64,000 bases of DNA from Gemmatimonadales bacterium (GTDB taxonomy: Bacteria; Gemmatimonadota; Gemmatimonadetes; Gemmatimonadales; GWC2-71-9), in contig JBJXGT010000004.1 in NCBI GenBank assembly GCA_046160105.1, positions 2,816 to 66,815 of the forward strand, read 5' to 3'. Below the pieces are notes generated by a model. That model did not search any database. It worked only from the letters and a program-made list of their open reading frames with translations, and was not told the origin of the DNA. How positions within the stretch are numbered: the first letter of the stretch is position 1; each line of letters opens with the position of its first letter. Both the position numbers and the translations under genes were made by a program. Of the stretch, positions 1 to 64,000 are shown one piece after another.

Positions 1-281
1 GGGTTGCTCGGCTCGCTTACGAGATCACCGTAACGACCGGTCCAGTACTATTGGTGGGTACGACGCCAATACCAGCCGCAGTCTATCGGCGCACCGATCA
101 CGTCGAGGTAACGTTTCCCAGTTTCATCTGGGTGGACTAATGGTCGCCGGCGAGTAGCCCTCGATCGCTCTGATCAGCAATGGGGCACTCCTTCAACTCC
201 AAACGCCTCCGGCAATCAGGCCGGGGCAACCGGTACGGCCCCGCGGGGCAGGCGATTGCGCCCCGCCTGATATCAAGTTTG

Positions 282-1331
282 TAGTGCAACAAACGGGGTC
301 AGGAGACATAGCATTCCTCCGGGGTGCGGTAGCCGAGGCGTTTGCGGGGACGACGGTTGAGTCGGCGGGCGATGGCGTGGCAGTCGGGCTGCGTGAGGGT
401 GCGCATGCTCTGGCCTTTCGGCAAGTACTGACGAATCAGGCCGTTGGTGTTCTCGTTGGTGCCCCGTTCCCAGGCGTGGTGCGGGGTGGCGAAGTAGAAA
501 CGGGCGGCGGTCTGGTGTTCGATCGCCCGGTAGCCGTGGAACTCCGTGCCGTTGTCGACCGTGATCGTGCGGACGGGTCGCCGCGCCGTTCGAATCAGCA
601 TGACGGCGCGGCGCGTGGTGGCGGCGACGGTGCGGGCGGCGAGTTTCCCGATCATCGTGTAGCCGCTCTTGCGGTCGACCAGGGTGAGAATGCAGTGGTG
701 ATCAGGACTCCCCATGACGGTGTCGCCTTCGAGGTGGCCCAGGCGGGTCCGATGCTCCGCGCCCGGCGGTCGGTCGGCGATCGCCCGCTTGCCCGCGAGC
801 CGCCCCCGACTGTCGTAGCGGCCGTAGCGTTTGCGACGCTGCTTCCGGGCCCCGCGGAGCTGCAGGTAAAGGACGCCACCGCGCGCTCGATCGTCCCAGA
901 TGTGGCGATAGATGGTTTCGTGGCTGATGGAGAGCGTCCCCTCCACGGCGAGCCGGCCCGCGATCTGTTCGGGGCTCCATCCCTCCGCCAGGCGCGCCCG
1001 GACGAGCTGCCAGGCCGCCGGCCCAAACCGCTGGTTCCGGCGGGACCGGGCGCGTCGGGCCGTGGCATAGGAGTGGGCCTTCTCGGCTCGATACCACCCG
1101 TCGTGGGCCGTGTGGTTGCGCTGCAACTCCCGCCCAACGGTGCTGCGGTGGCGCCCGAGGGTGGCGGCAATGGCCGCCGGGGCCCACCCCTGGCCGTGGA
1201 GGAGAGCGACGGTGTACCGTTCACTGGCGGTGATCTGACGATACGTCATGAGGCGCTTCCGTGTCTTGGCGGACGCTGAAGTCTACTCGCGGTCAGGTCA
1301 CCGCATTCCTTCGCCTCGTGTGTTGCACTTA
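282..1331 (-). mobile_element. IS30-family insertion sequence (about 1.05 kb)
   Basis: A single transposase ORF is bracketed by imperfect terminal inverted repeats: AGTGCAACAAACGG at 283-296 versus the reverse complement of 1316-1329 (AGTGCAACACACGA). Flanking DNA (1-280 and 1332-1400) is visibly more AT-rich. The ends are uncertain by a few bp, and no target-site duplication was recognised. Confidence 0.8.
299..1249 (-). CDS. IS30 family transposase
   Basis: 316-aa ORF. The N-terminal HTH region (SERYTVALLHGQGWAPAAIAATLGRHRSTVGRELQRN) and the C-terminal DDE integrase-like core (GHLEGDTV...DNGTEF...WERGTNENTNGLIRQYLPKG) are typical of IS30 transposases. Confidence 0.93.
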   Translation of the reverse strand: MTYRQITASERYTVALLHGQGWAPAAIAATLGRHRSTVGRELQRNHTAHDGWYRAEKAHSYATARRARSRRNQRFGPAAWQLVRARLAEGWSPEQIAGRLAVEGTLSISHETIYRHIWDDRARGGVLYLQLRGARKQRRKRYGRYDSRGRLAGKRAIADRPPGAEHRTRLGHLEGDTVMGSPDHHCILTLVDRKSGYTMIGKLAARTVAATTRRAVMLIRTARRPVRTITVDNGTEFHGYRAIEHQTAARFYFATPHHAWERGTNENTNGLIRQYLPKGQSMRTLTQPDCHAIARRLNRRPRKRLGYRTPEECYVS

Positions 1332-1358
1332 GTATATGAATCCACGATCACAAAGACG

Positions 1359-1703
1359 ATGAACGGGTGTACGGTTACCGAGTCGTGGACCTCGAGCGCA
1401 GGAGGCCGTGGTTTTAGCCTGTTCTACCTACGTCCGGGCAGCCGATCCTGGCGTCAGGTATGGGTCACGACGACTGCGCTGGCCGTGGGAGGAACAAAGG
1501 AGAAGGACCTCATTGCACGCTTGCCGAACGGCGGCCTCCGGTTCCAGGGTGAGATCCCCCTCGCCGAAGGCGGGACCTACCTGGATCGGACAACCCTGAT
1601 ACCATTGGGTCGCGACAGCGTCCGCCAGTTGATCGAGGTGTCGCAGACGGCCGGCCGCGAGTGGCGCGCGGTGTTCGACGGGTTGTACGTGCGCCGCCGT
1701 TAG
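1359..1703 (+). CDS. hypothetical protein, possibly a 5-prime-truncated remnant next to the IS
   Basis: The ORF in the track (1248..1703) begins inside the IS right end. The first ATG outside the IS is at 1359. No family was recognised, and the stop is 1 nt before the kinase start. Confidence 0.4.
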   Translation: MNGCTVTESWTSSAGGRGFSLFYLRPGSRSWRQVWVTTTALAVGGTKEKDLIARLPNGGLRFQGEIPLAEGGTYLDRTTLIPLGRDSVRQLIEVSQTAGREWRAVFDGLYVRRR

Positions 1704-1704
1704 G

Positions 1705-4344
1705 ATGACCACCCCCGTGGAGCGACTCCGCGCCGCCCTGGCCGATCGCTACCGCCTGGACCGGGAGATCGGCGCCGGCGGGATGGCCACGGTCTATCTC
1801 GCCCAGGACATCAAGCACGACCGGCCGGTCGCCCTCAAGGTGCTTCGCCCCGAGCTCGCGGCCCTCATCGGCGCCCAGCGTTTCCTGCAGGAAATCAAGA
1901 TCACCGCCAACCTCCAGCATCCCCACATCCTCGGGCTGATCGACTCAGGGGAGGCCGAGCATCAGCTCTGGTACGTCATGCCGTTCGTGGACGGCGAGTC
2001 ACTCCGGGACCGGATCAGCCGGGAAAAGCAACTTCCGGTCGCCGACGCGGTCCGGCTCGCCATCGAGGTGGCGAGTGCCCTCGACTACGCCCACCGACAC
2101 GGGGTAATCCACCGCGACGTCAAGCCGGAGAACATTCTGCTGCACGACGGGCGAGTCCTGGTGTCCGACTTCGGTATCGCCCTCGCGGCCAGCAAGGCCA
2201 GTGCCGGCCGGATGACCGAAACCGGCCTGTCCATCGGTACGCCGCACTACATGAGCCCTGAACAAGCGATGGGGGAGCGGGAGATCACCGGACGCAGCGA
2301 CGTCTACTCCCTCGGCTGTGTGCTGTACGAAATGCTGATCGGCGAGCCGCCGTTCAGCGGACCCACAGCTCAGGCCATCGCCGCCAAGGTCATGACCAGC
2401 GAGCCCGCTCCCCTGACCACGCAGCGCAAGACCATTCCAGCGTCCGTCGAGGCCGCCGTGCTCCAGGCCCTGGAGAAACTGCCGGCGGATCGTTTCGGGA
2501 GCGCTGCCGACTTCGCCGCGGCACTGCAGGCTCCGTCGTTCAACTCCGCCGCGCCGAGGACCGCCGCTGCCGGCCGGCGGCGCTCCCTGGTTCCTCCGTG
2601 GTTGCCCTGGACCCTCACGCTTGGCGCACTCGGCCTCCTGGCGTTCGAGTGGCTTCGGCAACCACCGTCACCACCGGTGCCACCCGTCCAGCGGTTCGAC
2701 ATCCTCTTACCCGACAACGCCGCGTTGGTGGACGAGTCCGGCAGTGGCATCGCCCTCTCCCCTGACGGCACCCTGCTCGCCTACACCGGCCAGGATTCGA
2801 GCGCCCAGCGGTGGCTGTACCTGCGCGCCATGGATCGGCTCGACCCGGTCCGAATTCCCGGAAGCGCGAGTGGGGGCAATCCATTCTTCTCCCCGGACGG
2901 TCGCTGGGTGGGCTTCATCCAGCAGGGAATCGTGAAGGCCCGCGTCGCGGGCGGGCTGCCGGAGGCGATTTGTCGGTCCCTTGCCGGGGGCGGCTACGTG
3001 AACGAGACCTGGCTGGAAAGCGGCGCCGTCATTTTCGCCGACGGAACTCCGCCCGGCCTCCGACAGTGCTCCCCGACGGGTGAGGTAACCACCCTGCTCG
3101 CCAGCGACTCGACGCAATCCTTCAACTTCCCTCATGCCCTGCCTGGCGATCGAGCCGTGCTCTTCACCATCCGGCGCGGTCAAGCGGAGCGCCTGGCCGT
3201 GATAGAACTGGGAACCAAGAAGGTGAAATCGTTTGAGCTCCAGGGCACCGATCCCCGCTACGTCGCAACCGGCCACGTGGTGTATGCGAGCCCTGACGGG
3301 GTCATTCGCGCCGTCGCATTCGACCCGAAATCGCTCTCGACCTCGGGGGAGCCGGTGGTCATCGCCGAGGGAGTGCGCATTGGAAGCTCAGGAAAGGCGA
3401 TGCTGGCGGTGTCACGGGGCGGAACCATCGTGGCCGCGGGCGCGGCAGCAAGCCGTCGGGCGCTCGAGCTCGTGGACCGGAACGGTCGCGGCGAGCGGCT
3501 TCATCCCGGGGTGGGAGTGTTTCAAGATCCCCGATTTTCGCCGGATGGCGGGCGGATCGCCGTAGGCTTGGGCGCCGACATCTGGGTGCTCGATCGCCCC
3601 CAGGGGGTGTTAACCCGCCTGTCGTTCGACAGCTCCGCCAGCCGGCCGGTCTGGAGCCATGATGGGCGGCAGGTCGCCTATGTTCGGGAGAACGGCGCAC
3701 AGGTCAATATCCGGTTCGTCAACTCGGACGGCAGCGCCCCGGCCGAGTCGCTCCTCGCCATGCCGGAGTTCGGGCTTTGGGAGGCCCTCTTTGCACCGGA
3801 CGGCCGTACCCTCGTCGTGCGCACTACCGGCGGCCCGAGCAACCGGGATCTGTGGCGGGTACCACTCGACTCGCCGCCGCAGCTCCGGGCGCTGCTTCGT
3901 GGTCCAGCCGACGAGGTGTCACCCTCCCTCTCGCCGGACGGTCGCTGGCTGGCCTACGCGTCCAACGAATCGGGGCGCTACGAGGTTTATGTTCGCTCCT
4001 TTCCGGCGATGCAGGGGCGGTCCTTGGTCTCCCTCGATGGCGGCACGGTTCCGGTGTGGTCTCCACGCGGCGACGAGCTGTTCTATCGGAATGGTCCAGC
4101 ACTGGTGGCGGCGGCGGTGCGCTCCGGGCCTACCTTTGAGGTCCTCCGCCGAACCGTGCTCTTCTCGAATGGCGATTACCTGAGTGACCCCACCCATCAG
4201 GGGTTCGACGTGTCGCCAGACGGTCAGCACTTCGCCATGGTCCGCAATCTCGGTGGTGCGAGCCGCCTAACGGTAATCCTCCACGTATTCGAGAATCTCG
4301 GGTCGGGCGCGACAGGTGCAGCGTCCGGCCTCCGCCCGCGATGA
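1705..4344 (+). CDS. Ser/Thr protein kinase with TM segment and C-terminal PD40/TolB-like beta-propeller
   Basis: 879 aa. Hanks kinase motifs are present (GAGGMATVY, VALKV, HRDVKPENILL, DFGIA, SPEQ). These are followed by a hydrophobic segment (WLPWTLTLGALGLLAF) and repeated FSPDG/SLSPDGRW PD40-type motifs. Confidence 0.92.
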   Translation: MTTPVERLRAALADRYRLDREIGAGGMATVYLAQDIKHDRPVALKVLRPELAALIGAQRFLQEIKITANLQHPHILGLIDSGEAEHQLWYVMPFVDGESLRDRISREKQLPVADAVRLAIEVASALDYAHRHGVIHRDVKPENILLHDGRVLVSDFGIALAASKASAGRMTETGLSIGTPHYMSPEQAMGEREITGRSDVYSLGCVLYEMLIGEPPFSGPTAQAIAAKVMTSEPAPLTTQRKTIPASVEAAVLQALEKLPADRFGSAADFAAALQAPSFNSAAPRTAAAGRRRSLVPPWLPWTLTLGALGLLAFEWLRQPPSPPVPPVQRFDILLPDNAALVDESGSGIALSPDGTLLAYTGQDSSAQRWLYLRAMDRLDPVRIPGSASGGNPFFSPDGRWVGFIQQGIVKARVAGGLPEAICRSLAGGGYVNETWLESGAVIFADGTPPGLRQCSPTGEVTTLLASDSTQSFNFPHALPGDRAVLFTIRRGQAERLAVIELGTKKVKSFELQGTDPRYVATGHVVYASPDGVIRAVAFDPKSLSTSGEPVVIAEGVRIGSSGKAMLAVSRGGTIVAAGAAASRRALELVDRNGRGERLHPGVGVFQDPRFSPDGGRIAVGLGADIWVLDRPQGVLTRLSFDSSASRPVWSHDGRQVAYVRENGAQVNIRFVNSDGSAPAESLLAMPEFGLWEALFAPDGRTLVVRTTGGPSNRDLWRVPLDSPPQLRALLRGPADEVSPSLSPDGRWLAYASNESGRYEVYVRSFPAMQGRSLVSLDGGTVPVWSPRGDELFYRNGPALVAAAVRSGPTFEVLRRTVLFSNGDYLSDPTHQGFDVSPDGQHFAMVRNLGGASRLTVILHVFENLGSGATGAASGLRPR

Positions 4345-4496
4345 GCGCCGTAGTAGGCGCCACGGCCACCACCGGATATGAGCCGGGCGGTGGGGTCAGA
4401 CCGCAACACGCTCTGCGCTCCTCAGGGGAGCCTTCCGCTCCATCCGTTTCCGTCCCCATACCCGTTGTATGGATAGGCACCAACGCGGGAGGAAAC

Positions 4497-4688
4497 GTGC
4501 TACTCGAGGACAAGACAGGCCATCGTCTTCGCCGCCACCGGCGCGACTGGCTCGGCCGTTGCCCGGCGCTTTGCCGGCGACGGTGCCCGGAAACGGGGGA
4601 GGCCGTCGCCTACATGGCGTCCGACCGGGCGAGCGGCAGGGCCGGTCAGGTGATCGGCGTATGGGCCGGCTCGATCGTGTCCCGATGA
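4497..4688 (+). pseudogene. relic of a short-chain dehydrogenase/reductase (SDR) gene
   Basis: GGGAGG lies 4 nt before a GTG at 4497. After VLLEDKT, a +1 shifted frame reads AIVFAATGATGSAVARRFAGDGA (Rossmann glycine motif). The starting frame then ends with GEAVAYMASDRASGRAGQVIGV, an SDR C-terminal LASD..TGQ-type motif. The roughly 200 codons normally between these two motifs are missing. Confidence 0.5.
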
Positions 4689-5488
4689 TCGGGCCAAGAG
4701 CGGCGCTTGCCGCGGTCAGGGGCGCCGGTTCAATTGGAGGCGTGCCCCCAGCGCCCGATCGCCTCGCCACGGCCTATCAGGAATCCCGGAAGGATCTCCT
4801 GGGCTACCTCACCCGGATGGTCGTGCGGGTGGACGTGGCGGAAGAGCTGGTCCAGGAGGCAGCCTTGCGATTGCTCCAGGCGGAGAAGCCGCCCGCTGAC
4901 GCCGAGGGAACGCGGGCGTGGCTGTTCCGGGTTGCGACGAACCTCGCGATCGACCATCTCCGACGCCACAGCACCTGGCGCGAGACCGTCTTGATCGACG
5001 CTCGGGAGCGCGCGAAGGTGGATCAGGCGTTCGTCGCCGAGTCCCGGCTCCTCACCGGGTCGCCCGAGATGCGCGCGATCGCGCGCGAGCATCTCGCGGT
5101 CTGCTTCTCCTGCACCTTGCGCAACGTCCCCCCCGAGCAAGCGGCTGCGCTGCTCCTCGCGGAGGTGTACGGATTCACGGTTCGCGAGGCCGCCGAGATC
5201 CTGGGTGCGACCTTCGGACAGGCGAAACACTGGATCCAGGCCGCTCGCGCCACATTGCAGGAGAAGTACGCCACGACCTGCGCCCTGATCACCAAGCAGG
5301 GGGTCTGCTACCAGTGCGTCGAGCTGAGCGAGTTCTTTACCGGCCGCAAGGACAATCCGCTCGACGGCACGACCAAGGACGTCGACGCCCGCCTCGCGAT
5401 CTTGCGCGAGCGCCGCGCCGCCGAGCTCGGCCCCTGGCATCGCCAGATGATGCGGATCGTCGATGACATCCTCGGCACGTCCGAGTAG
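4685..5488 (+). CDS. ECF-type RNA polymerase sigma-70 family factor with Cys-rich C-terminal extension
   Basis: Sigma-2 region (AEELVQEAALRLL...WLFRVATNLAIDHLRR) and sigma-4 HTH (LLLAEVYGFTVREAAEILGATFGQAKHWIQAAR) are both present. An extra tail of about 90 aa carries C-x8-C-x2-C, and CFSC sits in the linker. The start is uncertain (ATG 4661, ATG 4685 or GTG 4742). Confidence 0.85.
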   Translation: MIGPRAALAAVRGAGSIGGVPPAPDRLATAYQESRKDLLGYLTRMVVRVDVAEELVQEAALRLLQAEKPPADAEGTRAWLFRVATNLAIDHLRRHSTWRETVLIDARERAKVDQAFVAESRLLTGSPEMRAIAREHLAVCFSCTLRNVPPEQAAALLLAEVYGFTVREAAEILGATFGQAKHWIQAARATLQEKYATTCALITKQGVCYQCVELSEFFTGRKDNPLDGTTKDVDARLAILRERRAAELGPWHRQMMRIVDDILGTSE

Positions 5489-6329
5489 CGCCGCGGGCGT
5501 GGCCCTGACCCGCCGCCACGAGCTGGGCCTCAGCTTCCTCGAGGCGGGCCACGGGACCCCCGTGGTCCTCCTGCACGGCATTCCCGGCTCCGCGCTCGCC
5601 TGGGCGACCGTCGGCGAGCGGCTGGCTGGGGATTACCGCGTGGTGATGCCCGACCTCCTCGGCTTCGGTCGGTCCGATCCACCGAGCGGGGACTACTATA
5701 TGGAGGCGCAGGCTCACCGGGTCCGGGAGCTGCTCGAGCGCCTCGATATCGCGGAGTTCGTGCTCGGGGGTCACGATTTCGGCGGTCCGATCGCCCTGAC
5801 CCTGCGGCGCCTCTACCCCGAGCTGCGGATTCGAGCGCTGATACTGTCCGCGACCAACCTCTTCACGGATACCTACGTCCCACCGCCGCTCCGTCTCGCC
5901 CGTTTCCCATCGTTCGGCACGCCGTTGTTCTGGCTCTTCGCGGGAAACCGCTGGGGATTGCGGCTGATGTACGAGGCCGCGACCGTGCAGAAGCGGGAGG
6001 TCCCGTGGGATCGGTTTCGCCGCCACCTCACGGCGTCCGGCGTGGATCTGACCCGGCGGATCTTTCAGCGCAGTCTCGGCGATCTCGAGACCAACTATCG
6101 GGCGATCGAGACGCTCCTGCCCGACCTCGGGGTGCCGACGCTCGTCCTGTGGGGAGACCGCGATCCCTTTTTCGGGGTGTCGGTCGGGGAGCGGAGTCAT
6201 CGGGCGATTCCGGGCTCGGTCTTCCGGGTATTCCCCGAGACGGGCCATTTCGTCCCGGAGGAACAGCCCGGCCGTGTCGCGGACGAGATCCACGAGTTTC
6301 TAGCGGCGGTGAAATTGAGATGCACATGA
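5463..6329 (+). CDS. alpha/beta hydrolase (haloalkane dehalogenase/epoxide hydrolase-like, Asp nucleophile)
   Basis: VVLLHGIPGS...PDLLGFGRSD...GGHDFGGPIA nucleophile elbow, with a C-terminal GHFVPEE. The start overlaps the end of the sigma gene by 26 nt; an alternative GTG start is at 5499. Confidence 0.85.
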   Translation: MTSSARPSSAAGVALTRRHELGLSFLEAGHGTPVVLLHGIPGSALAWATVGERLAGDYRVVMPDLLGFGRSDPPSGDYYMEAQAHRVRELLERLDIAEFVLGGHDFGGPIALTLRRLYPELRIRALILSATNLFTDTYVPPPLRLARFPSFGTPLFWLFAGNRWGLRLMYEAATVQKREVPWDRFRRHLTASGVDLTRRIFQRSLGDLETNYRAIETLLPDLGVPTLVLWGDRDPFFGVSVGERSHRAIPGSVFRVFPETGHFVPEEQPGRVADEIHEFLAAVKLRCT

Positions 6330-7357
6330 CCAGGAGGCGAAGGCGCGAGGTATTCGTGGCCATCCTGCTGGCGGCCGTCGCGCATGGCCTCGCCTCGGCG
6401 CAAGCGTCGCAGTTCACCGAACGGGAAGTCACCTTCCGGAACGGTTCTGTCGAACTCCGGGGCACTCTCATGCTTCCGGTCGTGAAGGGTCGGCATCCGA
6501 CGGTAGTCTTTCTCCACGGGTCAGGGCCCGCAACGCGCGCGGGCGCCCGCAGGTACGCCGAAGAGTTCGCAACCATCGGTGTGGCGAGTCTTTTCTTCGA
6601 CAAAAGAGGCTCCGGTTCTTCCACTGGATCGTGGATTACTTCCTCGCTCGACGATCTGGCCGCGGATGCGCTTGCGGCCGTCGAGTATCTGAAGACACAG
6701 GAAGGAGTTGACCCCGGGCGGATCGGGTTCTGGGGGGTGAGTCAGGCCGGCTGGGTCGCGACACTCGCCGCCTCCCAGTCACAGGACGTGGCCTTCATGA
6801 TCCTGATATCAGGCGGTGGCGTGAGCCCGCGCGAATCCGAGCTCTTTTCGTACCAGCAGGCCTTCAAGCAAGCTGGGCTGTCCGAGGCAGAAACGGTCGC
6901 CGCATTCGGGATCCTCGACATGTACTTCGGCTATCTGGCAACAGGAGAAGGACGGTCCCAGCTGGTTGCGCGCCTGAAGGCTGCTGACACCGGCAGATTA
7001 TCCCCGCTGGCACAGCAGCTGAATCAAATCCTGCCTTCTGACGAGAACCGAGCGACCTGGCAATGGGTAGCCACATGGGATCCCGGTCCATTGATAGCGA
7101 GGATCAAATGCCCGGTTCTGCTCATGTTCGGCGATCGTGACACGGATCATCCGACGGCCGCAGCGATTCAGAAATGGCGAGACGGGTTGATGCAGGCGGG
7201 CAACGACCAGGCGACGACCATGGTATTTCCCGGTGCGGGGCACGGCATCCGCATGCGTGAGGGATACACCGGCACGGGTCGTCCCCCGTTCGCGGACGGC
7301 TACGCGGACGTGATGGTCGGTTGGCTTTGGCGTCACGTCATTTTTGGCAAGGAGTGA
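6320..7357 (+). CDS. secreted alpha/beta hydrolase (dienelactone hydrolase / S9-like)
   Basis: Signal peptide MHMTRRRRREVFVAILLAAVAHGLASAQA, then VVFLHGSGP, a GVSQAG (GxSxG) nucleophile elbow, and GDRDTDHP...GAGHG. It uses many A/T-ending and rare codons (aga, tta, ata) compared with its neighbours. Confidence 0.8.
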   Translation: MHMTRRRRREVFVAILLAAVAHGLASAQASQFTEREVTFRNGSVELRGTLMLPVVKGRHPTVVFLHGSGPATRAGARRYAEEFATIGVASLFFDKRGSGSSTGSWITSSLDDLAADALAAVEYLKTQEGVDPGRIGFWGVSQAGWVATLAASQSQDVAFMILISGGGVSPRESELFSYQQAFKQAGLSEAETVAAFGILDMYFGYLATGEGRSQLVARLKAADTGRLSPLAQQLNQILPSDENRATWQWVATWDPGPLIARIKCPVLLMFGDRDTDHPTAAAIQKWRDGLMQAGNDQATTMVFPGAGHGIRMREGYTGTGRPPFADGYADVMVGWLWRHVIFGKE

Positions 7358-7787
7358 ACACTTCCAGCGCGGTCTAGGCCGGCGTTGGGGCGGCAGTAGG
7401 GTAGTCCCCCGACGTGACACGGGGAGCCGGCGAGCTTAGACCTGGACCTGCGAGCCAACCGAGCATCCCAACCCAGTCCTCGAAGGGGTCAGGTACAGCG
7501 TTGCACCGGTCGAGGGCCCCGAGCCTGGAGACCTGCGGTCGTTGAAGACCGCCGCGCGCGGGCGGTCAGAGGAGGCCACTCGATCTGACGGCGAGCCGAT
7601 CCCCCCGGGAGGCTGAGAACCGTCGGGCCCCCCAAGGGCCCATCAATGCGCCGTGCTGATCCCAGTCTCCCGCAGTCGGCGAGCCCTCGGCTGGCGCTCA
7701 CCCCACCCGCACGGCTACGTTGAGAGTACAAGGGGATTCCTATCCCGTGACCGCAGTTCCGAGCGGTACCGCCTCCCACGGCAGGGC

Positions 7788-8069
7788 GTGTTCGTGACTG
7801 ACGTCCGGGAGCGGCTCGCGGCAGCCGTCGCCGGTCGCTATCGTGTCGACCGGGAAGTAGGCGGGGGCGGTATGGCGACCGTCTTCCTCGCAGAAGATCT
7901 GAAGCACCATCGACAGGTCGCCGTCAAAGTACATCGTCCCGACCTCGCCGCCGCGATCGGCTCCGAGCGCTTTCTTCGAGAGATCGAGGTCGCCGCTCGA
8001 CTCGCCGGGACGATACTTCTCTTCAGTCGTGATCTGGAGTTGCGCAGCCTCAGGACATACCTGTCGTGA
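7788..8069 (+). pseudogene. N-terminal fragment of a Ser/Thr protein kinase (truncated after subdomain III)
   Basis: RERLAAAVAGRYRVDREVGGGGMATVFLAEDLKHHRQVAVKVHRPDLAAAIGSERFLREIEVAARL is collinear with the first 70 or so residues of both intact kinases in this window. Similarity ends near 8003, and the frame stops at 8069 without a catalytic loop. Confidence 0.7.
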
Positions 8070-8323
8070 GGCGCAGGGACCGGCATGGGCGGCCCTACCC
8101 GACCCAGGGCTCGGCCGGCCGGACCTCAAGGGCCTCAAACCACCTGCGGCCCAACCCAGTGTTGCTTCGGAAGGGCGGGGCAAGCGGCGGCGTGACCAGT
8201 CGCGGCCGCGTCCGTAAGTTGGTCGGGAGGTTGCCGCGGCCGCTCGGCTCCGGGAGCGCGCCCGCCGGTGAACACTACGTCGTTAGCCAGACACGACGTG
8301 TCATGCGACCGAGGAGTGGACGG

Positions 8324-8899
8324 ATGGGATCGTCAGCAGATCAGAACATCACGGCCACGCGGAAGCCCAAAGCGGCGATCAGGCAAGCGGCCATTGCGGG
8401 TAAGCGTCGAACGGCGGGTCGAAAGGCAGCGACGACGCGCCAACGTCGCGCACCCGGCACGAAGGCGGCGGCAGCCCACAGCACACCGTCGGTCGTTCCG
8501 ATGATCTCTTACGAGGACGGGATCACGGCCTTGGAATGGTTTCGCAGCGCGTTTGGGTTTCGGGAGACGGCCCGTTTTACAACGCCGGACGGGAGACTTT
8601 CACACGGCGAGATGGAGGCCGGTGACGGACTGATCATGCTCGCGTCTCCCACACCCGAGTACCGCAGTCCGAAACGCCATCGGGAGGCGTGCGAGCAGGC
8701 ACGCAAGTGGTCGGCGGTGCCCTGGATTATCGACGGCGTGCTCGTCTACGTGGACGACCTGGATCGGCACCTTGCGCGAGCGAAGGCAGCAGATGCGACG
8801 ATCCTCTCTGAGATTGAAGATGGGCCGCCTGGCCGACGATACCGGGCAGAAGATCTAGAAGGTCATCGCTGGTTCTTTTTCGAGAGGGACGAAGGTTGA
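8324..8899 (+). CDS. VOC (glyoxalase/bleomycin-resistance fold) family protein with basic Ala/Lys/Arg-rich N-terminal tail
   Basis: The C-terminal 130 or so residues (MISYEDGITALEWFRSAFGF...GRRYRAEDLEGHRWFFFE) are VOC-like. GAGGAG lies 7 nt upstream of the ATG at 8324. The alternative start at ATG 8501 would remove the basic tail. Confidence 0.7.
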   Translation: MGSSADQNITATRKPKAAIRQAAIAGKRRTAGRKAATTRQRRAPGTKAAAAHSTPSVVPMISYEDGITALEWFRSAFGFRETARFTTPDGRLSHGEMEAGDGLIMLASPTPEYRSPKRHREACEQARKWSAVPWIIDGVLVYVDDLDRHLARAKAADATILSEIEDGPPGRRYRAEDLEGHRWFFFERDEG

Positions 8900-8976
8900 C
8901 ACCGAAGGCTGGCTTGGCGACGGCAGTAGTTTATGGAGCGTGTCGGTTCCGGCGTGACGCCGTGGGCCCGTGCGAC

Positions 8977-9816
8977 ATGACGACTGGCTGGCCTGGCTTT
9001 CGCCTCGTGCAGCGCCTCGGAGCTGCTGCCGTCGCGATCAGCACCGTTGGCTGCTCGTCGCCAACCATGCCGGTGCTTCCAACGCCGACAGGACATTTCA
9101 TTGGACCAGCTTTTGCCGAGTCCGAGCCCCGGGGCCTCTTTTTCGCTCTCTCGCTCAGGCAGCCAACGGGAACGACGATATCGGGTACCGGGTGGATCCA
9201 CAGCGGAACGACCCCACCGGTCGTTCCCCTGCTGGTCTCCGGAACCTACGACGCCCTGAGGCTCGACCTGCAACTCGCTCGAACGAGCGGGATCCCATAC
9301 GCGACCTTCCAAGCCACCGTGACGGACAGTGGGCTACGTGGAGAGTGGGTCCACGCTCTTCTCGGACGATTCCCTGTCCACCTAGCACGAGTTGACACCA
9401 ACGCCGCCGGCACCTACCAGGCGATCCTCGGCGGCGCGATCACTGCGAATGTCCAGGAGGCCGCGGGGTTTGTCTTCGTGGGGCCACCCACCAGCGCCCC
9501 TGGGACGCTACTCTTGCTCGATTGGCCCGGGTTCAATGGTCATCTGCTGACGGTCCAATGGCCGGATTCCATCGCGGGAAGCAGAACATATACCGTCGCA
9601 CCAAATGGCGTGGTGGCCTTCATTCAGGTCTACGACAGCGCCGGTGGGTATCGCTCCTTTGGCCCCGCCCGTGGTACAATAACTGTAGATGTTGGCTCGG
9701 CGTATGCCATGATCGGGCGGCTCGCTCTGGAGGCCGCAGAGAGCGGCATCGGGGAAAAGATTACCCTCCAGGCCCGCTTCAGTGCAGGGTGCTTTGGCCG
9801 CTCGTGCCGTCCCTAG
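8977..9816 (+). CDS. hypothetical lipoprotein
   Basis: Signal/lipobox-like N-terminus (RLGAAAVAISTVGCSS). No family was recognised. GC3 is lower than in core genes. Confidence 0.6.
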   Translation: MTTGWPGFRLVQRLGAAAVAISTVGCSSPTMPVLPTPTGHFIGPAFAESEPRGLFFALSLRQPTGTTISGTGWIHSGTTPPVVPLLVSGTYDALRLDLQLARTSGIPYATFQATVTDSGLRGEWVHALLGRFPVHLARVDTNAAGTYQAILGGAITANVQEAAGFVFVGPPTSAPGTLLLLDWPGFNGHLLTVQWPDSIAGSRTYTVAPNGVVAFIQVYDSAGGYRSFGPARGTITVDVGSAYAMIGRLALEAAESGIGEKITLQARFSAGCFGRSCRP

Positions 9817-9904
9817 GCGTGACCGTCCAATCTAGTTTGGTTGCCCAAGGAGTGTCCGTGCAGCCGCTCGATGCCTGAACTTCGGCCGGTGCATACCAGG
9901 ATCC

Positions 9905-11044
9905 ATGTCCCTTCCGCGTATAGTCACCTTAATTGCGCTCGCCGGCGGCTTCACGGCGTGCCATTCACCGCAGCCGGCGATGACGCTCACCGAGTGGCGT
10001 TTCGTCACCGACCTCAAGGTCGGCGCCGGTGCCGACGATGCCGAAGGGCTCAGCCAGGTGAAGGGCCTGGTGGTAACCCAGCGCGGGCACATCTGGGTGC
10101 TCGAAGCGTCGACCCAGGACATTCGCGTGTTCGACTCCACCGGACAGCGGCTGCGGAGGATCGGTCGGAAGGGCCGTGGCCCCGGTGAGCTTCTATGGCC
10201 GGACGGAATGGCGCCCGGGCCCGACGGCACGATCTGGGTTCACGATCCCCAGAACGGGCGGTTCTCCCTGTTCAGCGAGTCAGGAGATTTCCTCAGACAG
10301 CAGATGGCGCCGGCTTCGGGATATGCCTGGGTGTGGACCGGCGGACTTGATCGGACCGGTCGCGTCTGGGACCAAGTGTTTGGCAACATCGAGGAGGGGT
10401 TGCCAGAGAGGCTTCGTCGAGCCCCCGCAGACTGGAGCCGCGTCGACACCCTCGAGCTTCCGAGCTGCCAGCCGCCGGGCTGGAAGCCGGAGGACGCCTA
10501 CTATTCGAAGCTGCTAGACGGCACCCGCGCTGCTCGGTACTCTGTGACTGTTCCCTTTTATCCGGTTCCGGTTCGAGCCTTCGAGTGGGCCACCGGTGCC
10601 GTGTGGTGTGCGCCGAGCGGCGCGGAGTACCGACTCATCAAGCTCGATATCGAGCGCCACGATACGTTGGCCCGGATCACGGCAAGCGCCCTGCCCGTAC
10701 CGGTCCCGCCGGCCGAGCGCGATTCGGCCGTCGCGGCCCTCCACAAGTTCCTCGCCAATATGGGAGAACCCGACGCCGACTGGACGCGGATCCCCTCCGT
10801 CAAGCCGGTGGTCGTGGGCGCGCTCGTCGATGATGCGAACCGCCTTTGGGTTCGGCGTGGCACCGTAGATACCGTCTCGCTGTTCGATATCTACTCGGGA
10901 GCCGGGCAGCCGCTTGCCACGGTGCGGATCCCGTTCGCGATCAGCTCGTGGGTGGCGCCCGTCGTTCGAGCCGACCGGGTCTGGGTCGTGGCCCTTGATC
11001 AGGACGGCGTACCCTTCATCGTCCGAGGGCGGTTCGGTCCGTGA
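9905..11044 (+). CDS. lipoprotein, NHL/6-bladed beta-propeller-like
   Basis: Lipobox ALAGGFTAC. It contains repeated segments of the type GRKGRGPGELLWPDGMAPGPDGTIWVHD, typical of NHL-like propeller blades. Confidence 0.6.
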   Translation: MSLPRIVTLIALAGGFTACHSPQPAMTLTEWRFVTDLKVGAGADDAEGLSQVKGLVVTQRGHIWVLEASTQDIRVFDSTGQRLRRIGRKGRGPGELLWPDGMAPGPDGTIWVHDPQNGRFSLFSESGDFLRQQMAPASGYAWVWTGGLDRTGRVWDQVFGNIEEGLPERLRRAPADWSRVDTLELPSCQPPGWKPEDAYYSKLLDGTRAARYSVTVPFYPVPVRAFEWATGAVWCAPSGAEYRLIKLDIERHDTLARITASALPVPVPPAERDSAVAALHKFLANMGEPDADWTRIPSVKPVVVGALVDDANRLWVRRGTVDTVSLFDIYSGAGQPLATVRIPFAISSWVAPVVRADRVWVVALDQDGVPFIVRGRFGP

Positions 11045-11084
11045 TCGAGCAAGCGCCTGAGCCTGTCGGGCTAGCCGCCAACCC

Positions 11085-11369
11085 TCAGGTCAGATCGTCG
11101 ATAACCGCATCAGCGGCGCCCTGCTGAATCCGTTCGATGGCGGCCAGGCAGCCGGCTTTCGAGGCGTAGGCCTCACCCTGCCCCATGATCTGGCCGTTGC
11201 CGGACTTGAGCCGCCAGCGGAAGCCGCGAGAAGCGCGATAGACCTCGAACCGCATCGGCCTGGCCTGAGGGTCATCGATCGCAGGGTGAGGCGCTCTGAC
11301 GCCGGCCCAGGGAATGGTGATGGCGGCGGCGAGGCGGCTGAGGGCGAGTCGGCGGGTGAGGTGTTCCAT
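11085..11369 (-). CDS. DUF1508 (YegP-like) domain protein with Tat-signal-like N-terminal extension
   Basis: The core MRFEVYRASRGFRWRLKSGNGQIMGQGEAYASKAGCLAAIERIQ matches the YegP/UPF0339 repeat. The N-terminus MEHLTRRLALSRLAAAITIPWAG has a twin-Arg plus hydrophobic stretch. GAGG lies 9 nt upstream of the ATG at 11369. An alternative start at 11255 would give the bare domain. Confidence 0.7.
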   Translation of the reverse strand: MEHLTRRLALSRLAAAITIPWAGVRAPHPAIDDPQARPMRFEVYRASRGFRWRLKSGNGQIMGQGEAYASKAGCLAAIERIQQGAADAVIDDLT

Positions 11370-11569
11370 GGTGAGCGCCTCGGTTTGCGGGTCGGAGCTT
11401 CGGCAAAGGTCCGACGCGGTGGACGTGGTGTCAACCCGCCCCGGCGCCGTACGGACCACAGCTTCGCTGGAGTCGTTGGCACCGAACTGGGGGCGAGCCA
11501 CGCCAGAAGCGGCCGCGTGCGACCGACCTTAGTTTTCCTCCGTCCCCCAGCGCCTTTCGCCGGAGCCAC

Positions 11570-14038
11570 ATGCCGAACGTACCCACCGTCCTCCTCGCTC
11601 TCGCCCTGGCCTCGCCGCTGGCCTTCGCCCAGACCTTTGCCGCCGACCGACCACCGACCGTCCGGATGAGCGGGTTCGGCGCCTCGCTGGTGATCCTCGG
11701 CGACGACATCGCCATCGGACGCTCGGAAGCCGGCCTCTGGGGCGCCACGGTGGCGTCCCCGCGCGGCGGCGGCGTCCACCTCTTCCGCCGAGGGGCCGAC
11801 GGCAATTGGTCCGAGCACGGCTCGATCGACCCGTCGGACCCGGCCCCCGGAAACGGGTTCGGCGCCAGCCTGGCCGCCGCGGGCGACCTGCTGGCCGTGG
11901 GTGCTCCATCGACGGGGACCGGCGCGGTCTATCTGTTCCGCCGAGCCGGGACCGCCTGGCGGCAGATCAGTAAGATCACCCTGGCCGACGGGGCCAAGAC
12001 CGATGGCTTTGGTCTCGTGCTCGCGCTGCAGCCCGACCTGTTGCTGATCGGCGCCCCAGCTCGGGACAGCGGCCGCGGCGCGGTCTACGCCGTTCGGCGA
12101 CGCGGCACCGAGTGGGCGGCCCCCGAGCTGGCCGGGGCGGGTATCGAGCCGAACGATCGGTTCGGATCCGCGCTGGCGCTCGACGGCAACCGGGTTCTGA
12201 TCGCCGCGCCCGGCCCCGATCCGGTCCGCGGCGGCGGCCCGAGAGACCGGCCCAAACCGGGGACCGCCACGGTGTACCGCATCGCTGGCGGCCGGCTCAT
12301 CGCTGAGAGCAGCCTCTCGCTTCCGGCCACGGACAGCGTCGTGGGCCTCGGCACGGCGGCCCTCCTCGCCGGAAACGAAGCCTTCCTCTCGGCGCCGACG
12401 GCCAATCGAGGCGCCGGCGTCGTCTACCGGTTCGGCCGCCAGGCCGACGGGTCGTGGCGGGCCGCGGATCGGTTGGCCGCGAACCTGATGCCTCCGGCAC
12501 CCGGACCTCTCCCCCGCCCCGCACCCGGCTCGCAGGGCATGGGCATGGCCATCATCAAAGCGGGCGGCCAACTCCTGGTCGGAGCGCCCTCGTTCTCGAG
12601 CTCGCGAGACGGCGCGGTGATCGCCTTCGGCACCATCGGAGCCGGATGGACCGAGACCCAGCGAATCACCGCCGAGTCGGGGGCCCGTAGCGGGTTCGGC
12701 CTGGCCCTCGCCGGCTCAGCCGCCATGGCGGTGATCGGGGCGCCAACCGGCGACTTTGGCCAAGGCCTGGCCTTCGTGCTGGGCCAGGAGGCCGGCCAGT
12801 GGAAGGTGTTAGGCAGACTGATCGACACGCCTCTCCTCCTCCCCACCATTACCGGTGGCACCGAGAAGACCTGCCAAGCGGGCACCGCGGAGGGTTACAG
12901 CTGCCAGGACGTCGACCTCCAGTCGTTCCTCCCGATCCACGCGATCGGCGGGAAGCGTGGCGTCGAGCTGAACGACATCTGGGGCTGGACCGACCCGCTC
13001 ACCGGCAAGGAATGGGCGTTGGTGGGACGGGTCGACGGGACCTCGTTCGTGGACGTGAGCGACCCCGTCAATCCTCGCTACGCGGCCAACCTGCCGATGA
13101 CCCCGGGATCGTGGCCGAACTCGTGGCGGGACATCAAGGTCTACCGGAACCACGCCTACATCGTGGCCGATCAAGTCGGGCAGCACGGGATGCAGGTGTT
13201 CGACCTGACTCGACTCCGGGAGTTCAACGCGGCGCCGGTGACGGTGGCGGCCGACACGGTCTACGACAAGATCGCGAGCGCCCACAACATCGTGATCAAC
13301 GAGGAGACCGGATTCGCCTACACGGTCGGCAACAGCGGTGGCGGCGAGACCTGCGGCGGCGGTCTCCACATCATCGACATCCGCGAACCGCGGGTGCCGA
13401 GGTTCGCCGGCTGCTGGGCCGACCGGTCCACCGGGATCACCCGAACCGGCTACACCCATGACGCGATGTGCGTGACCTACCACGGGCCCGACACCCGCTA
13501 CAGCAACCGCGAGATCTGTTTCAATGCCTCGGAGACCGCGGTCGGCATCGCGGATCTCTCCGACAAGTCGGGCCCCAAACGGATCGCGGTGGCCGAGTAT
13601 CCCAACACGGCGTACGCGCACCAGGGATGGTTGAGCAACGATCATCGGTACTTCTTCCTCGACGACGAGGGCGACGAGACCAGCGGGCTGGTCGCGAAGA
13701 CCCGGACGCTGATCTGGGACGTCTCGAAACTCGATGAACCGGTGTTGGTCAAGGAATTCCTCGGCACCACCTCGGCATCCGACCACAACCTCTACATCCG
13801 GGGCCGGTACATGTACCAGTCGAACTACCTGGCCGGGCTTCGGGTGGTGGACATCGCGGACCCGACCAATCCGCGGGAAGTGGGCTACCTCGACACCGTG
13901 CCGTGGGGAGAGAACGCCCCCGGGTTCGAAGGGTCGTGGAGCAACTATCCCTATTTCAAGAGTGGGACAATCGTCGTGTCGAGCATCGGGCAGGGACTGT
14001 TCGTCGTGAAGCATCGCGCGATGGCCCCCGTACCATAG
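11570..14038 (+). CDS. secreted protein: N-terminal FG-GAP-like repeats + C-terminal LVIVD-repeat / choice-of-anchor-B-like beta-propeller
   Basis: Signal peptide MPNVPTVLLALALASPLAFAQ. The N-terminal part has repeated GFGASL...GAP...G.GAVY units. The C-terminal part has GMQVFDLT, GLHIIDI and GLRVVDIADPTNP motifs typical of LVIVD repeats. Confidence 0.7.
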   Translation: MPNVPTVLLALALASPLAFAQTFAADRPPTVRMSGFGASLVILGDDIAIGRSEAGLWGATVASPRGGGVHLFRRGADGNWSEHGSIDPSDPAPGNGFGASLAAAGDLLAVGAPSTGTGAVYLFRRAGTAWRQISKITLADGAKTDGFGLVLALQPDLLLIGAPARDSGRGAVYAVRRRGTEWAAPELAGAGIEPNDRFGSALALDGNRVLIAAPGPDPVRGGGPRDRPKPGTATVYRIAGGRLIAESSLSLPATDSVVGLGTAALLAGNEAFLSAPTANRGAGVVYRFGRQADGSWRAADRLAANLMPPAPGPLPRPAPGSQGMGMAIIKAGGQLLVGAPSFSSSRDGAVIAFGTIGAGWTETQRITAESGARSGFGLALAGSAAMAVIGAPTGDFGQGLAFVLGQEAGQWKVLGRLIDTPLLLPTITGGTEKTCQAGTAEGYSCQDVDLQSFLPIHAIGGKRGVELNDIWGWTDPLTGKEWALVGRVDGTSFVDVSDPVNPRYAANLPMTPGSWPNSWRDIKVYRNHAYIVADQVGQHGMQVFDLTRLREFNAAPVTVAADTVYDKIASAHNIVINEETGFAYTVGNSGGGETCGGGLHIIDIREPRVPRFAGCWADRSTGITRTGYTHDAMCVTYHGPDTRYSNREICFNASETAVGIADLSDKSGPKRIAVAEYPNTAYAHQGWLSNDHRYFFLDDEGDETSGLVAKTRTLIWDVSKLDEPVLVKEFLGTTSASDHNLYIRGRYMYQSNYLAGLRVVDIADPTNPREVGYLDTVPWGENAPGFEGSWSNYPYFKSGTIVVSSIGQGLFVVKHRAMAPVP

Positions 14039-14047
14039 GAAGCTCGA

Positions 14048-14734
14048 ATGAATGACGACGCCGGGTTGGTTTCGGCAAAACGAATCGGCACCGGGCTGGC
14101 ATTCATCGTCTACCCCTTGGTGTTCATCTTCGCTTTTGGTAGCCACCCCGGCCTCCTGGCCCCTCGCCTGCTTGGGCCGGAGGAGATCATCCTGAGAGCC
14201 CGCGGCAACGACCTGCTGCAATTCGGGCACGCCCTGGTCACGGTGAACACGGCCCTCCTGGTGGTGACGGCGCTGCACCTCATGAAGGTGCTGGATCGCG
14301 GCTCATCCGCGTCAGCTGGCTTCGTTGGCGGGGCAGTGGCCGTGTTGGGCGCACTCATGCTCGCTGCAGACAAGGGCGCGTTGTGTCTGACCATGAGCGC
14401 CATCGACATGCTACCCGATCACCAGTTTGCTCAGACGATGCCGGGCTTGCTGGCCATGTTCGGCAAAGAAGGCTGGCTGGTGTTGTTGTGGGGTATTCTA
14501 CTCTTGCCGATTGGCTTCGGCATTCAGGCCATCGCCCTGCTCAAGACCAAGGCCCTTCCCCGCTGGCAGGGCCTCCTGTTCTTGATCGGAGCGCTGCTGA
14601 TCGGCACCCCTGATGGCGTGGAGATCGTCAATCTGACCGCCTCGATCCTGCTGGCGGTCGCCTTTGTCCCCTATGGGATCCAGATCATCCGTGGGGCGCC
14701 CCGGAACCCGGTCTCGCCGCCTATTCGCGCATGA
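14048..14734 (+). CDS. integral membrane protein (about 6 TM), unknown function
   Basis: 228 aa, hydrophobic helices throughout. No family was recognised. Confidence 0.6.
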   Translation: MNDDAGLVSAKRIGTGLAFIVYPLVFIFAFGSHPGLLAPRLLGPEEIILRARGNDLLQFGHALVTVNTALLVVTALHLMKVLDRGSSASAGFVGGAVAVLGALMLAADKGALCLTMSAIDMLPDHQFAQTMPGLLAMFGKEGWLVLLWGILLLPIGFGIQAIALLKTKALPRWQGLLFLIGALLIGTPDGVEIVNLTASILLAVAFVPYGIQIIRGAPRNPVSPPIRA

Positions 14735-14811
14735 AGTAGAGGAGTAGTACCCGCGGCCTCACCCGCCGAAGTCGGGACTTGTCATACTCGCAGCCCTCGT
14801 CCCGCCTCCCC

Positions 14812-14855
14812 TTGCATCCGCCCCTCCGTTGGCCTACATTGAACCACATGGTTCA
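14812..14855 (+). promoter_or_regulatory. candidate sigma-70-type promoter (TTGCAT-17-TACATT) and SmtB/ArsR-type operator TGAACCA-CA-TGGTTCA overlapping the arsR-like start codon
   Basis: TTGCAT at 14812-14817, a 17-nt spacer, and TACATT at 14835-14840. A perfect 7-2-7 inverted repeat spans 14840-14855 and covers the ATG at 14848. No Shine-Dalgarno sequence fits in between, which suggests a leaderless transcript. Confidence 0.4.
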
Positions 14856-15213
14856 GTTTCAACGAGCCGACCTGGATGGTTCGTTCGCCGCGCTCTCTGA
14901 CCCCACCCGACGCGGCATTCTGGAGCGGCTGGGGCATTCGGACGCTTCGATCACCGAGCTTGCCGAGAAGTTCCGGATGACCCTGACGGGAATGAAGAAG
15001 CACGTCGGTGTCTTGGAGCAGGTGGGGCTGGTCACCACGGAAAAGGCCGGGCGGGTGCGGACGTGCAAGCTCGGCTTGCGCCGGCTGGAGGAGGAGGCGG
15101 CATGGATCGAGAGGTACCGCCAGGTCTGGGACGCACGCTTCGACGAGTTGGACAGGGTCGTCGAGGAATTGAAACGGGAGAGAAGAGTCGATGGAAGAAA
15201 GAAAGGAACGTGA
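14848..15213 (+). CDS. ArsR/SmtB family transcriptional regulator
   Basis: FAALSDPTRRGILERLGHSDASITELAEKFRMTLTGMKKHVGVLEQVGLVTTEKAGRVRTC is a canonical ArsR wHTH. Confidence 0.88.
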   Translation: MVQFQRADLDGSFAALSDPTRRGILERLGHSDASITELAEKFRMTLTGMKKHVGVLEQVGLVTTEKAGRVRTCKLGLRRLEEEAAWIERYRQVWDARFDELDRVVEELKRERRVDGRKKGT

Positions 15214-15709
15214 GCCCGACCCCATGAAGAACCCCACGACGGTTGAACGAACCTCTGAGCGCGAGCTCGTGGTCACGCGCACCTTCAACGGCCCCGCGCA
15301 CCTCGTGTTCGAGGCCTGGACCAAGCCCGAGTTGTTCAAGCGGTGGTGGACGCCGCAATCGTTTGGAATATCCTTCGTTTCCTGCGAGATGGATGTTCGC
15401 ACGGGGGGCACGTACCGTCTCGTTTTCAGCCACCCGTCCTTCGAGCAGCCCATGGCGTTCTTCGGCAGGTATCTCGAAGTGACGCCCCACTCGCGCATCG
15501 TCTCGACGAACGAGGAGAGCGCCGATGGTCCCATTACCACCGTGACCTTCGAGGAAAAGGACGGCACGACGCTCCTGGTCCTGAGCGAACTCTATCCTTC
15601 CAAGCAGGCCCTCGACGACGCCATCGCCTCCGGCAGCACGGGCACGAGCGGAGCCGGCGAGCAGTTCGAGCTGTTGGACGAGCTTCTCGTCACCTTGGTG
15701 AGGCCATGA
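15191..15709 (+). CDS. SRPBCC/AHSA1 (Aha1-like) domain protein
   Basis: ELVVTRTFNGPAHLVFEAWTKPELFKRWW...MDVRTGGTYRLVF...TTVTFEEKDGTTLLV is typical of the Aha1/START-like fold commonly paired with ArsR. The start is ATG 15191 or ATG 15224. Confidence 0.8.
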   Translation: MEERKEREPDPMKNPTTVERTSERELVVTRTFNGPAHLVFEAWTKPELFKRWWTPQSFGISFVSCEMDVRTGGTYRLVFSHPSFEQPMAFFGRYLEVTPHSRIVSTNEESADGPITTVTFEEKDGTTLLVLSELYPSKQALDDAIASGSTGTSGAGEQFELLDELLVTLVRP

Positions 15710-16584
15710 GAACGCCCCGACCATTGCTGGTTCTCGTTGCCGCGGCCTTTGCCATGTCCGCGGACACGACGACTGCGGGAGGACAAGCCATGCGCACAGC
15801 AGAATCGAAGGGTCATGCCAAAGTGAGCGACGTCGAGATCTACTACGAGGTCCACGGTGACGGCCCACCCCTGATCTTGCTGCACGGGGGCGTCGATCCT
15901 TCGGAGATGTTCGGTGCGCCGCTGGCGGCAATGGCGAAGGCGCACAAGGTCGTCGCGCCACACGCCCGGGGCCACGGCTTGAGCAAGGACAGCAGCCGAC
16001 CCTGGTCGTACGAGGTCTTCGCCGACGACGTCGCCGCGTTGATGGGGCATCTCGGCATCAAAAAGGCCAGCGTGATGGGGTACTCGAGCGGCGCTCTCGT
16101 CGCGCTTCAGACCGCGATCCGCCATCCCCAACTCGTCGACAAATTGATCGTGATCTCGACCGCGTTTCGCTCTGACGGCCTCTACCCGGAGGTCCGCGAG
16201 GCCTTCGCGCAGATGCCCTCGGCGGCGGCGATGATCGCGGCCGACGTGAGCAAATCGCCGCTCGCAGCACTTTATCCGTCCGTGAACTGGGAAACGATGT
16301 TCAGAAAGACTGGTGAGCTCGCCAATCGAGGCCTCGATTGGTCGGCCTCCGTGGCCGCCATCAAGGCGCCGACTCTGCTCATCTTCGCGGATGCCGACAT
16401 GATGCGCCCTGAACACGTCGTGGAGTTCTACCAACTGTTGGGCGGCGGACAACGCGACGCCGGCCTCGACGGATCGCTGCGATCGCTACACCGCCTCGCG
16501 ATCATCCCGAACACAACGCATCGGACTCTGATCGGTTCTGCGGCTGTCACCCAATTCGCGTCGGCGTTTCTGAGATCTCAGTAG
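15706..16584 (+). CDS. alpha/beta hydrolase (signal peptide-bearing)
   Basis: The ATG at 15706 overlaps the previous stop (ATGA). Motifs include MRTPRPLLVLVAAAFAMSA, PLILLHGG, a GYSSGA nucleophile elbow and NTTHRTL. Confidence 0.82.
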   Translation: MRTPRPLLVLVAAAFAMSADTTTAGGQAMRTAESKGHAKVSDVEIYYEVHGDGPPLILLHGGVDPSEMFGAPLAAMAKAHKVVAPHARGHGLSKDSSRPWSYEVFADDVAALMGHLGIKKASVMGYSSGALVALQTAIRHPQLVDKLIVISTAFRSDGLYPEVREAFAQMPSAAAMIAADVSKSPLAALYPSVNWETMFRKTGELANRGLDWSASVAAIKAPTLLIFADADMMRPEHVVEFYQLLGGGQRDAGLDGSLRSLHRLAIIPNTTHRTLIGSAAVTQFASAFLRSQ

Positions 16585-16595
16585 CACGACGTTGA

Positions 16596-16757
16596 TCCGC
16601 AACTGCCGTCGCCGACCTGGCCGGGGACGGCGGTATGTACCAGGGCCTCTGGGGCTTCGAGATCACCGATGCCGACGGATATGTCCTTGCCTTCTTTCGA
16701 GTCGGCAACGAGGAGGGCGATGACCCGATCAGGGCCGTGGATCCAGTTGATTTCTAG
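16596..16757 (+). pseudogene. C-terminal relic of a VOC/glyoxalase-family gene
   Basis: A short frame not listed in the ORF track reads SATAVADLAGDGGMYQGLWGFEITDADGYVLAFFRVGNEEGDDPIRAVDPVDF*. The GFEITDADGYVLAFF part mirrors the C-terminal strand of the intact VOC at 19513..19911 (GFEVKDVDGYVLFFG). No N-terminal half is present. Confidence 0.45.
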
Positions 16758-16864
16758 TCGCACCCGGAGCCCGTTGAAAGTAGATTTGAGGTCAGTGGAG
16801 CGCCGAGAGCGCGGGCGGCGGGGACGGCCGGGCACCTGTCATCCCGCAGAACTGTGGTGTCGAC

Positions 16865-17557
16865 ATGACCAAAGAGCGCAAGTACCAGGACCACGAGATC
16901 CGGCAGATCCTCAATCTGGCCATCGGTCAGGAGGACGGTCCGGCTCAGTCGCTCCCTGCGGTCGACGGCCTGACGCTCCACCAGCTGCAGGAGGTCGGGC
17001 GCGAGGTTGGGCTGCCCCCGGACCGGATCAGCCAGGCCGTCGCGGCATTCGAGGGGGGTGGGGTCCCCGCCCCTCGTGGCACCTTTCTCGGATTGCCGGC
17101 ATCCGTCGGGAGAGTCGTCCCTCTACCTCGGAGCCCATCGGACCGAGAGTGGGAGCTACTGATCGCGGAGTTGCGCACGACGTTTGGCGGAAAGGGTGAG
17201 TTGACCTCGCATGGTGGTCTTCGAGAGTGGTCGCTCGGAACGCTGCACGCGTTTCTCGAGCCCACCGAGACCGGACACCGGTTGCGATTGACCGATTCGA
17301 GCGCGGCGGTAGGCGGGATCGTTCTCGGCGGGTCTGTCTTGGCGTTTGCTCTCTTGATCTTCGTGGTTCTCCTCGGCAAGGACGACCCCGGCTTCAGGTT
17401 CGCGGTTCCGGCGTTCTTTTCTTTGATCGGAGGTGGCCTGGTCGCCGCCAGCGTGACATCGCTTCCCAAGTGGGCCCGCGAACAGGAAAGGCGCATGGAG
17501 TACATCAGTCGGCATGCCGTGTCGCTCCTTGCCCTGCCTGGGTCGCGGGACGACTGA
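16865..17557 (+). CDS. hypothetical membrane protein (soluble N-domain + 2 TM)
   Basis: 230 aa with two hydrophobic helices (IVLGGSVLAFALLIFVVLL and FAVPAFFSLIGGGLVAASV). No family was recognised. Confidence 0.55.
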   Translation: MTKERKYQDHEIRQILNLAIGQEDGPAQSLPAVDGLTLHQLQEVGREVGLPPDRISQAVAAFEGGGVPAPRGTFLGLPASVGRVVPLPRSPSDREWELLIAELRTTFGGKGELTSHGGLREWSLGTLHAFLEPTETGHRLRLTDSSAAVGGIVLGGSVLAFALLIFVVLLGKDDPGFRFAVPAFFSLIGGGLVAASVTSLPKWAREQERRMEYISRHAVSLLALPGSRDD

Positions 17558-17666
17558 AGGGAAGCCAGAGTCTCGCTGAGCCTCGCCAGCGCCGCGAGTT
17601 GGGCGTGGGGCCCATGATGAAGGTCGATCCTAGACTGGCTCGCGTTGACCGCCGCTGGCCCCTGCC

Positions 17667-18167
17667 CTACTCACGCATGAAGTGACAGGAGTACCCACCG
17701 GGGTTCTTCCGCAGGTAGTCCTGGTGGTACGACTCCGCGCTGTACCAGGTGGAGGCGGGTTCGATGGTCGTGGTGATCGGCCGCCTCCACTTCCCGGACG
17801 CCTCCACCCGCGCCTTCACCCGCTCGGCGGTGGCCTTCTGCTCCGCGGTCGCCGGAAAGATCGCCGAGCGGTATTGGGTGCCGACATCGTTGCCCTGGCG
17901 ATTGAGGGTGGTGGGATCGTGCAGTTTGAAGAACCACTTCTCGAGCAGGTCTTCGTAGCTGAGCACTGACGGGTCGAACGTCACCCGGATGGCCTCGGCG
18001 TGCCCGGACTTGCTGTCGTGGGTGTCGTGATAGGTCGGATTCTCCAGCCAGCCGCCGGTGTAGCCCACGTCGGTATCGATCACCCCAGGCACGCCGCGGA
18101 GGATCTCCTCGACGCCCCAGAAGCAGCCGCCGGCCAGCACCGCGACCTCGGTCGGTCGCTCGGTCAT
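17667..18167 (-). CDS. msrA: peptide-methionine (S)-S-oxide reductase
   Basis: GGCFWGVE catalytic motif and a GHAEA...YDP-type core. AAGGAG lies 7 nt upstream of the ATG at 18167. Confidence 0.93.
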   Translation of the reverse strand: MTERPTEVAVLAGGCFWGVEEILRGVPGVIDTDVGYTGGWLENPTYHDTHDSKSGHAEAIRVTFDPSVLSYEDLLEKWFFKLHDPTTLNRQGNDVGTQYRSAIFPATAEQKATAERVKARVEASGKWRRPITTTIEPASTWYSAESYHQDYLRKNPGGYSCHFMRE

Positions 18168-18359
18168 AACGCTCTCCTTGTCGACCCGGTCCGGAATGCC
18201 CAACTGGAGGTCGCGCTACCTATCTACGAAGACGGTGGCCCCCAGTCAACGGGAACGTGCCAGAGCGGAGTCGAAGCGATCCCTAGGTATCTTTCCAGCA
18301 GAATTCCCGAGACGGCGGCCCGCTAGCCGGCGCCTTTCTGCCCGGAGGTATCCAGCCCC

Positions 18360-19481
18360 ATGGGTGAGCATCCCCCTCAGATCAGCCTCGAATCGTGGCT
18401 GGTCTCGGCCGGCCGAGGCGCCGAGCCCGGCGCGCCGCTCAACGTGCCGCTGATCCCTGCGTCGAACTTCATCCTCGGAGCGGGGCGCGCGTACTCGCGT
18501 GACGATGGTACGCCGACCTGGGAAGCGCTCGAAGACGTGGTCGGTGGGCTCGAGTCCGGCAAGGCGGTGGCGTTCGCGTCCGGGATGGCCGCGATCGCCT
18601 CGGTGTTCGATCAGCTGGCCGCTGGCGCCGTGGTCGTGCTGCCGGATGACTGCTATCAGGGCGTCGCCGGACTCGCCGACGCGGGAGTTTCCAGACGACG
18701 TTGGTCGGTGCAGCGCGTGCCCGTCGCTGATACGGCCGGTTGGGTTCGCGCCTGCGGAGTCGCGGATCTGATTTGGCTCGAGTCGCCCTCGAACCCGCTG
18801 CTGGCGGTGGCGGATCTCGAGGCCATCTGCGCGGCCCCCCGGAAGCGAGGGGCGATCGTCGCCGTGGACAATACCTTCGCGACCCCGTTGAATCAACAGC
18901 CGCTCGCCTATGGCGCGACGGTCTCCCTGCAGTCGGCAACCAAGTTCATTGGCGGCCACTCCGACCTCCTGGCGGGAGTAGCTACGACGAGGGACGATGC
19001 CCTCTGGCACGCCCTGCGGACGTCCCGCGAGCTGACCGGGGCTACCCCAGGAACCCTCGAGGCGTTCCTCGCGGTGCGCGGCGCCCGGACCCTCGCCCTT
19101 CGATTGGAACGGGCCCAGCAGACGGCCGAGTTCCTCGCGGATCGGCTGGCGGCGCATCCGCGGGTCGATCGGGTCCGATATCCGGGCCTGCCATCGCACC
19201 CGACCCACGCGGTGGCCAAGCGGGTACTCAAGGGCTTCGGGACCATCATCTCGTTCGACGTCGGTGGAGGAGCGGAGGTCGCCGATGCGATCTGTCGGCG
19301 GGTCCGGCTGATCCGCCACGCGACGAGCCTCGGGGCGGTAGAATCAACGATGGAGCGACGGGCCGCGATTCCAGGGCAAGATCACCTGCCGCCCTCGCTG
19401 CTCCGGCTCAGCGTCGGTATCGAGCACCCGGACGATCTCTGGGCCGACCTCGACTCGGCACTGGGCGCGGTTGCGCCGTGA
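18360..19481 (+). CDS. Cys/Met-metabolism PLP-dependent enzyme (cystathionine gamma-synthase/gamma-lyase family)
   Basis: SATKFIGGHSDLLAG PLP-lysine motif, and a family-typical C-terminus (LGAVESTMERRA...LLRLSVGIE). Confidence 0.88.
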   Translation: MGEHPPQISLESWLVSAGRGAEPGAPLNVPLIPASNFILGAGRAYSRDDGTPTWEALEDVVGGLESGKAVAFASGMAAIASVFDQLAAGAVVVLPDDCYQGVAGLADAGVSRRRWSVQRVPVADTAGWVRACGVADLIWLESPSNPLLAVADLEAICAAPRKRGAIVAVDNTFATPLNQQPLAYGATVSLQSATKFIGGHSDLLAGVATTRDDALWHALRTSRELTGATPGTLEAFLAVRGARTLALRLERAQQTAEFLADRLAAHPRVDRVRYPGLPSHPTHAVAKRVLKGFGTIISFDVGGGAEVADAICRRVRLIRHATSLGAVESTMERRAAIPGQDHLPPSLLRLSVGIEHPDDLWADLDSALGAVAP

Positions 19482-19512
19482 ACCGATGCCCGCTGAACCC
19501 GGGAGAGTCACC

Positions 19513-19911
19513 ATGAGCCAAGCGGAGATTGCCGGGATCTCGCCGTTCTTCATCGTGAGCCACGTGCCGACGTCGCTGTCCTTCTATCGCGACCGGCTCG
19601 GGTTCGAGATCACCTTCGAGGGGCCCGCTCCCGATGACATCTTCTTCGGCATCGTGCGCCGGGGCGGGGCGCAGATTCTGTTCAAGGACGTCGGGGTCGC
19701 GCCAACGCCGAACTGCACCCGCGACATCAAGCAGGGCATCGCTCGCTGGGACGCATTCGTCGCGGTCCCGGACCCCGACCTCCTGGCGGCCGAGTTCGCG
19801 TCGCGTCAGGTCCAGTTGTCCGAGCCGCTGCAAGACACCGATGACGGGTTGCGTGGCTTCGAGGTGAAGGACGTCGACGGCTACGTCTTGTTCTTCGGTC
19901 GCCCTCGGTGA
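19513..19911 (+). CDS. VOC (glyoxalase) family protein
   Basis: ISPFFIVSHVPTSLSFYRDRLGFEI...LRGFEVKDVDGYVLFFG. GGGAGAG precedes the ATG at 19513. Confidence 0.8.
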   Translation: MSQAEIAGISPFFIVSHVPTSLSFYRDRLGFEITFEGPAPDDIFFGIVRRGGAQILFKDVGVAPTPNCTRDIKQGIARWDAFVAVPDPDLLAAEFASRQVQLSEPLQDTDDGLRGFEVKDVDGYVLFFGRPR

Positions 19912-19936
19912 TTGGCGGACCTGGCCGGGAAACCGG

Positions 19937-20488
19937 GTGAGCCGCAAGCCGGACCCGATCACGCTGACGCAGGCCGACCTACGCGCCGTGGGCCGATGGG
20001 CCCTTGGCTGCGTCGAGCGGGCGTTGCCGGTCTTCGAGGCCTACGCCCCTTCGGATTCGCGCCCCCGCGAGGCGGCCGAGGGTCTCAGAACGTTCGTCAA
20101 TGGTGGCCCAAGGACAGCGAAGCTGCGGGCGCTCGGCTGGGCGGCATGGGCCGCCCGCGAGGTCGGCGATCCCGCCGCCGCGACCGCCGCGCGTGCCGCC
20201 AGCCTGGCGGCGGCGATCGCCTACACCCACCCGCTCGCGACCGTGCATCAGGCGAACCACACCCTGGGCCCAGCCGGGTATGCCGCCTTGGCCCTCGAGT
20301 TGGCGGCAGGCGGCGATCAAAGCGTGGGTGATGCGGAGATTCGATGGGCGCTCGGCCAGGCATCGTCTGAGGTTCGCGAGGTCGTGACCCGGATGGCGGC
20401 GCCCAGCACCGGACCGGGACGGCTTGGCGCCCTCCTTCGCCAACTGGATACTGGCCTTCGCGCGGATCCGACGCCGGGGAACACGTAA
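19937..20488 (+). CDS. conserved all-alpha hypothetical protein (putative Imm5-like family; from memory, homologues are often mislabelled 'exonuclease SbcC')
   Basis: The pattern LTQADLRAVGRWALGCVERALPVFEAYAPSDSRPREAAEGLRTFVNG...HTLGPAGYAALA...GRLGALLRQLD resembles a widespread actinobacterial family of about 180 aa. Recognition is from memory only. The start is GTG. Confidence 0.5.
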   Translation: MSRKPDPITLTQADLRAVGRWALGCVERALPVFEAYAPSDSRPREAAEGLRTFVNGGPRTAKLRALGWAAWAAREVGDPAAATAARAASLAAAIAYTHPLATVHQANHTLGPAGYAALALELAAGGDQSVGDAEIRWALGQASSEVREVVTRMAAPSTGPGRLGALLRQLDTGLRADPTPGNT

Positions 20489-20508
20489 ACCGAGAAAAGG
20501 AGCACCCC

Positions 20509-21648
20509 ATGGGACGATGCCTGCTCGCCACCGCGATGGCCTTCGCCATTTCGGGAGGCCCCCCCAGGACCCTCGCCCAGACCCCGGCCGTTGAGATCGC
20601 CGTGGTGGCCAACTCGTCGGACGCCACCGTCGCGCTGGTGAACGTCGCCACCCGCGCCATCGTCGGGCGGATCGACGTCAATCCCGCCAAAGTGCCGGCC
20701 TCGGGGCCGGGCGCGCCCAACTACGCGCAAGACACCGACGTCTCGCCCGATGGTCGGACGCTCTACGTCTCCCGCGGCTACTTGGGCGACGTGGCCGCGT
20801 TCGACCTGGCAACCGGGAACCTACTCTGGAACACCTCGCTCAACACTAAGCGCGCCGATCACATGACGCTGAGCCGCGACGGGCGGGCGCTCTTCGTCTC
20901 GGCGATGCTCGACAATCGGGTCTATCGGCTCGAGACCACGACCGGGAAGATCACCGGCCACGTCGTGACCGGGATCTACCCGCACGACAACAAGATCTCC
21001 ACCGACGGAAAGTGGCTCTACAACACCAGCATCGGCGCCCTCGCCACGATGCCCCGCCCCGCCAACGCCGCGCCGGTCGCCGACCGGCCGGGGGCGCCGT
21101 TCCAGATCACGGTCGTCGACGTGGCCACCATGAAGGCGCGGGACGCGATCATCACCGAGAAGGCGATCCGCCCGTGGCACTTCGCCCCCGGCGAACGGGG
21201 CCTCTATGTCCAGATGGCCAACGAGCACGCCGTCGCGCTCTACGATCTCGACGCCCGCCATTTCACCCGGCGGCTCGAGCTGCCGGTGAAGGCCGGGATC
21301 ACGGTCAAGGACTACGACTTCGAGGCGCCCCATCACGGGCTGGCGCTCAGCGACGACGGGAAGACCCTGTGCCTGGCGGGGCGAGCGTCCGACTACGCGG
21401 CGCTGGTCAGCGCGCCCGACCTCACCCTGCTGGCCACGGTGCCGGTGGGCGACGGCCCGGGTTGGTCCGAGATGGCCGATGCCGGGAGGATTTGCCTGGT
21501 TACCAACACCCGGAGCGACGACCTCTCGATCATCTCGATCGCCGAGCGGAAGGAGATCCTCCGGTTGTCGGTCGGCGACGGGCCCAAGCACATCACCATG
21601 GCGCGGATTCCGGCGTCGGTGCTCGCCGCCATCAAGGCGCGACCGTGA
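20509..21648 (+). CDS. secreted YVTN/YncE-like beta-propeller repeat protein
   Basis: Signal peptide, AAGGAG ribosome-binding site, and repeated motifs (VANSSDATVALVNVATRAIVGRIDV, SPDGRTLYVS, LSRDGRALFVS, SDDGKTLCLAG). Confidence 0.75.
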   Translation: MGRCLLATAMAFAISGGPPRTLAQTPAVEIAVVANSSDATVALVNVATRAIVGRIDVNPAKVPASGPGAPNYAQDTDVSPDGRTLYVSRGYLGDVAAFDLATGNLLWNTSLNTKRADHMTLSRDGRALFVSAMLDNRVYRLETTTGKITGHVVTGIYPHDNKISTDGKWLYNTSIGALATMPRPANAAPVADRPGAPFQITVVDVATMKARDAIITEKAIRPWHFAPGERGLYVQMANEHAVALYDLDARHFTRRLELPVKAGITVKDYDFEAPHHGLALSDDGKTLCLAGRASDYAALVSAPDLTLLATVPVGDGPGWSEMADAGRICLVTNTRSDDLSIISIAERKEILRLSVGDGPKHITMARIPASVLAAIKARP

Positions 21649-21661
21649 GATCCCCCCTCGG

Positions 21662-21715
21662 TTGACGCCTCGGGCCCCCGGCCCTAGCTTACCTAACCGG
21701 GTTGGGCAACCCGGT
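21662..21715 (+). promoter_or_regulatory. candidate promoter (TTGACG-17-TAGCTT) followed by inverted repeat ACCGGGTT-GGGC-AACCCGGT upstream of padR
   Basis: -35 at 21662-21667, -10 at 21685-21690, and 8-bp arms at 21696-21703 and 21708-21715. The padR ATG at 21744 has GGAGG 6 nt upstream. Confidence 0.3.
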
Positions 21716-21743
21716 GTGGTCAGCTCGCGACCGGAGGACGTCC

Positions 21744-22076
21744 ATGGCCCGTGATCCTCTCGACCTGCTCTACGGCTCCCTCGATCTCCTCATCCTCCGG
21801 AGCCTGACGCCGCAACCGATGCATGGCTACGGCATCTCCGGCTTCATCCGCGAGCGCACCGGCGGCGTCCTCGAAATCGTCGACGCGGCGCTCTACAAGT
21901 GCCTCCACCGCCTGGAGCGCCAGGGCCTGATCGCCGGGGATTGGGGCGTCACCGACGAGAATCGCCGCGCCAAGTTCTACCAGTTGACCCCGGCCGGCCG
22001 CGCCGCGCTGAAGGCCGAGACCAGTGCCTGGCGGAAGTATGTCGCGGCGGTGGGCAAGGTATTGGAGCCGGCCTGA
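21744..22076 (+). CDS. PadR family transcriptional regulator
   Basis: LDLLILRSLTPQPMHGYGISGFIRERTGGVLEIVDAALYKCLHRLERQGLIAGDWG...RRAKFYQLTPAGR is canonical PadR. Confidence 0.92.
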   Translation: MARDPLDLLYGSLDLLILRSLTPQPMHGYGISGFIRERTGGVLEIVDAALYKCLHRLERQGLIAGDWGVTDENRRAKFYQLTPAGRAALKAETSAWRKYVAAVGKVLEPA

Positions 22077-22078
22077 CC

Positions 22079-24733
22079 GTGCCGGCTCCCCGCCACCGTC
22101 GCCTTTTCCGGCTGCCGTTCAGTCGGGCCACCGCGGCCGAGGTGGACGACGAGTTCCAGTTTCATCTGCTGATGCGGGCGCGGGATCTCGAGCGCCTGGG
22201 ACATTCACCCGAACGAGCCCGCGCCATGGCCCTGGCGGAGTTCGGCGACATTGACGACGCTCGGCGGGTCTGCCGGGCCGAGGACGAGGAACGAATGCGC
22301 GACCATCGACGAAGTCAGTGGCTCGACGGCTTGCGGCAAGACTTGTGGTACGCGGTCCGCGGCCTCCGGCGGCAGCCGGGGTTCGCCCTCTCCATCGTGC
22401 TCACCCTGGGTCTGGCGATCGGGATCGCGGCGTCGGCGTACGGCGTGGTACACGCGTACCTGGTACGGCCCCTGCCCTACCCGGAAGCGGACCGGTTGGT
22501 TCGCGTCGTGCCGGAGGCCGCTAACGGGCGGCTGCCGGATCCCGAGCGCCTCCAGCAGATCGACTGGAGCGTCGCCGACCGGGTCTTCGCGGCCACGGCT
22601 TCGTGGAATCCGGACGGGTTTACCATCGCCGGCACCGACCGCACCGAGTCGGTTCGGGGAGCCTGGGTCTCCGCCCCGTACTTCACGGTCCTCGGCAAGC
22701 GGCCAGCCCTGGGACGGGTGTTCGAACCCGCCGAGCACGCCGGCACCGGCTCGGCGGTGATCCTGAGCGACGCGCTGTGGTCGCGGCTCTTCGCCCGCGA
22801 CCCGTCGCTGGTCGGTCGTGCCATCCGGGTCCAGTCACTCGAGGTGCCCGATCGCGCCGAGCTGGTGACGGTCGTGGGGATCCTGCCGCCCGATTCGTGG
22901 CACGTGGACCAGTTCACGGACCTGCTCCGGCCGATGCCGCCGGGCCCCCAGTATCCGATGATGGCAAGGCTCGAGCCCGGGGTCACCATCCAGGCGGCCG
23001 AAGCGCGCCTCAACGCGCTGGTTCTGCCGCAGATGCCCGGCGTCGACAGCGCTTTCCGTTTCACGCTGGTGGGCGCCCAGGAGGCCTACACTCGCTCGGT
23101 CCGGACCACGCTCATCGCGCTGGTCGGCGGGGCGCTGTTCCTGTTGCTCATCGCCGGGGCGAACATCGCCGGGGCCAAGACCGCGCGGGCGGTGGCCCGG
23201 CGGGCCGAGATACAACTGCGCCTGGCGCTCGGAGCCTCCCGCGCCCGGGTCATCCAGCAATTGCTGGTGGAGAACCTGCTCGTCGCCGGCCTGGCCGGAC
23301 TCGCGGGTGCCGTGCTGGCGGGTGCGTTCCTCGCCAGCGTCGGCGCCATCGTCGGCGAGCGGCTGGGCACCGGCGTGCCCGGCGGCGGGGGCCGGCTCGC
23401 TCTCGGGCCGGGAATGCTGGCGTCGATCGCCGCGGCCGGCGCGCTGGTGGGGACGGCGTTCGGCTTGGTTCCCGCGCTCCTCCTCACCCGGAGGGCCGCG
23501 GCCGCCGATGGGGTCGGCGAGGCGATGGGTGGAGTCCGCGGGGGTGCCACTGCCGCGGTTCCGCCGGCGCTCCGTTGGGGACTGATCGTGGCGCAGGTGG
23601 CGTTCACCGTGATGCTCCTGGCCGGCGCGGGCTTGATGGGGCGCACCATCCTCGCGATCGCGCTGACACCGCTCGGGTTCGACGAGCGGCAGGTCGTGCA
23701 GGGCAACCTGTTCCTGCCCCCGACCCGCTACCCCGACGACAACGCGATCCGACGCGGGCTGGCCGGGATCCTGGCGGAGGCGGCGGTCGCACCTGGGATC
23801 CGGGCCACCGCGGGCGCGTTCCCGGATCCCCTCCGCGGCTTCGTCCTCCCGCCGGCCCGGGTCAGCTCGGACGTGGGCGGGAGCGCGGGCGTGGAGGAGC
23901 GGCCAGCCTCCTCGTACGTCGTGACGCCGGGCTTCTTCGAGTCGCTCGCCATCCCGGTCAACGCGGGCCGGGCGTTCGGTGAGCAGGACGGGGCGGAGGC
24001 GCTCCCGGTGGCGATCGTCAGTGAAACGCTGGCGCGGCAGCTGTGGCCCGGTCAGGCCGCGATCGGCCGCCGGCTCCGCACCGCGGAAGACTCGGTGTGG
24101 CGCACGGTGGTCGGGGTCGCCGGGGAGATCCGACTGCCGGTGGAGGCCGCTCCCTCGGGCGAGCTGTACTTGCCGTTCGGGCAACGGCCGATCCGGCTGG
24201 TCTTTCTCCTGGCCCGGGTCTCGGGCGATCCGGCCGGGCAGGCCGCCGAGCTGCAACGGGCGGTGTCTCGCGCCGACGACGGGCTCGGGCTCGGCGGCGT
24301 CGCGCCGCTCGACGATTTGGCGAGCCGGATGACGGGGCGGCATCAGGCACTCGCGACGGTGCTCTCGGTCTTCGCCCTGCTGGCGCTTGGCCTCGCGATG
24401 CTGGGACTCTACGCGTCGCTCGCCTACGTGGTGGCGCAGCGGCGGCGGGAGATCGCGATCCGGGTCGCGGTGGGAGCCGACCGGTGGTCGGTCTGCCGGC
24501 TGGTGGCGCGGGAAGGCGCGATGTTGGTGACGGTCGGACTGGCGCTCGGGCTGGCGCTGAGCCTGTCGCTGACCGGACTTCTTCGCTCGCAGCTGTACGG
24601 CGTCACCCCGACCGACCCCGCGACCTACGCGGCCATCGTGGCGCTGCTCGGCGGCTCGGCCCTGATCGCGGCGATCGCGCCGCTCCAGCAGGCCTCCAGG
24701 GTGAACCCGGTGGAGATCTTGCGGACCGAGTGA
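22079..24733 (+). CDS. ADOP-family (duplicated MacB/FtsX-like) ABC transporter permease
   Basis: A GTG 3 nt after the padR stop is the likely start. The N-terminus has the family-typical PRHRRLFRLPF...EVDDEFQFHL...LRQDLWYAVRGLRRQPGF, followed by two MacB_PCD + FtsX modules and a C-terminal NPVEILRTE. Confidence 0.88.
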   Translation: MPAPRHRRLFRLPFSRATAAEVDDEFQFHLLMRARDLERLGHSPERARAMALAEFGDIDDARRVCRAEDEERMRDHRRSQWLDGLRQDLWYAVRGLRRQPGFALSIVLTLGLAIGIAASAYGVVHAYLVRPLPYPEADRLVRVVPEAANGRLPDPERLQQIDWSVADRVFAATASWNPDGFTIAGTDRTESVRGAWVSAPYFTVLGKRPALGRVFEPAEHAGTGSAVILSDALWSRLFARDPSLVGRAIRVQSLEVPDRAELVTVVGILPPDSWHVDQFTDLLRPMPPGPQYPMMARLEPGVTIQAAEARLNALVLPQMPGVDSAFRFTLVGAQEAYTRSVRTTLIALVGGALFLLLIAGANIAGAKTARAVARRAEIQLRLALGASRARVIQQLLVENLLVAGLAGLAGAVLAGAFLASVGAIVGERLGTGVPGGGGRLALGPGMLASIAAAGALVGTAFGLVPALLLTRRAAAADGVGEAMGGVRGGATAAVPPALRWGLIVAQVAFTVMLLAGAGLMGRTILAIALTPLGFDERQVVQGNLFLPPTRYPDDNAIRRGLAGILAEAAVAPGIRATAGAFPDPLRGFVLPPARVSSDVGGSAGVEERPASSYVVTPGFFESLAIPVNAGRAFGEQDGAEALPVAIVSETLARQLWPGQAAIGRRLRTAEDSVWRTVVGVAGEIRLPVEAAPSGELYLPFGQRPIRLVFLLARVSGDPAGQAAELQRAVSRADDGLGLGGVAPLDDLASRMTGRHQALATVLSVFALLALGLAMLGLYASLAYVVAQRRREIAIRVAVGADRWSVCRLVAREGAMLVTVGLALGLALSLSLTGLLRSQLYGVTPTDPATYAAIVALLGGSALIAAIAPLQQASRVNPVEILRTE

Positions 24734-25624
24734 TCAGGCCAGAGTGACGCCGTCGGCGATTCGACGGAGCGCCGCGATGAAGTCCGGGTTGGTGTCGCAG
24801 CACCCGCCGATGACGGTGGCGCCATCATCGACCCAGCCTTTGGCAGCCGCGGCATACTCCTCTGGCCCGATCGGGGCGGCGATCGTCGACTCCGGTTCGC
24901 CTCCCTCCGGCTCTTCCAGGACCGGGTTGGCGTAGCCGCCGATCGGAAGGTCGGTCAGCTGGCGGAGGCGCCGGATCGCGGCGGTGGTCGCATTGCAACT
25001 GGTGCAGTTGACGAGCAAGGCGTCGGGCGCGAAGTCTTGGAGCCTCGCGACTGCCCGTTCAAAGGTGTCGCCGCCGCGCAGGAACTGACCCGTGCGCTCG
25101 ATCGTCCAGCTGACCATGAACGGCTTGCCGGACTCCTGAGCCGCGACGGCGGCGGCGCGGGCCTCGTCGGCCGTGGACAGCGTTTCGCACAGGTACACAT
25201 CCACATAGGGATGCAACGCCGCGACCATGCGCCGGTACCCGGCGACGTTGCTGTCGACGTCGCCGACGAGGTTGGCGGCGAAGCTCGTGTTGAGTGGCGG
25301 CAGCGAGCCGGCGACCCGCACCGGCCTCCGCGCGCTATCGCGAGCCGCCAGCGCACACTGCGACGCCTTCGCGGTCAGCGTCTCGAGCGCGTCTTCCATG
25401 CCTTCGCGGGCCAGCAGCACCGGCGTTACCGCATAGTTGTTGACCGTGATGATGTCCGCACCCGCATCGATGTACTCGCGGTGCAGCTGGGTGACGGCAT
25501 CCGGTGCCTCGACACAGGCGAGGGCCGACCACAACGACGACTTGTAGTCACGGACGTGGACACCGCGGGCCCGCAGTTCCGTTCCCATGGCACCGTCCAG
25601 CAGGGTAACTCGGCTAGTCGACAT
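24734..25624 (-). CDS. mmuM: homocysteine S-methyltransferase
   Basis: VTLLDGAMGTEL at the N-terminus and a GGCCDTNP zinc-site motif at the C-terminus. The stop abuts the ADOP stop (convergent genes, 0-nt gap). Confidence 0.85.
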   Translation of the reverse strand: MSTSRVTLLDGAMGTELRARGVHVRDYKSSLWSALACVEAPDAVTQLHREYIDAGADIITVNNYAVTPVLLAREGMEDALETLTAKASQCALAARDSARRPVRVAGSLPPLNTSFAANLVGDVDSNVAGYRRMVAALHPYVDVYLCETLSTADEARAAAVAAQESGKPFMVSWTIERTGQFLRGGDTFERAVARLQDFAPDALLVNCTSCNATTAAIRRLRQLTDLPIGGYANPVLEEPEGGEPESTIAAPIGPEEYAAAAKGWVDDGATVIGGCCDTNPDFIAALRRIADGVTLA

Positions 25625-25817
25625 GGGTGGCGCCCCTGTCAGAGGGTGGCAGCCGGCTCGGAGCATCGGCGCCCTCCAGCCCGGGCGGGTCGGGATCGTC
25701 GAGCAAGGATCCGGCGCGTGGCCGCGGTTCGGGCTTGACCGAGCAGGTGGTGAAGTTGAGCGTGAGACCGAGAGTGGCGGCGAGAACTGCGCCACGGGAG
25801 TAGGAGGTGGTCACCAC
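25614..25817 (-). CDS. possible small Pro-rich secreted/lipoprotein-like ORF overlapping the mmuM start
   Basis: A GTG-initiated frame of 67 codons (VVTTSYSRGAVLAATLGLTLNFTTCSVKPEP...) with mostly G/C third positions. Its stop overlaps the mmuM ATG by 11 nt. It has no clear ribosome-binding site and a non-canonical lipobox. Confidence 0.25.
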   Translation of the reverse strand: MVTTSYSRGAVLAATLGLTLNFTTCSVKPEPRPRAGSLLDDPDPPGLEGADAPSRLPPSDRGATHVD

Positions 25818-25954
25818 GCCAAAGATCGGACCACGGCGATCTTCTGTCCAGCGGGGGCCACGGCCCGAGTGCCGCGCGACACCGGACCGCGAAGTGGTTT
25901 GACAACGCGGGGTCGAGCACCAATGTTGATTGGAGACACGATAGGAGCACGTGA

Positions 25955-26341
25955 ATGCCTGACTCATCTCCTTCTCGGTTGATCGACGATAGGATCGAGG
26001 AACTCGGCGACTGGCGGGGCAAGATGCTCGCCCAACTCCGCGCCTTGATCAAGCAAGCCGATCCCGAGGTGGTCGAGGAGTGGAAGTGGAACGTGCCGGT
26101 GTGGTCGCACGACGGACTGATCTGCACCGGCGAGGCCTACAAGAAGGCCGTGAAGCTGACCTTCGCGAAAGGCGCCTCCCTTAAGGACCCCGCGGGACTC
26201 TTCAACTCGAGCCTCGAGGGCAATACCCGGCGCGCCATCGACTTCGGCGAAGGCGCCAAGGTCGACAAGGTGGCGTTCAAGGCTCTGATTCGTGCCGCCG
26301 TCACCCTGAACGCATCCAAGGCCGGCCCCCGGCGGGCTTGA
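25955..26341 (+). CDS. DUF1801 (YdhG-like) domain protein
   Basis: RGKMLAQLRALIKQADPEVVEEWKWNVPVWSHDGLICTGEAYKKAVKLTFAKGASL is the typical DUF1801 core. AGGAG lies 8 nt upstream of the start. Confidence 0.8.
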   Translation: MPDSSPSRLIDDRIEELGDWRGKMLAQLRALIKQADPEVVEEWKWNVPVWSHDGLICTGEAYKKAVKLTFAKGASLKDPAGLFNSSLEGNTRRAIDFGEGAKVDKVAFKALIRAAVTLNASKAGPRRA

Positions 26342-26424
26342 TTCCCGGAAAACGCGGCGGGTTTCCAGTCGTCGGAGAGCTCGGTCGCCTCGACAGCGGT
26401 GGAGAGACGGCTTATCATCCGATC

Positions 26425-27384
26425 ATGCCAGCCATCCTTCGCGCCGTTCCGGGCGCCAGACGCCACTCGGTCCTCGGGCGTACCGCAACGCTCTCGTTAG
26501 GCATCCTCTTGGCCGCTGGCGTTCATGCCGGGGCGCAGACGCCGTCCACCACGTACCCGAAGGCCCCGCCGCTCCCGGACCTGACGGGCAAGGTGGTCCT
26601 GATCACCGGCTCCACCGACGGGCTCGGCCGGGACGTGGCCCGGCGGTTCGCCGCCGCCGGGGCGCACGTGCTGGTCACCGGGCGGAGCGCCGAGCGGGGG
26701 GACTCGTTGGTCGCCGAGATCGCGATGAGCGGGAGGGGGAGCGCCAGGTTCTACCGGGCCGACCTCGCCTCGCTCGACGAGACCCGGCGCCTCGCCGAGG
26801 CGGTGGCCCGCGACAACAAGCGCCTCGACGTCCTTGTCAACAACGCCGGGGTGGGCTTCATCTTCGACAGCACCCGGAAGTTCAGCGCCGAAGGCCATGA
26901 GATGCACTTCGCGGTGAACTACCTCGCCCATTACCTGCTGACCAAACGGCTGCTGCCGCTGATCGTAGCCAGCGCGCCGGCCCGGATCATCAACGTCTCG
27001 TCCGGGTCGCAGACCGCGATCGATTTCGACGACGTGATGATGGCGAAAGGCTACAACGGGGGGCGCGGCTACGCCCAGAGCAAGCTCGCCCAGGTGATGA
27101 TGACCATCGACATGGCCCCCGCGCTCGAGAGGCAGGGCATCCTGACCTATTCACTCCACCCGGCGACGACGATGGGGACCACGATGGCGCTCGCCCTCAA
27201 GGTCAAGCCGCGGTCGACCATCGCGGAGGGGGTCGAGTCGGTGGTCAACGCGATGACGACCACCGAGCCGAGCGGCACGTTCTTCAACCAGCTGAAGCCG
27301 TGGAAGGCTCAGGCGCAGGCCTACGACGCCGAGGCGCGGGAGAAGCTGCGAGTGCTCAGCGATCGACTGACCGGAGAGAAGTAG
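26425..27384 (+). CDS. SDR family oxidoreductase with N-terminal signal/anchor
   Basis: GKVVLITGSTDGLGRDVARRFAAAGAHVLVTGR, NNAG, and a YAQSK catalytic Tyr-Lys. Confidence 0.88.
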   Translation: MPAILRAVPGARRHSVLGRTATLSLGILLAAGVHAGAQTPSTTYPKAPPLPDLTGKVVLITGSTDGLGRDVARRFAAAGAHVLVTGRSAERGDSLVAEIAMSGRGSARFYRADLASLDETRRLAEAVARDNKRLDVLVNNAGVGFIFDSTRKFSAEGHEMHFAVNYLAHYLLTKRLLPLIVASAPARIINVSSGSQTAIDFDDVMMAKGYNGGRGYAQSKLAQVMMTIDMAPALERQGILTYSLHPATTMGTTMALALKVKPRSTIAEGVESVVNAMTTTEPSGTFFNQLKPWKAQAQAYDAEAREKLRVLSDRLTGEK

Positions 27385-27420
27385 GGCGGGCCACCTCGGT
27401 AACCCCGCCGCGAGCGGATC

Positions 27421-28014
27421 ATGCTGTTTCGGGCCGAGTTTCTCAAGGGCATCCAGGACGGGGCCGTTACCCTGGCGTTCCGGCGGTGGCGACGCCCGTC
27501 GGTGCGGGCCGGCGGCACCCTCCTGACACCGGTCGGCGAGCTCGCCATCGGGTCAATCGCCGTGGTCGACCCGAAGCGGATCTTCGAGTCCGAGGCCAGA
27601 CAGGCCGGTTACCCAGCGCTTCAGGTGCTCCTCGACGAGTTGGCCAGCCGTGCCGACGGCGACGTGTATCGGGTCGAGCTCGCCGGCCTCCGTCCGGACC
27701 CGCGGGTTGCTCTCCGCGAGGCGCCGCCGCCGACCGAGGCCGAGACTCGGGAGGTCTGCGATCGGTTGCGGCGCCTCGACGCCCGAGCGGCCGAGCCATG
27801 GACCCGACGAACCCTCGAGCTCATCGCGCGGCTCCCCGCCACGCGGGCCGGGAATCTCTGCCGGTTGGTCGGCCTCGAGATGCACCCCTTCAAGCTGAAC
27901 GTCCGCAAGCTCAAGGCTCTCGGGCTCACCGAGAGCCTTGAGGTCGGGTACCGGCTGTCGCCCCGCGGCGAGGCCGTGCTAGGTACGCTCGCCTCCAGGC
28001 GAGAAACCGGCTGA
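27421..28014 (+). CDS. hypothetical protein, ASCH/PUA-like N-domain + C-terminal wHTH-like region
   Basis: The N-terminus (FRAEFLKGIQDGAVTLAFRRWRRPSVRAGGTL) resembles ASCH-fold proteins. The C-terminus (RAGNLCRLVGLEMHPFKLNVRKLKALGLTESL) is wHTH-like. The assignment is tentative. Confidence 0.5.
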   Translation: MLFRAEFLKGIQDGAVTLAFRRWRRPSVRAGGTLLTPVGELAIGSIAVVDPKRIFESEARQAGYPALQVLLDELASRADGDVYRVELAGLRPDPRVALREAPPPTEAETREVCDRLRRLDARAAEPWTRRTLELIARLPATRAGNLCRLVGLEMHPFKLNVRKLKALGLTESLEVGYRLSPRGEAVLGTLASRRETG

Positions 28015-28018
28015 GGCG

Positions 28019-29161
28019 CTACCGCTCTCGGGAATACGCGGTGGTCCGGAGGATGATCGACGAGGCCCCGGGCGCCCCGGGTCCCACGGTCGAGAAATCC
28101 GTGCTCCAGGTACTCCCGTCAGCGAAGGTGAAGACGATCGTCCAGTCACGGATCCGATAGGTGCCCGCCCCTCGCTGAGGCGGCTGGGGACGGCTGACGA
28201 CTCCGAAAGCCACGTGCCGGAGCACACCATCGGTGGCGAAGGTGCCGTCCGGGCGGAACTCGATCCAATCGTAGTATGGCGACGCCGTTTCCCCCGGCGG
28301 CGATCGCATGCTCCAGCGGCCGGCGAGCTTCAGGTCGTCGACCCGGGGCATCGGCGCCCACCAGACCCCTCCGCCGTCCTTCAATCCGTCGTTTTCACGC
28401 TGGTACACCGCGGGGGCCGAGCCGCGGTGCCTTTCGATATGGACCTGATCGCCGACGGCCTTCCAACGGCCATAGTCTCCGTCCATCAGTCCGGGATCCA
28501 CCTTCAGCGGGAGCGGCGAGCCGCCATAGCCTTCGGGGTAATTGGTGGAGAAGTCGGCCACACCGTCGGCTCGAAGCCAGATCCGCTCGTACATCAGGGT
28601 GCCGGCGATGGGCGCACCGCCCCGGGTGTCGGGGTACTTCTTCTGGTCGAGTCGGCGGTAGGCCTCCACGATTCTGGGACGCTCTACCGGTTTCGGTGGG
28701 GACCTGAAGACGACCCGGCGGAGGACGGGATCGACGACGTTGTGATCGAGGCCGTTGATTCCGATGACCGCCTCGATGATCCCGTCGTGGGCTGCGGAAT
28801 AGAGCTCGATCGACTGGAGCCCCCCCGATGCGACCCGCCCGGCAATCGAGGTCCGGATGAACGGACCCGGCCCGTCGGGGTGGTGGCGGGTCACCGGGTC
28901 TTCGGTCCACGGCACCTGGGCAAGGACCGCCCCGAGCAGGGCTTTGTGGGATTCCCAAGGGGTGCCGATCTGCCGGCTGGGTGGCATGACGGCGAGGTAG
29001 TACGGTTGGACGCCGAGGACCTGGTCGGGGACCAGGGTGACCTTCCCCGATGGATCGTCGATGCGTTGCCACGACGAGGGGTATGGGATGACCAGCCCGT
29101 GGACCGCGGTCCCCCCCTGGATGGCGAGTATTGTCAGCAGCGTCGGGTATAGAAGTGACAT
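28019..29161 (-). CDS. hypothetical secreted protein
   Basis: 380 aa with a strong ribosome-binding site (GGAGGAGG 7 nt upstream) and a hydrophobic N-terminus (MSLLYPTLLTILAIQGG). No family was recognised. Confidence 0.65.
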   Translation of the reverse strand: MSLLYPTLLTILAIQGGTAVHGLVIPYPSSWQRIDDPSGKVTLVPDQVLGVQPYYLAVMPPSRQIGTPWESHKALLGAVLAQVPWTEDPVTRHHPDGPGPFIRTSIAGRVASGGLQSIELYSAAHDGIIEAVIGINGLDHNVVDPVLRRVVFRSPPKPVERPRIVEAYRRLDQKKYPDTRGGAPIAGTLMYERIWLRADGVADFSTNYPEGYGGSPLPLKVDPGLMDGDYGRWKAVGDQVHIERHRGSAPAVYQRENDGLKDGGGVWWAPMPRVDDLKLAGRWSMRSPPGETASPYYDWIEFRPDGTFATDGVLRHVAFGVVSRPQPPQRGAGTYRIRDWTIVFTFADGSTWSTDFSTVGPGAPGASSIILRTTAYSRER

Positions 29162-29264
29162 CGGGGATCCTCCTCCGGGGTTGGTTGGCGTCCAACGGCC
29201 GGTCGGTAGTTAGTTCCCCGGGATCAGATCCGGATCAGCCGCGAATCATCTCGGCGGCCTCAGG

Positions 29265-30686
29265 TCACTTCACCACTTTCATCGCGCTGATGATCGGTGC
29301 TACCGGCAGGGCGACGAGGTTGACCACTTTGCCGTCCTTGATGACCGACCGGATCTGCCGGTAGTTGCGGGCGCTCGCCAGGGGATCGGCGTCGAGGATG
29401 ACCAAGTCGGCGATCTTACCGGGCTCCAGGGTACCGATGTCCCGATCGAGTTTGTAGGCCCGGGCGATGTTGCTGGTGGCCGACTTCAGGATCTCCATCG
29501 GCGCCATCCCTGCCTCCTCGAGGCCCTGCATCGCGTTGAAGTGACCCTCGCCGAGCTTGACGCGGGAATCGATGGTGTCGATCGCCAAACTTGGCGATTC
29601 GGCGAGCAGCACCGGATTCTCGACCCCCGCGTCGGTCGAGACCATGAGCCGGACGCCGGCCTTGATCATGTTCCGGATGTTCTGGGCCGCGATCTTCATG
29701 TACGGCGTCAGCAGTCCGTTCGGCGAGTGCTTGATCATGGCGTCGAGGGACCGGCTGGTAATCGCCAGGACCGATACCGCGATCCCCCGGTCGGCCAGCT
29801 TCTTGAGGGTCTCCGGCGGAATCTGGTAGACCGGACCGGAGATGTCGCCGTGGGTGATCATGTCGACGCCGGCTTCGATCGCCATGTCGAGGCTTTCCGG
29901 CGACGTCGTGTGGGTCTGCACCGTCATCCCCGCCCGGTGCCCTTCCTCGACGATGACCCGTTGGGCTCGCTCGGAGAACGAGATCAGGTTCATGTCGACG
30001 TGGCCGCTGGCGCCGTATTTGAGAAAGTCGACGCCTAGGCCGGTGTAGGTCCGGATCGCGGCGCGGAGCGAGTCGGGGGGCATCCAGAGCAGGCCGCGGC
30101 CGGTGCCCTCCTCCCAGGTGTCGTTCGTCCGCTTGGCGAACGCCTTGCTCACGTGAGCGGCGGAGGCGCCCCGGAAGTCGGGACCGAGCGGGCCGCTGAA
30201 GCCGATGATGTTGCCCGCCAGATAGATCCGGCTCCCCGGCACCTGGCCCGCGTTGATCATGTCCCGGGCCTTGATCAGGGCCGCGCGGGGGCCCCAGGTG
30301 TCGAACACCGTGGTCTGTCCGGTCTTGAGAGCGATCTGGGCACCCTCGAGAACGATCTCGTGGTAGCGGTCCTCGTACTTGATCAGGGTCTCGAGGTCGC
30401 CGTTCAGGTAGAGATGGAGATTGCCGTCCATCAGACCGGGGATCACGAACTTCCCCCGGCCATCGATCCGGGTCGCCGCGGCGGGCACGGTCACGTCTCG
30501 AGCCGCGCCGACCGCCTTGATCCGGCCGTTCTCGATCAGCACGACCGCGTCGGGGATCGGGGCGCGGCCGGTGCCGTCGATGACCGTGGCGCCGGTGACG
30601 GCCAAGGATTGGGACGAGGCCGCGGTGGCGACCGAGACGAACAGGCCGAGAAAGGCGACCGCGGAAGGTGCCGTGGGGACCCGCAT
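29265..30686 (-). CDS. secreted amidohydrolase family metallo-hydrolase
   Basis: Signal peptide, then ATVIDGTGRAPIPDAVVLIENGRIKAVG...IPGLMDGNLHLY, later HT..., and a C-terminal ADLVILDADPL, all typical of the amidohydrolase superfamily. Confidence 0.85.
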   Translation of the reverse strand: MRVPTAPSAVAFLGLFVSVATAASSQSLAVTGATVIDGTGRAPIPDAVVLIENGRIKAVGAARDVTVPAAATRIDGRGKFVIPGLMDGNLHLYLNGDLETLIKYEDRYHEIVLEGAQIALKTGQTTVFDTWGPRAALIKARDMINAGQVPGSRIYLAGNIIGFSGPLGPDFRGASAAHVSKAFAKRTNDTWEEGTGRGLLWMPPDSLRAAIRTYTGLGVDFLKYGASGHVDMNLISFSERAQRVIVEEGHRAGMTVQTHTTSPESLDMAIEAGVDMITHGDISGPVYQIPPETLKKLADRGIAVSVLAITSRSLDAMIKHSPNGLLTPYMKIAAQNIRNMIKAGVRLMVSTDAGVENPVLLAESPSLAIDTIDSRVKLGEGHFNAMQGLEEAGMAPMEILKSATSNIARAYKLDRDIGTLEPGKIADLVILDADPLASARNYRQIRSVIKDGKVVNLVALPVAPIISAMKVVK

Positions 30687-30724
30687 GGTGGTGGCTCCGG
30701 ATGGGGCGAGGGTTCGCGGGTGGG

Positions 30725-30753
30725 AACGTACGAGTGGTGGGTCAGGTCGTCAA
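30725..30753 (-). promoter_or_regulatory. candidate sigma-70-type promoter for the amidohydrolase gene (TTGACG-17-TACGTT)
   Basis: On the minus strand, TTGACG lies at 30753-30748, followed by a 17-nt spacer and TACGTT at 30730-25, about 38 nt before the ATG at 30686. GGAG lies 9 nt upstream of that ATG. Confidence 0.3.
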
Positions 30754-30870
30754 CGCGCGGTCGCGGGCGCCCTAGAAGTTCAACGCCTCGGTCGAGGTGC
30801 GGGGTGCGCCGACGGCCCGGCGGCCGGCCTGGAGCCCAGCTCGAGCATCGCCGGGATCTGGTCGGGGCAG

Positions 30871-30896
30871 GAGTTTGTCAACGTGATGACAAACTC
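30871..30896. promoter_or_regulatory. perfect 10-6-10 palindrome GAGTTTGTCA-ACGTGA-TGACAAACTC
   Basis: Read directly from the sequence. It is AT-richer than its surroundings, and its core TGTCA-N6-TGACA has CRP/FNR-family half-site geometry. Confidence 0.4.
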
Positions 30897-30925
30897 GGCT
30901 TTGAGACCTCCGCGAGGTGCCCGAT

Positions 30926-31010
30926 CGACGGTGGCGGGTCGACTAGTAACGGGGCGACTAGTGACGGGGCGGCAAGTGACGGGTCGGCAAGTGACGGGTC
31001 GGCGCCGTCG
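30926..31010. repeat. tandem 15-bp direct repeats (4 clear units plus degenerate flanking units)
   Basis: The units are CGACTAGTAACGGGG (30940-54), CGACTAGTGACGGGG (30955-69), CGGCAAGTGACGGGT (30970-84) and CGGCAAGTGACGGGT (30985-99). They are flanked by degenerate CGACGGTGGCGGGT and CGGCGCCGTCG. Confidence 0.85.
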
Positions 31011-31127
31011 CCGACGCGCCTCGTGCCTTCTAAGGCGGTCTCCGGAGCGAACTCAGGCCCCCCGGAGCGAGGTGCCCCATTAGGCGTCGGGCCTTGGGAA
31101 CTTCTCCCCGGCCCGCGGAGAAGCCCG

Positions 31128-32135
31128 CTAGGCCGGCGGCTTCCTCGCCATCACCACTCGGGTGATGCCCGGAAGCAGCTCGAACTCCTCGCTGTCGCTG
31201 AAGCCGGCAGCGCGGGCGGTCTCGATCACCATCCCCGGCGAGAGTTGCGGCGCGTCCGGATCCGAGACGACGTTGAACAGCAGCCACAGCGCGGCGGACA
31301 CCGGGCCCGCATGGTCGTCGGTCACCATGAAGTCGTGGACGATCAGCGTGCCGCCGGGCGCCAGGGCGGCATGGGCGCGGCGCAGCAGCTTCGCCAGGTC
31401 GACTTCGGCCACGGCGCTGAGCAGATACGACATGATGACCGCGTCTTGGTTGGCGGGCCAATCCGTGAGCCGCGCGTCGCCGCGGAGGAGCGCGATCCGG
31501 TCGGTCAGGCCCGCCTCGGCGAGGTACCCGGCCGCGACGTCGCACACTTTGGGAAAGTCGAGAATGGTGGCGGCGAGCGATGGGTTGCGGCGGCAGAGGG
31601 TGATGGAAAACGCCCCGGTGCCGCCGGCCACGTCGAGCAGGCGCCGCCAGGGGACGTCGCCAAGTCGGCGCGAGAGCAGGTGCGCCGGCCCCATCGAGCC
31701 GACGTGTTGGGCGACGCTGAAGTGCCGGGCTTCTTCAGGATCAACGGTGAGGGCGTAGAAGGGAGGGCCAGCGTGGCCGTGCATGGCGGGCAGCAGGCCG
31801 GTCAGGTGCGGATAGACCTGGCGGTCGATCTGAAAGCGGAAGTAGTCCCCGTAGTAGTTGGGCGACGACTTGGAGAGAAAGCTCGCCGCGGCGGGGGAGT
31901 TGACGAACCGTCGATCCGGGCCGACGCCGACGAGACCGAGCCCGCGCAGGGCGGTCGTCAGGGTCTGGAGGCGCTTGGCCGGGATGCCCACGGCCGAGGC
32001 CAGGTCCTCGAGAGTCGAGGGCTGTCGCGCCAGGATGGTGAACAGGTCGAGGGCGAGGGCGGCAAAGAGCGCCTTGGAGGCCATGAATCCATAGCCGATC
32101 CGGGACAGGTCACGGACGTCGTTCAGCAACTCCAT
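31128..32135 (-). CDS. class I SAM-dependent O-methyltransferase (family 2, with N-terminal dimerisation wHTH)
   Basis: LLDVAGGTGAFSITLCRRNPSLAATILDFPKV SAM-binding motif, and a C-terminus LIVHDFMV... Confidence 0.85.
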   Translation of the reverse strand: MELLNDVRDLSRIGYGFMASKALFAALALDLFTILARQPSTLEDLASAVGIPAKRLQTLTTALRGLGLVGVGPDRRFVNSPAAASFLSKSSPNYYGDYFRFQIDRQVYPHLTGLLPAMHGHAGPPFYALTVDPEEARHFSVAQHVGSMGPAHLLSRRLGDVPWRRLLDVAGGTGAFSITLCRRNPSLAATILDFPKVCDVAAGYLAEAGLTDRIALLRGDARLTDWPANQDAVIMSYLLSAVAEVDLAKLLRRAHAALAPGGTLIVHDFMVTDDHAGPVSAALWLLFNVVSDPDAPQLSPGMVIETARAAGFSDSEEFELLPGITRVVMARKPPA

Positions 32136-32248
32136 CGGGCGATCACCTAACGCTTCTCCAACGGGGAAGATGGGCGGATTCTGCTCCTCCCAAGGTCACC
32201 CAACCACGCGCTTTCGCAAGGGGCAGCGACGCCCCGCGGGGACGCGGC

Positions 32249-33703
32249 TCAGTCCCTGAGGAGCTTCAGGATGCGGCGCGCCATCGGCCGGTTGGAGAAG
32301 CCGAAGCCGCCGGTGCCCGGATCCCGAAGCCGATCCGCCAACCGTTTCGCGGCCACTTCGCGCCTGGCCCCAGCCCCCACCAGCAGGCGGGCGACTTCGA
32401 GATGCCCTCGGTGGAACGCACTCACCGCGATCAGTCGCTCGAGCGGCGTGCCCCCGCCCTGCGGGTCGAGATCCACGGCCGCGCCGCTCGCGAGCAGCAG
32501 CGCAACCGTCTCCGGACAGCCGTTCCGCGCCGCGCCGGTGATCGCGGGGCTGCCGCCGTTGGCCACGGCGTCGGGCCGGGCGCCGCGCTCGAGGAGGCGG
32601 CGGACCAGCCGATCGGCGCACTCGGGTGCCGCGAACCCGAGCGCCGTTTGCCCCTCATGGTCGCGGGCCTGCATGCTGCTCGCCGGGGGCGGGGCCGGTT
32701 GTACCACCGCGTCGACCGCGGCGCCGTGCGCCAGCAGAGTGTCGACGACGTCGAGGTAGCTCGGCTCGAACGCCGGCACGAACCGCTCGAGCTCCAGCTG
32801 GGCCCAGCCGGCATAGTGCATCGGCAGAAACCCGAACGAGTCCGGCGCCGCGACGTCCCGGCCCTGAGCCAGGAGCCAGCCGACCAGCTCGGGCCGGCCT
32901 TCGCGGACCGCGCGGTGGAGGCCGCCTTCGTCCAGGTAGCGGGCCCGGTCGGCCTCGGGACGGGGGATTGGGGGCGGGTCGAGCCCGGCCCCGTTGGCCG
33001 GCGGGGGCTCGAGCCCGGCTTCGATCTCCGCCCCTCGGCGTTCGCGCTCGGACTGGCCCGGTCCGAACCGGCGAGGTCCGAAACGGGGAATGGGCCAGCA
33101 GCCGAGGCCGAGTTCGATGGGGCCGAACCCGGTCTGGAGGAAGTAGAGCTTGAGCGGCCGGCACGCGGCGCGGATGGTGTGCTCCACGATGATCGGACCG
33201 CGATCGCGGCGGACCTGATACGCCTCGTTCTCGAAATCGTCCCCGGGAAAAGGGGCCAATCGGACCGTGGTATCGTTGGGGTCGTTCAGATACTGCATTT
33301 TGATCTGGGTGCCTAACCGGGGCGGCTGCCCAGACTCCGGATAACTCCCGGGCCCGACCACGAAGGTGAGGGGGCCCTCGCCCCAGACCTCACCGCTCGC
33401 GTAGCGACCGACGAAATCGACCCGGACCCGGTCGCCGAAGGCGGCGAGCCGCCCGGAGCCAGGCCGTTCCTCGAGGAGCCGCACCTCCCCACCGGGCACG
33501 GGGGCGCTGCTCGGACCGTCACCGTGAACCGATTGGAGACACCCCCCGAGCAGCGGGACGAGGGCCACGACGCCCGACGCAGCCCGCCAGAGTCGGCGAC
33601 ACCTCGCCCCGGACGTCGACCGCCCTGCCGATGACCGCGGGCCGCAAACGCGCTGCGGGTAAGGCGTTGGGGCACCGCCGGTCGGCGTCATCCGGGTAGT
33701 CAT
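32249..33703 (-). CDS. lipoprotein with FKBP-like N-domain, low-complexity linker and C-terminal ankyrin repeats
   Basis: Lipobox LLGGC. GDRVRVDFVGRYASGEVWGEGPLTFVVG resembles an FKBP-type fold. The linker contains the repeat RFGPRRFGPG. The ankyrin units are LHRAVREGRPELVGWLLAQGRDV, GQTALGFAA...VRRLLERGARPD and SPAITGAARNGCPETVALLLASGAAVD. The start is ATG 33703 or ATG 33691. Confidence 0.7.
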   Translation of the reverse strand: MTTRMTPTGGAPTPYPQRVCGPRSSAGRSTSGARCRRLWRAASGVVALVPLLGGCLQSVHGDGPSSAPVPGGEVRLLEERPGSGRLAAFGDRVRVDFVGRYASGEVWGEGPLTFVVGPGSYPESGQPPRLGTQIKMQYLNDPNDTTVRLAPFPGDDFENEAYQVRRDRGPIIVEHTIRAACRPLKLYFLQTGFGPIELGLGCWPIPRFGPRRFGPGQSERERRGAEIEAGLEPPPANGAGLDPPPIPRPEADRARYLDEGGLHRAVREGRPELVGWLLAQGRDVAAPDSFGFLPMHYAGWAQLELERFVPAFEPSYLDVVDTLLAHGAAVDAVVQPAPPPASSMQARDHEGQTALGFAAPECADRLVRRLLERGARPDAVANGGSPAITGAARNGCPETVALLLASGAAVDLDPQGGGTPLERLIAVSAFHRGHLEVARLLVGAGARREVAAKRLADRLRDPGTGGFGFSNRPMARRILKLLRD

Positions 33704-33774
33704 CCGAGGTCGAGACACCTGCGAGTCCGTAGCAAAGTGCGAGCCGAACGATGATTCTTGGGGTAGTTTCCAGC

Positions 33775-35193
33775 ATGCCAACCATTGTTCGTCGGTCCGC
33801 CCGGCTGGCGGGGATCGGTTTGGCCCTGAGCGGTTCGGTCGCTCGGGCGCAGCCCGGTTTCCCCCCCGACGACCCCGACAGCTGGCGGGTGGCCGGCACC
33901 GCCAAGGTGCTCTGCTCGGCGGTGTTCGTCTCGGGTCGCGACCCGGATGAGGCGCGTCGCCACGTCGCCGAGTACTTCCTCGGGCCCAAGTTGGACTCGA
34001 TCACCGGCATGGAGGTGGACCACCGCCGCCAGCGGGTCCGCCTAACAGTGGCCGGCCGGATCACCCGGGAAGCCAAGCGGTACGGCGACCAGGGGTGCGT
34101 GATCCATCAGCCCGGCCGTGACACGGTCTTTTTCCGGCCGGTGCCGGTCCGCACCTCGCTTCCCGATGCCGTCTCCCAGCCCTGGCCGATGGGCGACCGC
34201 CTGCCAACGGATCCCCCGCCGGCCGACGTCGACGGCAACAAGCTCCGCCAGGCGATGGACGCGGCGTTCGCGACACCCGCGGGGCTGACCGCGGCGGTGG
34301 TCATCGTCCACCGAGGGCGAATCATCGCCGAGCGGTACGCCAATGGGGCTCATCAAGACATGCAGCTCGAGAGCTGGTCGATGGGCAAGAGCATCACCGG
34401 CACCCTGATCGGCGCCCTGGTCCGGCAGGGCGCGTTCCGGCTCGAGGACCCTGCCCCGGTGCCCGAGTGGCGGAAGGATCCGGCCGATCCGCGGGCCAAG
34501 ATTCGGGTCATGGACCTGATGCGAATGTCGAGCGGCCTTCGGTTCAGTCGAGGGAGCCCGGAGGACCATCCGGGATATCACGATCATGACTTGATCTATT
34601 CAGGCGCCATCGACGCGTTCGAGTTCTCGGTCACTCGACCGCTCCAGTTCGCCCCGAACACGGTGGGTCGGTACCGCAACGCCGACCCGTTGACGCTCGG
34701 GCTCCTGATCCGGGACGCGGTACGCCAGCGGGGCGAGGAGTACTTGACCTGGCCGCAGCGGGCGTTGTTCGACAAGATCGGGATCCGCCGGCAGGTCCTC
34801 GAGACCGACCCGTACGGCAACTTCCTGCTCACGGGCTACGACTACGGCACGGCGCGCAATTGGGCCCGACTCGGCATGCTCTATCTCAACGATGGAAAGT
34901 GGATGGGCCAGCAGATTCTCCCCGAGGGGTTCGTCTCATTCGTCGCAACCCCCGCCCCGGCCTGGGCCGATTCCAGCTATGGCGGAATGGTGTGGGTCAA
35001 CGCCCGGGGTCAGTGGCCGCTGCCGCGGGATGCCTTCGCGTTTCGGGGTGCCGGCGGTCAGGAGACCTATGTGGTTCCATCGCGTGAGCTGGTGATGGTC
35101 CGGATGGGCCACTTCCCCGGCTCGTCGGTGGGGATCGACGATCTCCGGCGGGCGCAGACGATCCTGATGGAGGCGATCCCGGAGCGACGGTAG
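33775..35193 (+). CDS. serine hydrolase, beta-lactamase (class C/PBP4-like) family
   Basis: Signal peptide and an S-x-x-K motif (SMGKS) in the context SWSMGKSITGTLIGALV. Confidence 0.8.
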   Translation: MPTIVRRSARLAGIGLALSGSVARAQPGFPPDDPDSWRVAGTAKVLCSAVFVSGRDPDEARRHVAEYFLGPKLDSITGMEVDHRRQRVRLTVAGRITREAKRYGDQGCVIHQPGRDTVFFRPVPVRTSLPDAVSQPWPMGDRLPTDPPPADVDGNKLRQAMDAAFATPAGLTAAVVIVHRGRIIAERYANGAHQDMQLESWSMGKSITGTLIGALVRQGAFRLEDPAPVPEWRKDPADPRAKIRVMDLMRMSSGLRFSRGSPEDHPGYHDHDLIYSGAIDAFEFSVTRPLQFAPNTVGRYRNADPLTLGLLIRDAVRQRGEEYLTWPQRALFDKIGIRRQVLETDPYGNFLLTGYDYGTARNWARLGMLYLNDGKWMGQQILPEGFVSFVATPAPAWADSSYGGMVWVNARGQWPLPRDAFAFRGAGGQETYVVPSRELVMVRMGHFPGSSVGIDDLRRAQTILMEAIPERR

Positions 35194-35213
35194 GCCGGGT
35201 TGGCCACCGGCCT
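35192..35213. terminator. short GC hairpin between convergent stops (possible bidirectional terminator)
   Basis: AGGCCGG (35192-98) pairs with CCGGCCT (35207-13) around an 8-nt loop, overlapping both stop codons. There is no U-tract. Confidence 0.3.
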
Positions 35214-35637
35214 ACTCGACTTCGAGGCCCTCGAACGTCAATTCCAGCGTCTCGATCGACACTTCGCTGGCCTTGGCCGACAGATTGGGCCCGGTCCACT
35301 TGCAGGGCCAGGCCTCGGAAAGGTAGAACCTCACCACGGGCACCCGGGCCTCGTCGAGGACGATCACCGAGACGGCCCGCCGATCGAGCTGACCATCGAC
35401 GATCCGCTTGCGCCAGTTCCACAGGTCGCGGTTCTTGGTCAGCCCCCGTTTCAAGACGAGGTTCGCGTACTTGGTGAGCCCGGGGAGCTTTCGGAATCGG
35501 GTCGGCTCGGTGCCCTCACGGTACTCGATGACGTCCGTCTCGGAGGACAGGCCCGAGCACTCGGCGAAGCCCGCCTGCACCACGCCGTCGATCTCGACCA
35601 GGAAGTTGAACGCCCCGTAGGGATCATTCCGTGCCAT
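35212..35637 (-). CDS. phage-tail/contractile-injection-system tube protein (T4 gp19 / Afp1 / TIGR02241-like)
   Basis: DPYGAFNFLVEIDGVVQAGFAECSGLSSETDVIEYREG...LPGLTKYANLVLKRG...EAWPCKWTGPNLSAKASEVSIETLELTFEGL matches the conserved 'phage tail region protein' tube family along its whole length. Confidence 0.88.
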   Translation of the reverse strand: MARNDPYGAFNFLVEIDGVVQAGFAECSGLSSETDVIEYREGTEPTRFRKLPGLTKYANLVLKRGLTKNRDLWNWRKRIVDGQLDRRAVSVIVLDEARVPVVRFYLSEAWPCKWTGPNLSAKASEVSIETLELTFEGLEVE

Positions 35638-36070
35638 GCTCGTCTCCTTGTGATCCGGATCGGTTGATCGTAGCGGTGCCCAGCTCCAGGTAGATCCGGA
35701 GGTCGTGGACGAACCGGTCCTCGAAGCGATTCCCTTCTCGATCCCGGTACCCCACGGTCGCGGTCAGCCGCAGCGGCTGCTTGCGTTTGGCGTAACTGCC
35801 GATGGCGTCGACGAACTGGGCGAAGGCCTTGCCCGGAGGCATGAACTCCACCTTCCGAAACAGCCGCATCTCGGTGATCCGTTTGGTCCCCGCGAGGCCG
35901 AGAAGCGGCTGGTCGAACGCGGTCGACACGGCATAGGCCGAGCGGGCACCGATGTTCTTCAAATGGACGTGGAGGAGGCCGTCGTCGACGGTGAAATCGA
36001 CGATGATTTCCGGGCGACCCGCCGGTGGTGAAGTCTCGGTTGTCTTAGCTGCCATCCGGCGTCCTGGCAT
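35624..36070 (-). CDS. hypothetical protein, partner of the tube gene (14-nt overlap)
   Basis: 148-152 aa (the start is GTG 36082, ATG 36070 or ATG 36055; GGGGAG precedes 36070). GC3 is high. No family was recognised, and the sequence looks beta-rich (IIVDFTVDDGLLHVHLKNIG...LRLTATVGYRDREGNRFEDRFVHDLRIYLE). Confidence 0.6.
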   Translation of the reverse strand: MPGRRMAAKTTETSPPAGRPEIIVDFTVDDGLLHVHLKNIGARSAYAVSTAFDQPLLGLAGTKRITEMRLFRKVEFMPPGKAFAQFVDAIGSYAKRKQPLRLTATVGYRDREGNRFEDRFVHDLRIYLELGTATINRSGSQGDEHGTE

Positions 36071-36160
36071 GTCGCTCCCCACCCTCTACGGTAACCGCGG
36101 CGACCCGGAACGGGCAACCTCGGATGCCTGGCCGCCGTGCCGGAGGGCGCCAGGTGTCCG

Positions 36161-39100
36161 TTAGGCGCGCGGCCGCCCGAAGCGGAGGTACAGGGCCGGC
36201 ATCAGGAACAGGTTGAGGAGGGTGGAGGTGATCAATCCGCCCAGGATGACCACCGCCATCGGGTGCTCGATCTCGTGGCCGGGACGGCTCCCCGCCGCGA
36301 TCAGCGGCACCAGCGCCAGGCCGGTGGCCAGCGCGGTCATCAGGATCGGACTGAGCCGTTCCTCGGCGCCCCGCACCACCAACTCCCGTCCGAACGGCAT
36401 GCCTTCGGCCTGCTCCAGGTGTCGGTAGTGGCTCACCAGCATGATCCCGTTTCGCGCCGCGATCCCGAGGACGGTGACGAACCCGACCAGCGATCCGAGT
36501 GAGAGGCTCCCCCCAGACACGAGTACGGCGGCGACCCCACCGATCAAGGCGAAGGGCAACGAGGCAAAGACCAGAGTGGCCATTCGGGTGCTCCCGAAGT
36601 CGACCTGGAGGATCAGGAAGATCCCGATCAGCGAGAAGAGAGCGAGTCCCATCAACGAGCGACTCGCCTCCTGGCGGGCCTGGTACTCGCCGAGGAACTC
36701 GGGATGGGTCCCGGCGGGGAACGACATCGCCCGGACGGCGCGCTCCACGTCCTGGGCCACGCTGCCGAGATCGCGACCGCGGACGTTGGCCGTGATATCG
36801 AGCTTCCGGGAGGCGCCCTCCCGAGTGATCTCATTCGGTGTCGGCTCGATGGCGACGTCGGCCAGCCGCGACAACGGGACCAGGCCGCCGGTCGGCGAGG
36901 CGAGCCGAAGGTCGCGAATGGTCACCAGATCACGGCGCACTCCAGGCACGCCCCACACGACGACGTCGAAGGCCTGCTGCTGATCGTAGATCTCACCCAC
37001 TTTGGTCCCCCGCACCAGCGTGGCAATCTGGCGGCGTACCTCGCCGGCGGTGAATCCATACCGGTCCGCCAGCTCCGGGCGAAACCGCACCGCGATGTGA
37101 GGCACCAGAACCTGTTGTTGCACCTTGAGGTCGGCGATCCCCGGAATCGACCCGAGGCCCTTCGCCACCCCGGCGGCCGCCGACCGCAATGAATCGAGGT
37201 CGGGCCCGAAGAGCCGGACGACGAGGGTGGCGCTGGTGCCCGAGAGGACTTCCTTGATCCGTTCCCGGAGATAGGTGAGGAGATCCCGGACCAGTCCCGG
37301 GTAGCCGTCGACCGCCGCCTGGATGGTTGCCACGGTCGCGTCGTAGTCGACCTTCGGGTCGATGCTGACCCACAACTCGGTGAAGTTGGCGCCAACCACC
37401 TCGTCCGCCACTTCGGCCCGACCGAGATGGGCGCCGAAGTTGCGGACCCCGGGTATCGCCCGAAGCTCCTGGCTCGCCCGGATCGTGATCCGGCGCATCG
37501 CGTCGAGCGAGGTCCCTGGTTTCTCGACCCAATGCATCAGGAAGTCGTACTCCTTGAACCGAGGCAGGAACTCCTGGCCGAGAAACGGCCCCACCGCCAC
37601 GGCGACCACCAGCACCGCGGCAAGGCCGGGAATCAGCCGGGGGGATCGATCGAGCATCGCGGGCAGCAGCGCACGGTAGCGGTTACGGAGCCAGTGGAGG
37701 AACCGGGTCTCCTTCGGCGCGGCCTCGACGCCTCGGAGGAGGAGCAAGCAGAGGACGGGGGTGACCAGGAGCGCCACCAGCAGCGAGCTCGCGATCGCCA
37801 GCGTGTAGGACAGGGCGAGCGGCCGGAAGAAGGTGCCCGCCAGTCCGCCCAGGAAGTACACGGGAAGGAAGATCAGGATCACGATCAGACTGGCGTAGAC
37901 CACCGCGCTCCTGACCTCGAGCGAGGCATCGAGCACCACGGCGAAGGCGGACCGGGGCGATGGCACCAGCCGGTTGAGCCGAAGCCGTCGGGCGATGTTC
38001 TCCACGTCGATGATGGCGTCATCGACGATCTCGCCGAGGGCGATCACCAGGCCGGCCAGCACCATGGTGTCGAGGGTGCCGCCCCGATAGCCGAGGATCA
38101 GCATCGCTAGGGAGAGGGAGAGCGGAATGGCGAGGACGCTGATCAGCGCGGTCCGCCAGTTCGCCAGGAAGAACCCGAGCACCACGACGACCAGGACGCA
38201 GCCGATCAGGAGAGCGCGATTGAGATTGCGGAGCGACATCTCGATGAACGTCGCCGGTCGGAAGATGGTCGGATCGACTTGGACGTCGCCTAACGATGGC
38301 CCGAGGCTCGCCAGGGCGGCCTCGACGCCTTGGGTGACGGTCAGGGTATTGCCCCAGGGCTGTTTCTCGACGATCAGGAGGAGCCCGGGTCCGTCGTTGA
38401 TGATCGCGTCGCCGATCGGAGGTGGGCTTCCCTCGGTCACCTCGGCGACGGCGCCGAGATGGAGCGGCGCCCCGTCCCGAAACGCGACCGTGGCGCGGGC
38501 GAGGTCTCCGGCCGCGAGCACGTGCCCGCGATGGGCCAGCGACAGCCGCTGATTGGGCCCGTCGATGAAACCGCCGGCGCCCACCGCGACGGCCTCGCCG
38601 GTGGCCCGCTCGACGTCGGGGATCGAGAGGCCGTGGGACGCCAGGCGGTCAGGATCGACCAGAACCTGCAACTGGCGGTCGCGCTGGCCCCAGATCGCGA
38701 CGTTGGCGACCCCCGGCACGGCCATCAGCCGCGGCCGGATGGTCCACTTGGCGAGCGTGGTCAGCTCGATCTGGCTCAAGCTCTTCGAGGTAATCCCGAT
38801 CTTGAGCACCCGACTGAGCGACGACAGCGGCGACAGCATCACCGGCGGCCGAGCCACCGCGGGCAGGGTTGCCGCCACCCGACCGACCCGCTCCTGCGTC
38901 AGTTGGCGGGCGGTCATCAGGTCGGTACCGCGGGCGAAGAGCAGCACCACGCTGGAGAGGCCCAGGACCGATTTCGAGCGTACCGTGGTGACGAACGACG
39001 TGCCGTTCAAGGCCTGTTCGAGCGGCACCGTCACCAGCTGCTCGACCTCGAGGGCGGAGAGGCCCGGAGCCTCGGTCTGGATCTCGACCAACGGAGGCGC

Positions 39101-39223
39101 GAACTCGGGAAAGACGTCCAACGGGACGACCTGGGCCGCGCGAATGCCGAGGATCACGACCAGCACCGCAAGCGCCACGACCAGGACGCGAAGTCGGAGG
39201 GCCCCTTCGACCAGCCATCGCAT
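36161..39223 (-). CDS. efflux RND transporter permease, heavy-metal (CusA/CzcA) family
   Basis: 1020 aa. The N-terminus ([40 protein letters not shown]) and TM4 ([14 protein letters not shown]) are typical of HME-RND pumps. Confidence 0.92.
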
Positions 39224-39232
39224 CGCCGATCC

Positions 39233-40411
39233 CTACTTCCCGGTTCCGAACTCGGTGCCGAACAGCTCGGCGGCCCCGACCGTCACCACGACGGTGCCCG
39301 GCCGGGGGCCACGATCGAGCACCGCCCAGTCGCCTACCAACGACCTGACGAGGACCCCCTGCCGGGCAAAGGTGGTCGGGCTGGCGCGCTGGTACACCCA
39401 GGCGCCGCCCTGGGCATCACGCACCACGGCCGACCAAGGGACGACCACTTGCTTCGCGCCGTTGCCCCGGAGCGGGACCGCGACGTCCACTCGCTCGCCG
39501 GGTCGGAGGCTCGCTTCCGCTTGCCCCAGCTCGTAGTAGAGGTCGACCGAGGCGTTCGCGGTGTTGGCGGACGGAGGCCCGGCTACCGGCCGAGCCGTCC
39601 AAGGACGATCGGCGGCGCCCATTCCGAGAGGGCGAATGGCGGCTGGCGCGGTTCGATCGACTTGGCCGAGATCGCCGGCGAAGAGCGGGACCTTGATCCA
39701 CAGGCGCCCGGCCCGGAGCAGGCTGACGAGCGGAGCCCCCGCCGCCACGGTGGCACCAGGTGCCACGTCCAGCGCGGTGACGCGCCCCGCGACCGGCGCC
39801 CGCACCGCCACGGTTCCCAGCGCGCTCTCGGCGCGGCTGCCCTCGAACCCCGCGACCCGGCCTGCGGCGGCTCGGGCGACGGCTTCGGCCGCTTGGAGAT
39901 CCGCGTCGGCCCGCTCGAGGTCCCGAGTCGAGGCCAGCCCGTCGCGATGGAGCGCGCGGATCCGCTCCGCCTCGGCCCGGGCACTGCTCGCTCTGGCCTG
40001 GGCAACCGCGGTATCCTCGGTTCCCCGCACCGCATCGGCCTGCGGCCCCAGTGGGGCAAGCCGAATCAACACGGCGCCCGCCGCGACGAACGACCCGACC
40101 GCCGGAAGCGGAGGGCTGTCGCCCACGATCCCCGTCAGCGGGGCGGTGATTTGCACGGCCCATCCCGGCGGAGCGATTACCTCGCCGCCAACGGTCCGCA
40201 CCGCTCCGACAACGCGCGATTGGACTGAATCGAAGGCGAGGCCAAGTCGCTCGATGGCGGCTTCGGTCAAGCGCACCGCCGGGAGAGCGCCTTCCGCGAC
40301 GGGATTCTCGACTTTGGCGGGCGCCTCGGGCTTCGCGGCCGGCCCCTGGCACGCCGGCAACGATCCGATGAGCGAGGCCACGACTCCGAACCGCCAATGC
40401 GGCAACTTCAT
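39233..40411 (-). CDS. efflux RND periplasmic adaptor (MFP) subunit, lipoprotein
   Basis: Lipobox SLPAC, followed by hairpin, lipoyl and beta-barrel adaptor architecture. Its start overlaps the stop of the upstream OMF gene (TGATG). Confidence 0.88.
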   Translation of the reverse strand: MKLPHWRFGVVASLIGSLPACQGPAAKPEAPAKVENPVAEGALPAVRLTEAAIERLGLAFDSVQSRVVGAVRTVGGEVIAPPGWAVQITAPLTGIVGDSPPLPAVGSFVAAGAVLIRLAPLGPQADAVRGTEDTAVAQARASSARAEAERIRALHRDGLASTRDLERADADLQAAEAVARAAAGRVAGFEGSRAESALGTVAVRAPVAGRVTALDVAPGATVAAGAPLVSLLRAGRLWIKVPLFAGDLGQVDRTAPAAIRPLGMGAADRPWTARPVAGPPSANTANASVDLYYELGQAEASLRPGERVDVAVPLRGNGAKQVVVPWSAVVRDAQGGAWVYQRASPTTFARQGVLVRSLVGDWAVLDRGPRPGTVVVTVGAAELFGTEFGTGK

Positions 40412-41607
40412 CAGTCGCTCCGTCCGAGAATGGCGTCCAGATCCGCACGGGCCTCCTGAAACGCGAGGACGTCATCGATCAGGGTGAGGGTGATGTCCCG
40501 CTCGGCTCGGAGGGCCTCAAACACGGCGAGTACGGTGGCCCGGCCGGACGCGTATTGGGCGATGGTTCCGACCCGGAGCCGCTCCGCGCTCGGCCGGAGA
40601 TTGTCGCGCCCAAGACGGGCCCGCCGGGCCCGATGGTCGACCCGGGCCACTTGTTCCTGAACCAATCGGCGGAACTCGAGCTCGGTTTCGGCGGCGACCG
40701 CGGCCGCCCGCCCAGCCGCGCCGCGCGCGGCGGCCACCGCCCCCCCCCGGCCGATGTTCCACAGCGGGAACGGAAACGCCACCCCGACCGTCAGGAAGGA
40801 ACGATGGTCGAGCGCCGCGGGATCGTCCCATTCGACTCCGACTTGGAACGACGGTGCCGGCACCCGGGATCGCGCCGCGCTCATCAAGGTTCGCGCCGCC
40901 GCGGCCGAGTCGGCGACCGCGGCGCGCACGCCGGGCAGGTCACGAATCGATCCGGAGGCGACCACGGGTGGGCCATCGAGCTCGGCGGCGAGATCACCGA
41001 CCGGTGTCACCGCGGCCGTATCGGCCACACCGAGCGTTCGCGCCAGCGCGGTCATGGCGATGGCCCGATCCTCGTCGGCCCGGTTGACCGCCAGCGCGGC
41101 CCGGGCCGCTTCCTGAATGGTCTGCTCCAGCTCGAGCGGCGCGATGTCTCCCACGGCGACCCGCCGCCTGCCTAACACTACCAGCGAATCGGCGAGCCGT
41201 CGTTGCTCTTGGAGAGCAGCGACCCGGTGCCCGGCGGCGAGGGCACCGAAAAACGCCCGCTGGACCTCACGACGAAGGTCGGCGGCGACCTGGGCACTGT
41301 CGGCCACGGCTCGGTCGACCCGCGCCGCCGCCGCGCCGCGTTCCGCCGAGCGGCGGGCCAGCCAGCCGAGCGGCTGGTCCAGGGTGACGTGCCGCCGGGG
41401 CGGCGACCCAGTGTAGGAGAGCGCGACGATCGGGTTCGGCACGGTGCCCGCGACCCGGGTTCGACCCCGGGCCTCGCTGACGCCGGCCGCCGCCGCCACC
41501 AGGACCCGCCGGTTGGCCCGTGCCGCGGCGAGGGCCCCGTCGAGCGAGAGAGTGTCGGCCGGACCGATCAACAGCGCGGCAGCGACCAGGCCGCCGAGGA
41601 CCGCCAT
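40411..41607 (-). CDS. TolC-family outer membrane efflux protein
   Basis: Duplicated OEP repeats (LSLDGALAAARANRRVLVAAA...). GGAG lies 6 nt upstream of the ATG at 41607. The longer ORF in the track (to 41757) is Arg/Pro-rich and unlikely to be translated. Confidence 0.85.
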   Translation of the reverse strand: MAVLGGLVAAALLIGPADTLSLDGALAAARANRRVLVAAAAGVSEARGRTRVAGTVPNPIVALSYTGSPPRRHVTLDQPLGWLARRSAERGAAAARVDRAVADSAQVAADLRREVQRAFFGALAAGHRVAALQEQRRLADSLVVLGRRRVAVGDIAPLELEQTIQEAARAALAVNRADEDRAIAMTALARTLGVADTAAVTPVGDLAAELDGPPVVASGSIRDLPGVRAAVADSAAAARTLMSAARSRVPAPSFQVGVEWDDPAALDHRSFLTVGVAFPFPLWNIGRGGAVAAARGAAGRAAAVAAETELEFRRLVQEQVARVDHRARRARLGRDNLRPSAERLRVGTIAQYASGRATVLAVFEALRAERDITLTLIDDVLAFQEARADLDAILGRSD

Positions 41608-41863
41608 TGGTACTCCGTTCGCGTGAGCCCCCAACTTAACCTCGGGCGCGACGATGGCCACAACAGGCGCTCGCGAACGCCGTGGCCGATCTGGGCGCGG
41701 GACGGGCCACGTCGCCGCTGGTAGTCGCCGAGCGTTTCGACTTCGTTTGCTCGCCAATGGCGATTGGGTCGACCTGAAGAGACGTGGAGCTGCAGAACGG
41801 GCGACACCGAATGCCCAAGCGGCGATGAAGGGACGATGAGGGACGGGTAAATCGGTGGGGGAA

Positions 41864-41937
41864 TAGCAGGGGCGGGACTCGAACCCGCGACCCCGGCATT
41901 ATGAGTGCCGTGCTCTAACCAGCTGAGCTACCCTGCC
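41864..41937 (-). tRNA. tRNA-Met (anticodon CAT); could alternatively be tRNA-Ile2 (lysidine)
   Basis: The cloverleaf was folded by hand: acceptor GGCAGGG/CCCTGCT, D-arm GCTC-AGCTGGTTA-GAGC, anticodon arm CGGCA-CTCATAA-TGCCG, and T-arm GCGGG-TTCGAGT-CCCGC. CCA is not encoded. It lacks the initiator-type GGG/CCC anticodon stem. Confidence 0.9.
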
Positions 41938-41974
41938 TCGGGGCGCCAATCCTAGCCGACCCGCCCTCCCCCGG

Positions 41975-43581
<1,607 letters not shown>

Positions 43582-43642
43582 TCAAGAATAGGGGTGGGCG
43601 TCAGGGGAGACAACCAGGCCGGAACCGGCGGCGGGATCACTG

Positions 43643-44347
43643 CTACTCGTGCGCCCCGAGGGCAAGCATCGCGGCGCGGACCTGGCCGGCGAGCTGATCG
43701 CGACCGTCGTACCCAAGCCCGGTGGTCGGGATCGGCCGGCCGATCCGGAGATACACGGTGCCGGGCCGGGGGCGGATACTTCCCTTGGGAAGGGCTTCGT
43801 AGCTCTGGTCACAGAAGACCGGCACGACCGGCACCTGGGCCGCGATGGCGAGGACGAACGGCCCTTTCTTGAACGGGAGCAGCGTGCCCGTGGGGCTCCG
43901 GGTGCCCTCGCAGAAGACCACGGCAGAGGTGCCCGCCTGGATCGCGGCGGCGGCGCGGTCGTAAGACGCGAACGCCGAGCCGCGGTTGCCGCGATCGATC
44001 TCGACGTGACCCATCGCGTTGATCGCGGGGCCCAGGAAGGGGACCTTCGAGAGTTCCTTCTTGAAAACGAACCGGATCGTGCCGGGCAGGCCGACCAGGA
44101 TCATCCAGATGTCGACCCAGGATTCGTGATTCGAGGTGAAGACGTACGGCTGCCCGGGAGTCAGGCGGTCGAGCCCCTCGACGACGACGTTGATCCGAGT
44201 GGCTCGGAGCAGGGCCAAGCCGTAGGCTCGTTGAATCCGGTCGAACGGCTCGCCGCGAAGACCGACCACGGCGTCGACGACCACCCGAGTCCCATACCAG
44301 ACCGTGTAACCGCAAATGGCGAAGAGGTAGCGGAGGGCGGCAATCAT
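43643..44347 (-). CDS. plsC: 1-acyl-sn-glycerol-3-phosphate acyltransferase
   Basis: NHESWVDI (NHxxxxD) and FCEGTRS motifs. Its ATG overlaps the thiL stop (ATGA). Confidence 0.88.
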   Translation of the reverse strand: MIAALRYLFAICGYTVWYGTRVVVDAVVGLRGEPFDRIQRAYGLALLRATRINVVVEGLDRLTPGQPYVFTSNHESWVDIWMILVGLPGTIRFVFKKELSKVPFLGPAINAMGHVEIDRGNRGSAFASYDRAAAAIQAGTSAVVFCEGTRSPTGTLLPFKKGPFVLAIAAQVPVVPVFCDQSYEALPKGSIRPRPGTVYLRIGRPIPTTGLGYDGRDQLAGQVRAAMLALGAHE

Positions 44348-45288
44348 GCGAAGTGATCGTAGCCGGTGACCCTGACTGGGGCATCGCCCCGTACGAAGAC
44401 GACGTCGGCGCCGGAAGCCACCGCACCGATCCGGGTGAGTGGAGTGCCCGTGTCGGTGGCGAACGCTTGGGCTTCGGCGGCGCCGAAGGCGGGCGGAAGC
44501 GCGACGAGCAGCTCGTAGTCTTCCCCGCCCCGGGCGGCGGTCAACACCCGGTCCCCGCCGACGACACCGGGGCCGACTGGGAGGCGATCGAGGTCGATCC
44601 GGATCCCGACCCCGCTCGCGCGGGCCAGGTGCCAGGCGTCGCCGCCGAGCCCATCGCTGAGATCGAGCATCGCGGTGGCCCCCCGGATCGCGAGTTCCCG
44701 GCCTGCCTCGACCCGGGCCCTCGGATGCGCGAAACGGACCCGAGCGACGGCCGGCGGCTCTCGGCCCGCCTCCCAGGCCTCGAGCGCGGCCCGGGCGCCG
44801 CCTAACGTGCCGGTCACCCAGAGCCCGTCCCCGGGGCGGGCGCCTCGCCGCTTGACCGGGTGCTCGGTGCGCCCCAACACGGTGATCGCGACCGACAGCA
44901 GCGGGCTCGCGGTGAGGTCGCCACCGAGCACCAGGGCGCCGACCTCGCGGGCTGCCTCGGCCACCCCGGTCATGAGTTGGGTGAGGTGATCGGCCGGTTC
45001 GTCGTGAGGCGCGCTCAGGGCCACCAAGAGCCCGACCGGCTCGGCCCCGACCGCCGCGAGGTCGGAGAGGGCGGCCATCGCGGCTCGCCAACCGATCTCG
45101 GAGGGACTGAGCCAGGCACGCCGGAAGTGAATGCCTTCGGTGGAGACGTCGATGCTGGCGCACCAGCCGTCGGCGAGGAAGGCGCAGTCGTCGCCCAGGC
45201 CGGCGGCGCGGTCGCCAAGCGCGGAGGCGATGGCGCGGATCCGGTCGAACTCTTCGCCGGGACCGAGGGGGGTGGGGAGGGCGGCCAT
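44344..45288 (-). CDS. thiL: thiamine-monophosphate kinase
   Basis: EFDRIRAI...GDDCAFL...DVSTEGIHFR...AMAALSDLAAVGAEP AIR-synthase-like motifs. Confidence 0.88.
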   Translation of the reverse strand: MAALPTPLGPGEEFDRIRAIASALGDRAAGLGDDCAFLADGWCASIDVSTEGIHFRRAWLSPSEIGWRAAMAALSDLAAVGAEPVGLLVALSAPHDEPADHLTQLMTGVAEAAREVGALVLGGDLTASPLLSVAITVLGRTEHPVKRRGARPGDGLWVTGTLGGARAALEAWEAGREPPAVARVRFAHPRARVEAGRELAIRGATAMLDLSDGLGGDAWHLARASGVGIRIDLDRLPVGPGVVGGDRVLTAARGGEDYELLVALPPAFGAAEAQAFATDTGTPLTRIGAVASGADVVFVRGDAPVRVTGYDHFA

Positions 45289-45399
45289 GGGGTCGGACAC
45301 CAATGTACAACCGGCGGCGTGGGGCTGACCGGGGCGGGTTGCTTGACAGCGCCGGCGATCCTCCCCACCCTTCACTCATCCCGCCGCCGGAGGGGTTCG

Positions 45400-46218
45400 G
45401 TGCGCTGCCTTCCCGTCGTTCTCGCTGGCCTCCTGCTCGCCGTGCCCCTTCATGGCCAAGATTCCACGGGACAGGTCCGTGGCGTCGTTACCGGCACTCT
45501 CGGCGATCCGGTCGAGGGGGCGGAGATTCGCCTGGTCGGGACCGGGCATTCCGCCACCACGGACGCCAACGGCTGGTTCGCCATCCGGGGCCTCGCGAAG
45601 GGCGACTACATCGCGGAGGTCCGGCGGATCGGGTTCAAGGCGCAGCGGCTCGGGGCGTCGGTGGAGGGCGACGAGATCAAAGAGGTGAAGATCATCCTGG
45701 AGCGCGGGGCCTATGAGCTACCGGAGGTAGCGGTCACGGTGCGGCAACTCAAGCCGATCGAGTATGGCTGGACCTCGCGATACGACGATTTCTTCCGGCG
45801 GAAGCACGTGGGGCTCGGGGCGTTCATCATGCGGGAACAGATCGATCGGCGAGGCGCTGGGCGGACGCCGAGTCTGCTGACCGGGATTCGTGGCGTCCGG
45901 CTGAAGTTCCGCCACCCGGGGGTGTCGGGGACCGATGTCGAGATCATCGGGTGCAGCCGGGTGAGTGTCTGGATCGACGGTCAGAAACAGCGCTACGCTG
46001 ACGTGCCACTGCCCGCCCGGGTTAGCGGGCCAAAGGTGAACTTTGGGGGACTCCGCCACGCGATGAAGGAAGACAACTCCGGCGCGATCACCGCCAGTCA
46101 CCTCGAACGGGTGCTGCCGAGCCAGATCGAGATGATCGAGGTGTACCGGGGACCGGCGGAGATGCCGGCGGAGTACATCGACGACAGCTGTGCGGCCATC
46201 GCGGTGTGGACCCGGTGA
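45400..46218 (+). CDS. CarboxypepD_reg-like + TonB-dependent-receptor plug domain protein without beta-barrel (paralog A)
   Basis: GTG start with GGAGGGG 5 nt upstream, and a signal peptide. The N-domain is VRGVVTGTLGDPVEGAEIRLVGT...TDANGWFAIRGLAKGDYIAEVRRIGF. The plug-like region is PSLLTGIRGVRL...IEMIEVYRGPAEMPAEY...AAIAVWTR. It is only 272 aa. Confidence 0.78.
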   Translation: MRCLPVVLAGLLLAVPLHGQDSTGQVRGVVTGTLGDPVEGAEIRLVGTGHSATTDANGWFAIRGLAKGDYIAEVRRIGFKAQRLGASVEGDEIKEVKIILERGAYELPEVAVTVRQLKPIEYGWTSRYDDFFRRKHVGLGAFIMREQIDRRGAGRTPSLLTGIRGVRLKFRHPGVSGTDVEIIGCSRVSVWIDGQKQRYADVPLPARVSGPKVNFGGLRHAMKEDNSGAITASHLERVLPSQIEMIEVYRGPAEMPAEYIDDSCAAIAVWTR

Positions 46219-46249
46219 TGCCGCCGCGGTCCACGCCGGGCGCCCGCCC

Positions 46250-46870
46250 ATGAGCCGGCAAACCCATTGGGACACCGTCTACCGCACCAAAGCCGCGACG
46301 GAGGTGAGTTGGTATCAACCCGAGGCCACCGTGTCGCTCGGGTTGATCCGTCGGGTTGCGCCCGACCTCGACACGCCAATCCTGGACGTCGGCGGGGGCG
46401 CCTCGACGCTGGTGGACAGTCTCGTACAGGCCGGCTATCGACGGGTGACCGTGCTCGATCTCGCGGGCCCCGCCCTCGCCATCGCTCGGCAGCGGCTCGG
46501 TCCGCGCGCCTCCCAAGTCGAGTGGATCGAGGCCGATGTGCTCTCGGCCACCTTCGTTCCCGCTCGGTACCTGATCTGGCACGACCGGGCGGTGTTCCAC
46601 TTCCTGACCGACGCCGAGGACCGAGTTCGCTACCTGGCTCAGGTCCGCCGTGCCGTGGCGCCGGGCGGCCATGTGATCGTGGCCACCTTCGCCCCTGACG
46701 GACCGACGCGGTGTAGTGGCCTCGAGGTGGTCCGATACTCGGCCGACACGATGCACGCGGCGCTCGGCGACCGGTTCCGGTTGCTCGACAGTGTTCGCGA
46801 AGACCACATCACACCGGCCGGGGCGACCCAGGCCTTCATCTACTGTCTCTGTCGGGTCGCGCCGGAATAG
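46250..46870 (+). CDS. class I SAM-dependent methyltransferase
   Basis: ILDVGGGASTLVDSLVQAGYRRVTVLDLAGPAL motif I, and later GGHVIVATF. Confidence 0.82.
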   Translation: MSRQTHWDTVYRTKAATEVSWYQPEATVSLGLIRRVAPDLDTPILDVGGGASTLVDSLVQAGYRRVTVLDLAGPALAIARQRLGPRASQVEWIEADVLSATFVPARYLIWHDRAVFHFLTDAEDRVRYLAQVRRAVAPGGHVIVATFAPDGPTRCSGLEVVRYSADTMHAALGDRFRLLDSVREDHITPAGATQAFIYCLCRVAPE

Positions 46871-46968
46871 CAGTGGGCGAGGGGGGGCAGGTGACGATGC
46901 GGTCCTGTTGGGTGTCAATGCCGGACCCCGACCCCGCTGCTCAGGTCTCTCGCCGCCGGAGGCTTCCG

Positions 46969-47766
46969 ATGCGCGTCCTTCCCCTCGTTCTCACCGGGTG
47001 TTTGCTCGCCCTGCCGCTCCGTGCTCAAGACCACAAAGGACAGGTCCGTGGGGTGGTGACCGGCACCCTCGGCGATCTCGTCGAGGGGGCCGAGATCCGG
47101 CTGGTCGGCACGGAGTATTCCACCACGACGGACGCCAAGGGATGGTTCGCGATTCGCGGGCTCGCGCAGGGCGACTACATCGCGGAGGTCCGGCGAATCG
47201 GGTTCAAGGCACAGCGGCTCGGCGCGTCACTGAAGGACGGCGAGATCAAGGAGGTCAAGATCATTCTGGAGCGCGGGGCCTTTGAGCTGCCCGAAGTCGC
47301 GGTGACGGTCCGGCAGCTCAAGCCGATCGAGTACGGCTGGACCACGCGCTACGACGACTTCTTCCGGCGGAAGCGCGTGGGCCTGGGGGCGTACATCATG
47401 CGGGACCAGATCGATCGGCGAGGAGCCGGCCGAACGCCGAGCTTGTTGGCGGGCATTCGTGGCGTGCGATTGATGTTCCGACATCCGGGCGTCTCTGGCA
47501 CAGACGTGAAGATCACCGGGTGTGACCGAGTCAGCGTGTGGATCGATGGGCAGAAGCAGCGATATGCCGATGTGCCCTCGGGGCGAGGTGGTGGGGGGTT
47601 CGGGCACGGAGCAGTCACCCAATCCTCGGCTGGCGCGGTCGGAAGCCATCTGGAGCGGGTCCTGCCTAGTCAGATCGAGATGATCGAGGTCTACCGCGGG
47701 CCCGCGGAGATGCCAGCCGAGTTCATCGACGACAGCTGCGCGGCGATTGCCGTGTGGACGAGGTGA
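46969..47766 (+). CDS. CarboxypepD_reg-like + TonB plug domain protein without beta-barrel (paralog B)
   Basis: By eye, about nine in ten residues are identical to paralog A outside one replaced segment. The ribosome-binding-site context is the same (CCGGAGG...). Confidence 0.78.
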   Translation: MRVLPLVLTGCLLALPLRAQDHKGQVRGVVTGTLGDLVEGAEIRLVGTEYSTTTDAKGWFAIRGLAQGDYIAEVRRIGFKAQRLGASLKDGEIKEVKIILERGAFELPEVAVTVRQLKPIEYGWTTRYDDFFRRKRVGLGAYIMRDQIDRRGAGRTPSLLAGIRGVRLMFRHPGVSGTDVKITGCDRVSVWIDGQKQRYADVPSGRGGGGFGHGAVTQSSAGAVGSHLERVLPSQIEMIEVYRGPAEMPAEFIDDSCAAIAVWTR

Positions 47767-47800
47767 CCGAGCGTCTCCGTGAGTCACTCCGCCTTCGGGT

Positions 47801-49354
47801 CTAGACCCGAATCGGCGCGGGCAACTCGTGGCGGATCGGCGCGTTCGGGACCGACGGTTCGCGCCGTTCGAGATCCCACCGCTTCCAGACATCGGGCAGC
47901 GCGGCGATGACGTCCAGTGGCCGGACCGTTCGGGCCGAGGTGCGCCGGGCGGCGATGTCGGCGGCCTCACCTAACGCCTGCGCCCCGGCCGCGGCGGCCT
48001 GCGCGGCGTCGTTCCCTTGCGCCAGCCAGGTGGCGATCAGCCCGCTCAAGGTGTCGCCGCTGCCGCCGGTGGCGAGGCCGGGATTGCCCGCCGCGACGGT
48101 GATCGGCGCTTCGCCGGGATGGACCACTACCGTGGGCACCCCTTTCAGCAGGACCACCGCCCCGACGATTCCGGCCGCCGCGGCCGTCGCCCCCCACGGA
48201 TCGATCGCGATCGAGGCCGATTCGCTCGGGAACAGGGCTCGGAATTCACCGGCGTGCGGGGTGATGACCACCGCCCGGTCGCCCACCAACGCGGCGAGAT
48301 CCCCGGGGTTGCCCGCGAACGCCATCAGGCCGTCGGCGTCGATCACCAGCGGGGCCACCGTCGCCGACGCCACCTCCGCGACGAAGGCGGCTCGGCCCGG
48401 CGCGCGGCCGAGGCCGGGGCCGATGACCACGGCGTCGGCGCGGGCCAGGAGATCGTTGGCGCGGGCGTCGAGGTGGCGTAGGTCGCAACAGGCGAGTTGG
48501 AGGTCCGGCTCGGTGGGGGCGATCAGGGCGGCGCACTCCTCGGGCACCAGCAGGTGGACGAGACCGGCCCCGGCCGCGAACGCGCTCCGTCCGGCGAGCC
48601 GCGCCGCGCCAGTCATCCCCTGGTCGCCACCGACGACCACCACCCGGCCCCTCCCGCCCTTGTGACTCGCGGCCGCGAACGGCGGCGCCACTCTGGCGGC
48701 GTCTCGGGTCTCGAACAGCACCGGCCAGCTCCGATCGGGCGGGGCGAAGCCGATCTCGATCGCGCAGAGGTCACCGACCTCGTCGCGGGCCAGCAGGTGG
48801 CCCCGCCGATAGCCGCCAAACGTGATGGTCAGCTCGGCGCAGAGGCCCTCGTAGGTGACTCCGGTTTCCAGGTCGAGGCCGGTCGGGCCGTCCACCGCGA
48901 CGATCGGCAGCGCCAGCTCGGCGATCCGGGCCACCAGCGCGGTCACCGAGCTTCGGAGGGGGCCCCGCGCCCCGGTGCCGAGGATCGCGTCGACCACCAA
49001 CCCCGCCGCCGGCCAGGGGCCTTCCGGGTCGAGTTCCCGAACCCCGTCGGACCGGGCCAGGTCGGCGACGTGCCCGCAGAGCTCCGAGCGTGGGCCGCTC
49101 GGCGAAACCACCCAGACCGGCACGCCGAGCGCGTGAAGCGCTCGAGCGATGACCCAGCCGTCGCCGCCGTTGTTGCCGGGGCCGGCCGCCACGATGGCGC
49201 CGAGCTTGAGGGCCCTCGGGTAGCGGGTGGTGAGCACCGCGACGATCCCCCGCCCCGCCGATTCCATCAGAGTATGGAGCGAAACGCCGCGTTGGGCGGT
49301 GTCGTGATCCCAGCGGGCGGCCTGGGCGGGGGTGAGGACGGGCAGGAGACTCAT
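47801..49354 (-). CDS. nnr: bifunctional NAD(P)H-hydrate repair enzyme (epimerase + ADP-dependent dehydratase)
   Basis: The N-terminal YjeF_N domain has GPGNNGGDGWV. The C-terminal carbohydrate-kinase-like domain has GGSGDTLSG. Confidence 0.9.
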   Translation of the reverse strand: MSLLPVLTPAQAARWDHDTAQRGVSLHTLMESAGRGIVAVLTTRYPRALKLGAIVAAGPGNNGGDGWVIARALHALGVPVWVVSPSGPRSELCGHVADLARSDGVRELDPEGPWPAAGLVVDAILGTGARGPLRSSVTALVARIAELALPIVAVDGPTGLDLETGVTYEGLCAELTITFGGYRRGHLLARDEVGDLCAIEIGFAPPDRSWPVLFETRDAARVAPPFAAASHKGGRGRVVVVGGDQGMTGAARLAGRSAFAAGAGLVHLLVPEECAALIAPTEPDLQLACCDLRHLDARANDLLARADAVVIGPGLGRAPGRAAFVAEVASATVAPLVIDADGLMAFAGNPGDLAALVGDRAVVITPHAGEFRALFPSESASIAIDPWGATAAAAGIVGAVVLLKGVPTVVVHPGEAPITVAAGNPGLATGGSGDTLSGLIATWLAQGNDAAQAAAAGAQALGEAADIAARRTSARTVRPLDVIAALPDVWKRWDLERREPSVPNAPIRHELPAPIRV

Positions 49355-49376
49355 GCCGCGAGGTGGGGCGTGTTGC

Positions 49377-49762
49377 CTAACGATCGCCCGCGACGCCGGG
49401 CCAGCGATAGCCCGTCGAGAAGGCGGCGTCGAAATCGAAGACGCCCTTGAAGTCCTCTTCCCGGTCGGTCGGCTGGGTCGACAGCAGGCCAACTTCGACC
49501 AGGGCAAAGACGATCCGCCCGAGGTCCTCCGTCTTCCGGATGCCCCAGTGCTCGAGGACCGGGCGGGCCATCAGGCCATACTGATCGAGGGCGTGCTCCC
49601 GGCAGGCGTGGGCCAACTCCGGCCCGGTGACGTGGCGCCGGGCGGTGAGCTTGTTCTGGAGGTACTCGATCGCCTCCAGCACGAACAGGTAGGCGAACTC
49701 GTCGTAGTGGCTCTCGGTCGCCCGCAGTTTGGCGACGAGCTCGGGGTTGAGGCGCATCTCGA

Positions 49763-49766
<4 letters not shown>
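49377..49766 (-). CDS. conserved hypothetical protein (possibly Minf_1886-like family)
   Basis: 129 aa. Its GTG start overlaps the glyA stop (GTGA). It sits between glyA and nnr. The family name is recalled from memory only. Confidence 0.6.
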
Positions 49767-51034
<1,268 letters not shown>

Positions 51035-51035
51035 G

Positions 51036-51479
51036 TCAGTCCGTTTCCGTTTCGATCTTGGCGATCCGGCGGGCGTGGCGCCCTCCTTCGAACGGCGTGT
51101 CCAGCCACGTCTTGAGAATCTCGACGCCGTCGGCCTCGGTCACGAAACGCGCCGGCAACACCAGAACGTTGGCGTCGTTATGCTCCCGGGCCAGCTTGGC
51201 GATCTCGGTGTTCCCCACCACCGCCGCCCGGACCCCGTGATGCCGATTGGCGGCGTATGCCATCCCCAAGCCCGTCCCACACAGCAGCACCCCTCGCTGC
51301 ACCTCGCCCCGGGACACCTTGTCGGCCACCACGTGGGCGTAGTCGGGATAGTCGGTCGATTCGGCCGAGTGGGTCCCGACGTCGAGCGGGTCGTAGCCGA
51401 GCTCGGTGAGCACCTGGACGAGCCGCTCCTTGAGCTCGAAGCCAGCGTGATCGGCGCCGATCGGGATCGTTTCGGACAT
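51036..51479 (-). CDS. rpiB: ribose-5-phosphate isomerase B
   Basis: [14 protein letters not shown]...[17 protein letters not shown]...[12 protein letters not shown]. Confidence 0.93.
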
Positions 51480-51508
51480 GGGGGAAATCTGCGGTGCGCG
51501 GGGGTTGG

Positions 51509-51627
51509 GGCGCAAGGCGCAAGGCGCAAGGCGCAGGACTCAGGACTCAGGACTCAGGACTCAGGACTCAGGACTCAGGACTCAGGACTCAGGACTCAGG
51601 ACTCAAGACTCAAGACTCAAGACTAAG
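51509..51627. repeat. heptanucleotide tandem array: (GGCGCAA)x3 + GGCGCAG, (GACTCAG)x9, (GACTCAA)x3, GACTAAG
   Basis: Counted directly from the sequence: 17 consecutive 7-nt units between the rpiB start and the hbd stop. Confidence 0.95.
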
Positions 51628-51743
51628 GTTGACGGCGCGGGAGTCCGTCCGGAATCGGATTGGACGCCGGGCGCAAGGGCAAGGGTTGAGGTTTCAGCGG
51701 GGAGCCGCTGGTCGCAATCCGGGCGGTGGTCACCAGATCGGGC

Positions 51744-51785
51744 GAGTCCTGAGTCCTGAGTCTTGAGTCCTGAGTCTTGAGTCCT
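51744..51785. repeat. inverted heptanucleotide array (GAGTCCT/GAGTCTT)x6, reverse complement of the 51537-51620 units
   Basis: GAGTCCT GAGTCCT GAGTCTT GAGTCCT GAGTCTT GAGTCCT, ending 5 nt before the hbd stop codon. The reverse complement pairs with any six AGGACTC units of the first array with only two mismatches. Confidence 0.95.
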
Positions 51786-51790
51786 GTGCC

Positions 51791-52633
51791 CTAGTACCGA
51801 TAAAACCCCCGCCCACTCTTCCGGCCCAGATGTCCCGCCGCCACCATCCGGCGCAGCAGCGGGCAGGGACGGTACTTCGGATCGCCGAGACCCTTGGACA
51901 TCACCTCGAGGATCGCGAGGCAGACGTCGAGGCCGATGAAGTCGGCGAGGGCGAGCGGGCCCATCGGGTGGGCCATCCCCAGCTTCATCACCGTGTCGAC
52001 CGATTCCACCGTGGCAACGCCTTCCATCACCGTGTAGATGGCCTCGTTGATCATCGGCATCAGGATCCGGTTGGCCACGAAGCCGGGGTAGTCCTGGACC
52101 TCGACTGGGGTCTTGCCGAGCTCCTTGCCGATCGCCAGCACGGTGGTGGTGGTCGCATCGCTGGTGGCGTGGCCGCGGATCACCTCGAGCAGTTGCATTA
52201 CCGGGACCGGGTTCATGAAGTGCATCCCGATCACGTTCTCGGGCCGTTTGGTCCGAGCACCGATCTCGGTGATCGAGATCGAGCTGGTGTTCGAGGCGAG
52301 AATCACGTCCGAAGCGCAGACCCGGTCCAGGGTTTCGAACAGGGAGAACTTGAGGGGCGGATTCTCGGTGGCGGCTTCGACCACGAACTGCGCGGGCGCC
52401 GCGGCGTCGAGCGAAGTCGCGGTCTGGATCCGGCCGAGGATCTGGGTCGGCGCGTCGCCCGGGATGGCGCCCTTCTTGGCTTGACGGTCGAGATTCGCCT
52501 GGATCGTGGTCCGGGCCTTGTCGAGCGCCAGCTGGGAGACGTCGATCAGGGTGACGCTCCATCCGTACTGGGCGAAGACGTGAGCGATGCCGTTGCCCAT
52601 CGTTCCCGCGCCGATGACCGCCGCCTGCTTCAT
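51791..52633 (-). CDS. hbd: 3-hydroxybutyryl-CoA dehydrogenase (3-hydroxyacyl-CoA dehydrogenase family)
   Basis: MKQAAVIGAGTMGNGIAHVFA Rossmann motif, NTSSISIT, and HFMNPVPVMQLLEVI. Confidence 0.92.
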   Translation of the reverse strand: MKQAAVIGAGTMGNGIAHVFAQYGWSVTLIDVSQLALDKARTTIQANLDRQAKKGAIPGDAPTQILGRIQTATSLDAAAPAQFVVEAATENPPLKFSLFETLDRVCASDVILASNTSSISITEIGARTKRPENVIGMHFMNPVPVMQLLEVIRGHATSDATTTTVLAIGKELGKTPVEVQDYPGFVANRILMPMINEAIYTVMEGVATVESVDTVMKLGMAHPMGPLALADFIGLDVCLAILEVMSKGLGDPKYRPCPLLRRMVAAGHLGRKSGRGFYRY

Positions 52634-53433
52634 GAAGCCCCCTTGAAGTCTCGCCAACGAGTGACCCAATACGCCCCAGTCACCAGCGCGACCGACGCGA
52701 GGATGCCGCCTTCCGGTCCGAAACCGCCGCCGGTGACCCAGGCGGGTTGGCCGGGGATGAAGTCGATCCACGGCACGTCGAACGGCAGTCCGCTCACCGG
52801 GGCGGCCAGCGCGGCCAGAATCAGATTCCAGCCGAGGTGGGCGCCAGTGGCGGTCCACAATCCGCCCCGGGCCAAGAACGTAAGCCCCAGAAACACGCCG
52901 GCAAGGGCAATGTTGCCTAGCGCGAGCGGCGTTACGGAGGGATTGGCCGCGTGCACCAGCGCGAAGAGAGTCGAGGACACCGCGAGGGCCCCGATGCGGC
53001 CCAGTCCCTTGGCCAACCCGGCGAACAGCGCCCCCCGAAAGGCCAGCTCCTCGAAGAACGCCGCCGGCAACAGCACCAGCGCCAGGATCGAGACCCGGGC
53101 CAGATAGGCACCGACCGAGCCCCCATCGAGCTGCCACCGCGAATCCAGCGGCCACCCCAGCGCGAGGGCCAGCGCGCCGATCAGTACCGCGAGCGCCAAT
53201 CCCTTCCCGAACCCCGCCACACTCTCCCGCGCCGAAGCCCAGCCTAGCTCCGCCGCCGACAAACGCAACGCCCGGCGGCCGACGAGCCACGTTAGGCCGC
53301 CGAACACCGCGATCCCGATGGCCGCCTGGATCAACGCGGGGAGGACCAGACCTTGGGCGGCGACCGGCCAGCGGTTGGCGGCGAGGGAGAGCGCGAAGAG
53401 GGCGAAGGTCGTGGTGAGGAGGTACCCCACCAT
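52630..53433 (-). CDS. CPBP family intramembrane glutamic endopeptidase (CAAX protease-like)
   Basis: Multi-TM protein with the EELAFRG and FALVHAAN motifs. Its stop overlaps the hbd ATG (ATGA). The start is uncertain: ATG 53433 or GTG 53436, and the ORF stays open up to the thiolase stop. Confidence 0.8.
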   Translation of the reverse strand: MVGYLLTTTFALFALSLAANRWPVAAQGLVLPALIQAAIGIAVFGGLTWLVGRRALRLSAAELGWASARESVAGFGKGLALAVLIGALALALGWPLDSRWQLDGGSVGAYLARVSILALVLLPAAFFEELAFRGALFAGLAKGLGRIGALAVSSTLFALVHAANPSVTPLALGNIALAGVFLGLTFLARGGLWTATGAHLGWNLILAALAAPVSGLPFDVPWIDFIPGQPAWVTGGGFGPEGGILASVALVTGAYWVTRWRDFKGAS

Positions 53434-53507
53434 CACCAGGGCGAGCGACCACGAGACCGCCGCGACCCGACTCCGAAGCGGGATCGCGGCGGGAGGTGCG
53501 GCGGCGG

Positions 53508-54695
53508 TCAGAGCGCTTCGACGGAGAGCGCGACCGCGTTGCCACCACCCAGACAGAGGGTGGCCAAACCGGTGGCGGCCTTCCGGGCTCGCATCGCGTG
53601 AAGCAGCGTCGTCAGGATCCGGGAACCGCTGGCCCCGATCGGATGGCCCAGCGCGATCGCGCCGCCGTTGACGTTGACCCGGTCCCAATCCCATTCGAGG
53701 CCCCGGCCGTCGGCAATGCACTGCGACGCGAAGGCTTCGTTGGCCTCGATCAGGCCGTAGTCGCCGATCTTGGTGCCGGCCTTCTTCATCAGGTTGCGGA
53801 CCGCGTAGATCGGCGCGAAGAAAAGATCCTTCGGCTCGCCGCCGCCAGTGGCGTAGCCGGTGACCTTGGCCAACGGGGTCAGGCCGTGGGCCTTGGCGTA
53901 CGCCAGCGAGGCGACGATCACCGCGCTCGACCCGTCGTTCAGGGTGGAGGCGTTGCCCGCGGTGACGCTCCCGTCTTTCTGGAACGACGGCTTGAGCTTG
54001 GCGAGCCCGTCGGCGGTGGTCTCCTTGCGGGGACCTTCGTCCTGGGAGAACACCGTGGTCCCGGCCTTCGAGGTGATCTCGACCCCGACGATCTCCGTCT
54101 TGAAATGACCGGACTCGATCGCGGCCGCGGCCTTCTGCTGACTGCCGGCGGAGAACGCGTCCTGCTCCTGACGGGTGACCCCCGCCTTGGTCGCGGTGTA
54201 CTCGGCGAGGTTGCCCATGTGCGTGTTGCCGTACACGTCCCAGAGCCCGTCGTGAATCATCCCGTCGAGCATCGTCTGGTTGCCGATCTTGATCCCACCC
54301 CGAATGCCGGGGAGGTAGTGGACCGCGTTCGACATCGACTCCTGGCCACCCGCGACGACGCATTGGTTGTCGCCGGCGCGGATCGATTGGGCCGCGAGCA
54401 TCACGGCCTTCAAGCCCGAGCCGCAGACCTTGTTGATGGTAACCGCTGGAATCACCCCGTTGAGCCCGGCGAAGATCATGGCCTGGCGCGCCGGGGCTTG
54501 GCCGGTGCCGCCCTGGAGGACGTGGCCCATGATGACTTCGTCGATCGAGGCGGCGTCGATGCCGGCACGCCTGACGGCCTCTTTGATGGCGATCGCCCCG
54601 AGTTGGGGCGCCGAGAACGAGGCCAGGCCGCCCAGATACTTGCCAATCGGGGTGCGGCAGGCCGACAGAATGACGGGAGTGGTCTGGTCAGACAT
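53508..54695 (-). CDS. acetyl-CoA C-acetyltransferase (thiolase II)
   Basis: VILSACRTPIGK..., NKVCGSGLKAV active-site Cys, and NVNGGAIALGHPIGASG...LCLGGG. Confidence 0.95.
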   Translation of the reverse strand: MSDQTTPVILSACRTPIGKYLGGLASFSAPQLGAIAIKEAVRRAGIDAASIDEVIMGHVLQGGTGQAPARQAMIFAGLNGVIPAVTINKVCGSGLKAVMLAAQSIRAGDNQCVVAGGQESMSNAVHYLPGIRGGIKIGNQTMLDGMIHDGLWDVYGNTHMGNLAEYTATKAGVTRQEQDAFSAGSQQKAAAAIESGHFKTEIVGVEITSKAGTTVFSQDEGPRKETTADGLAKLKPSFQKDGSVTAGNASTLNDGSSAVIVASLAYAKAHGLTPLAKVTGYATGGGEPKDLFFAPIYAVRNLMKKAGTKIGDYGLIEANEAFASQCIADGRGLEWDWDRVNVNGGAIALGHPIGASGSRILTTLLHAMRARKAATGLATLCLGGGNAVALSVEAL

Positions 54696-54931
54696 TGGGT
54701 CGAATCCACCGAGAAGGGCGTGAGACAGCGAGGCCAAATATAGCCTCCTACCATCCCTGCTTTCGGTCGGCCGATCGCATCCCGACCCCCGCGACCGGCT
54801 GAGAAAGGCCGGCCCGGGGGGCCGGTCGGGAACCCGGCGCTTACGACAAGTATGTAACAGTTGCGTGACGTCCGAGGCACGGATTAGCAACTTTCCTGGG
54901 ACTCGTTCCTCTCCAAATAGGAGGCCTCGGG

Positions 54932-55546
54932 GTGAACCGCAGCGGCATGATCGGGTTCGGCGCGTTGATCTGGAGCTTGTTCGGCCCGGGACGCCTGAGC
55001 GGACAGGTGCTCAGCCTCGCCGCCGGACCAGCCGCATCTTCCTGTGGAAGCGGTCACCTGAGCGCGCGGCTCCGATCCGCCCACCCGCTCGGGGCGTCTC
55101 GAACACCCGCGCGACAGTGCCTCGACGAAACCCTGACCTGGGTACCCACCGCGCCGTTGGACCCGGGCCAACGGGAGGTCTGGCGTCGGGCCCTCCGAGC
55201 CCTGGAGGCCTCCGATCGGACCGGCTGCCAAGAAGCCGCCCGCGTGTTGGACCAGTTGGAACGCGACGGACGGGTCAGCGTGTGGTCAGCGGTCGATACG
55301 GTCGGAGGCATGCTCTACTTGGGCGCCGCGTACGTCGACCACGATGCGGCCCCCTTGGCGGTGCAGTTCTGGGCTCCGGCCTTGGACCGGCCGCTCGGTT
55401 GGTTCGTCGGCGCGGCGGCCCACGAGGCGTTTCACGTCCTCCAGCCCGGCGGGTCGGAGGACGAGGCTCATGGGTTCGGCGCGACCTGTGGCGGCGCGGT
55501 GGCGGCCCGCGCCGTTCGAACCACCGGGGGTGGAGGCGGACGTTAG
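54932..55546 (+). CDS. hypothetical secreted protein with HExxH motif
   Basis: GTG start with GGAGG 8 nt upstream, a hydrophobic N-terminus, and a single AAAHEAFHV zinc-protease-like motif near the C-terminus. No family was recognised. Confidence 0.55.
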   Translation: MNRSGMIGFGALIWSLFGPGRLSGQVLSLAAGPAASSCGSGHLSARLRSAHPLGASRTPARQCLDETLTWVPTAPLDPGQREVWRRALRALEASDRTGCQEAARVLDQLERDGRVSVWSAVDTVGGMLYLGAAYVDHDAAPLAVQFWAPALDRPLGWFVGAAAHEAFHVLQPGGSEDEAHGFGATCGGAVAARAVRTTGGGGGR

Positions 55547-55561
55547 GCGGTCCCTCGGGCG

Positions 55562-58444
55562 TTACTGGAGGGGCTGTCCCTCCCCGGTCAAGCGTCGCAC
55601 GGCCACTCGGGCCTCGTTGGCGAGGCCTTCGGCCCCTGGCGAGGGGCGGTCCCAGAGCCGGAGCAGCCGGGAGTAGTGGCGAACGGCCCCGGGCTTGTCT
55701 CCCGCGGCTTCCAGGGCCCGGCCGAGGGCCAGCTCCACATACGCTACCATTCCGTAGTCCGACACGAACATCCATTCGAGCATCGAGAGCCCCTCGGCGC
55801 GGGTCGCCGGCCGGTGGGCCAATGCGCGCGCCAGCGCCAGGCGGTTGACGATGGTGAGGAAGGGGTTGGTCCCGCCGCCACCTCGAATCCCGGCGCGAAG
55901 CGCTTCGACCCCGGCCGTGGTGTCGCCCCGTTCGATCAGGAGGCGACCGCGGTCGGCGAGCAGCAGGTTGCGCGCTTGCGAGCCCACCGTGGCCGAGTCG
56001 AGCCCCAGCATCGAGTCGATCAACCGCCCCGCTAGGACCAAGTCGCCGAGGCTGATGGCCAGGACCACCTGGCGGCGAACGACGGTTGGGTCGGTCCGGG
56101 GTGCCCGCTGCAGCGCGGCGACCTCGCTGGCCCCAAACCCGGCGGGCATCGAGCCGCCCAGGAGAACCGGCAAGAGGGTCGCGTTCGCGGCCATGAACGG
56201 CGCGGTCCGGCGGATCGAGTCGATCACTGGCGCCGCGTCGTCGTACCGGCCAAGCCCTCCGAGCACCCAGGCGCGGGCGAACATCATCTCGGCTGACGGC
56301 GCGCCGCTGGCGCCCGGTACCGGAACGGTCGCCGTCACGACCGAGAGCAGCCGGATCAGGGAATCGCCGGTGATGGCTGGACTGCGAATCGCGCCGGTGA
56401 GGGCGGCCCGAAACGCCCCGGGCCACCGCACGATCCGCGTGGCGGTAGCCGAGTCGAGCTGCCCCTTCCAGACCAACGACGACCCGGCGTCGAACGCCGC
56501 GGCTTGGGTCGCTGAACCGCCCCTGCGCAGCAGGGCGACATAGCGCTGGAGCAGGATCGAATCGCGATCGACGAGGGACAACTCGGCCGGATGGATCGCC
56601 GCCGGAGAAAGGGTCGAGTCCAGCGCGAGGACGCGATCGAACGGAACCCGGATCGAGGCGGGATCAAGACCATTGATGCTCTGATTGTGGTAGAGCGATT
56701 CGCCGAGCAGAAACCAGCCGTCGACATCGTCCGGATAGGTGGCGACATAACCACGCATCGAATCGGCGGCCGCGACGTTTCCGCGATTGAAGAGGTCGTA
56801 CGCGGTCACGATCGACCGCTCTCGGGCGGGCAGCCGGATCGCGAACCGCCGGGCCGCTTCGCTCGCCCTGCGAGCGCGCGGCGAGCCGTAGCCGCCCTGC
56901 CACCCGATCGAGGCGCCGAGGCGGTAGTGGGCCAGGCTGAAGGTCGAGTCTTTCTCCACCGCGCGAGCGAAGGCCGCCTCGGCGGAATCCCATTGCGACC
57001 GCCGGTAGTGACGCTCCCCGTCGAGGTAGGCGCCCATCGCCTCGAACGAGCCGGTGACCAGGCCGCTCACCCGAAGCGACGGCACCGGCTCCTTCGATCG
57101 CCAGAGACCGCGAATCAAGTCGCCGCTCAACTGATCGACCAGGCCGAGAACGCTGTCCTGGGCGCCCTCGACCTGCGCCCTGGCGAGCTCGGAGCCGCCC
57201 CGCCCGTGCACGGTCGCGCTGATCCGCACCCGCCCCCCGGTCCCGACCAGGCTCCCGAGCACGACGGCGTCGGCCCCCAGGTCTCCCGCGAGGGCCATGG
57301 CGGCGGCGACGTCGCCGGCGCCGGCGCCCTTCCGCCACCGTGCCATCACTTGGCGGGGCTCGACCGCGCGCAACCCGCCGCCGACCGCGTTCAGGTTGGT
57401 CGAGAGGAGGTCGACCATGCCCTCGCCTAACACCTCGATCGCGGCCCCGCTGGCGGTAAACGGCAGCACGGCCACCGCGGTGCCGGCCCCCGCCGAGACC
57501 GGGCGGTTGCGAAGGTAGCGCGAGGTCAGCTGGGTGACCCAGGCCGCGGCGAAGAAGCCGACCAGGAAGAGAAGGATCCGAATCTGCTTCTGGATCTTCG
57601 ACGCTGGCGTCGCGGTTTCGACCAGCGCCGCCGAAAACGCCGCCACGGACGGGAATCGCTTGGCGGGATCACTGGCCAGCGCCTTGGCCACCACCGGATC
57701 GGCGCTGGCCGGGGCGGTTCGCGACACCTTGCTGAGCTTGGGCCGGGCGCCGGTCAGGCTCTGCTTCAGCACCGCCTGCACCGTCGGTCCGGCGAAAGGC
57801 GGCCCACCAGTCACGGCCTCATAGAGCACGCACCCGAGGCTGTACTGGTCGGACCGAGCATCAACCTCGCTCGCGGTGGCTTGCTCGGGGCTCATATAGG
57901 CCGGGGTCCCGACGGCGAAGCCCATCCCGGTCAAGGCGTGCCCCTCCTGGGCCGCCGAAACCGCCCGGGCGATCCCGAAGTCCGCCACCATCGCGTGGCC
58001 CCCGGAGAGCATGATGTTTTCAGGCTTGATGTCGCGGTGGATGATGCCGTGGTCGTGCGCGTACGCCAGCGCGCTCGCCACCTCGCGAATCAACGGGAGG
58101 GCCTGGTCGTAAGGCAACGCCTTGTCGCGGAGCAGCCGGTCGCGGAGCGACTCGCCCTCGACGAAGGGCATCACGTAGTAGACCATGCCGTCGACGGCGC
58201 CCGAGTCGAACAGCGGGACGATGTGGGGGTGCTGCAGCTTGGCGGAGAGCTCAATTTCGCGGACGAACCGCTCGGTACCCATGGTGGCGGCCAACTCGGG
58301 CCGCAGCACCTTGAGGGCCACCGGCCGACCATGCTTCTTGTCGACCGCCCGAAACACGATCGCCATCCCGCCTTCGCCGATCTGGCGCTCGACGTCATAG
58401 CGCTCGGCCAGGCCGGCGCGGAGCCGCTCGAGCGGACCGCTCAT
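55562..58444 (-). CDS. Ser/Thr protein kinase with TM segment and large periplasmic/TPR-like C-terminal region
   Basis: GEGGMAIVF, VALKV, HRDIKPENIML, DFGIA and SPEQ motifs, then the TM segment ILLFLVGFFAAAWV, then about 640 aa of helical-repeat-like sequence. Its ATG lies 1 nt after the thrS stop. Confidence 0.92.
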   Translation of the reverse strand: MSGPLERLRAGLAERYDVERQIGEGGMAIVFRAVDKKHGRPVALKVLRPELAATMGTERFVREIELSAKLQHPHIVPLFDSGAVDGMVYYVMPFVEGESLRDRLLRDKALPYDQALPLIREVASALAYAHDHGIIHRDIKPENIMLSGGHAMVADFGIARAVSAAQEGHALTGMGFAVGTPAYMSPEQATASEVDARSDQYSLGCVLYEAVTGGPPFAGPTVQAVLKQSLTGARPKLSKVSRTAPASADPVVAKALASDPAKRFPSVAAFSAALVETATPASKIQKQIRILLFLVGFFAAAWVTQLTSRYLRNRPVSAGAGTAVAVLPFTASGAAIEVLGEGMVDLLSTNLNAVGGGLRAVEPRQVMARWRKGAGAGDVAAAMALAGDLGADAVVLGSLVGTGGRVRISATVHGRGGSELARAQVEGAQDSVLGLVDQLSGDLIRGLWRSKEPVPSLRVSGLVTGSFEAMGAYLDGERHYRRSQWDSAEAAFARAVEKDSTFSLAHYRLGASIGWQGGYGSPRARRASEAARRFAIRLPARERSIVTAYDLFNRGNVAAADSMRGYVATYPDDVDGWFLLGESLYHNQSINGLDPASIRVPFDRVLALDSTLSPAAIHPAELSLVDRDSILLQRYVALLRRGGSATQAAAFDAGSSLVWKGQLDSATATRIVRWPGAFRAALTGAIRSPAITGDSLIRLLSVVTATVPVPGASGAPSAEMMFARAWVLGGLGRYDDAAPVIDSIRRTAPFMAANATLLPVLLGGSMPAGFGASEVAALQRAPRTDPTVVRRQVVLAISLGDLVLAGRLIDSMLGLDSATVGSQARNLLLADRGRLLIERGDTTAGVEALRAGIRGGGGTNPFLTIVNRLALARALAHRPATRAEGLSMLEWMFVSDYGMVAYVELALGRALEAAGDKPGAVRHYSRLLRLWDRPSPGAEGLANEARVAVRRLTGEGQPLQ

Positions 58445-58445
58445 C

Positions 58446-60371
58446 TCAGGCGGGCACCAGAGCCCGGGTGCGAATCTCGTCGAGCAGTTTCGCCTTGAAC
58501 GCGGCGAGTGGCATCACGTCTTGCTTGGTGCCTGCCCCGCGGGTCCGGACCGCCACCGTGCCCCCATCGGCCTCTCGCTGTCCGACCACCGCGAGGTAGG
58601 GCACCTTCATCACCTCGCCCTGGCGCACCCGGTAGTTGAGGGTGTCGTTGCCGGCATCGAGCACGGCGCGGACGCCGGCCTGCCGGAGCTCGGTGGTGAC
58701 CCGCGCGGCCGCCTCCCGCTGGGCATCGGAGATCGGCAACACCCGGACCTGCTCCGGCGCGAGCCAGACCGGAAACGCGCCCGCGAAGTGCTCGATCAGG
58801 ATCGCCATGAAGCGCTCGAACGATCCGCTCACGGCGCGATGGATGACCACGGGACGGTGGGCGGTGTTGTCCTCGCCCACGTACATCAACTCGAACCGTT
58901 CCGGGTTCGCGTAGTCGAGTTGAATGGTGCCCAACTGCCACTTCCGGCCGATCGAATCGGCCACGTCGAAATCGATCTTCGGGCCATAGAACGCCCCGTC
59001 GCCGGCCTTGAGCTCATAGGGCATCCCGGTGGCGTCGAGGGCGGCCTTGAGCGCCCCTTCGGCCCGGTCCCACATGGCGTCATCACCAACTCGCTGCTCG
59101 GGCCGGGTCGCGAACTTGAGCGTCGCGGTGAGACCGAACGTCGCGTAGTACCCGAGGATGAACCGGGTGAGCCTGGCCACCTCCTCGGCGATCTGGCTTT
59201 CCATCAAGAAGACGTGGCAGTCGTCCTGCTGGAACTGACGCACCCGGGTGAGCCCCGAGAGCGCCCCGGAGACTTCATTGCGGTGGAGCACGTCGTAGGT
59301 GCAGTACCGCAACGGCAAGTCCCGATAGGAGTGCTTCTTGGCCGAGTACATCAGGTAGTGCGAGGGACAGTTCATCGGCTTGAGCGAGAAGTCGTGCTCC
59401 CCGGTCTCGTTGTCGAGCACCAGAAACATGTTCTCCCGGTATTTGCCCCAATGGCCGGAGATCTCCCAGAGCGCCTTGTTATAGAGCAGCGGCGTCTTGA
59501 TCTCCTGATAATCGTCGCGCTGAATCTCCCGCAAGTACTCGTTCAGCACGTTGACCATCTTCGTCCCCCGCTCGGTCCAGAAGGCCGCGCCCGGGGCGAA
59601 CGGATGGAACATGAACAGGTCGAGCTCGCGGCCGACCCGACGGTGATCGCGTTTCTTCGACTCCTCGAGCCGGTGGAGGTACTGGTCGAGGTCGTCCTTC
59701 TTGAACCAGGCCGTCCCGTAGATCCGCTGGAGCATCTGCCGCCGCTCGTCGCCTCGCCAGTAGGCGCCCGCGGTGGTCAGCAGCTTGAAGTGCTTGAGCC
59801 GATTGGTCGTTGGAATGTGCGGGCCGCGGCACAGATCGACAAACGGACCATCGGTGTAGATGGTGATCGTCTCGTCGTCCTTGAGCTCCGAGATCCGTTC
59901 GAGCTTGAGGGCATCGTCGGCGAAACGACGATTGGCCTCGGCCCGATCGACCACCTCGCGGCTGAACGGATAGTCCGCGGCGGCCACCTCCCGCATCACG
60001 GCCTCGATCTTCTCGAGATCGTCTGGGGTAAACGGCCGCGGCACCTCGAAGTCGTAGTAGAAGCCGTCTTCGATCGGCGGGCCGAAGCCGATCCCGGCGC
60101 TCGGAAAGATCTGACGCACCGCAGTGGCAAGCACGTGGGCCGCCGAATGGCGGAGCAGCTCGAGCGCGTCGGGATCCTTGTCGGTCAGGATCGCGACCGT
60201 CGCGTCCTGCTCGATGGGACGGGCCAGATCACGAATCTGCCCGTCGATCCGAATCGCGAGGGCCGCCTTGGCCAGCCCGGGGCCGATGGCTTTGGCCAAG
60301 TCGAGGCCGGTCGATCCGAACGGAAGCTCCCGGACGCTGCCGTCGGGGAGGGTCAAGCGGACCACACTCAT
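58446..60371 (-). CDS. thrS: threonine--tRNA ligase
   Basis: TGS domain at the N-terminus, HSAAHVL editing motif, and class II core (FRNE-type HRNEVSGALSGLTRVRQFQQDDCH). Confidence 0.97.
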   Translation of the reverse strand: MSVVRLTLPDGSVRELPFGSTGLDLAKAIGPGLAKAALAIRIDGQIRDLARPIEQDATVAILTDKDPDALELLRHSAAHVLATAVRQIFPSAGIGFGPPIEDGFYYDFEVPRPFTPDDLEKIEAVMREVAAADYPFSREVVDRAEANRRFADDALKLERISELKDDETITIYTDGPFVDLCRGPHIPTTNRLKHFKLLTTAGAYWRGDERRQMLQRIYGTAWFKKDDLDQYLHRLEESKKRDHRRVGRELDLFMFHPFAPGAAFWTERGTKMVNVLNEYLREIQRDDYQEIKTPLLYNKALWEISGHWGKYRENMFLVLDNETGEHDFSLKPMNCPSHYLMYSAKKHSYRDLPLRYCTYDVLHRNEVSGALSGLTRVRQFQQDDCHVFLMESQIAEEVARLTRFILGYYATFGLTATLKFATRPEQRVGDDAMWDRAEGALKAALDATGMPYELKAGDGAFYGPKIDFDVADSIGRKWQLGTIQLDYANPERFELMYVGEDNTAHRPVVIHRAVSGSFERFMAILIEHFAGAFPVWLAPEQVRVLPISDAQREAAARVTTELRQAGVRAVLDAGNDTLNYRVRQGEVMKVPYLAVVGQREADGGTVAVRTRGAGTKQDVMPLAAFKAKLLDEIRTRALVPA

Positions 60372-60520
60372 GAAGTCGACTCCGTGCCGACCGGGGTCGC
60401 CACGATCGGCGTCCTCGGGGCGAGCCAGAAGTACAGTCCGAGCCCGACCACCGTGATGACGGCCAACAGGACCAGCAGGCCGGTCGACGAGGTGCGTTCT
60501 GGGGCTGGGGTCTCGGACAT
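60368..60520 (-). CDS. 50-aa single-TM small protein/uORF translationally coupled to thrS
   Basis: Not in the ORF track because it is under 60 aa. The translation is MSETPAPERTSSTGLLVLLAVITVVGLGLYFWLAPRTPIVATPVGTESTS*. Third positions are almost all G/C. Its TGA shares bases with the thrS ATG (ATGA). No obvious ribosome-binding site. Confidence 0.5.
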   Translation of the reverse strand: MSETPAPERTSSTGLLVLLAVITVVGLGLYFWLAPRTPIVATPVGTESTS

Positions 60521-60564
60521 AGGGATCGTTTCGTCGTGCCTCTCGGTGCTATTAACTTAACCGC

Positions 60565-61011
60565 ATGCAGTACCGACGCATACGTCGCTCCGTCTCGTCC
60601 GGTTCCCTCGGTCCACTCCTCCTGGCGGGCCTGGGCTTCGGTCTGGCCGCGGGATTCATCCTTGGCGAGCTCTACGCCGGCGAGGGAACCCGCCGGCTGA
60701 GCCACGGGTGGGACCAATTGCGGCGTCGGGTCGGCCGAACGGTGTCGCCGAGCGAGGTGACCGAGGAGCTGCAGCAAAAACTGGAGCTCGCTCTCGGGCC
60801 CGACGCCCAATCGCTGGAGCTGGTCGCGGTGGGCCGGGCGGCCGTGGAGCTGCACGGGTGGGTGACCTCCCGGGGCGCGCGTACTCGCGCCTACCGCGCC
60901 GCGCGATCGGCCCTGGCCCCGGAAGTCCGCCTGATCGACCGTTTACTGGTCTGGGGCGAAGACGACCTGCCCTCCGCCCCGTCCCCTACCGAGGAATCGC
61001 CCGGCGCATGA
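60565..61011 (+). CDS. membrane-anchored BON-like domain protein
   Basis: N-terminal TM (LGPLLLAGLGFGLAAGFILG) and a C-terminal LELVAVGRAAVELHGWVTSRGARTRAYRAARSALAPEVRLIDRLLV that resembles a BON domain. Its stop overlaps the valS ATG (ATGA). Confidence 0.6.
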   Translation: MQYRRIRRSVSSGSLGPLLLAGLGFGLAAGFILGELYAGEGTRRLSHGWDQLRRRVGRTVSPSEVTEELQQKLELALGPDAQSLELVAVGRAAVELHGWVTSRGARTRAYRAARSALAPEVRLIDRLLVWGEDDLPSAPSPTEESPGA

Positions 61012-63737
61012 CCGCACATCCCTCGGCCCCCTCCCCGGCCGCCGCCTCGGCGCCCCCGGCCCTGCCGCCGCAATACGATCCGGCGTCGGTCGAGGGTCCG
61101 CTCTACCGCCGGTGGCGAGACCTCGGCTTGTTCCGCCCTCGGGGGATCGGCGAGCCGTACGTGATCATGATGCCGCCGCCGAACGTGACGGCGCAGCTGC
61201 ACATGGGACACGGACTCAACAACAGTGTCCAGGACGTGATGATCCGGTTCGAGCGGATGCGGGGCCGAGATTGCCTCTGGGTCCCGGGCACCGACCACGC
61301 GGGCATCGCGACCCAGAACGTGGTCGAGAAGTTGTTGGCGAAGGAGGGCAAGACCCGTTTCGACGTCGGCCGGCCGAAGTTCGAGGCCATGGTCAAGGCA
61401 TTCGCCGACGAGACGATGCGGGCGATCCTCGTCCAGTTGGAGAGTCTCGGGCTCAGCGCCGACTGGGATCGGACCTACTACACCTTCAGCGACCGGCTTT
61501 CGGTGGCGGTCCGCGAGGTATTCGTCCAGCTCTACGAGCAGGGCCTGATCTATCGCGGCAAGTACATCATCAACTGGTGCCCGCGCTGCCTGACCGCCCT
61601 CTCGAACGAGGAGTCCGAGAAGGAAGAGGTCGACGGGAAGATCTGGCGACTCCGCTACCCCCTCGCGGACGGCACCGGCCACATCATCGTGGCCACGACC
61701 CGCCCCGAGACGATGTTGGGGGACACCGGCGTCGCCGTCCATCCGACCGACGAGCGGTACGGCCCGCTGGTGGGCCGCCACGTGATGTTGCCGTTGGTCG
61801 ACCGACTGATTCCGATCGTCGCCGACGACGCGGTCGATCCCGAGTTCGGGACCGGCGCGGTGAAGCTGACCCCGGCTCACGATCCGCTCGACTTCGAGAT
61901 CGCGCAGCGGCACCAACTGGCCCCGATCGACGTGATGACGCCCGAAGCGACCATGTCCGAGGCGGTTCCGGCACGGTTCCGGGGGCTCGATCGCTTCGAG
62001 GCCCGCCGCCGAGTGGTGGCGGAGTTCGAGGCGGCCGGGCTGCTCGATCGAATCGACAATCACCGGCACGCCGTGGGTCACTGCTATCGGTGCGACACGG
62101 TGGTCGAGCCACGCCTGTCGGACCAGTGGTTCGTCAAGATGGCGCCGCTCGCCAAGGCGGCGCACGCGGCCTACCTCGACGGGACCCTCACCTTCATTCC
62201 CGAACGGCGCGGCACCGAGTACGGCAACTGGATGGAGAACATCCGGGATTGGTGCATCTCCCGACAGCTGTGGTGGGGCCACCGGATCCCGGTGTGGTAC
62301 TGCGAGAACCTCCGCTGCAAGGCGATCACCGCCAGCCGCACCGATCTGAGGCAGTGCCCCAAATGCCGGGGGAACGTGCGCCAGGACGAGGACGTGCTCG
62401 ACACCTGGTTCTCCTCGCAGCTGGTGCCGTTCAGCTCCCTGGGTTGGCCGGCCCAGACCGCCGAGCTGGCCCGCTACTACCCCGGCCATGCCCTGGTCAC
62501 CGCCCCGGAGATCCTCTTTTTCTGGGTCGCCCGGATGATCATGGCGGGGCTTCAGTTCATGGGGCGCCCGCCGTTCACCACGATCTATTTCCACGGGACC
62601 GTCCGGGACACCCAGCACCGGAAGATGTCCAAGTCGTTAGGCAACGGGATCGACCCGCTCGAAGTGGTGGGGAAGTTCGGGGCCGACGCGCTCCGCTACA
62701 CCGTGGTGGGCGGACTCGCCGTCGGGACCGACGTGATCCTCGATCCCGCCGACCTCGATACCTCGTTCGCGAGCGGCCGCAACTTCGCCAACAAACTCTG
62801 GAACGTGGGCCGGTTTCTCCTCTCGAACCTCGATGGGCCGGTCCGGCCCCTCGCCGGGAACCACCCGAACGTGGTCCATCGCAACGAGCTGTCGCTCGCC
62901 GACCGGTGGGTCGTGGCCCGGTGTGACGAGATGGTCCGCGAAGCGACCGCGGGGTACGAGAAGCTCCGGTTGAACGACGCCGCCACTGCGGTCTACCGAT
63001 TCATCTGGAACGATTTGGCCGACTGGTACCTCGAAGCGATCAAACCCCGCCTTTATGGCGAGCAGCCCGGCGGCGACGTCGCCCGGGCGGTGGCGGTGCA
63101 GACCTTCGACGTCGCCCTGCGGGTCCTCCACCCGGTGATGCCGTTCATCACCGAGACGCTCTGGAAACGGCTCCCCGGCAAACACCCCGACGCGACGATC
63201 GTGATCGCCCCGTGGCCCAAGCCCGACGACCGGGCCACCGATCCTCGGGCCTTGGCCGAGTTCGCTGCCGGCCAGGAGATCATCACCGCGATCCGGTCGA
63301 TTCGCTCCGAGTACGACGTGCCGCCCGGCCAAGCCATTCGAGCGACGATCGCCAAGGCCGGCCCCGCCACGCTGGCAGCCGCCCGTCAGTTGACGGTGAC
63401 CGTGCAGCGGCTGGCCAAGGTGTCCGACCTCGTCATCCAGAACGGCGACTTCGCCGAGCGCGGCCCCACCGCGGGGGCGGTGCTCACCGATGGCACCAGC
63501 ATCGCGGTCCCGCTCGGCGACCTGGTCGACACCGAGAAGGAATGCGCCCGGCTCGGCCAGGAGGCGGCGCGCCTGCTCCAAGCCATCGCCAATCAGGAGA
63601 AGAAACTCGGCAACGAGCAGTTCGTCAGCCGGGCCCCGGCCGAGATCGTCCAGAAGGAGCGGGACAAGCTGACCAACTGGCGGGACCAGGTCGCGGCCCT
63701 CGAGGAGAAGCGGACCCTCCTCGGATGCCCGCGGTGA
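61008..63737 (+). CDS. valS: valine--tRNA ligase
   Basis: PPPNVTAQLHMGH (HIGH), KMSKSLGN (KMSKS), and a C-terminal coiled coil. Confidence 0.97.
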   Translation: MTAHPSAPSPAAASAPPALPPQYDPASVEGPLYRRWRDLGLFRPRGIGEPYVIMMPPPNVTAQLHMGHGLNNSVQDVMIRFERMRGRDCLWVPGTDHAGIATQNVVEKLLAKEGKTRFDVGRPKFEAMVKAFADETMRAILVQLESLGLSADWDRTYYTFSDRLSVAVREVFVQLYEQGLIYRGKYIINWCPRCLTALSNEESEKEEVDGKIWRLRYPLADGTGHIIVATTRPETMLGDTGVAVHPTDERYGPLVGRHVMLPLVDRLIPIVADDAVDPEFGTGAVKLTPAHDPLDFEIAQRHQLAPIDVMTPEATMSEAVPARFRGLDRFEARRRVVAEFEAAGLLDRIDNHRHAVGHCYRCDTVVEPRLSDQWFVKMAPLAKAAHAAYLDGTLTFIPERRGTEYGNWMENIRDWCISRQLWWGHRIPVWYCENLRCKAITASRTDLRQCPKCRGNVRQDEDVLDTWFSSQLVPFSSLGWPAQTAELARYYPGHALVTAPEILFFWVARMIMAGLQFMGRPPFTTIYFHGTVRDTQHRKMSKSLGNGIDPLEVVGKFGADALRYTVVGGLAVGTDVILDPADLDTSFASGRNFANKLWNVGRFLLSNLDGPVRPLAGNHPNVVHRNELSLADRWVVARCDEMVREATAGYEKLRLNDAATAVYRFIWNDLADWYLEAIKPRLYGEQPGGDVARAVAVQTFDVALRVLHPVMPFITETLWKRLPGKHPDATIVIAPWPKPDDRATDPRALAEFAAGQEIITAIRSIRSEYDVPPGQAIRATIAKAGPATLAAARQLTVTVQRLAKVSDLVIQNGDFAERGPTAGAVLTDGTSIAVPLGDLVDTEKECARLGQEAARLLQAIANQEKKLGNEQFVSRAPAEIVQKERDKLTNWRDQVAALEEKRTLLGCPR

Positions 63738-64000
63738 GACTGCCCCGGGCGCTGGCGGCGATTGCCCTCGGGGTGGTCGCCTGCGCCCGGATGGGCGAGC
63801 CGCCGGGCGGCCCCCCAGACGCCGCCCCGCCGGTCGTGGTGTCGACCGTGCCCGACTCGACCGGCATCTATCCGGCCTTCAAGGGCGAGGTCGAGTTCCG
63901 TTTCAGCGAGATCGTCAGCGAAGGAAGTAGCCCCAACTTTGGGCTGGGGACCGGCGACCTCGAGAAACTGGTGGTACTCTCGCCCACCAACGAGGTGCCC
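63725..64000 (+). CDS. lipoprotein (partial, runs off the window end), possibly Ig-like domain protein
   Basis: The ATG at 63725 overlaps the valS end. Signal/lipobox MPAVRLPRALAAIALGVVAC. GC3 is high, and the frame is open to position 64000. Confidence 0.55.
   Translation, partial: MPAVRLPRALAAIALGVVACARMGEPPGGPPDAAPPVVVSTVPDSTGIYPAFKGEVEFRFSEIVSEGSSPNFGLGTGDLEKLVVLSPTNEVP

Follow-up and report, generated by a model that had tools for sequence, protein, structure and literature searches.

In many bacteria, no long simple repeats are commoner than tandem heptamers. Among them are the STRR heptamers of heterocystous cyanobacteria, reportedly described by Mazel et al. in 1990, whose units (CCCCAGT, TTGGTCA and CAACAGT) are present in high copy in cyanobacterial genomes. 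To our knowledge, no function of tandem heptamers has found acceptance since the STRRs were reported in that year. From a formal perspective, a long simple sequence repeat is a head-to-tail array of a 5-11 nt unit that is longer than chance, in the definition of Mrazek et al. (2007) as summarised by MacGregor (2015, PMC4679880). The latter study deals with TAACTGA repeats of Beggiatoaceae, cyanobacteria and Bacteroidetes, which are nearly always direct, stand in 2-6 copies just before start codons, include one inverted case and have been proposed to act post-transcriptionally (MacGregor, 2015, PMC4679880). Inverted heptamer pairs in a GC-rich host are known already from Xanthomonas, where GGGAATC repeats form 70-75 convergent pairs per genome that vary in length and are mostly transcribed (Rehm et al., 2015, PMC4692102), and the block considered here is thus not a new kind of element.

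The block lies in a 64 kb window (the whole stretch of DNA that was analysed) and comprises about 310 bases with two opposed heptamer runs between hbd (3-hydroxyacyl-CoA dehydrogenase; 51791-52633, minus strand; translation, Pfam 3HCDH_N at 7e-63 and 3HCDH at 3e-38) and rpiB (ribose-5-phosphate isomerase B; 51036-51479, minus strand; LacAB_rpiB at 3e-55). Direct reading and Tandem Repeats Finder (TRF) place 17 heptamer units at 51509-51627 and, after a gap of 116 nt, six reverse-complement units (GAGTCCT/GAGTCTT) at 51744-51785. The first array reads GGCGCAA three times and GGCGCAG once, followed by the stretch that makes up arm A, namely nine perfect GACTCAG units, three GACTCAA and one GACTAAG. 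An earlier account made from the letters of this DNA (the sequence-only reading) had described the arrays unit by unit, and was exact in every detail. TRF partitions the repeats into a second heptamer array of 3.9 GGCGCAA units (51509-51535, 100% matches; UUGCGCC in mRNA sense), arm A with 13.6 units of CAGGACT on the plus strand (51534-51628, 96% matches) and arm B with 6.1 units of GAGTCCT (51744-51786, 88% matches); both arms were also recovered by pattern and inverted-repeat searches. Between the arms lies a loop of 115 nt (51629-51743) that folds into small helices of its own. In the mRNA, arm B becomes the 5' arm (AGGACUC/AAGACUC) and arm A the 3' arm (CUGAGUC/UUGAGUC), any six units of which can pair with arm B.

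As the sequence-only reading had held, with gene calls that Pfam upholds, the repeats (51509-51786) fill the space from the hbd stop to the rpiB start on the minus strand. The first arm stands 4 nt from the hbd stop codon TAG (51791-51793), and the last repeat is separated from the rpiB ATG by a leader of 29 nt (51480-51508, minus strand; CCAACCCCCGCGCACCGCAGAUUUCCCCC in mRNA sense), which was read directly in three repeat-bearing alleles. According to the list of open reading frames, glyA begins 1 nt after rpiB, and hbd, rpiB and glyA share one strand in an otherwise tightly packed string of genes; thiolase, an Rce1-like protease, hbd, rpiB, glyA and yjeF surround the block, all of them metabolic or housekeeping. 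An open reading frame on the plus strand (51478-51759, with TQDSGLR repeats) was rejected as a protein, having no Pfam match and running antisense to the rpiB start (51478-51479) and leader. TRF detects no period-7 arrays in the window other than those of the block, and a two-unit probe allowing up to 2 mismatches matches 18 times in the 64 kb, each time within the block, with 0.51 matches expected from shuffles.

How does this locus compare with the systems described before? Its arrays are head-to-tail, longer than chance (13.6, 6.1 and 3.9 units) and in this sense long heptanucleotide repeats. As in Xanthomonas, they are intergenic tandem heptamers of a GC-rich genome whose convergent arrangement could form a stem-loop or cruciform, and close relatives differ at the same sites in the length and sequence of the arrays. 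They stand on opposite strands 116 nt apart and are 92-94% complementary over arms of 47-49 nt, in several registers of the inverted-repeat search. There are differences, too: the Xanthomonas unit is G-rich and has been explained by G-quadruplex or i-motif formation, which is not applicable to GACTCAG, a unit without a G-run; Xanthomonas arms have a mode of 4 units, whereas those of the window have 6.1 and 13.6 and enclose a longer loop (115 nt); and Xanthomonas has about 180 loci per genome, whereas a single locus is present in these 64 kb from another phylum. With the STRRs, the block shares tandem heptanucleotide arrays in non-coding DNA, an analogy that the sequence-only reading had aptly drawn; however, its units are GACTCAG and GGCGCAA, and its host is, judging from the nearest relatives of its GlyA and RpiB, a member of the Gemmatimonadota rather than a heterocystous cyanobacterium. 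The TAACTGA repeats resemble it as one heptamer forming tandem arrays in distant phyla, intergenically and near gene boundaries, but they are direct and lie on the start-codon side, whereas the arrays of the block are inverted and anchored at a stop codon. Taken together, the block is very probably an intercistronic foldback repeat of the same kind as the convergent heptamers of Xanthomonas and the cyanobacterial STRRs. The suggestion that GC-rich genomes hold no equivalent is refuted by the Xanthomonas pairs (PMC4692102) and by GACTCAG arrays in many GC-rich phyla among the matches listed in our survey.

How did the block come to occupy this junction? Relatives were found by homology searches with GlyA and RpiB. 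Five of them (82-86% RpiB or 84-86% GlyA identity) have a junction of just 18-29 nt (29 nt in L121, 26 nt in L122/L123, 18 nt in L124 and in L125, 22 nt in L144), and no period-7 arrays were found in these short hbd-rpiB junctions. The block is also present in two closer relatives, though not with the same numbers of units. L119 (RpiB 99%, GlyA 97%) has at least 10 degenerate units opposite 3.9 units and an inverted loop, and in L143 (RpiB 88%) the arms count at least 5 and about 11 units, TTGCGCC stands once and the loop defies alignment to that of the window. The arm on the rpiB side numbers 13.6 units in the window, 3.9 in L119 and about 11 in L143, exact values being uncertain in such short-read assemblies, and these differences bear out the length variability that had been proposed. 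The GGCGCAA/TTGCGCC run has 3.9 units in the window, a degenerate form in L119 and 1 unit in L143. Another genome, L145, has at this junction a small heptamer hairpin that differs from the block. Because a heptamer hairpin occupies this junction in two independent assemblies from other samples (L119, JGI 3300039157; L143, ENA ERZ27296438), the concern that the arrays might be an assembly artefact has been answered. Two scans of metagenome contigs for further alleles, by junction pattern and by a degenerate pattern of the rpiB N-terminus, gave 0 matches each; the collection evidently does not contain this clade. On the strength of these comparisons, it is largely established that the block arose within one Gemmatimonadota lineage, as an insertion into a junction that is compact in relatives, and that the TTGCGCC array expanded to four copies from a single one, as seen in L143. 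With an empty junction in five relatives and three repeat-bearing alleles, the locus offers a datable example, and the three alleles display homogenisation of the arms, gain and loss of units, expansion of a second unit and inversion of the loop.

The loop has followed a different course from the arms. The loops of the window and L119 align only as reverse complements (score 51 versus 17 in the same sense; shuffles 15.6 +/- 2.3, maximum 25), an inversion at the assembly level, seen in a comparison of two short-read assemblies. They are about 70% identical, whereas four-fold degenerate sites are 78-79% identical, and the loop sequence is therefore not strongly constrained; no alignment was possible between the loops of the window and L143. 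That the loop drifts at an about neutral rate while the arms remain homogeneous is, as judged from these alleles, largely demonstrated. The rpiB leader shows few differences over about 36 nt among the three alleles, against an identity of only 78-79% at four-fold sites (L119), and it probably carries the start signals for rpiB. We envision that replication slippage and conversion let the arms gain and lose units while they keep their internal homogeneity, and that the loop was flipped once, when the inverted arms recombined or served for a switch of template. A tolerated repeat without function would account equally well for the neutral drift of the loop and for the wide range of arm lengths.

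Opposite loop orientations and differing unit numbers might also be taken as signs of a DNA-level switch, an inverton or slipped-strand contingency locus that sets the expression of rpiB and glyA. The orientations differ between lineages, however, not within one population, and a single inversion over about 21% neutral divergence is what would be expected from passive recombination between 40-nt inverted repeats. Moreover, the loop sequence is unconserved, no recombinase gene adjoins the block among its metabolic and housekeeping neighbours, and a scan of the loop and arrays for a sigma-70-type promoter, made without the promoter type of this phylum, found none. We consider such a switch very improbable. 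The phase-variable switch by slippage that had been suggested for this locus is likewise unlikely, given that the genes are housekeeping ones and that the promoter scan of the block was negative.

What might the inverted arms do in RNA? For the minus-strand RNA of 51470-51800, a fold of -163.8 kcal/mol is predicted (shuffles -102.8 +/- 5.5; z = -11.2), and together with the inverted-repeat search this sustains the potential for a long hairpin that the sequence-only reading had recognised. The predicted outer stem has about 50 pairs, including 3 G-U pairs, with three unpaired A, and the hbd stop codon is paired within it. The other alleles fold as well (z = -3.5 for L119, -6.6 for L143 and -5.8 for L145). 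Single arms form 2-bp helices only, a 31-nt arm reaching -3.0 kcal/mol and arm B between -3.9 and -7.9 kcal/mol. As hbd, rpiB and glyA are co-stranded and tightly packed, a read-through transcript must include both arms, which would pair into a near-perfect double-stranded stem about 50 bp long, beginning at the hbd stop. Such a stem might form or protect the 3' end of the hbd message and would be an expected substrate for the double-strand-specific RNase III, so that rpiB-glyA would be uncoupled from hbd and would then rely on the conserved 30-36-nt leader beside the ATG. An RNA-level role of the stem is a tentative proposal, whereas for the explanation as a whole, a foldback repeat driven by slippage and recombination that acts on the operon mRNA, we have a slight preference. 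In this lineage, the expression of hbd is probably not coupled to that of rpiB-glyA in a single unit, which for the window alone is a modest consequence.

By what means could a 3' end arise at this site? The stem is not followed by a U-tract (GCGCCUUGCGCC... after the 3' arm) and is therefore not a canonical intrinsic terminator, which combines a GC-rich stem-loop with a U-tract; a scan of 51300-52000 likewise gave no intrinsic terminator site. Across bacteria, Rho-independent and Rho-dependent transcripts alike have their 3' ends marked by stem-loops (PMC13613805). The role in termination or RNA processing that the sequence-only reading had put forward thus stands in part: it fits the position of such hairpins behind stop codons and, in one surveyed locus, 9 nt past an RNase P RNA gene, but it does not extend to a canonical terminator. 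That neither a U-tract nor a recognisable promoter was found counts against the preferred explanation. Pairing between a Shine-Dalgarno and an anti-Shine-Dalgarno motif (AGGA with UCCU) was dropped as a candidate, both arm orders occurring among the arrays listed in the survey (28 versus 17 in one count and 11 versus 6 in another) and other units being without the motif; no Shine-Dalgarno sequence was found in the rpiB leaders of this clade. At the gathering threshold, Rfam recognises a single tRNA in the 64 kb window, and a match of the block to VA RNA was discarded as a sub-threshold chance match at E <= 1 (28 bits versus a cut-off of 62).

A hairpin between co-transcribed genes calls to mind the REP family, which was reportedly linked to mRNA stabilisation by Newbury et al. 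in 1987 and treated, as REP and REPIN elements, by Bertels and Rainey in 2011. Correia, ERIC and other MITE-like hairpins also have long inverted repeats, are co-transcribed with neighbouring genes and either undergo RNase III cleavage or change the stability of the mRNA; their internal sequence is conserved, their ends are defined and they have target-site duplications, features that are not seen in the block. In mRNA, hairpins of REP elements and BIMEs protect the upstream cistron and affect termination (PMC2817692). The block resembles REP, BIME and REPIN elements as an inverted doublet with unrelated inter-repeat segments that is extragenic and of a type often placed between co-transcribed genes, and by analogy their behaviour is the best working model for the action of the stem. 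A REP unit, however, is imperfectly palindromic, has a conserved 5' tetranucleotide and is linked to RAYT transposases, whereas a single arm of the block is a non-palindromic tandem array with no known link to a transposase.

Alternatively, the arms may be terminal inverted repeats of a REPIN/BIME- or MITE-like mobile element that is non-autonomous and served by a transposase encoded elsewhere. The block looks inserted relative to its relatives, the inter-REP segments of REP doublets and BIMEs are likewise non-homologous (PMC2817692), and in other genomes the arms of many loci are the same, also in length and phase, around unrelated loops, as in one Thermomicrobiales MAG with six loci of the form (AGGACTC)4AGT...ACT(GAGTCCT)4. 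Yet only one copy is present in 64 kb, and no target-site duplication is visible, the available empty sites being too diverged to align. The arms are unequal (6 versus 13.6 units) and vary at the same site, which argues for slippage in place rather than transposition; a single 31-nt arm, at -3 kcal/mol, is not palindromic as each REP is; and many different units share the architecture within one genome. We therefore regard mobility as improbable.

Does the architecture recur? A survey seeded with the single unit GACTCAG covered at least 118 genomic loci from many phyla, and the two-armed inverted arrangement recurs among those listed. In these loci, period 7 leads the tandem repeats (380 rows versus 148 for the next period), and adjacent array pairs are inverted in 61 cases and direct in 11; 72 of the 165 seed-class arrays listed have an inverted partner within 400 nt and 17 a direct one. 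The modal arm length is 4.4 units. Gene context was assigned by a home-made frame caller, which calls the window correctly and is valid only for GC-rich or AT-rich loci. As this caller detects just genes that come to 60 nt or less from the structure, no class could be given to 40 of 122 sides; among the loci listed, 31 of the 41 classified sides have the stop of the upstream reading frame no more than 10 nt from the structure in either direction and 9 more have it inside, and the downstream start follows at a median of 22 nt. Where both flanks could be classified, 26 of the 32 listed pairs lie between co-directional genes. Loops of different hairpins gave no BLAST match to one another at 1e-3, and the hairpins in 18 survey loci matched no Rfam family. 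The survey suggests rules that reach beyond the published cases, namely an excess of inverted pairs, arms of about 4.4 units independent of G-quadruplex potential, a place behind stops in operons and a C-run in the loop. If these rules hold in an unbiased census, they would point to a role in RNA 3'-end formation or in the decoupling of operons.

An alternative that deserves to be weighed is that the block is a functionless by-product of mutation, a slippage microsatellite and its template-switched inverted copy, tolerated in the gap with a negligible or slightly harmful effect on the mRNA. The about neutral rate of the loop, unalignable at 88% RpiB identity, would be accounted for, as would arm lengths that differ widely between alleles, the absence of the block from most relatives, its standing as the sole heptamer array locus in 64 kb and the finding that control heptamers are as frequent as GACTCAG in viral contigs. 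On the other hand, the structure with homogeneous arms has been kept between the window and L143 through a divergence that randomised the loop, and L145 has a different hairpin at this junction. In the loci listed, moreover, the class is non-random, in that inverted pairs far exceed direct ones, arms most often have 4.4 units and the structures sit at stop codons, and a near-perfect RNA duplex of about 50 bp would hardly be without effect in an operon transcript. We find the by-product reading somewhat doubtful, and retain the foldback repeat acting on the operon mRNA as the preferred explanation.

A role of GANTC methylation had also been put forward; the clustered sites might then be recognised by a methyltransferase of the CcrM type or by a regulator sensitive to methylation. 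There are indeed 20 GANTC sites in 51500-51795, that is, in less than 300 nt, compared with 3.5 per kb elsewhere in the window. This density, however, follows trivially from the unit sequence, and outside the block the motif is at expectation (222 observed, 231-271 expected). The N6/N4 methyltransferase motif [DNS]PP[YFW] was found in no window reading frame of at least 200 aa, and among the loci listed the same architecture is built from units without GANTC (AGTGACG, CGAATGA, AGGCGTT, GGTTGGC and GCACTCA). The proposal thus finds no support, and a function of this kind is extremely unlikely. GACTCAG as such was discarded as a special unit, given that (GACTCAG)x3 occurs in 5 stretches of viral contigs and control heptamers of the same composition in 10 and 2. 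An 'AGTNNNN' rule was discarded as well, AGT or ACT being present in 29 of 121 units that differ from the seed by at least 3 mismatches, which is not significant against shuffles (21.8 +/- 4.0).

Finally, it is conceivable, if rather unlikely, that heptamer-array hairpins form one cross-phylum class of element that has a defined build and a dedicated mechanism, is not a by-product of slippage and serves as a 3'-end or intercistronic RNA module. Its members would have arms that measure about 4.4 units (30-33 nt) irrespective of the unit and end on the inner side in ...AGT, and a loop often opening with CCCRCCC, and they would be wedged right behind the stop codon of the upstream gene or the 3' end of an RNA gene. 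They might be made or maintained by a mobile or enzyme-driven process, or by a factor that reads the 7-nt periodicity. A corollary is that the block would be an overgrown, recombining example of this class, and that the STRRs and the Xanthomonas repeats would be the same thing. Two cyanobacterial loci of the survey (L037 and L048) carry inverted pairs of about 4 units with short loops.

Between hbd (51791-52633, minus strand; Pfam 3HCDH_N and 3HCDH) and rpiB (51036-51479, minus strand; Pfam LacAB_rpiB), a tandem-repeat search finds three heptamer arrays, given here in forward-strand sense: GGCGCAA x3.9 (51509-51535), (C)AGGACT x13.6 (51534-51628) and GAGTCCT x6.1 (51744-51786). The (C)AGGACT array, made up of nine perfect GACTCAG units followed by three GACTCAA and one GACTAAG, is separated from the GAGTCCT array by a spacer of about 115-116 nt; the unit-by-unit description that a sequence-only reading had offered for 51509-51627 and 51744-51785 is exact, on direct reading and in the search alike. 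The two arms are reverse complements of each other (92-94% over 47-49 nt, in many registers). Folded in mRNA sense, that is, as the minus strand, the region reaches -163.8 kcal/mol (z = -11; shuffled sequences, -102.8 +/- 5.5), and the predicted outer stem comprises about 50 pairs, including the hbd stop codon, with three G-U pairs and three unpaired A, which bears out the long stem proposed earlier. No period-7 array lies elsewhere in the 64 kb window, and all 18 matches of a two-unit probe fall within the block (shuffles, 0.5). Ranked second in strength among the window's tandem repeats is a 15-nt unit, GTGACGGGTCGGCAA x4.9, at 30931-31003 (87% matches, TRF score 90). An Rfam search of the block returned nothing above threshold; the only match at gathering threshold in the window is a tRNA gene (41864-41937, minus strand).

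While the observation is thus confirmed, its interpretation is supported in part. A role as a canonical intrinsic terminator is disfavored, because no U-tract follows the stem and a consensus scan finds no intrinsic terminator, nor a promoter, at the block. Nor does the clustering of GANTC point to CcrM-type methylation: the 20 sites in the block follow from the unit sequence, units devoid of GANTC build the same structure elsewhere, the rest of the window carries GANTC at expectation, and no methyltransferase motif was found in window ORFs of 200 aa or more.

Gene order around the block (thiolase, Rce1-like protease, hbd, rpiB, glyA, a 129-aa ORF and yjeF) is conserved, neighbours overlapping or lying a few bases apart, and the nearest GlyA and RpiB proteins come from Gemmatimonadota MAGs. 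In the window, glyA follows rpiB by 1 nt, the first arm lies 4 nt past the hbd stop codon, and 29 nt separate the last repeat from the rpiB ATG. The 129-aa ORF (49377-49766, minus strand) overlaps the glyA end by 4 nt, has no Pfam match and keeps its position in all relatives (128-130 aa). In five relatives (contigs L121, L122/L123, L124, L125 and L144; 82-86% RpiB or 84-86% GlyA identity), the hbd-rpiB gap measures 18-29 nt and is free of heptamer arrays, so the block of about 310 nt is an addition peculiar to this lineage, at an operon junction that is otherwise compact. An apparent 151-nt rpiB-glyA gap in L124 is not real sequence, because a run of N (L124:3871-3969), a scaffold gap, lies there.

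Two closer relatives, known from independent assemblies of other samples, carry the block as well. The window allele combines an hbd-side arm of 6.1 units, a 115-nt loop, an rpiB-side arm of 13.6 units and a TTGCGCC run of 3.9 units. Its counterpart in L119 (RpiB 99%, GlyA 97%) has at least 10 degenerate hbd-side units, an inverted loop of about 115 nt, 3.9 rpiB-side units and a decayed TTGCGCC run, and that in L143 (RpiB 88%) has at least five AAGACTC units on the hbd side, a loop of about 95 nt, about 11 rpiB-side units and a single TTGCGCC; both hbd-side counts are lower bounds, because both contigs start within that arm, a typical assembly break. Length polymorphism, anticipated by the sequence-only reading, is evident among these alleles. 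In a further relative, L145 (RpiB 85%), the gap is 77 nt long and contains a small AGGAGTC/AGGGGTC hairpin (L145:2505-2587, z = -5.8), which represents either a second origin at this junction or an early stage of the element. Each of the four alleles folds significantly better than shuffles.

How do arms, loop and leader evolve? The L119 loop (L119:100-215) can be aligned to the window loop (51629-51743) only as its reverse complement (score 51, against 17 in the same sense and 15.6 +/- 2.3, maximum 25, for 1000 shuffles), implying that the segment between the inverted arms has flipped. Its occurrence between lineages with 97% identical GlyA suggests that recombination or template switching between the arms inverts the segment; this rests on short-read assemblies, in which a mis-join is unlikely because the shorter arms (27-42 nt) lie below usual read lengths. 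Window and L119 agree at about 70% of loop positions, with indels, and at 78-79% of 4-fold degenerate positions in rpiB and glyA, so the loop drifts roughly at the neutral rate. The L143 loop can no longer be aligned to that of the window, yet the arms there have stayed clean, same-unit arrays. Unlike the loops, the 30-36 nt beside the rpiB ATG (TTGCGCCCCAACCCCCGCGCNCCGCARATTTCCCCC) are nearly identical in the window (51480-51515), L119 (270-306) and L143 (205-243). We infer that slippage and conversion keep the arms homogeneous, that the loop is unconstrained and invertible through the arms, and that the rpiB leader is under selection. One feature alone is shared between these leaders and the short gaps of relatives lacking the repeat: an nAnnTTT box, 4-6 nt ahead of the ATG (TACCTTT in L121, TAGCTTT in L124, CAGATTT in the window), a possible start signal in this Shine-Dalgarno-poor clade. 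Sequestration of a Shine-Dalgarno sequence by the hairpin was rejected: both arm orders occur, and the clade's rpiB leaders lack such a sequence. A length-variable switch, also proposed earlier, is hard to reconcile with housekeeping genes, a drifting loop, and the lack of a promoter or of a recombinase next door.

One genome per species was scanned for (GACTCAG)x3, yielding at least 118 loci, several MAGs supplying many each. Phyla among the matches listed include Acidobacteriota, Planctomycetota, Gemmatimonadota, Chloroflexota (Thermomicrobiales), Cyanobacteria, Bacteroidota/Balneolaceae, Actinomycetota and Proteobacteria. In these loci, period 7 outnumbers every other tandem-repeat period by a wide margin (380 rows versus 148 for period 9); period-7 arrays within 400 nt of each other comprise 61 inverted partners, 11 direct and 71 unrelated, and 72 of 165 seed-class arrays have an inverted partner, 17 of 165 a direct one. 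Arms in this set have a median of 4.4 units (half within 3.8-5), and loops, from 4 nt to a few hundred in length, are mutually unrelated; the window block sits in the upper tail for both lengths. Quite different units produce the same build inside one genome, as at L031, with four in 8 kb. In viral contigs GACTCAG itself does not stand out, control heptamers being as frequent there, and an AGTNNNN rule for units was not significant. At L015 (2210-2459), a Blastocatellia MAG carries a 250-nt array of about 36 units, AGCACTC and AGGACTC mixed in blocks, with a short inverted partner 40 nt upstream.

Conceivably, the block could be a mobile element. In the Thermomicrobiales MAG SMAG_U524 (L028, L072, L088, L102), six loci share identical arms, (AGGACTC)4AGT ... 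ACT(GAGTCCT)4, identical in phase too, which enclose unrelated loops (49-78 nt), many of them containing a further hairpin; this likeness to BIMEs keeps the idea alive at low probability, set against a single copy in 64 kb, no visible duplication, and arms that are unequal, variable and not palindromic. The same contigs hold further hairpins built from CGAATGA, AGTGACG, AGGCGTT and GGAGTCG.

How might such a hairpin act? REP/BIME hairpins stabilise mRNA. Located between cistrons, they provide the classical example of hairpins that protect 3' ends and alter termination (PMC2817692), and stem-loops occur at the 3' ends of Rho-independent and Rho-dependent transcripts alike, across bacteria (PMC13613805). 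Gene context was called at GC-rich or AT-rich loci with genes within 60 nt of the structure, using a frame caller that gives the correct context for the window. Among the matches listed, neighbours of classifiable inverted pairs are co-directional in 26 of 32 cases, convergent in 3 and divergent in 3; for 31 of the 41 sides classified, the upstream stop is no further than +/-10 nt from the structure, for 9 more it is inside, and the downstream start is placed more loosely (median 22 nt, up to 177 nt). At L062 (5762-6237), the 3' end that precedes a hairpin (6142-6237), by 9 nt, is that of a non-coding gene, the one for RNase P RNA (Rfam RF00010, 276 bits). Together with the window, whose order of stop codon (4 nt), hairpin, leader and start codon matches this pattern exactly, these placements make the structures look anchored to 3' ends. 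Given that anchoring and the precedents, our best mechanistic reading is that the stem of about 50 bp on the operon transcript would create or protect the hbd 3' end, would be a likely RNase III target, and would uncouple rpiB-glyA from hbd, leaving rpiB-glyA dependent on the conserved leader.

The sequence-only reading knew of no equivalent in GC-rich genomes, but Xanthomonas provides one: about 180 GGGAATC-type heptamer repeats per genome, most with four units, including 70-75 cases of two convergent arrays able to form stem-loops or cruciforms; at a given site, length and sequence differ from species to species, and most of the repeats are transcribed (Rehm et al. 2015, PMC4692102). Convergent array pairs and allelic length variation are common to both, so that the block belongs to a known kind: as an inverted heptamer-repeat hairpin that evolves fast and has been inserted at an operon junction, it adds a new phylum and a new unit to that class. 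A literature search found no GACTCAG arrays; TAACTGA is a single heptamer recurring across phyla (PMC4679880). Heptamers are, as cited in later papers, the most abundant long SSR class and put down to polymerase slippage (Mrazek et al. 2007, via PMC4679880, PMC4692102). Plain slippage does not account for a modal arm of about 4.4 units whatever the unit type (a constancy that also undercuts the G-quadruplex explanation offered in Xanthomonas), nor for the constant arm-end phase in several phyla, nor for a C-run (CCCRCCC) at the opening of 15 of 46 loops. Those three features lend support to the view that 3'-end hairpins of this sort form a defined class spanning phyla, with a dedicated origin, which we nevertheless regard as improbable. 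CCCN1-2CCC or its complement occurs in 15 of 46 loops among the matches listed (1.9 expected), for example at L025:6757-6775, L035, L060:3711-3721, L062:6189-6206, L073 and L096, usually immediately behind the ...AGT terminus of the first arm, and the 12-mer ACACCCGCCCAG is found in two different Acidobacteriota MAGs.
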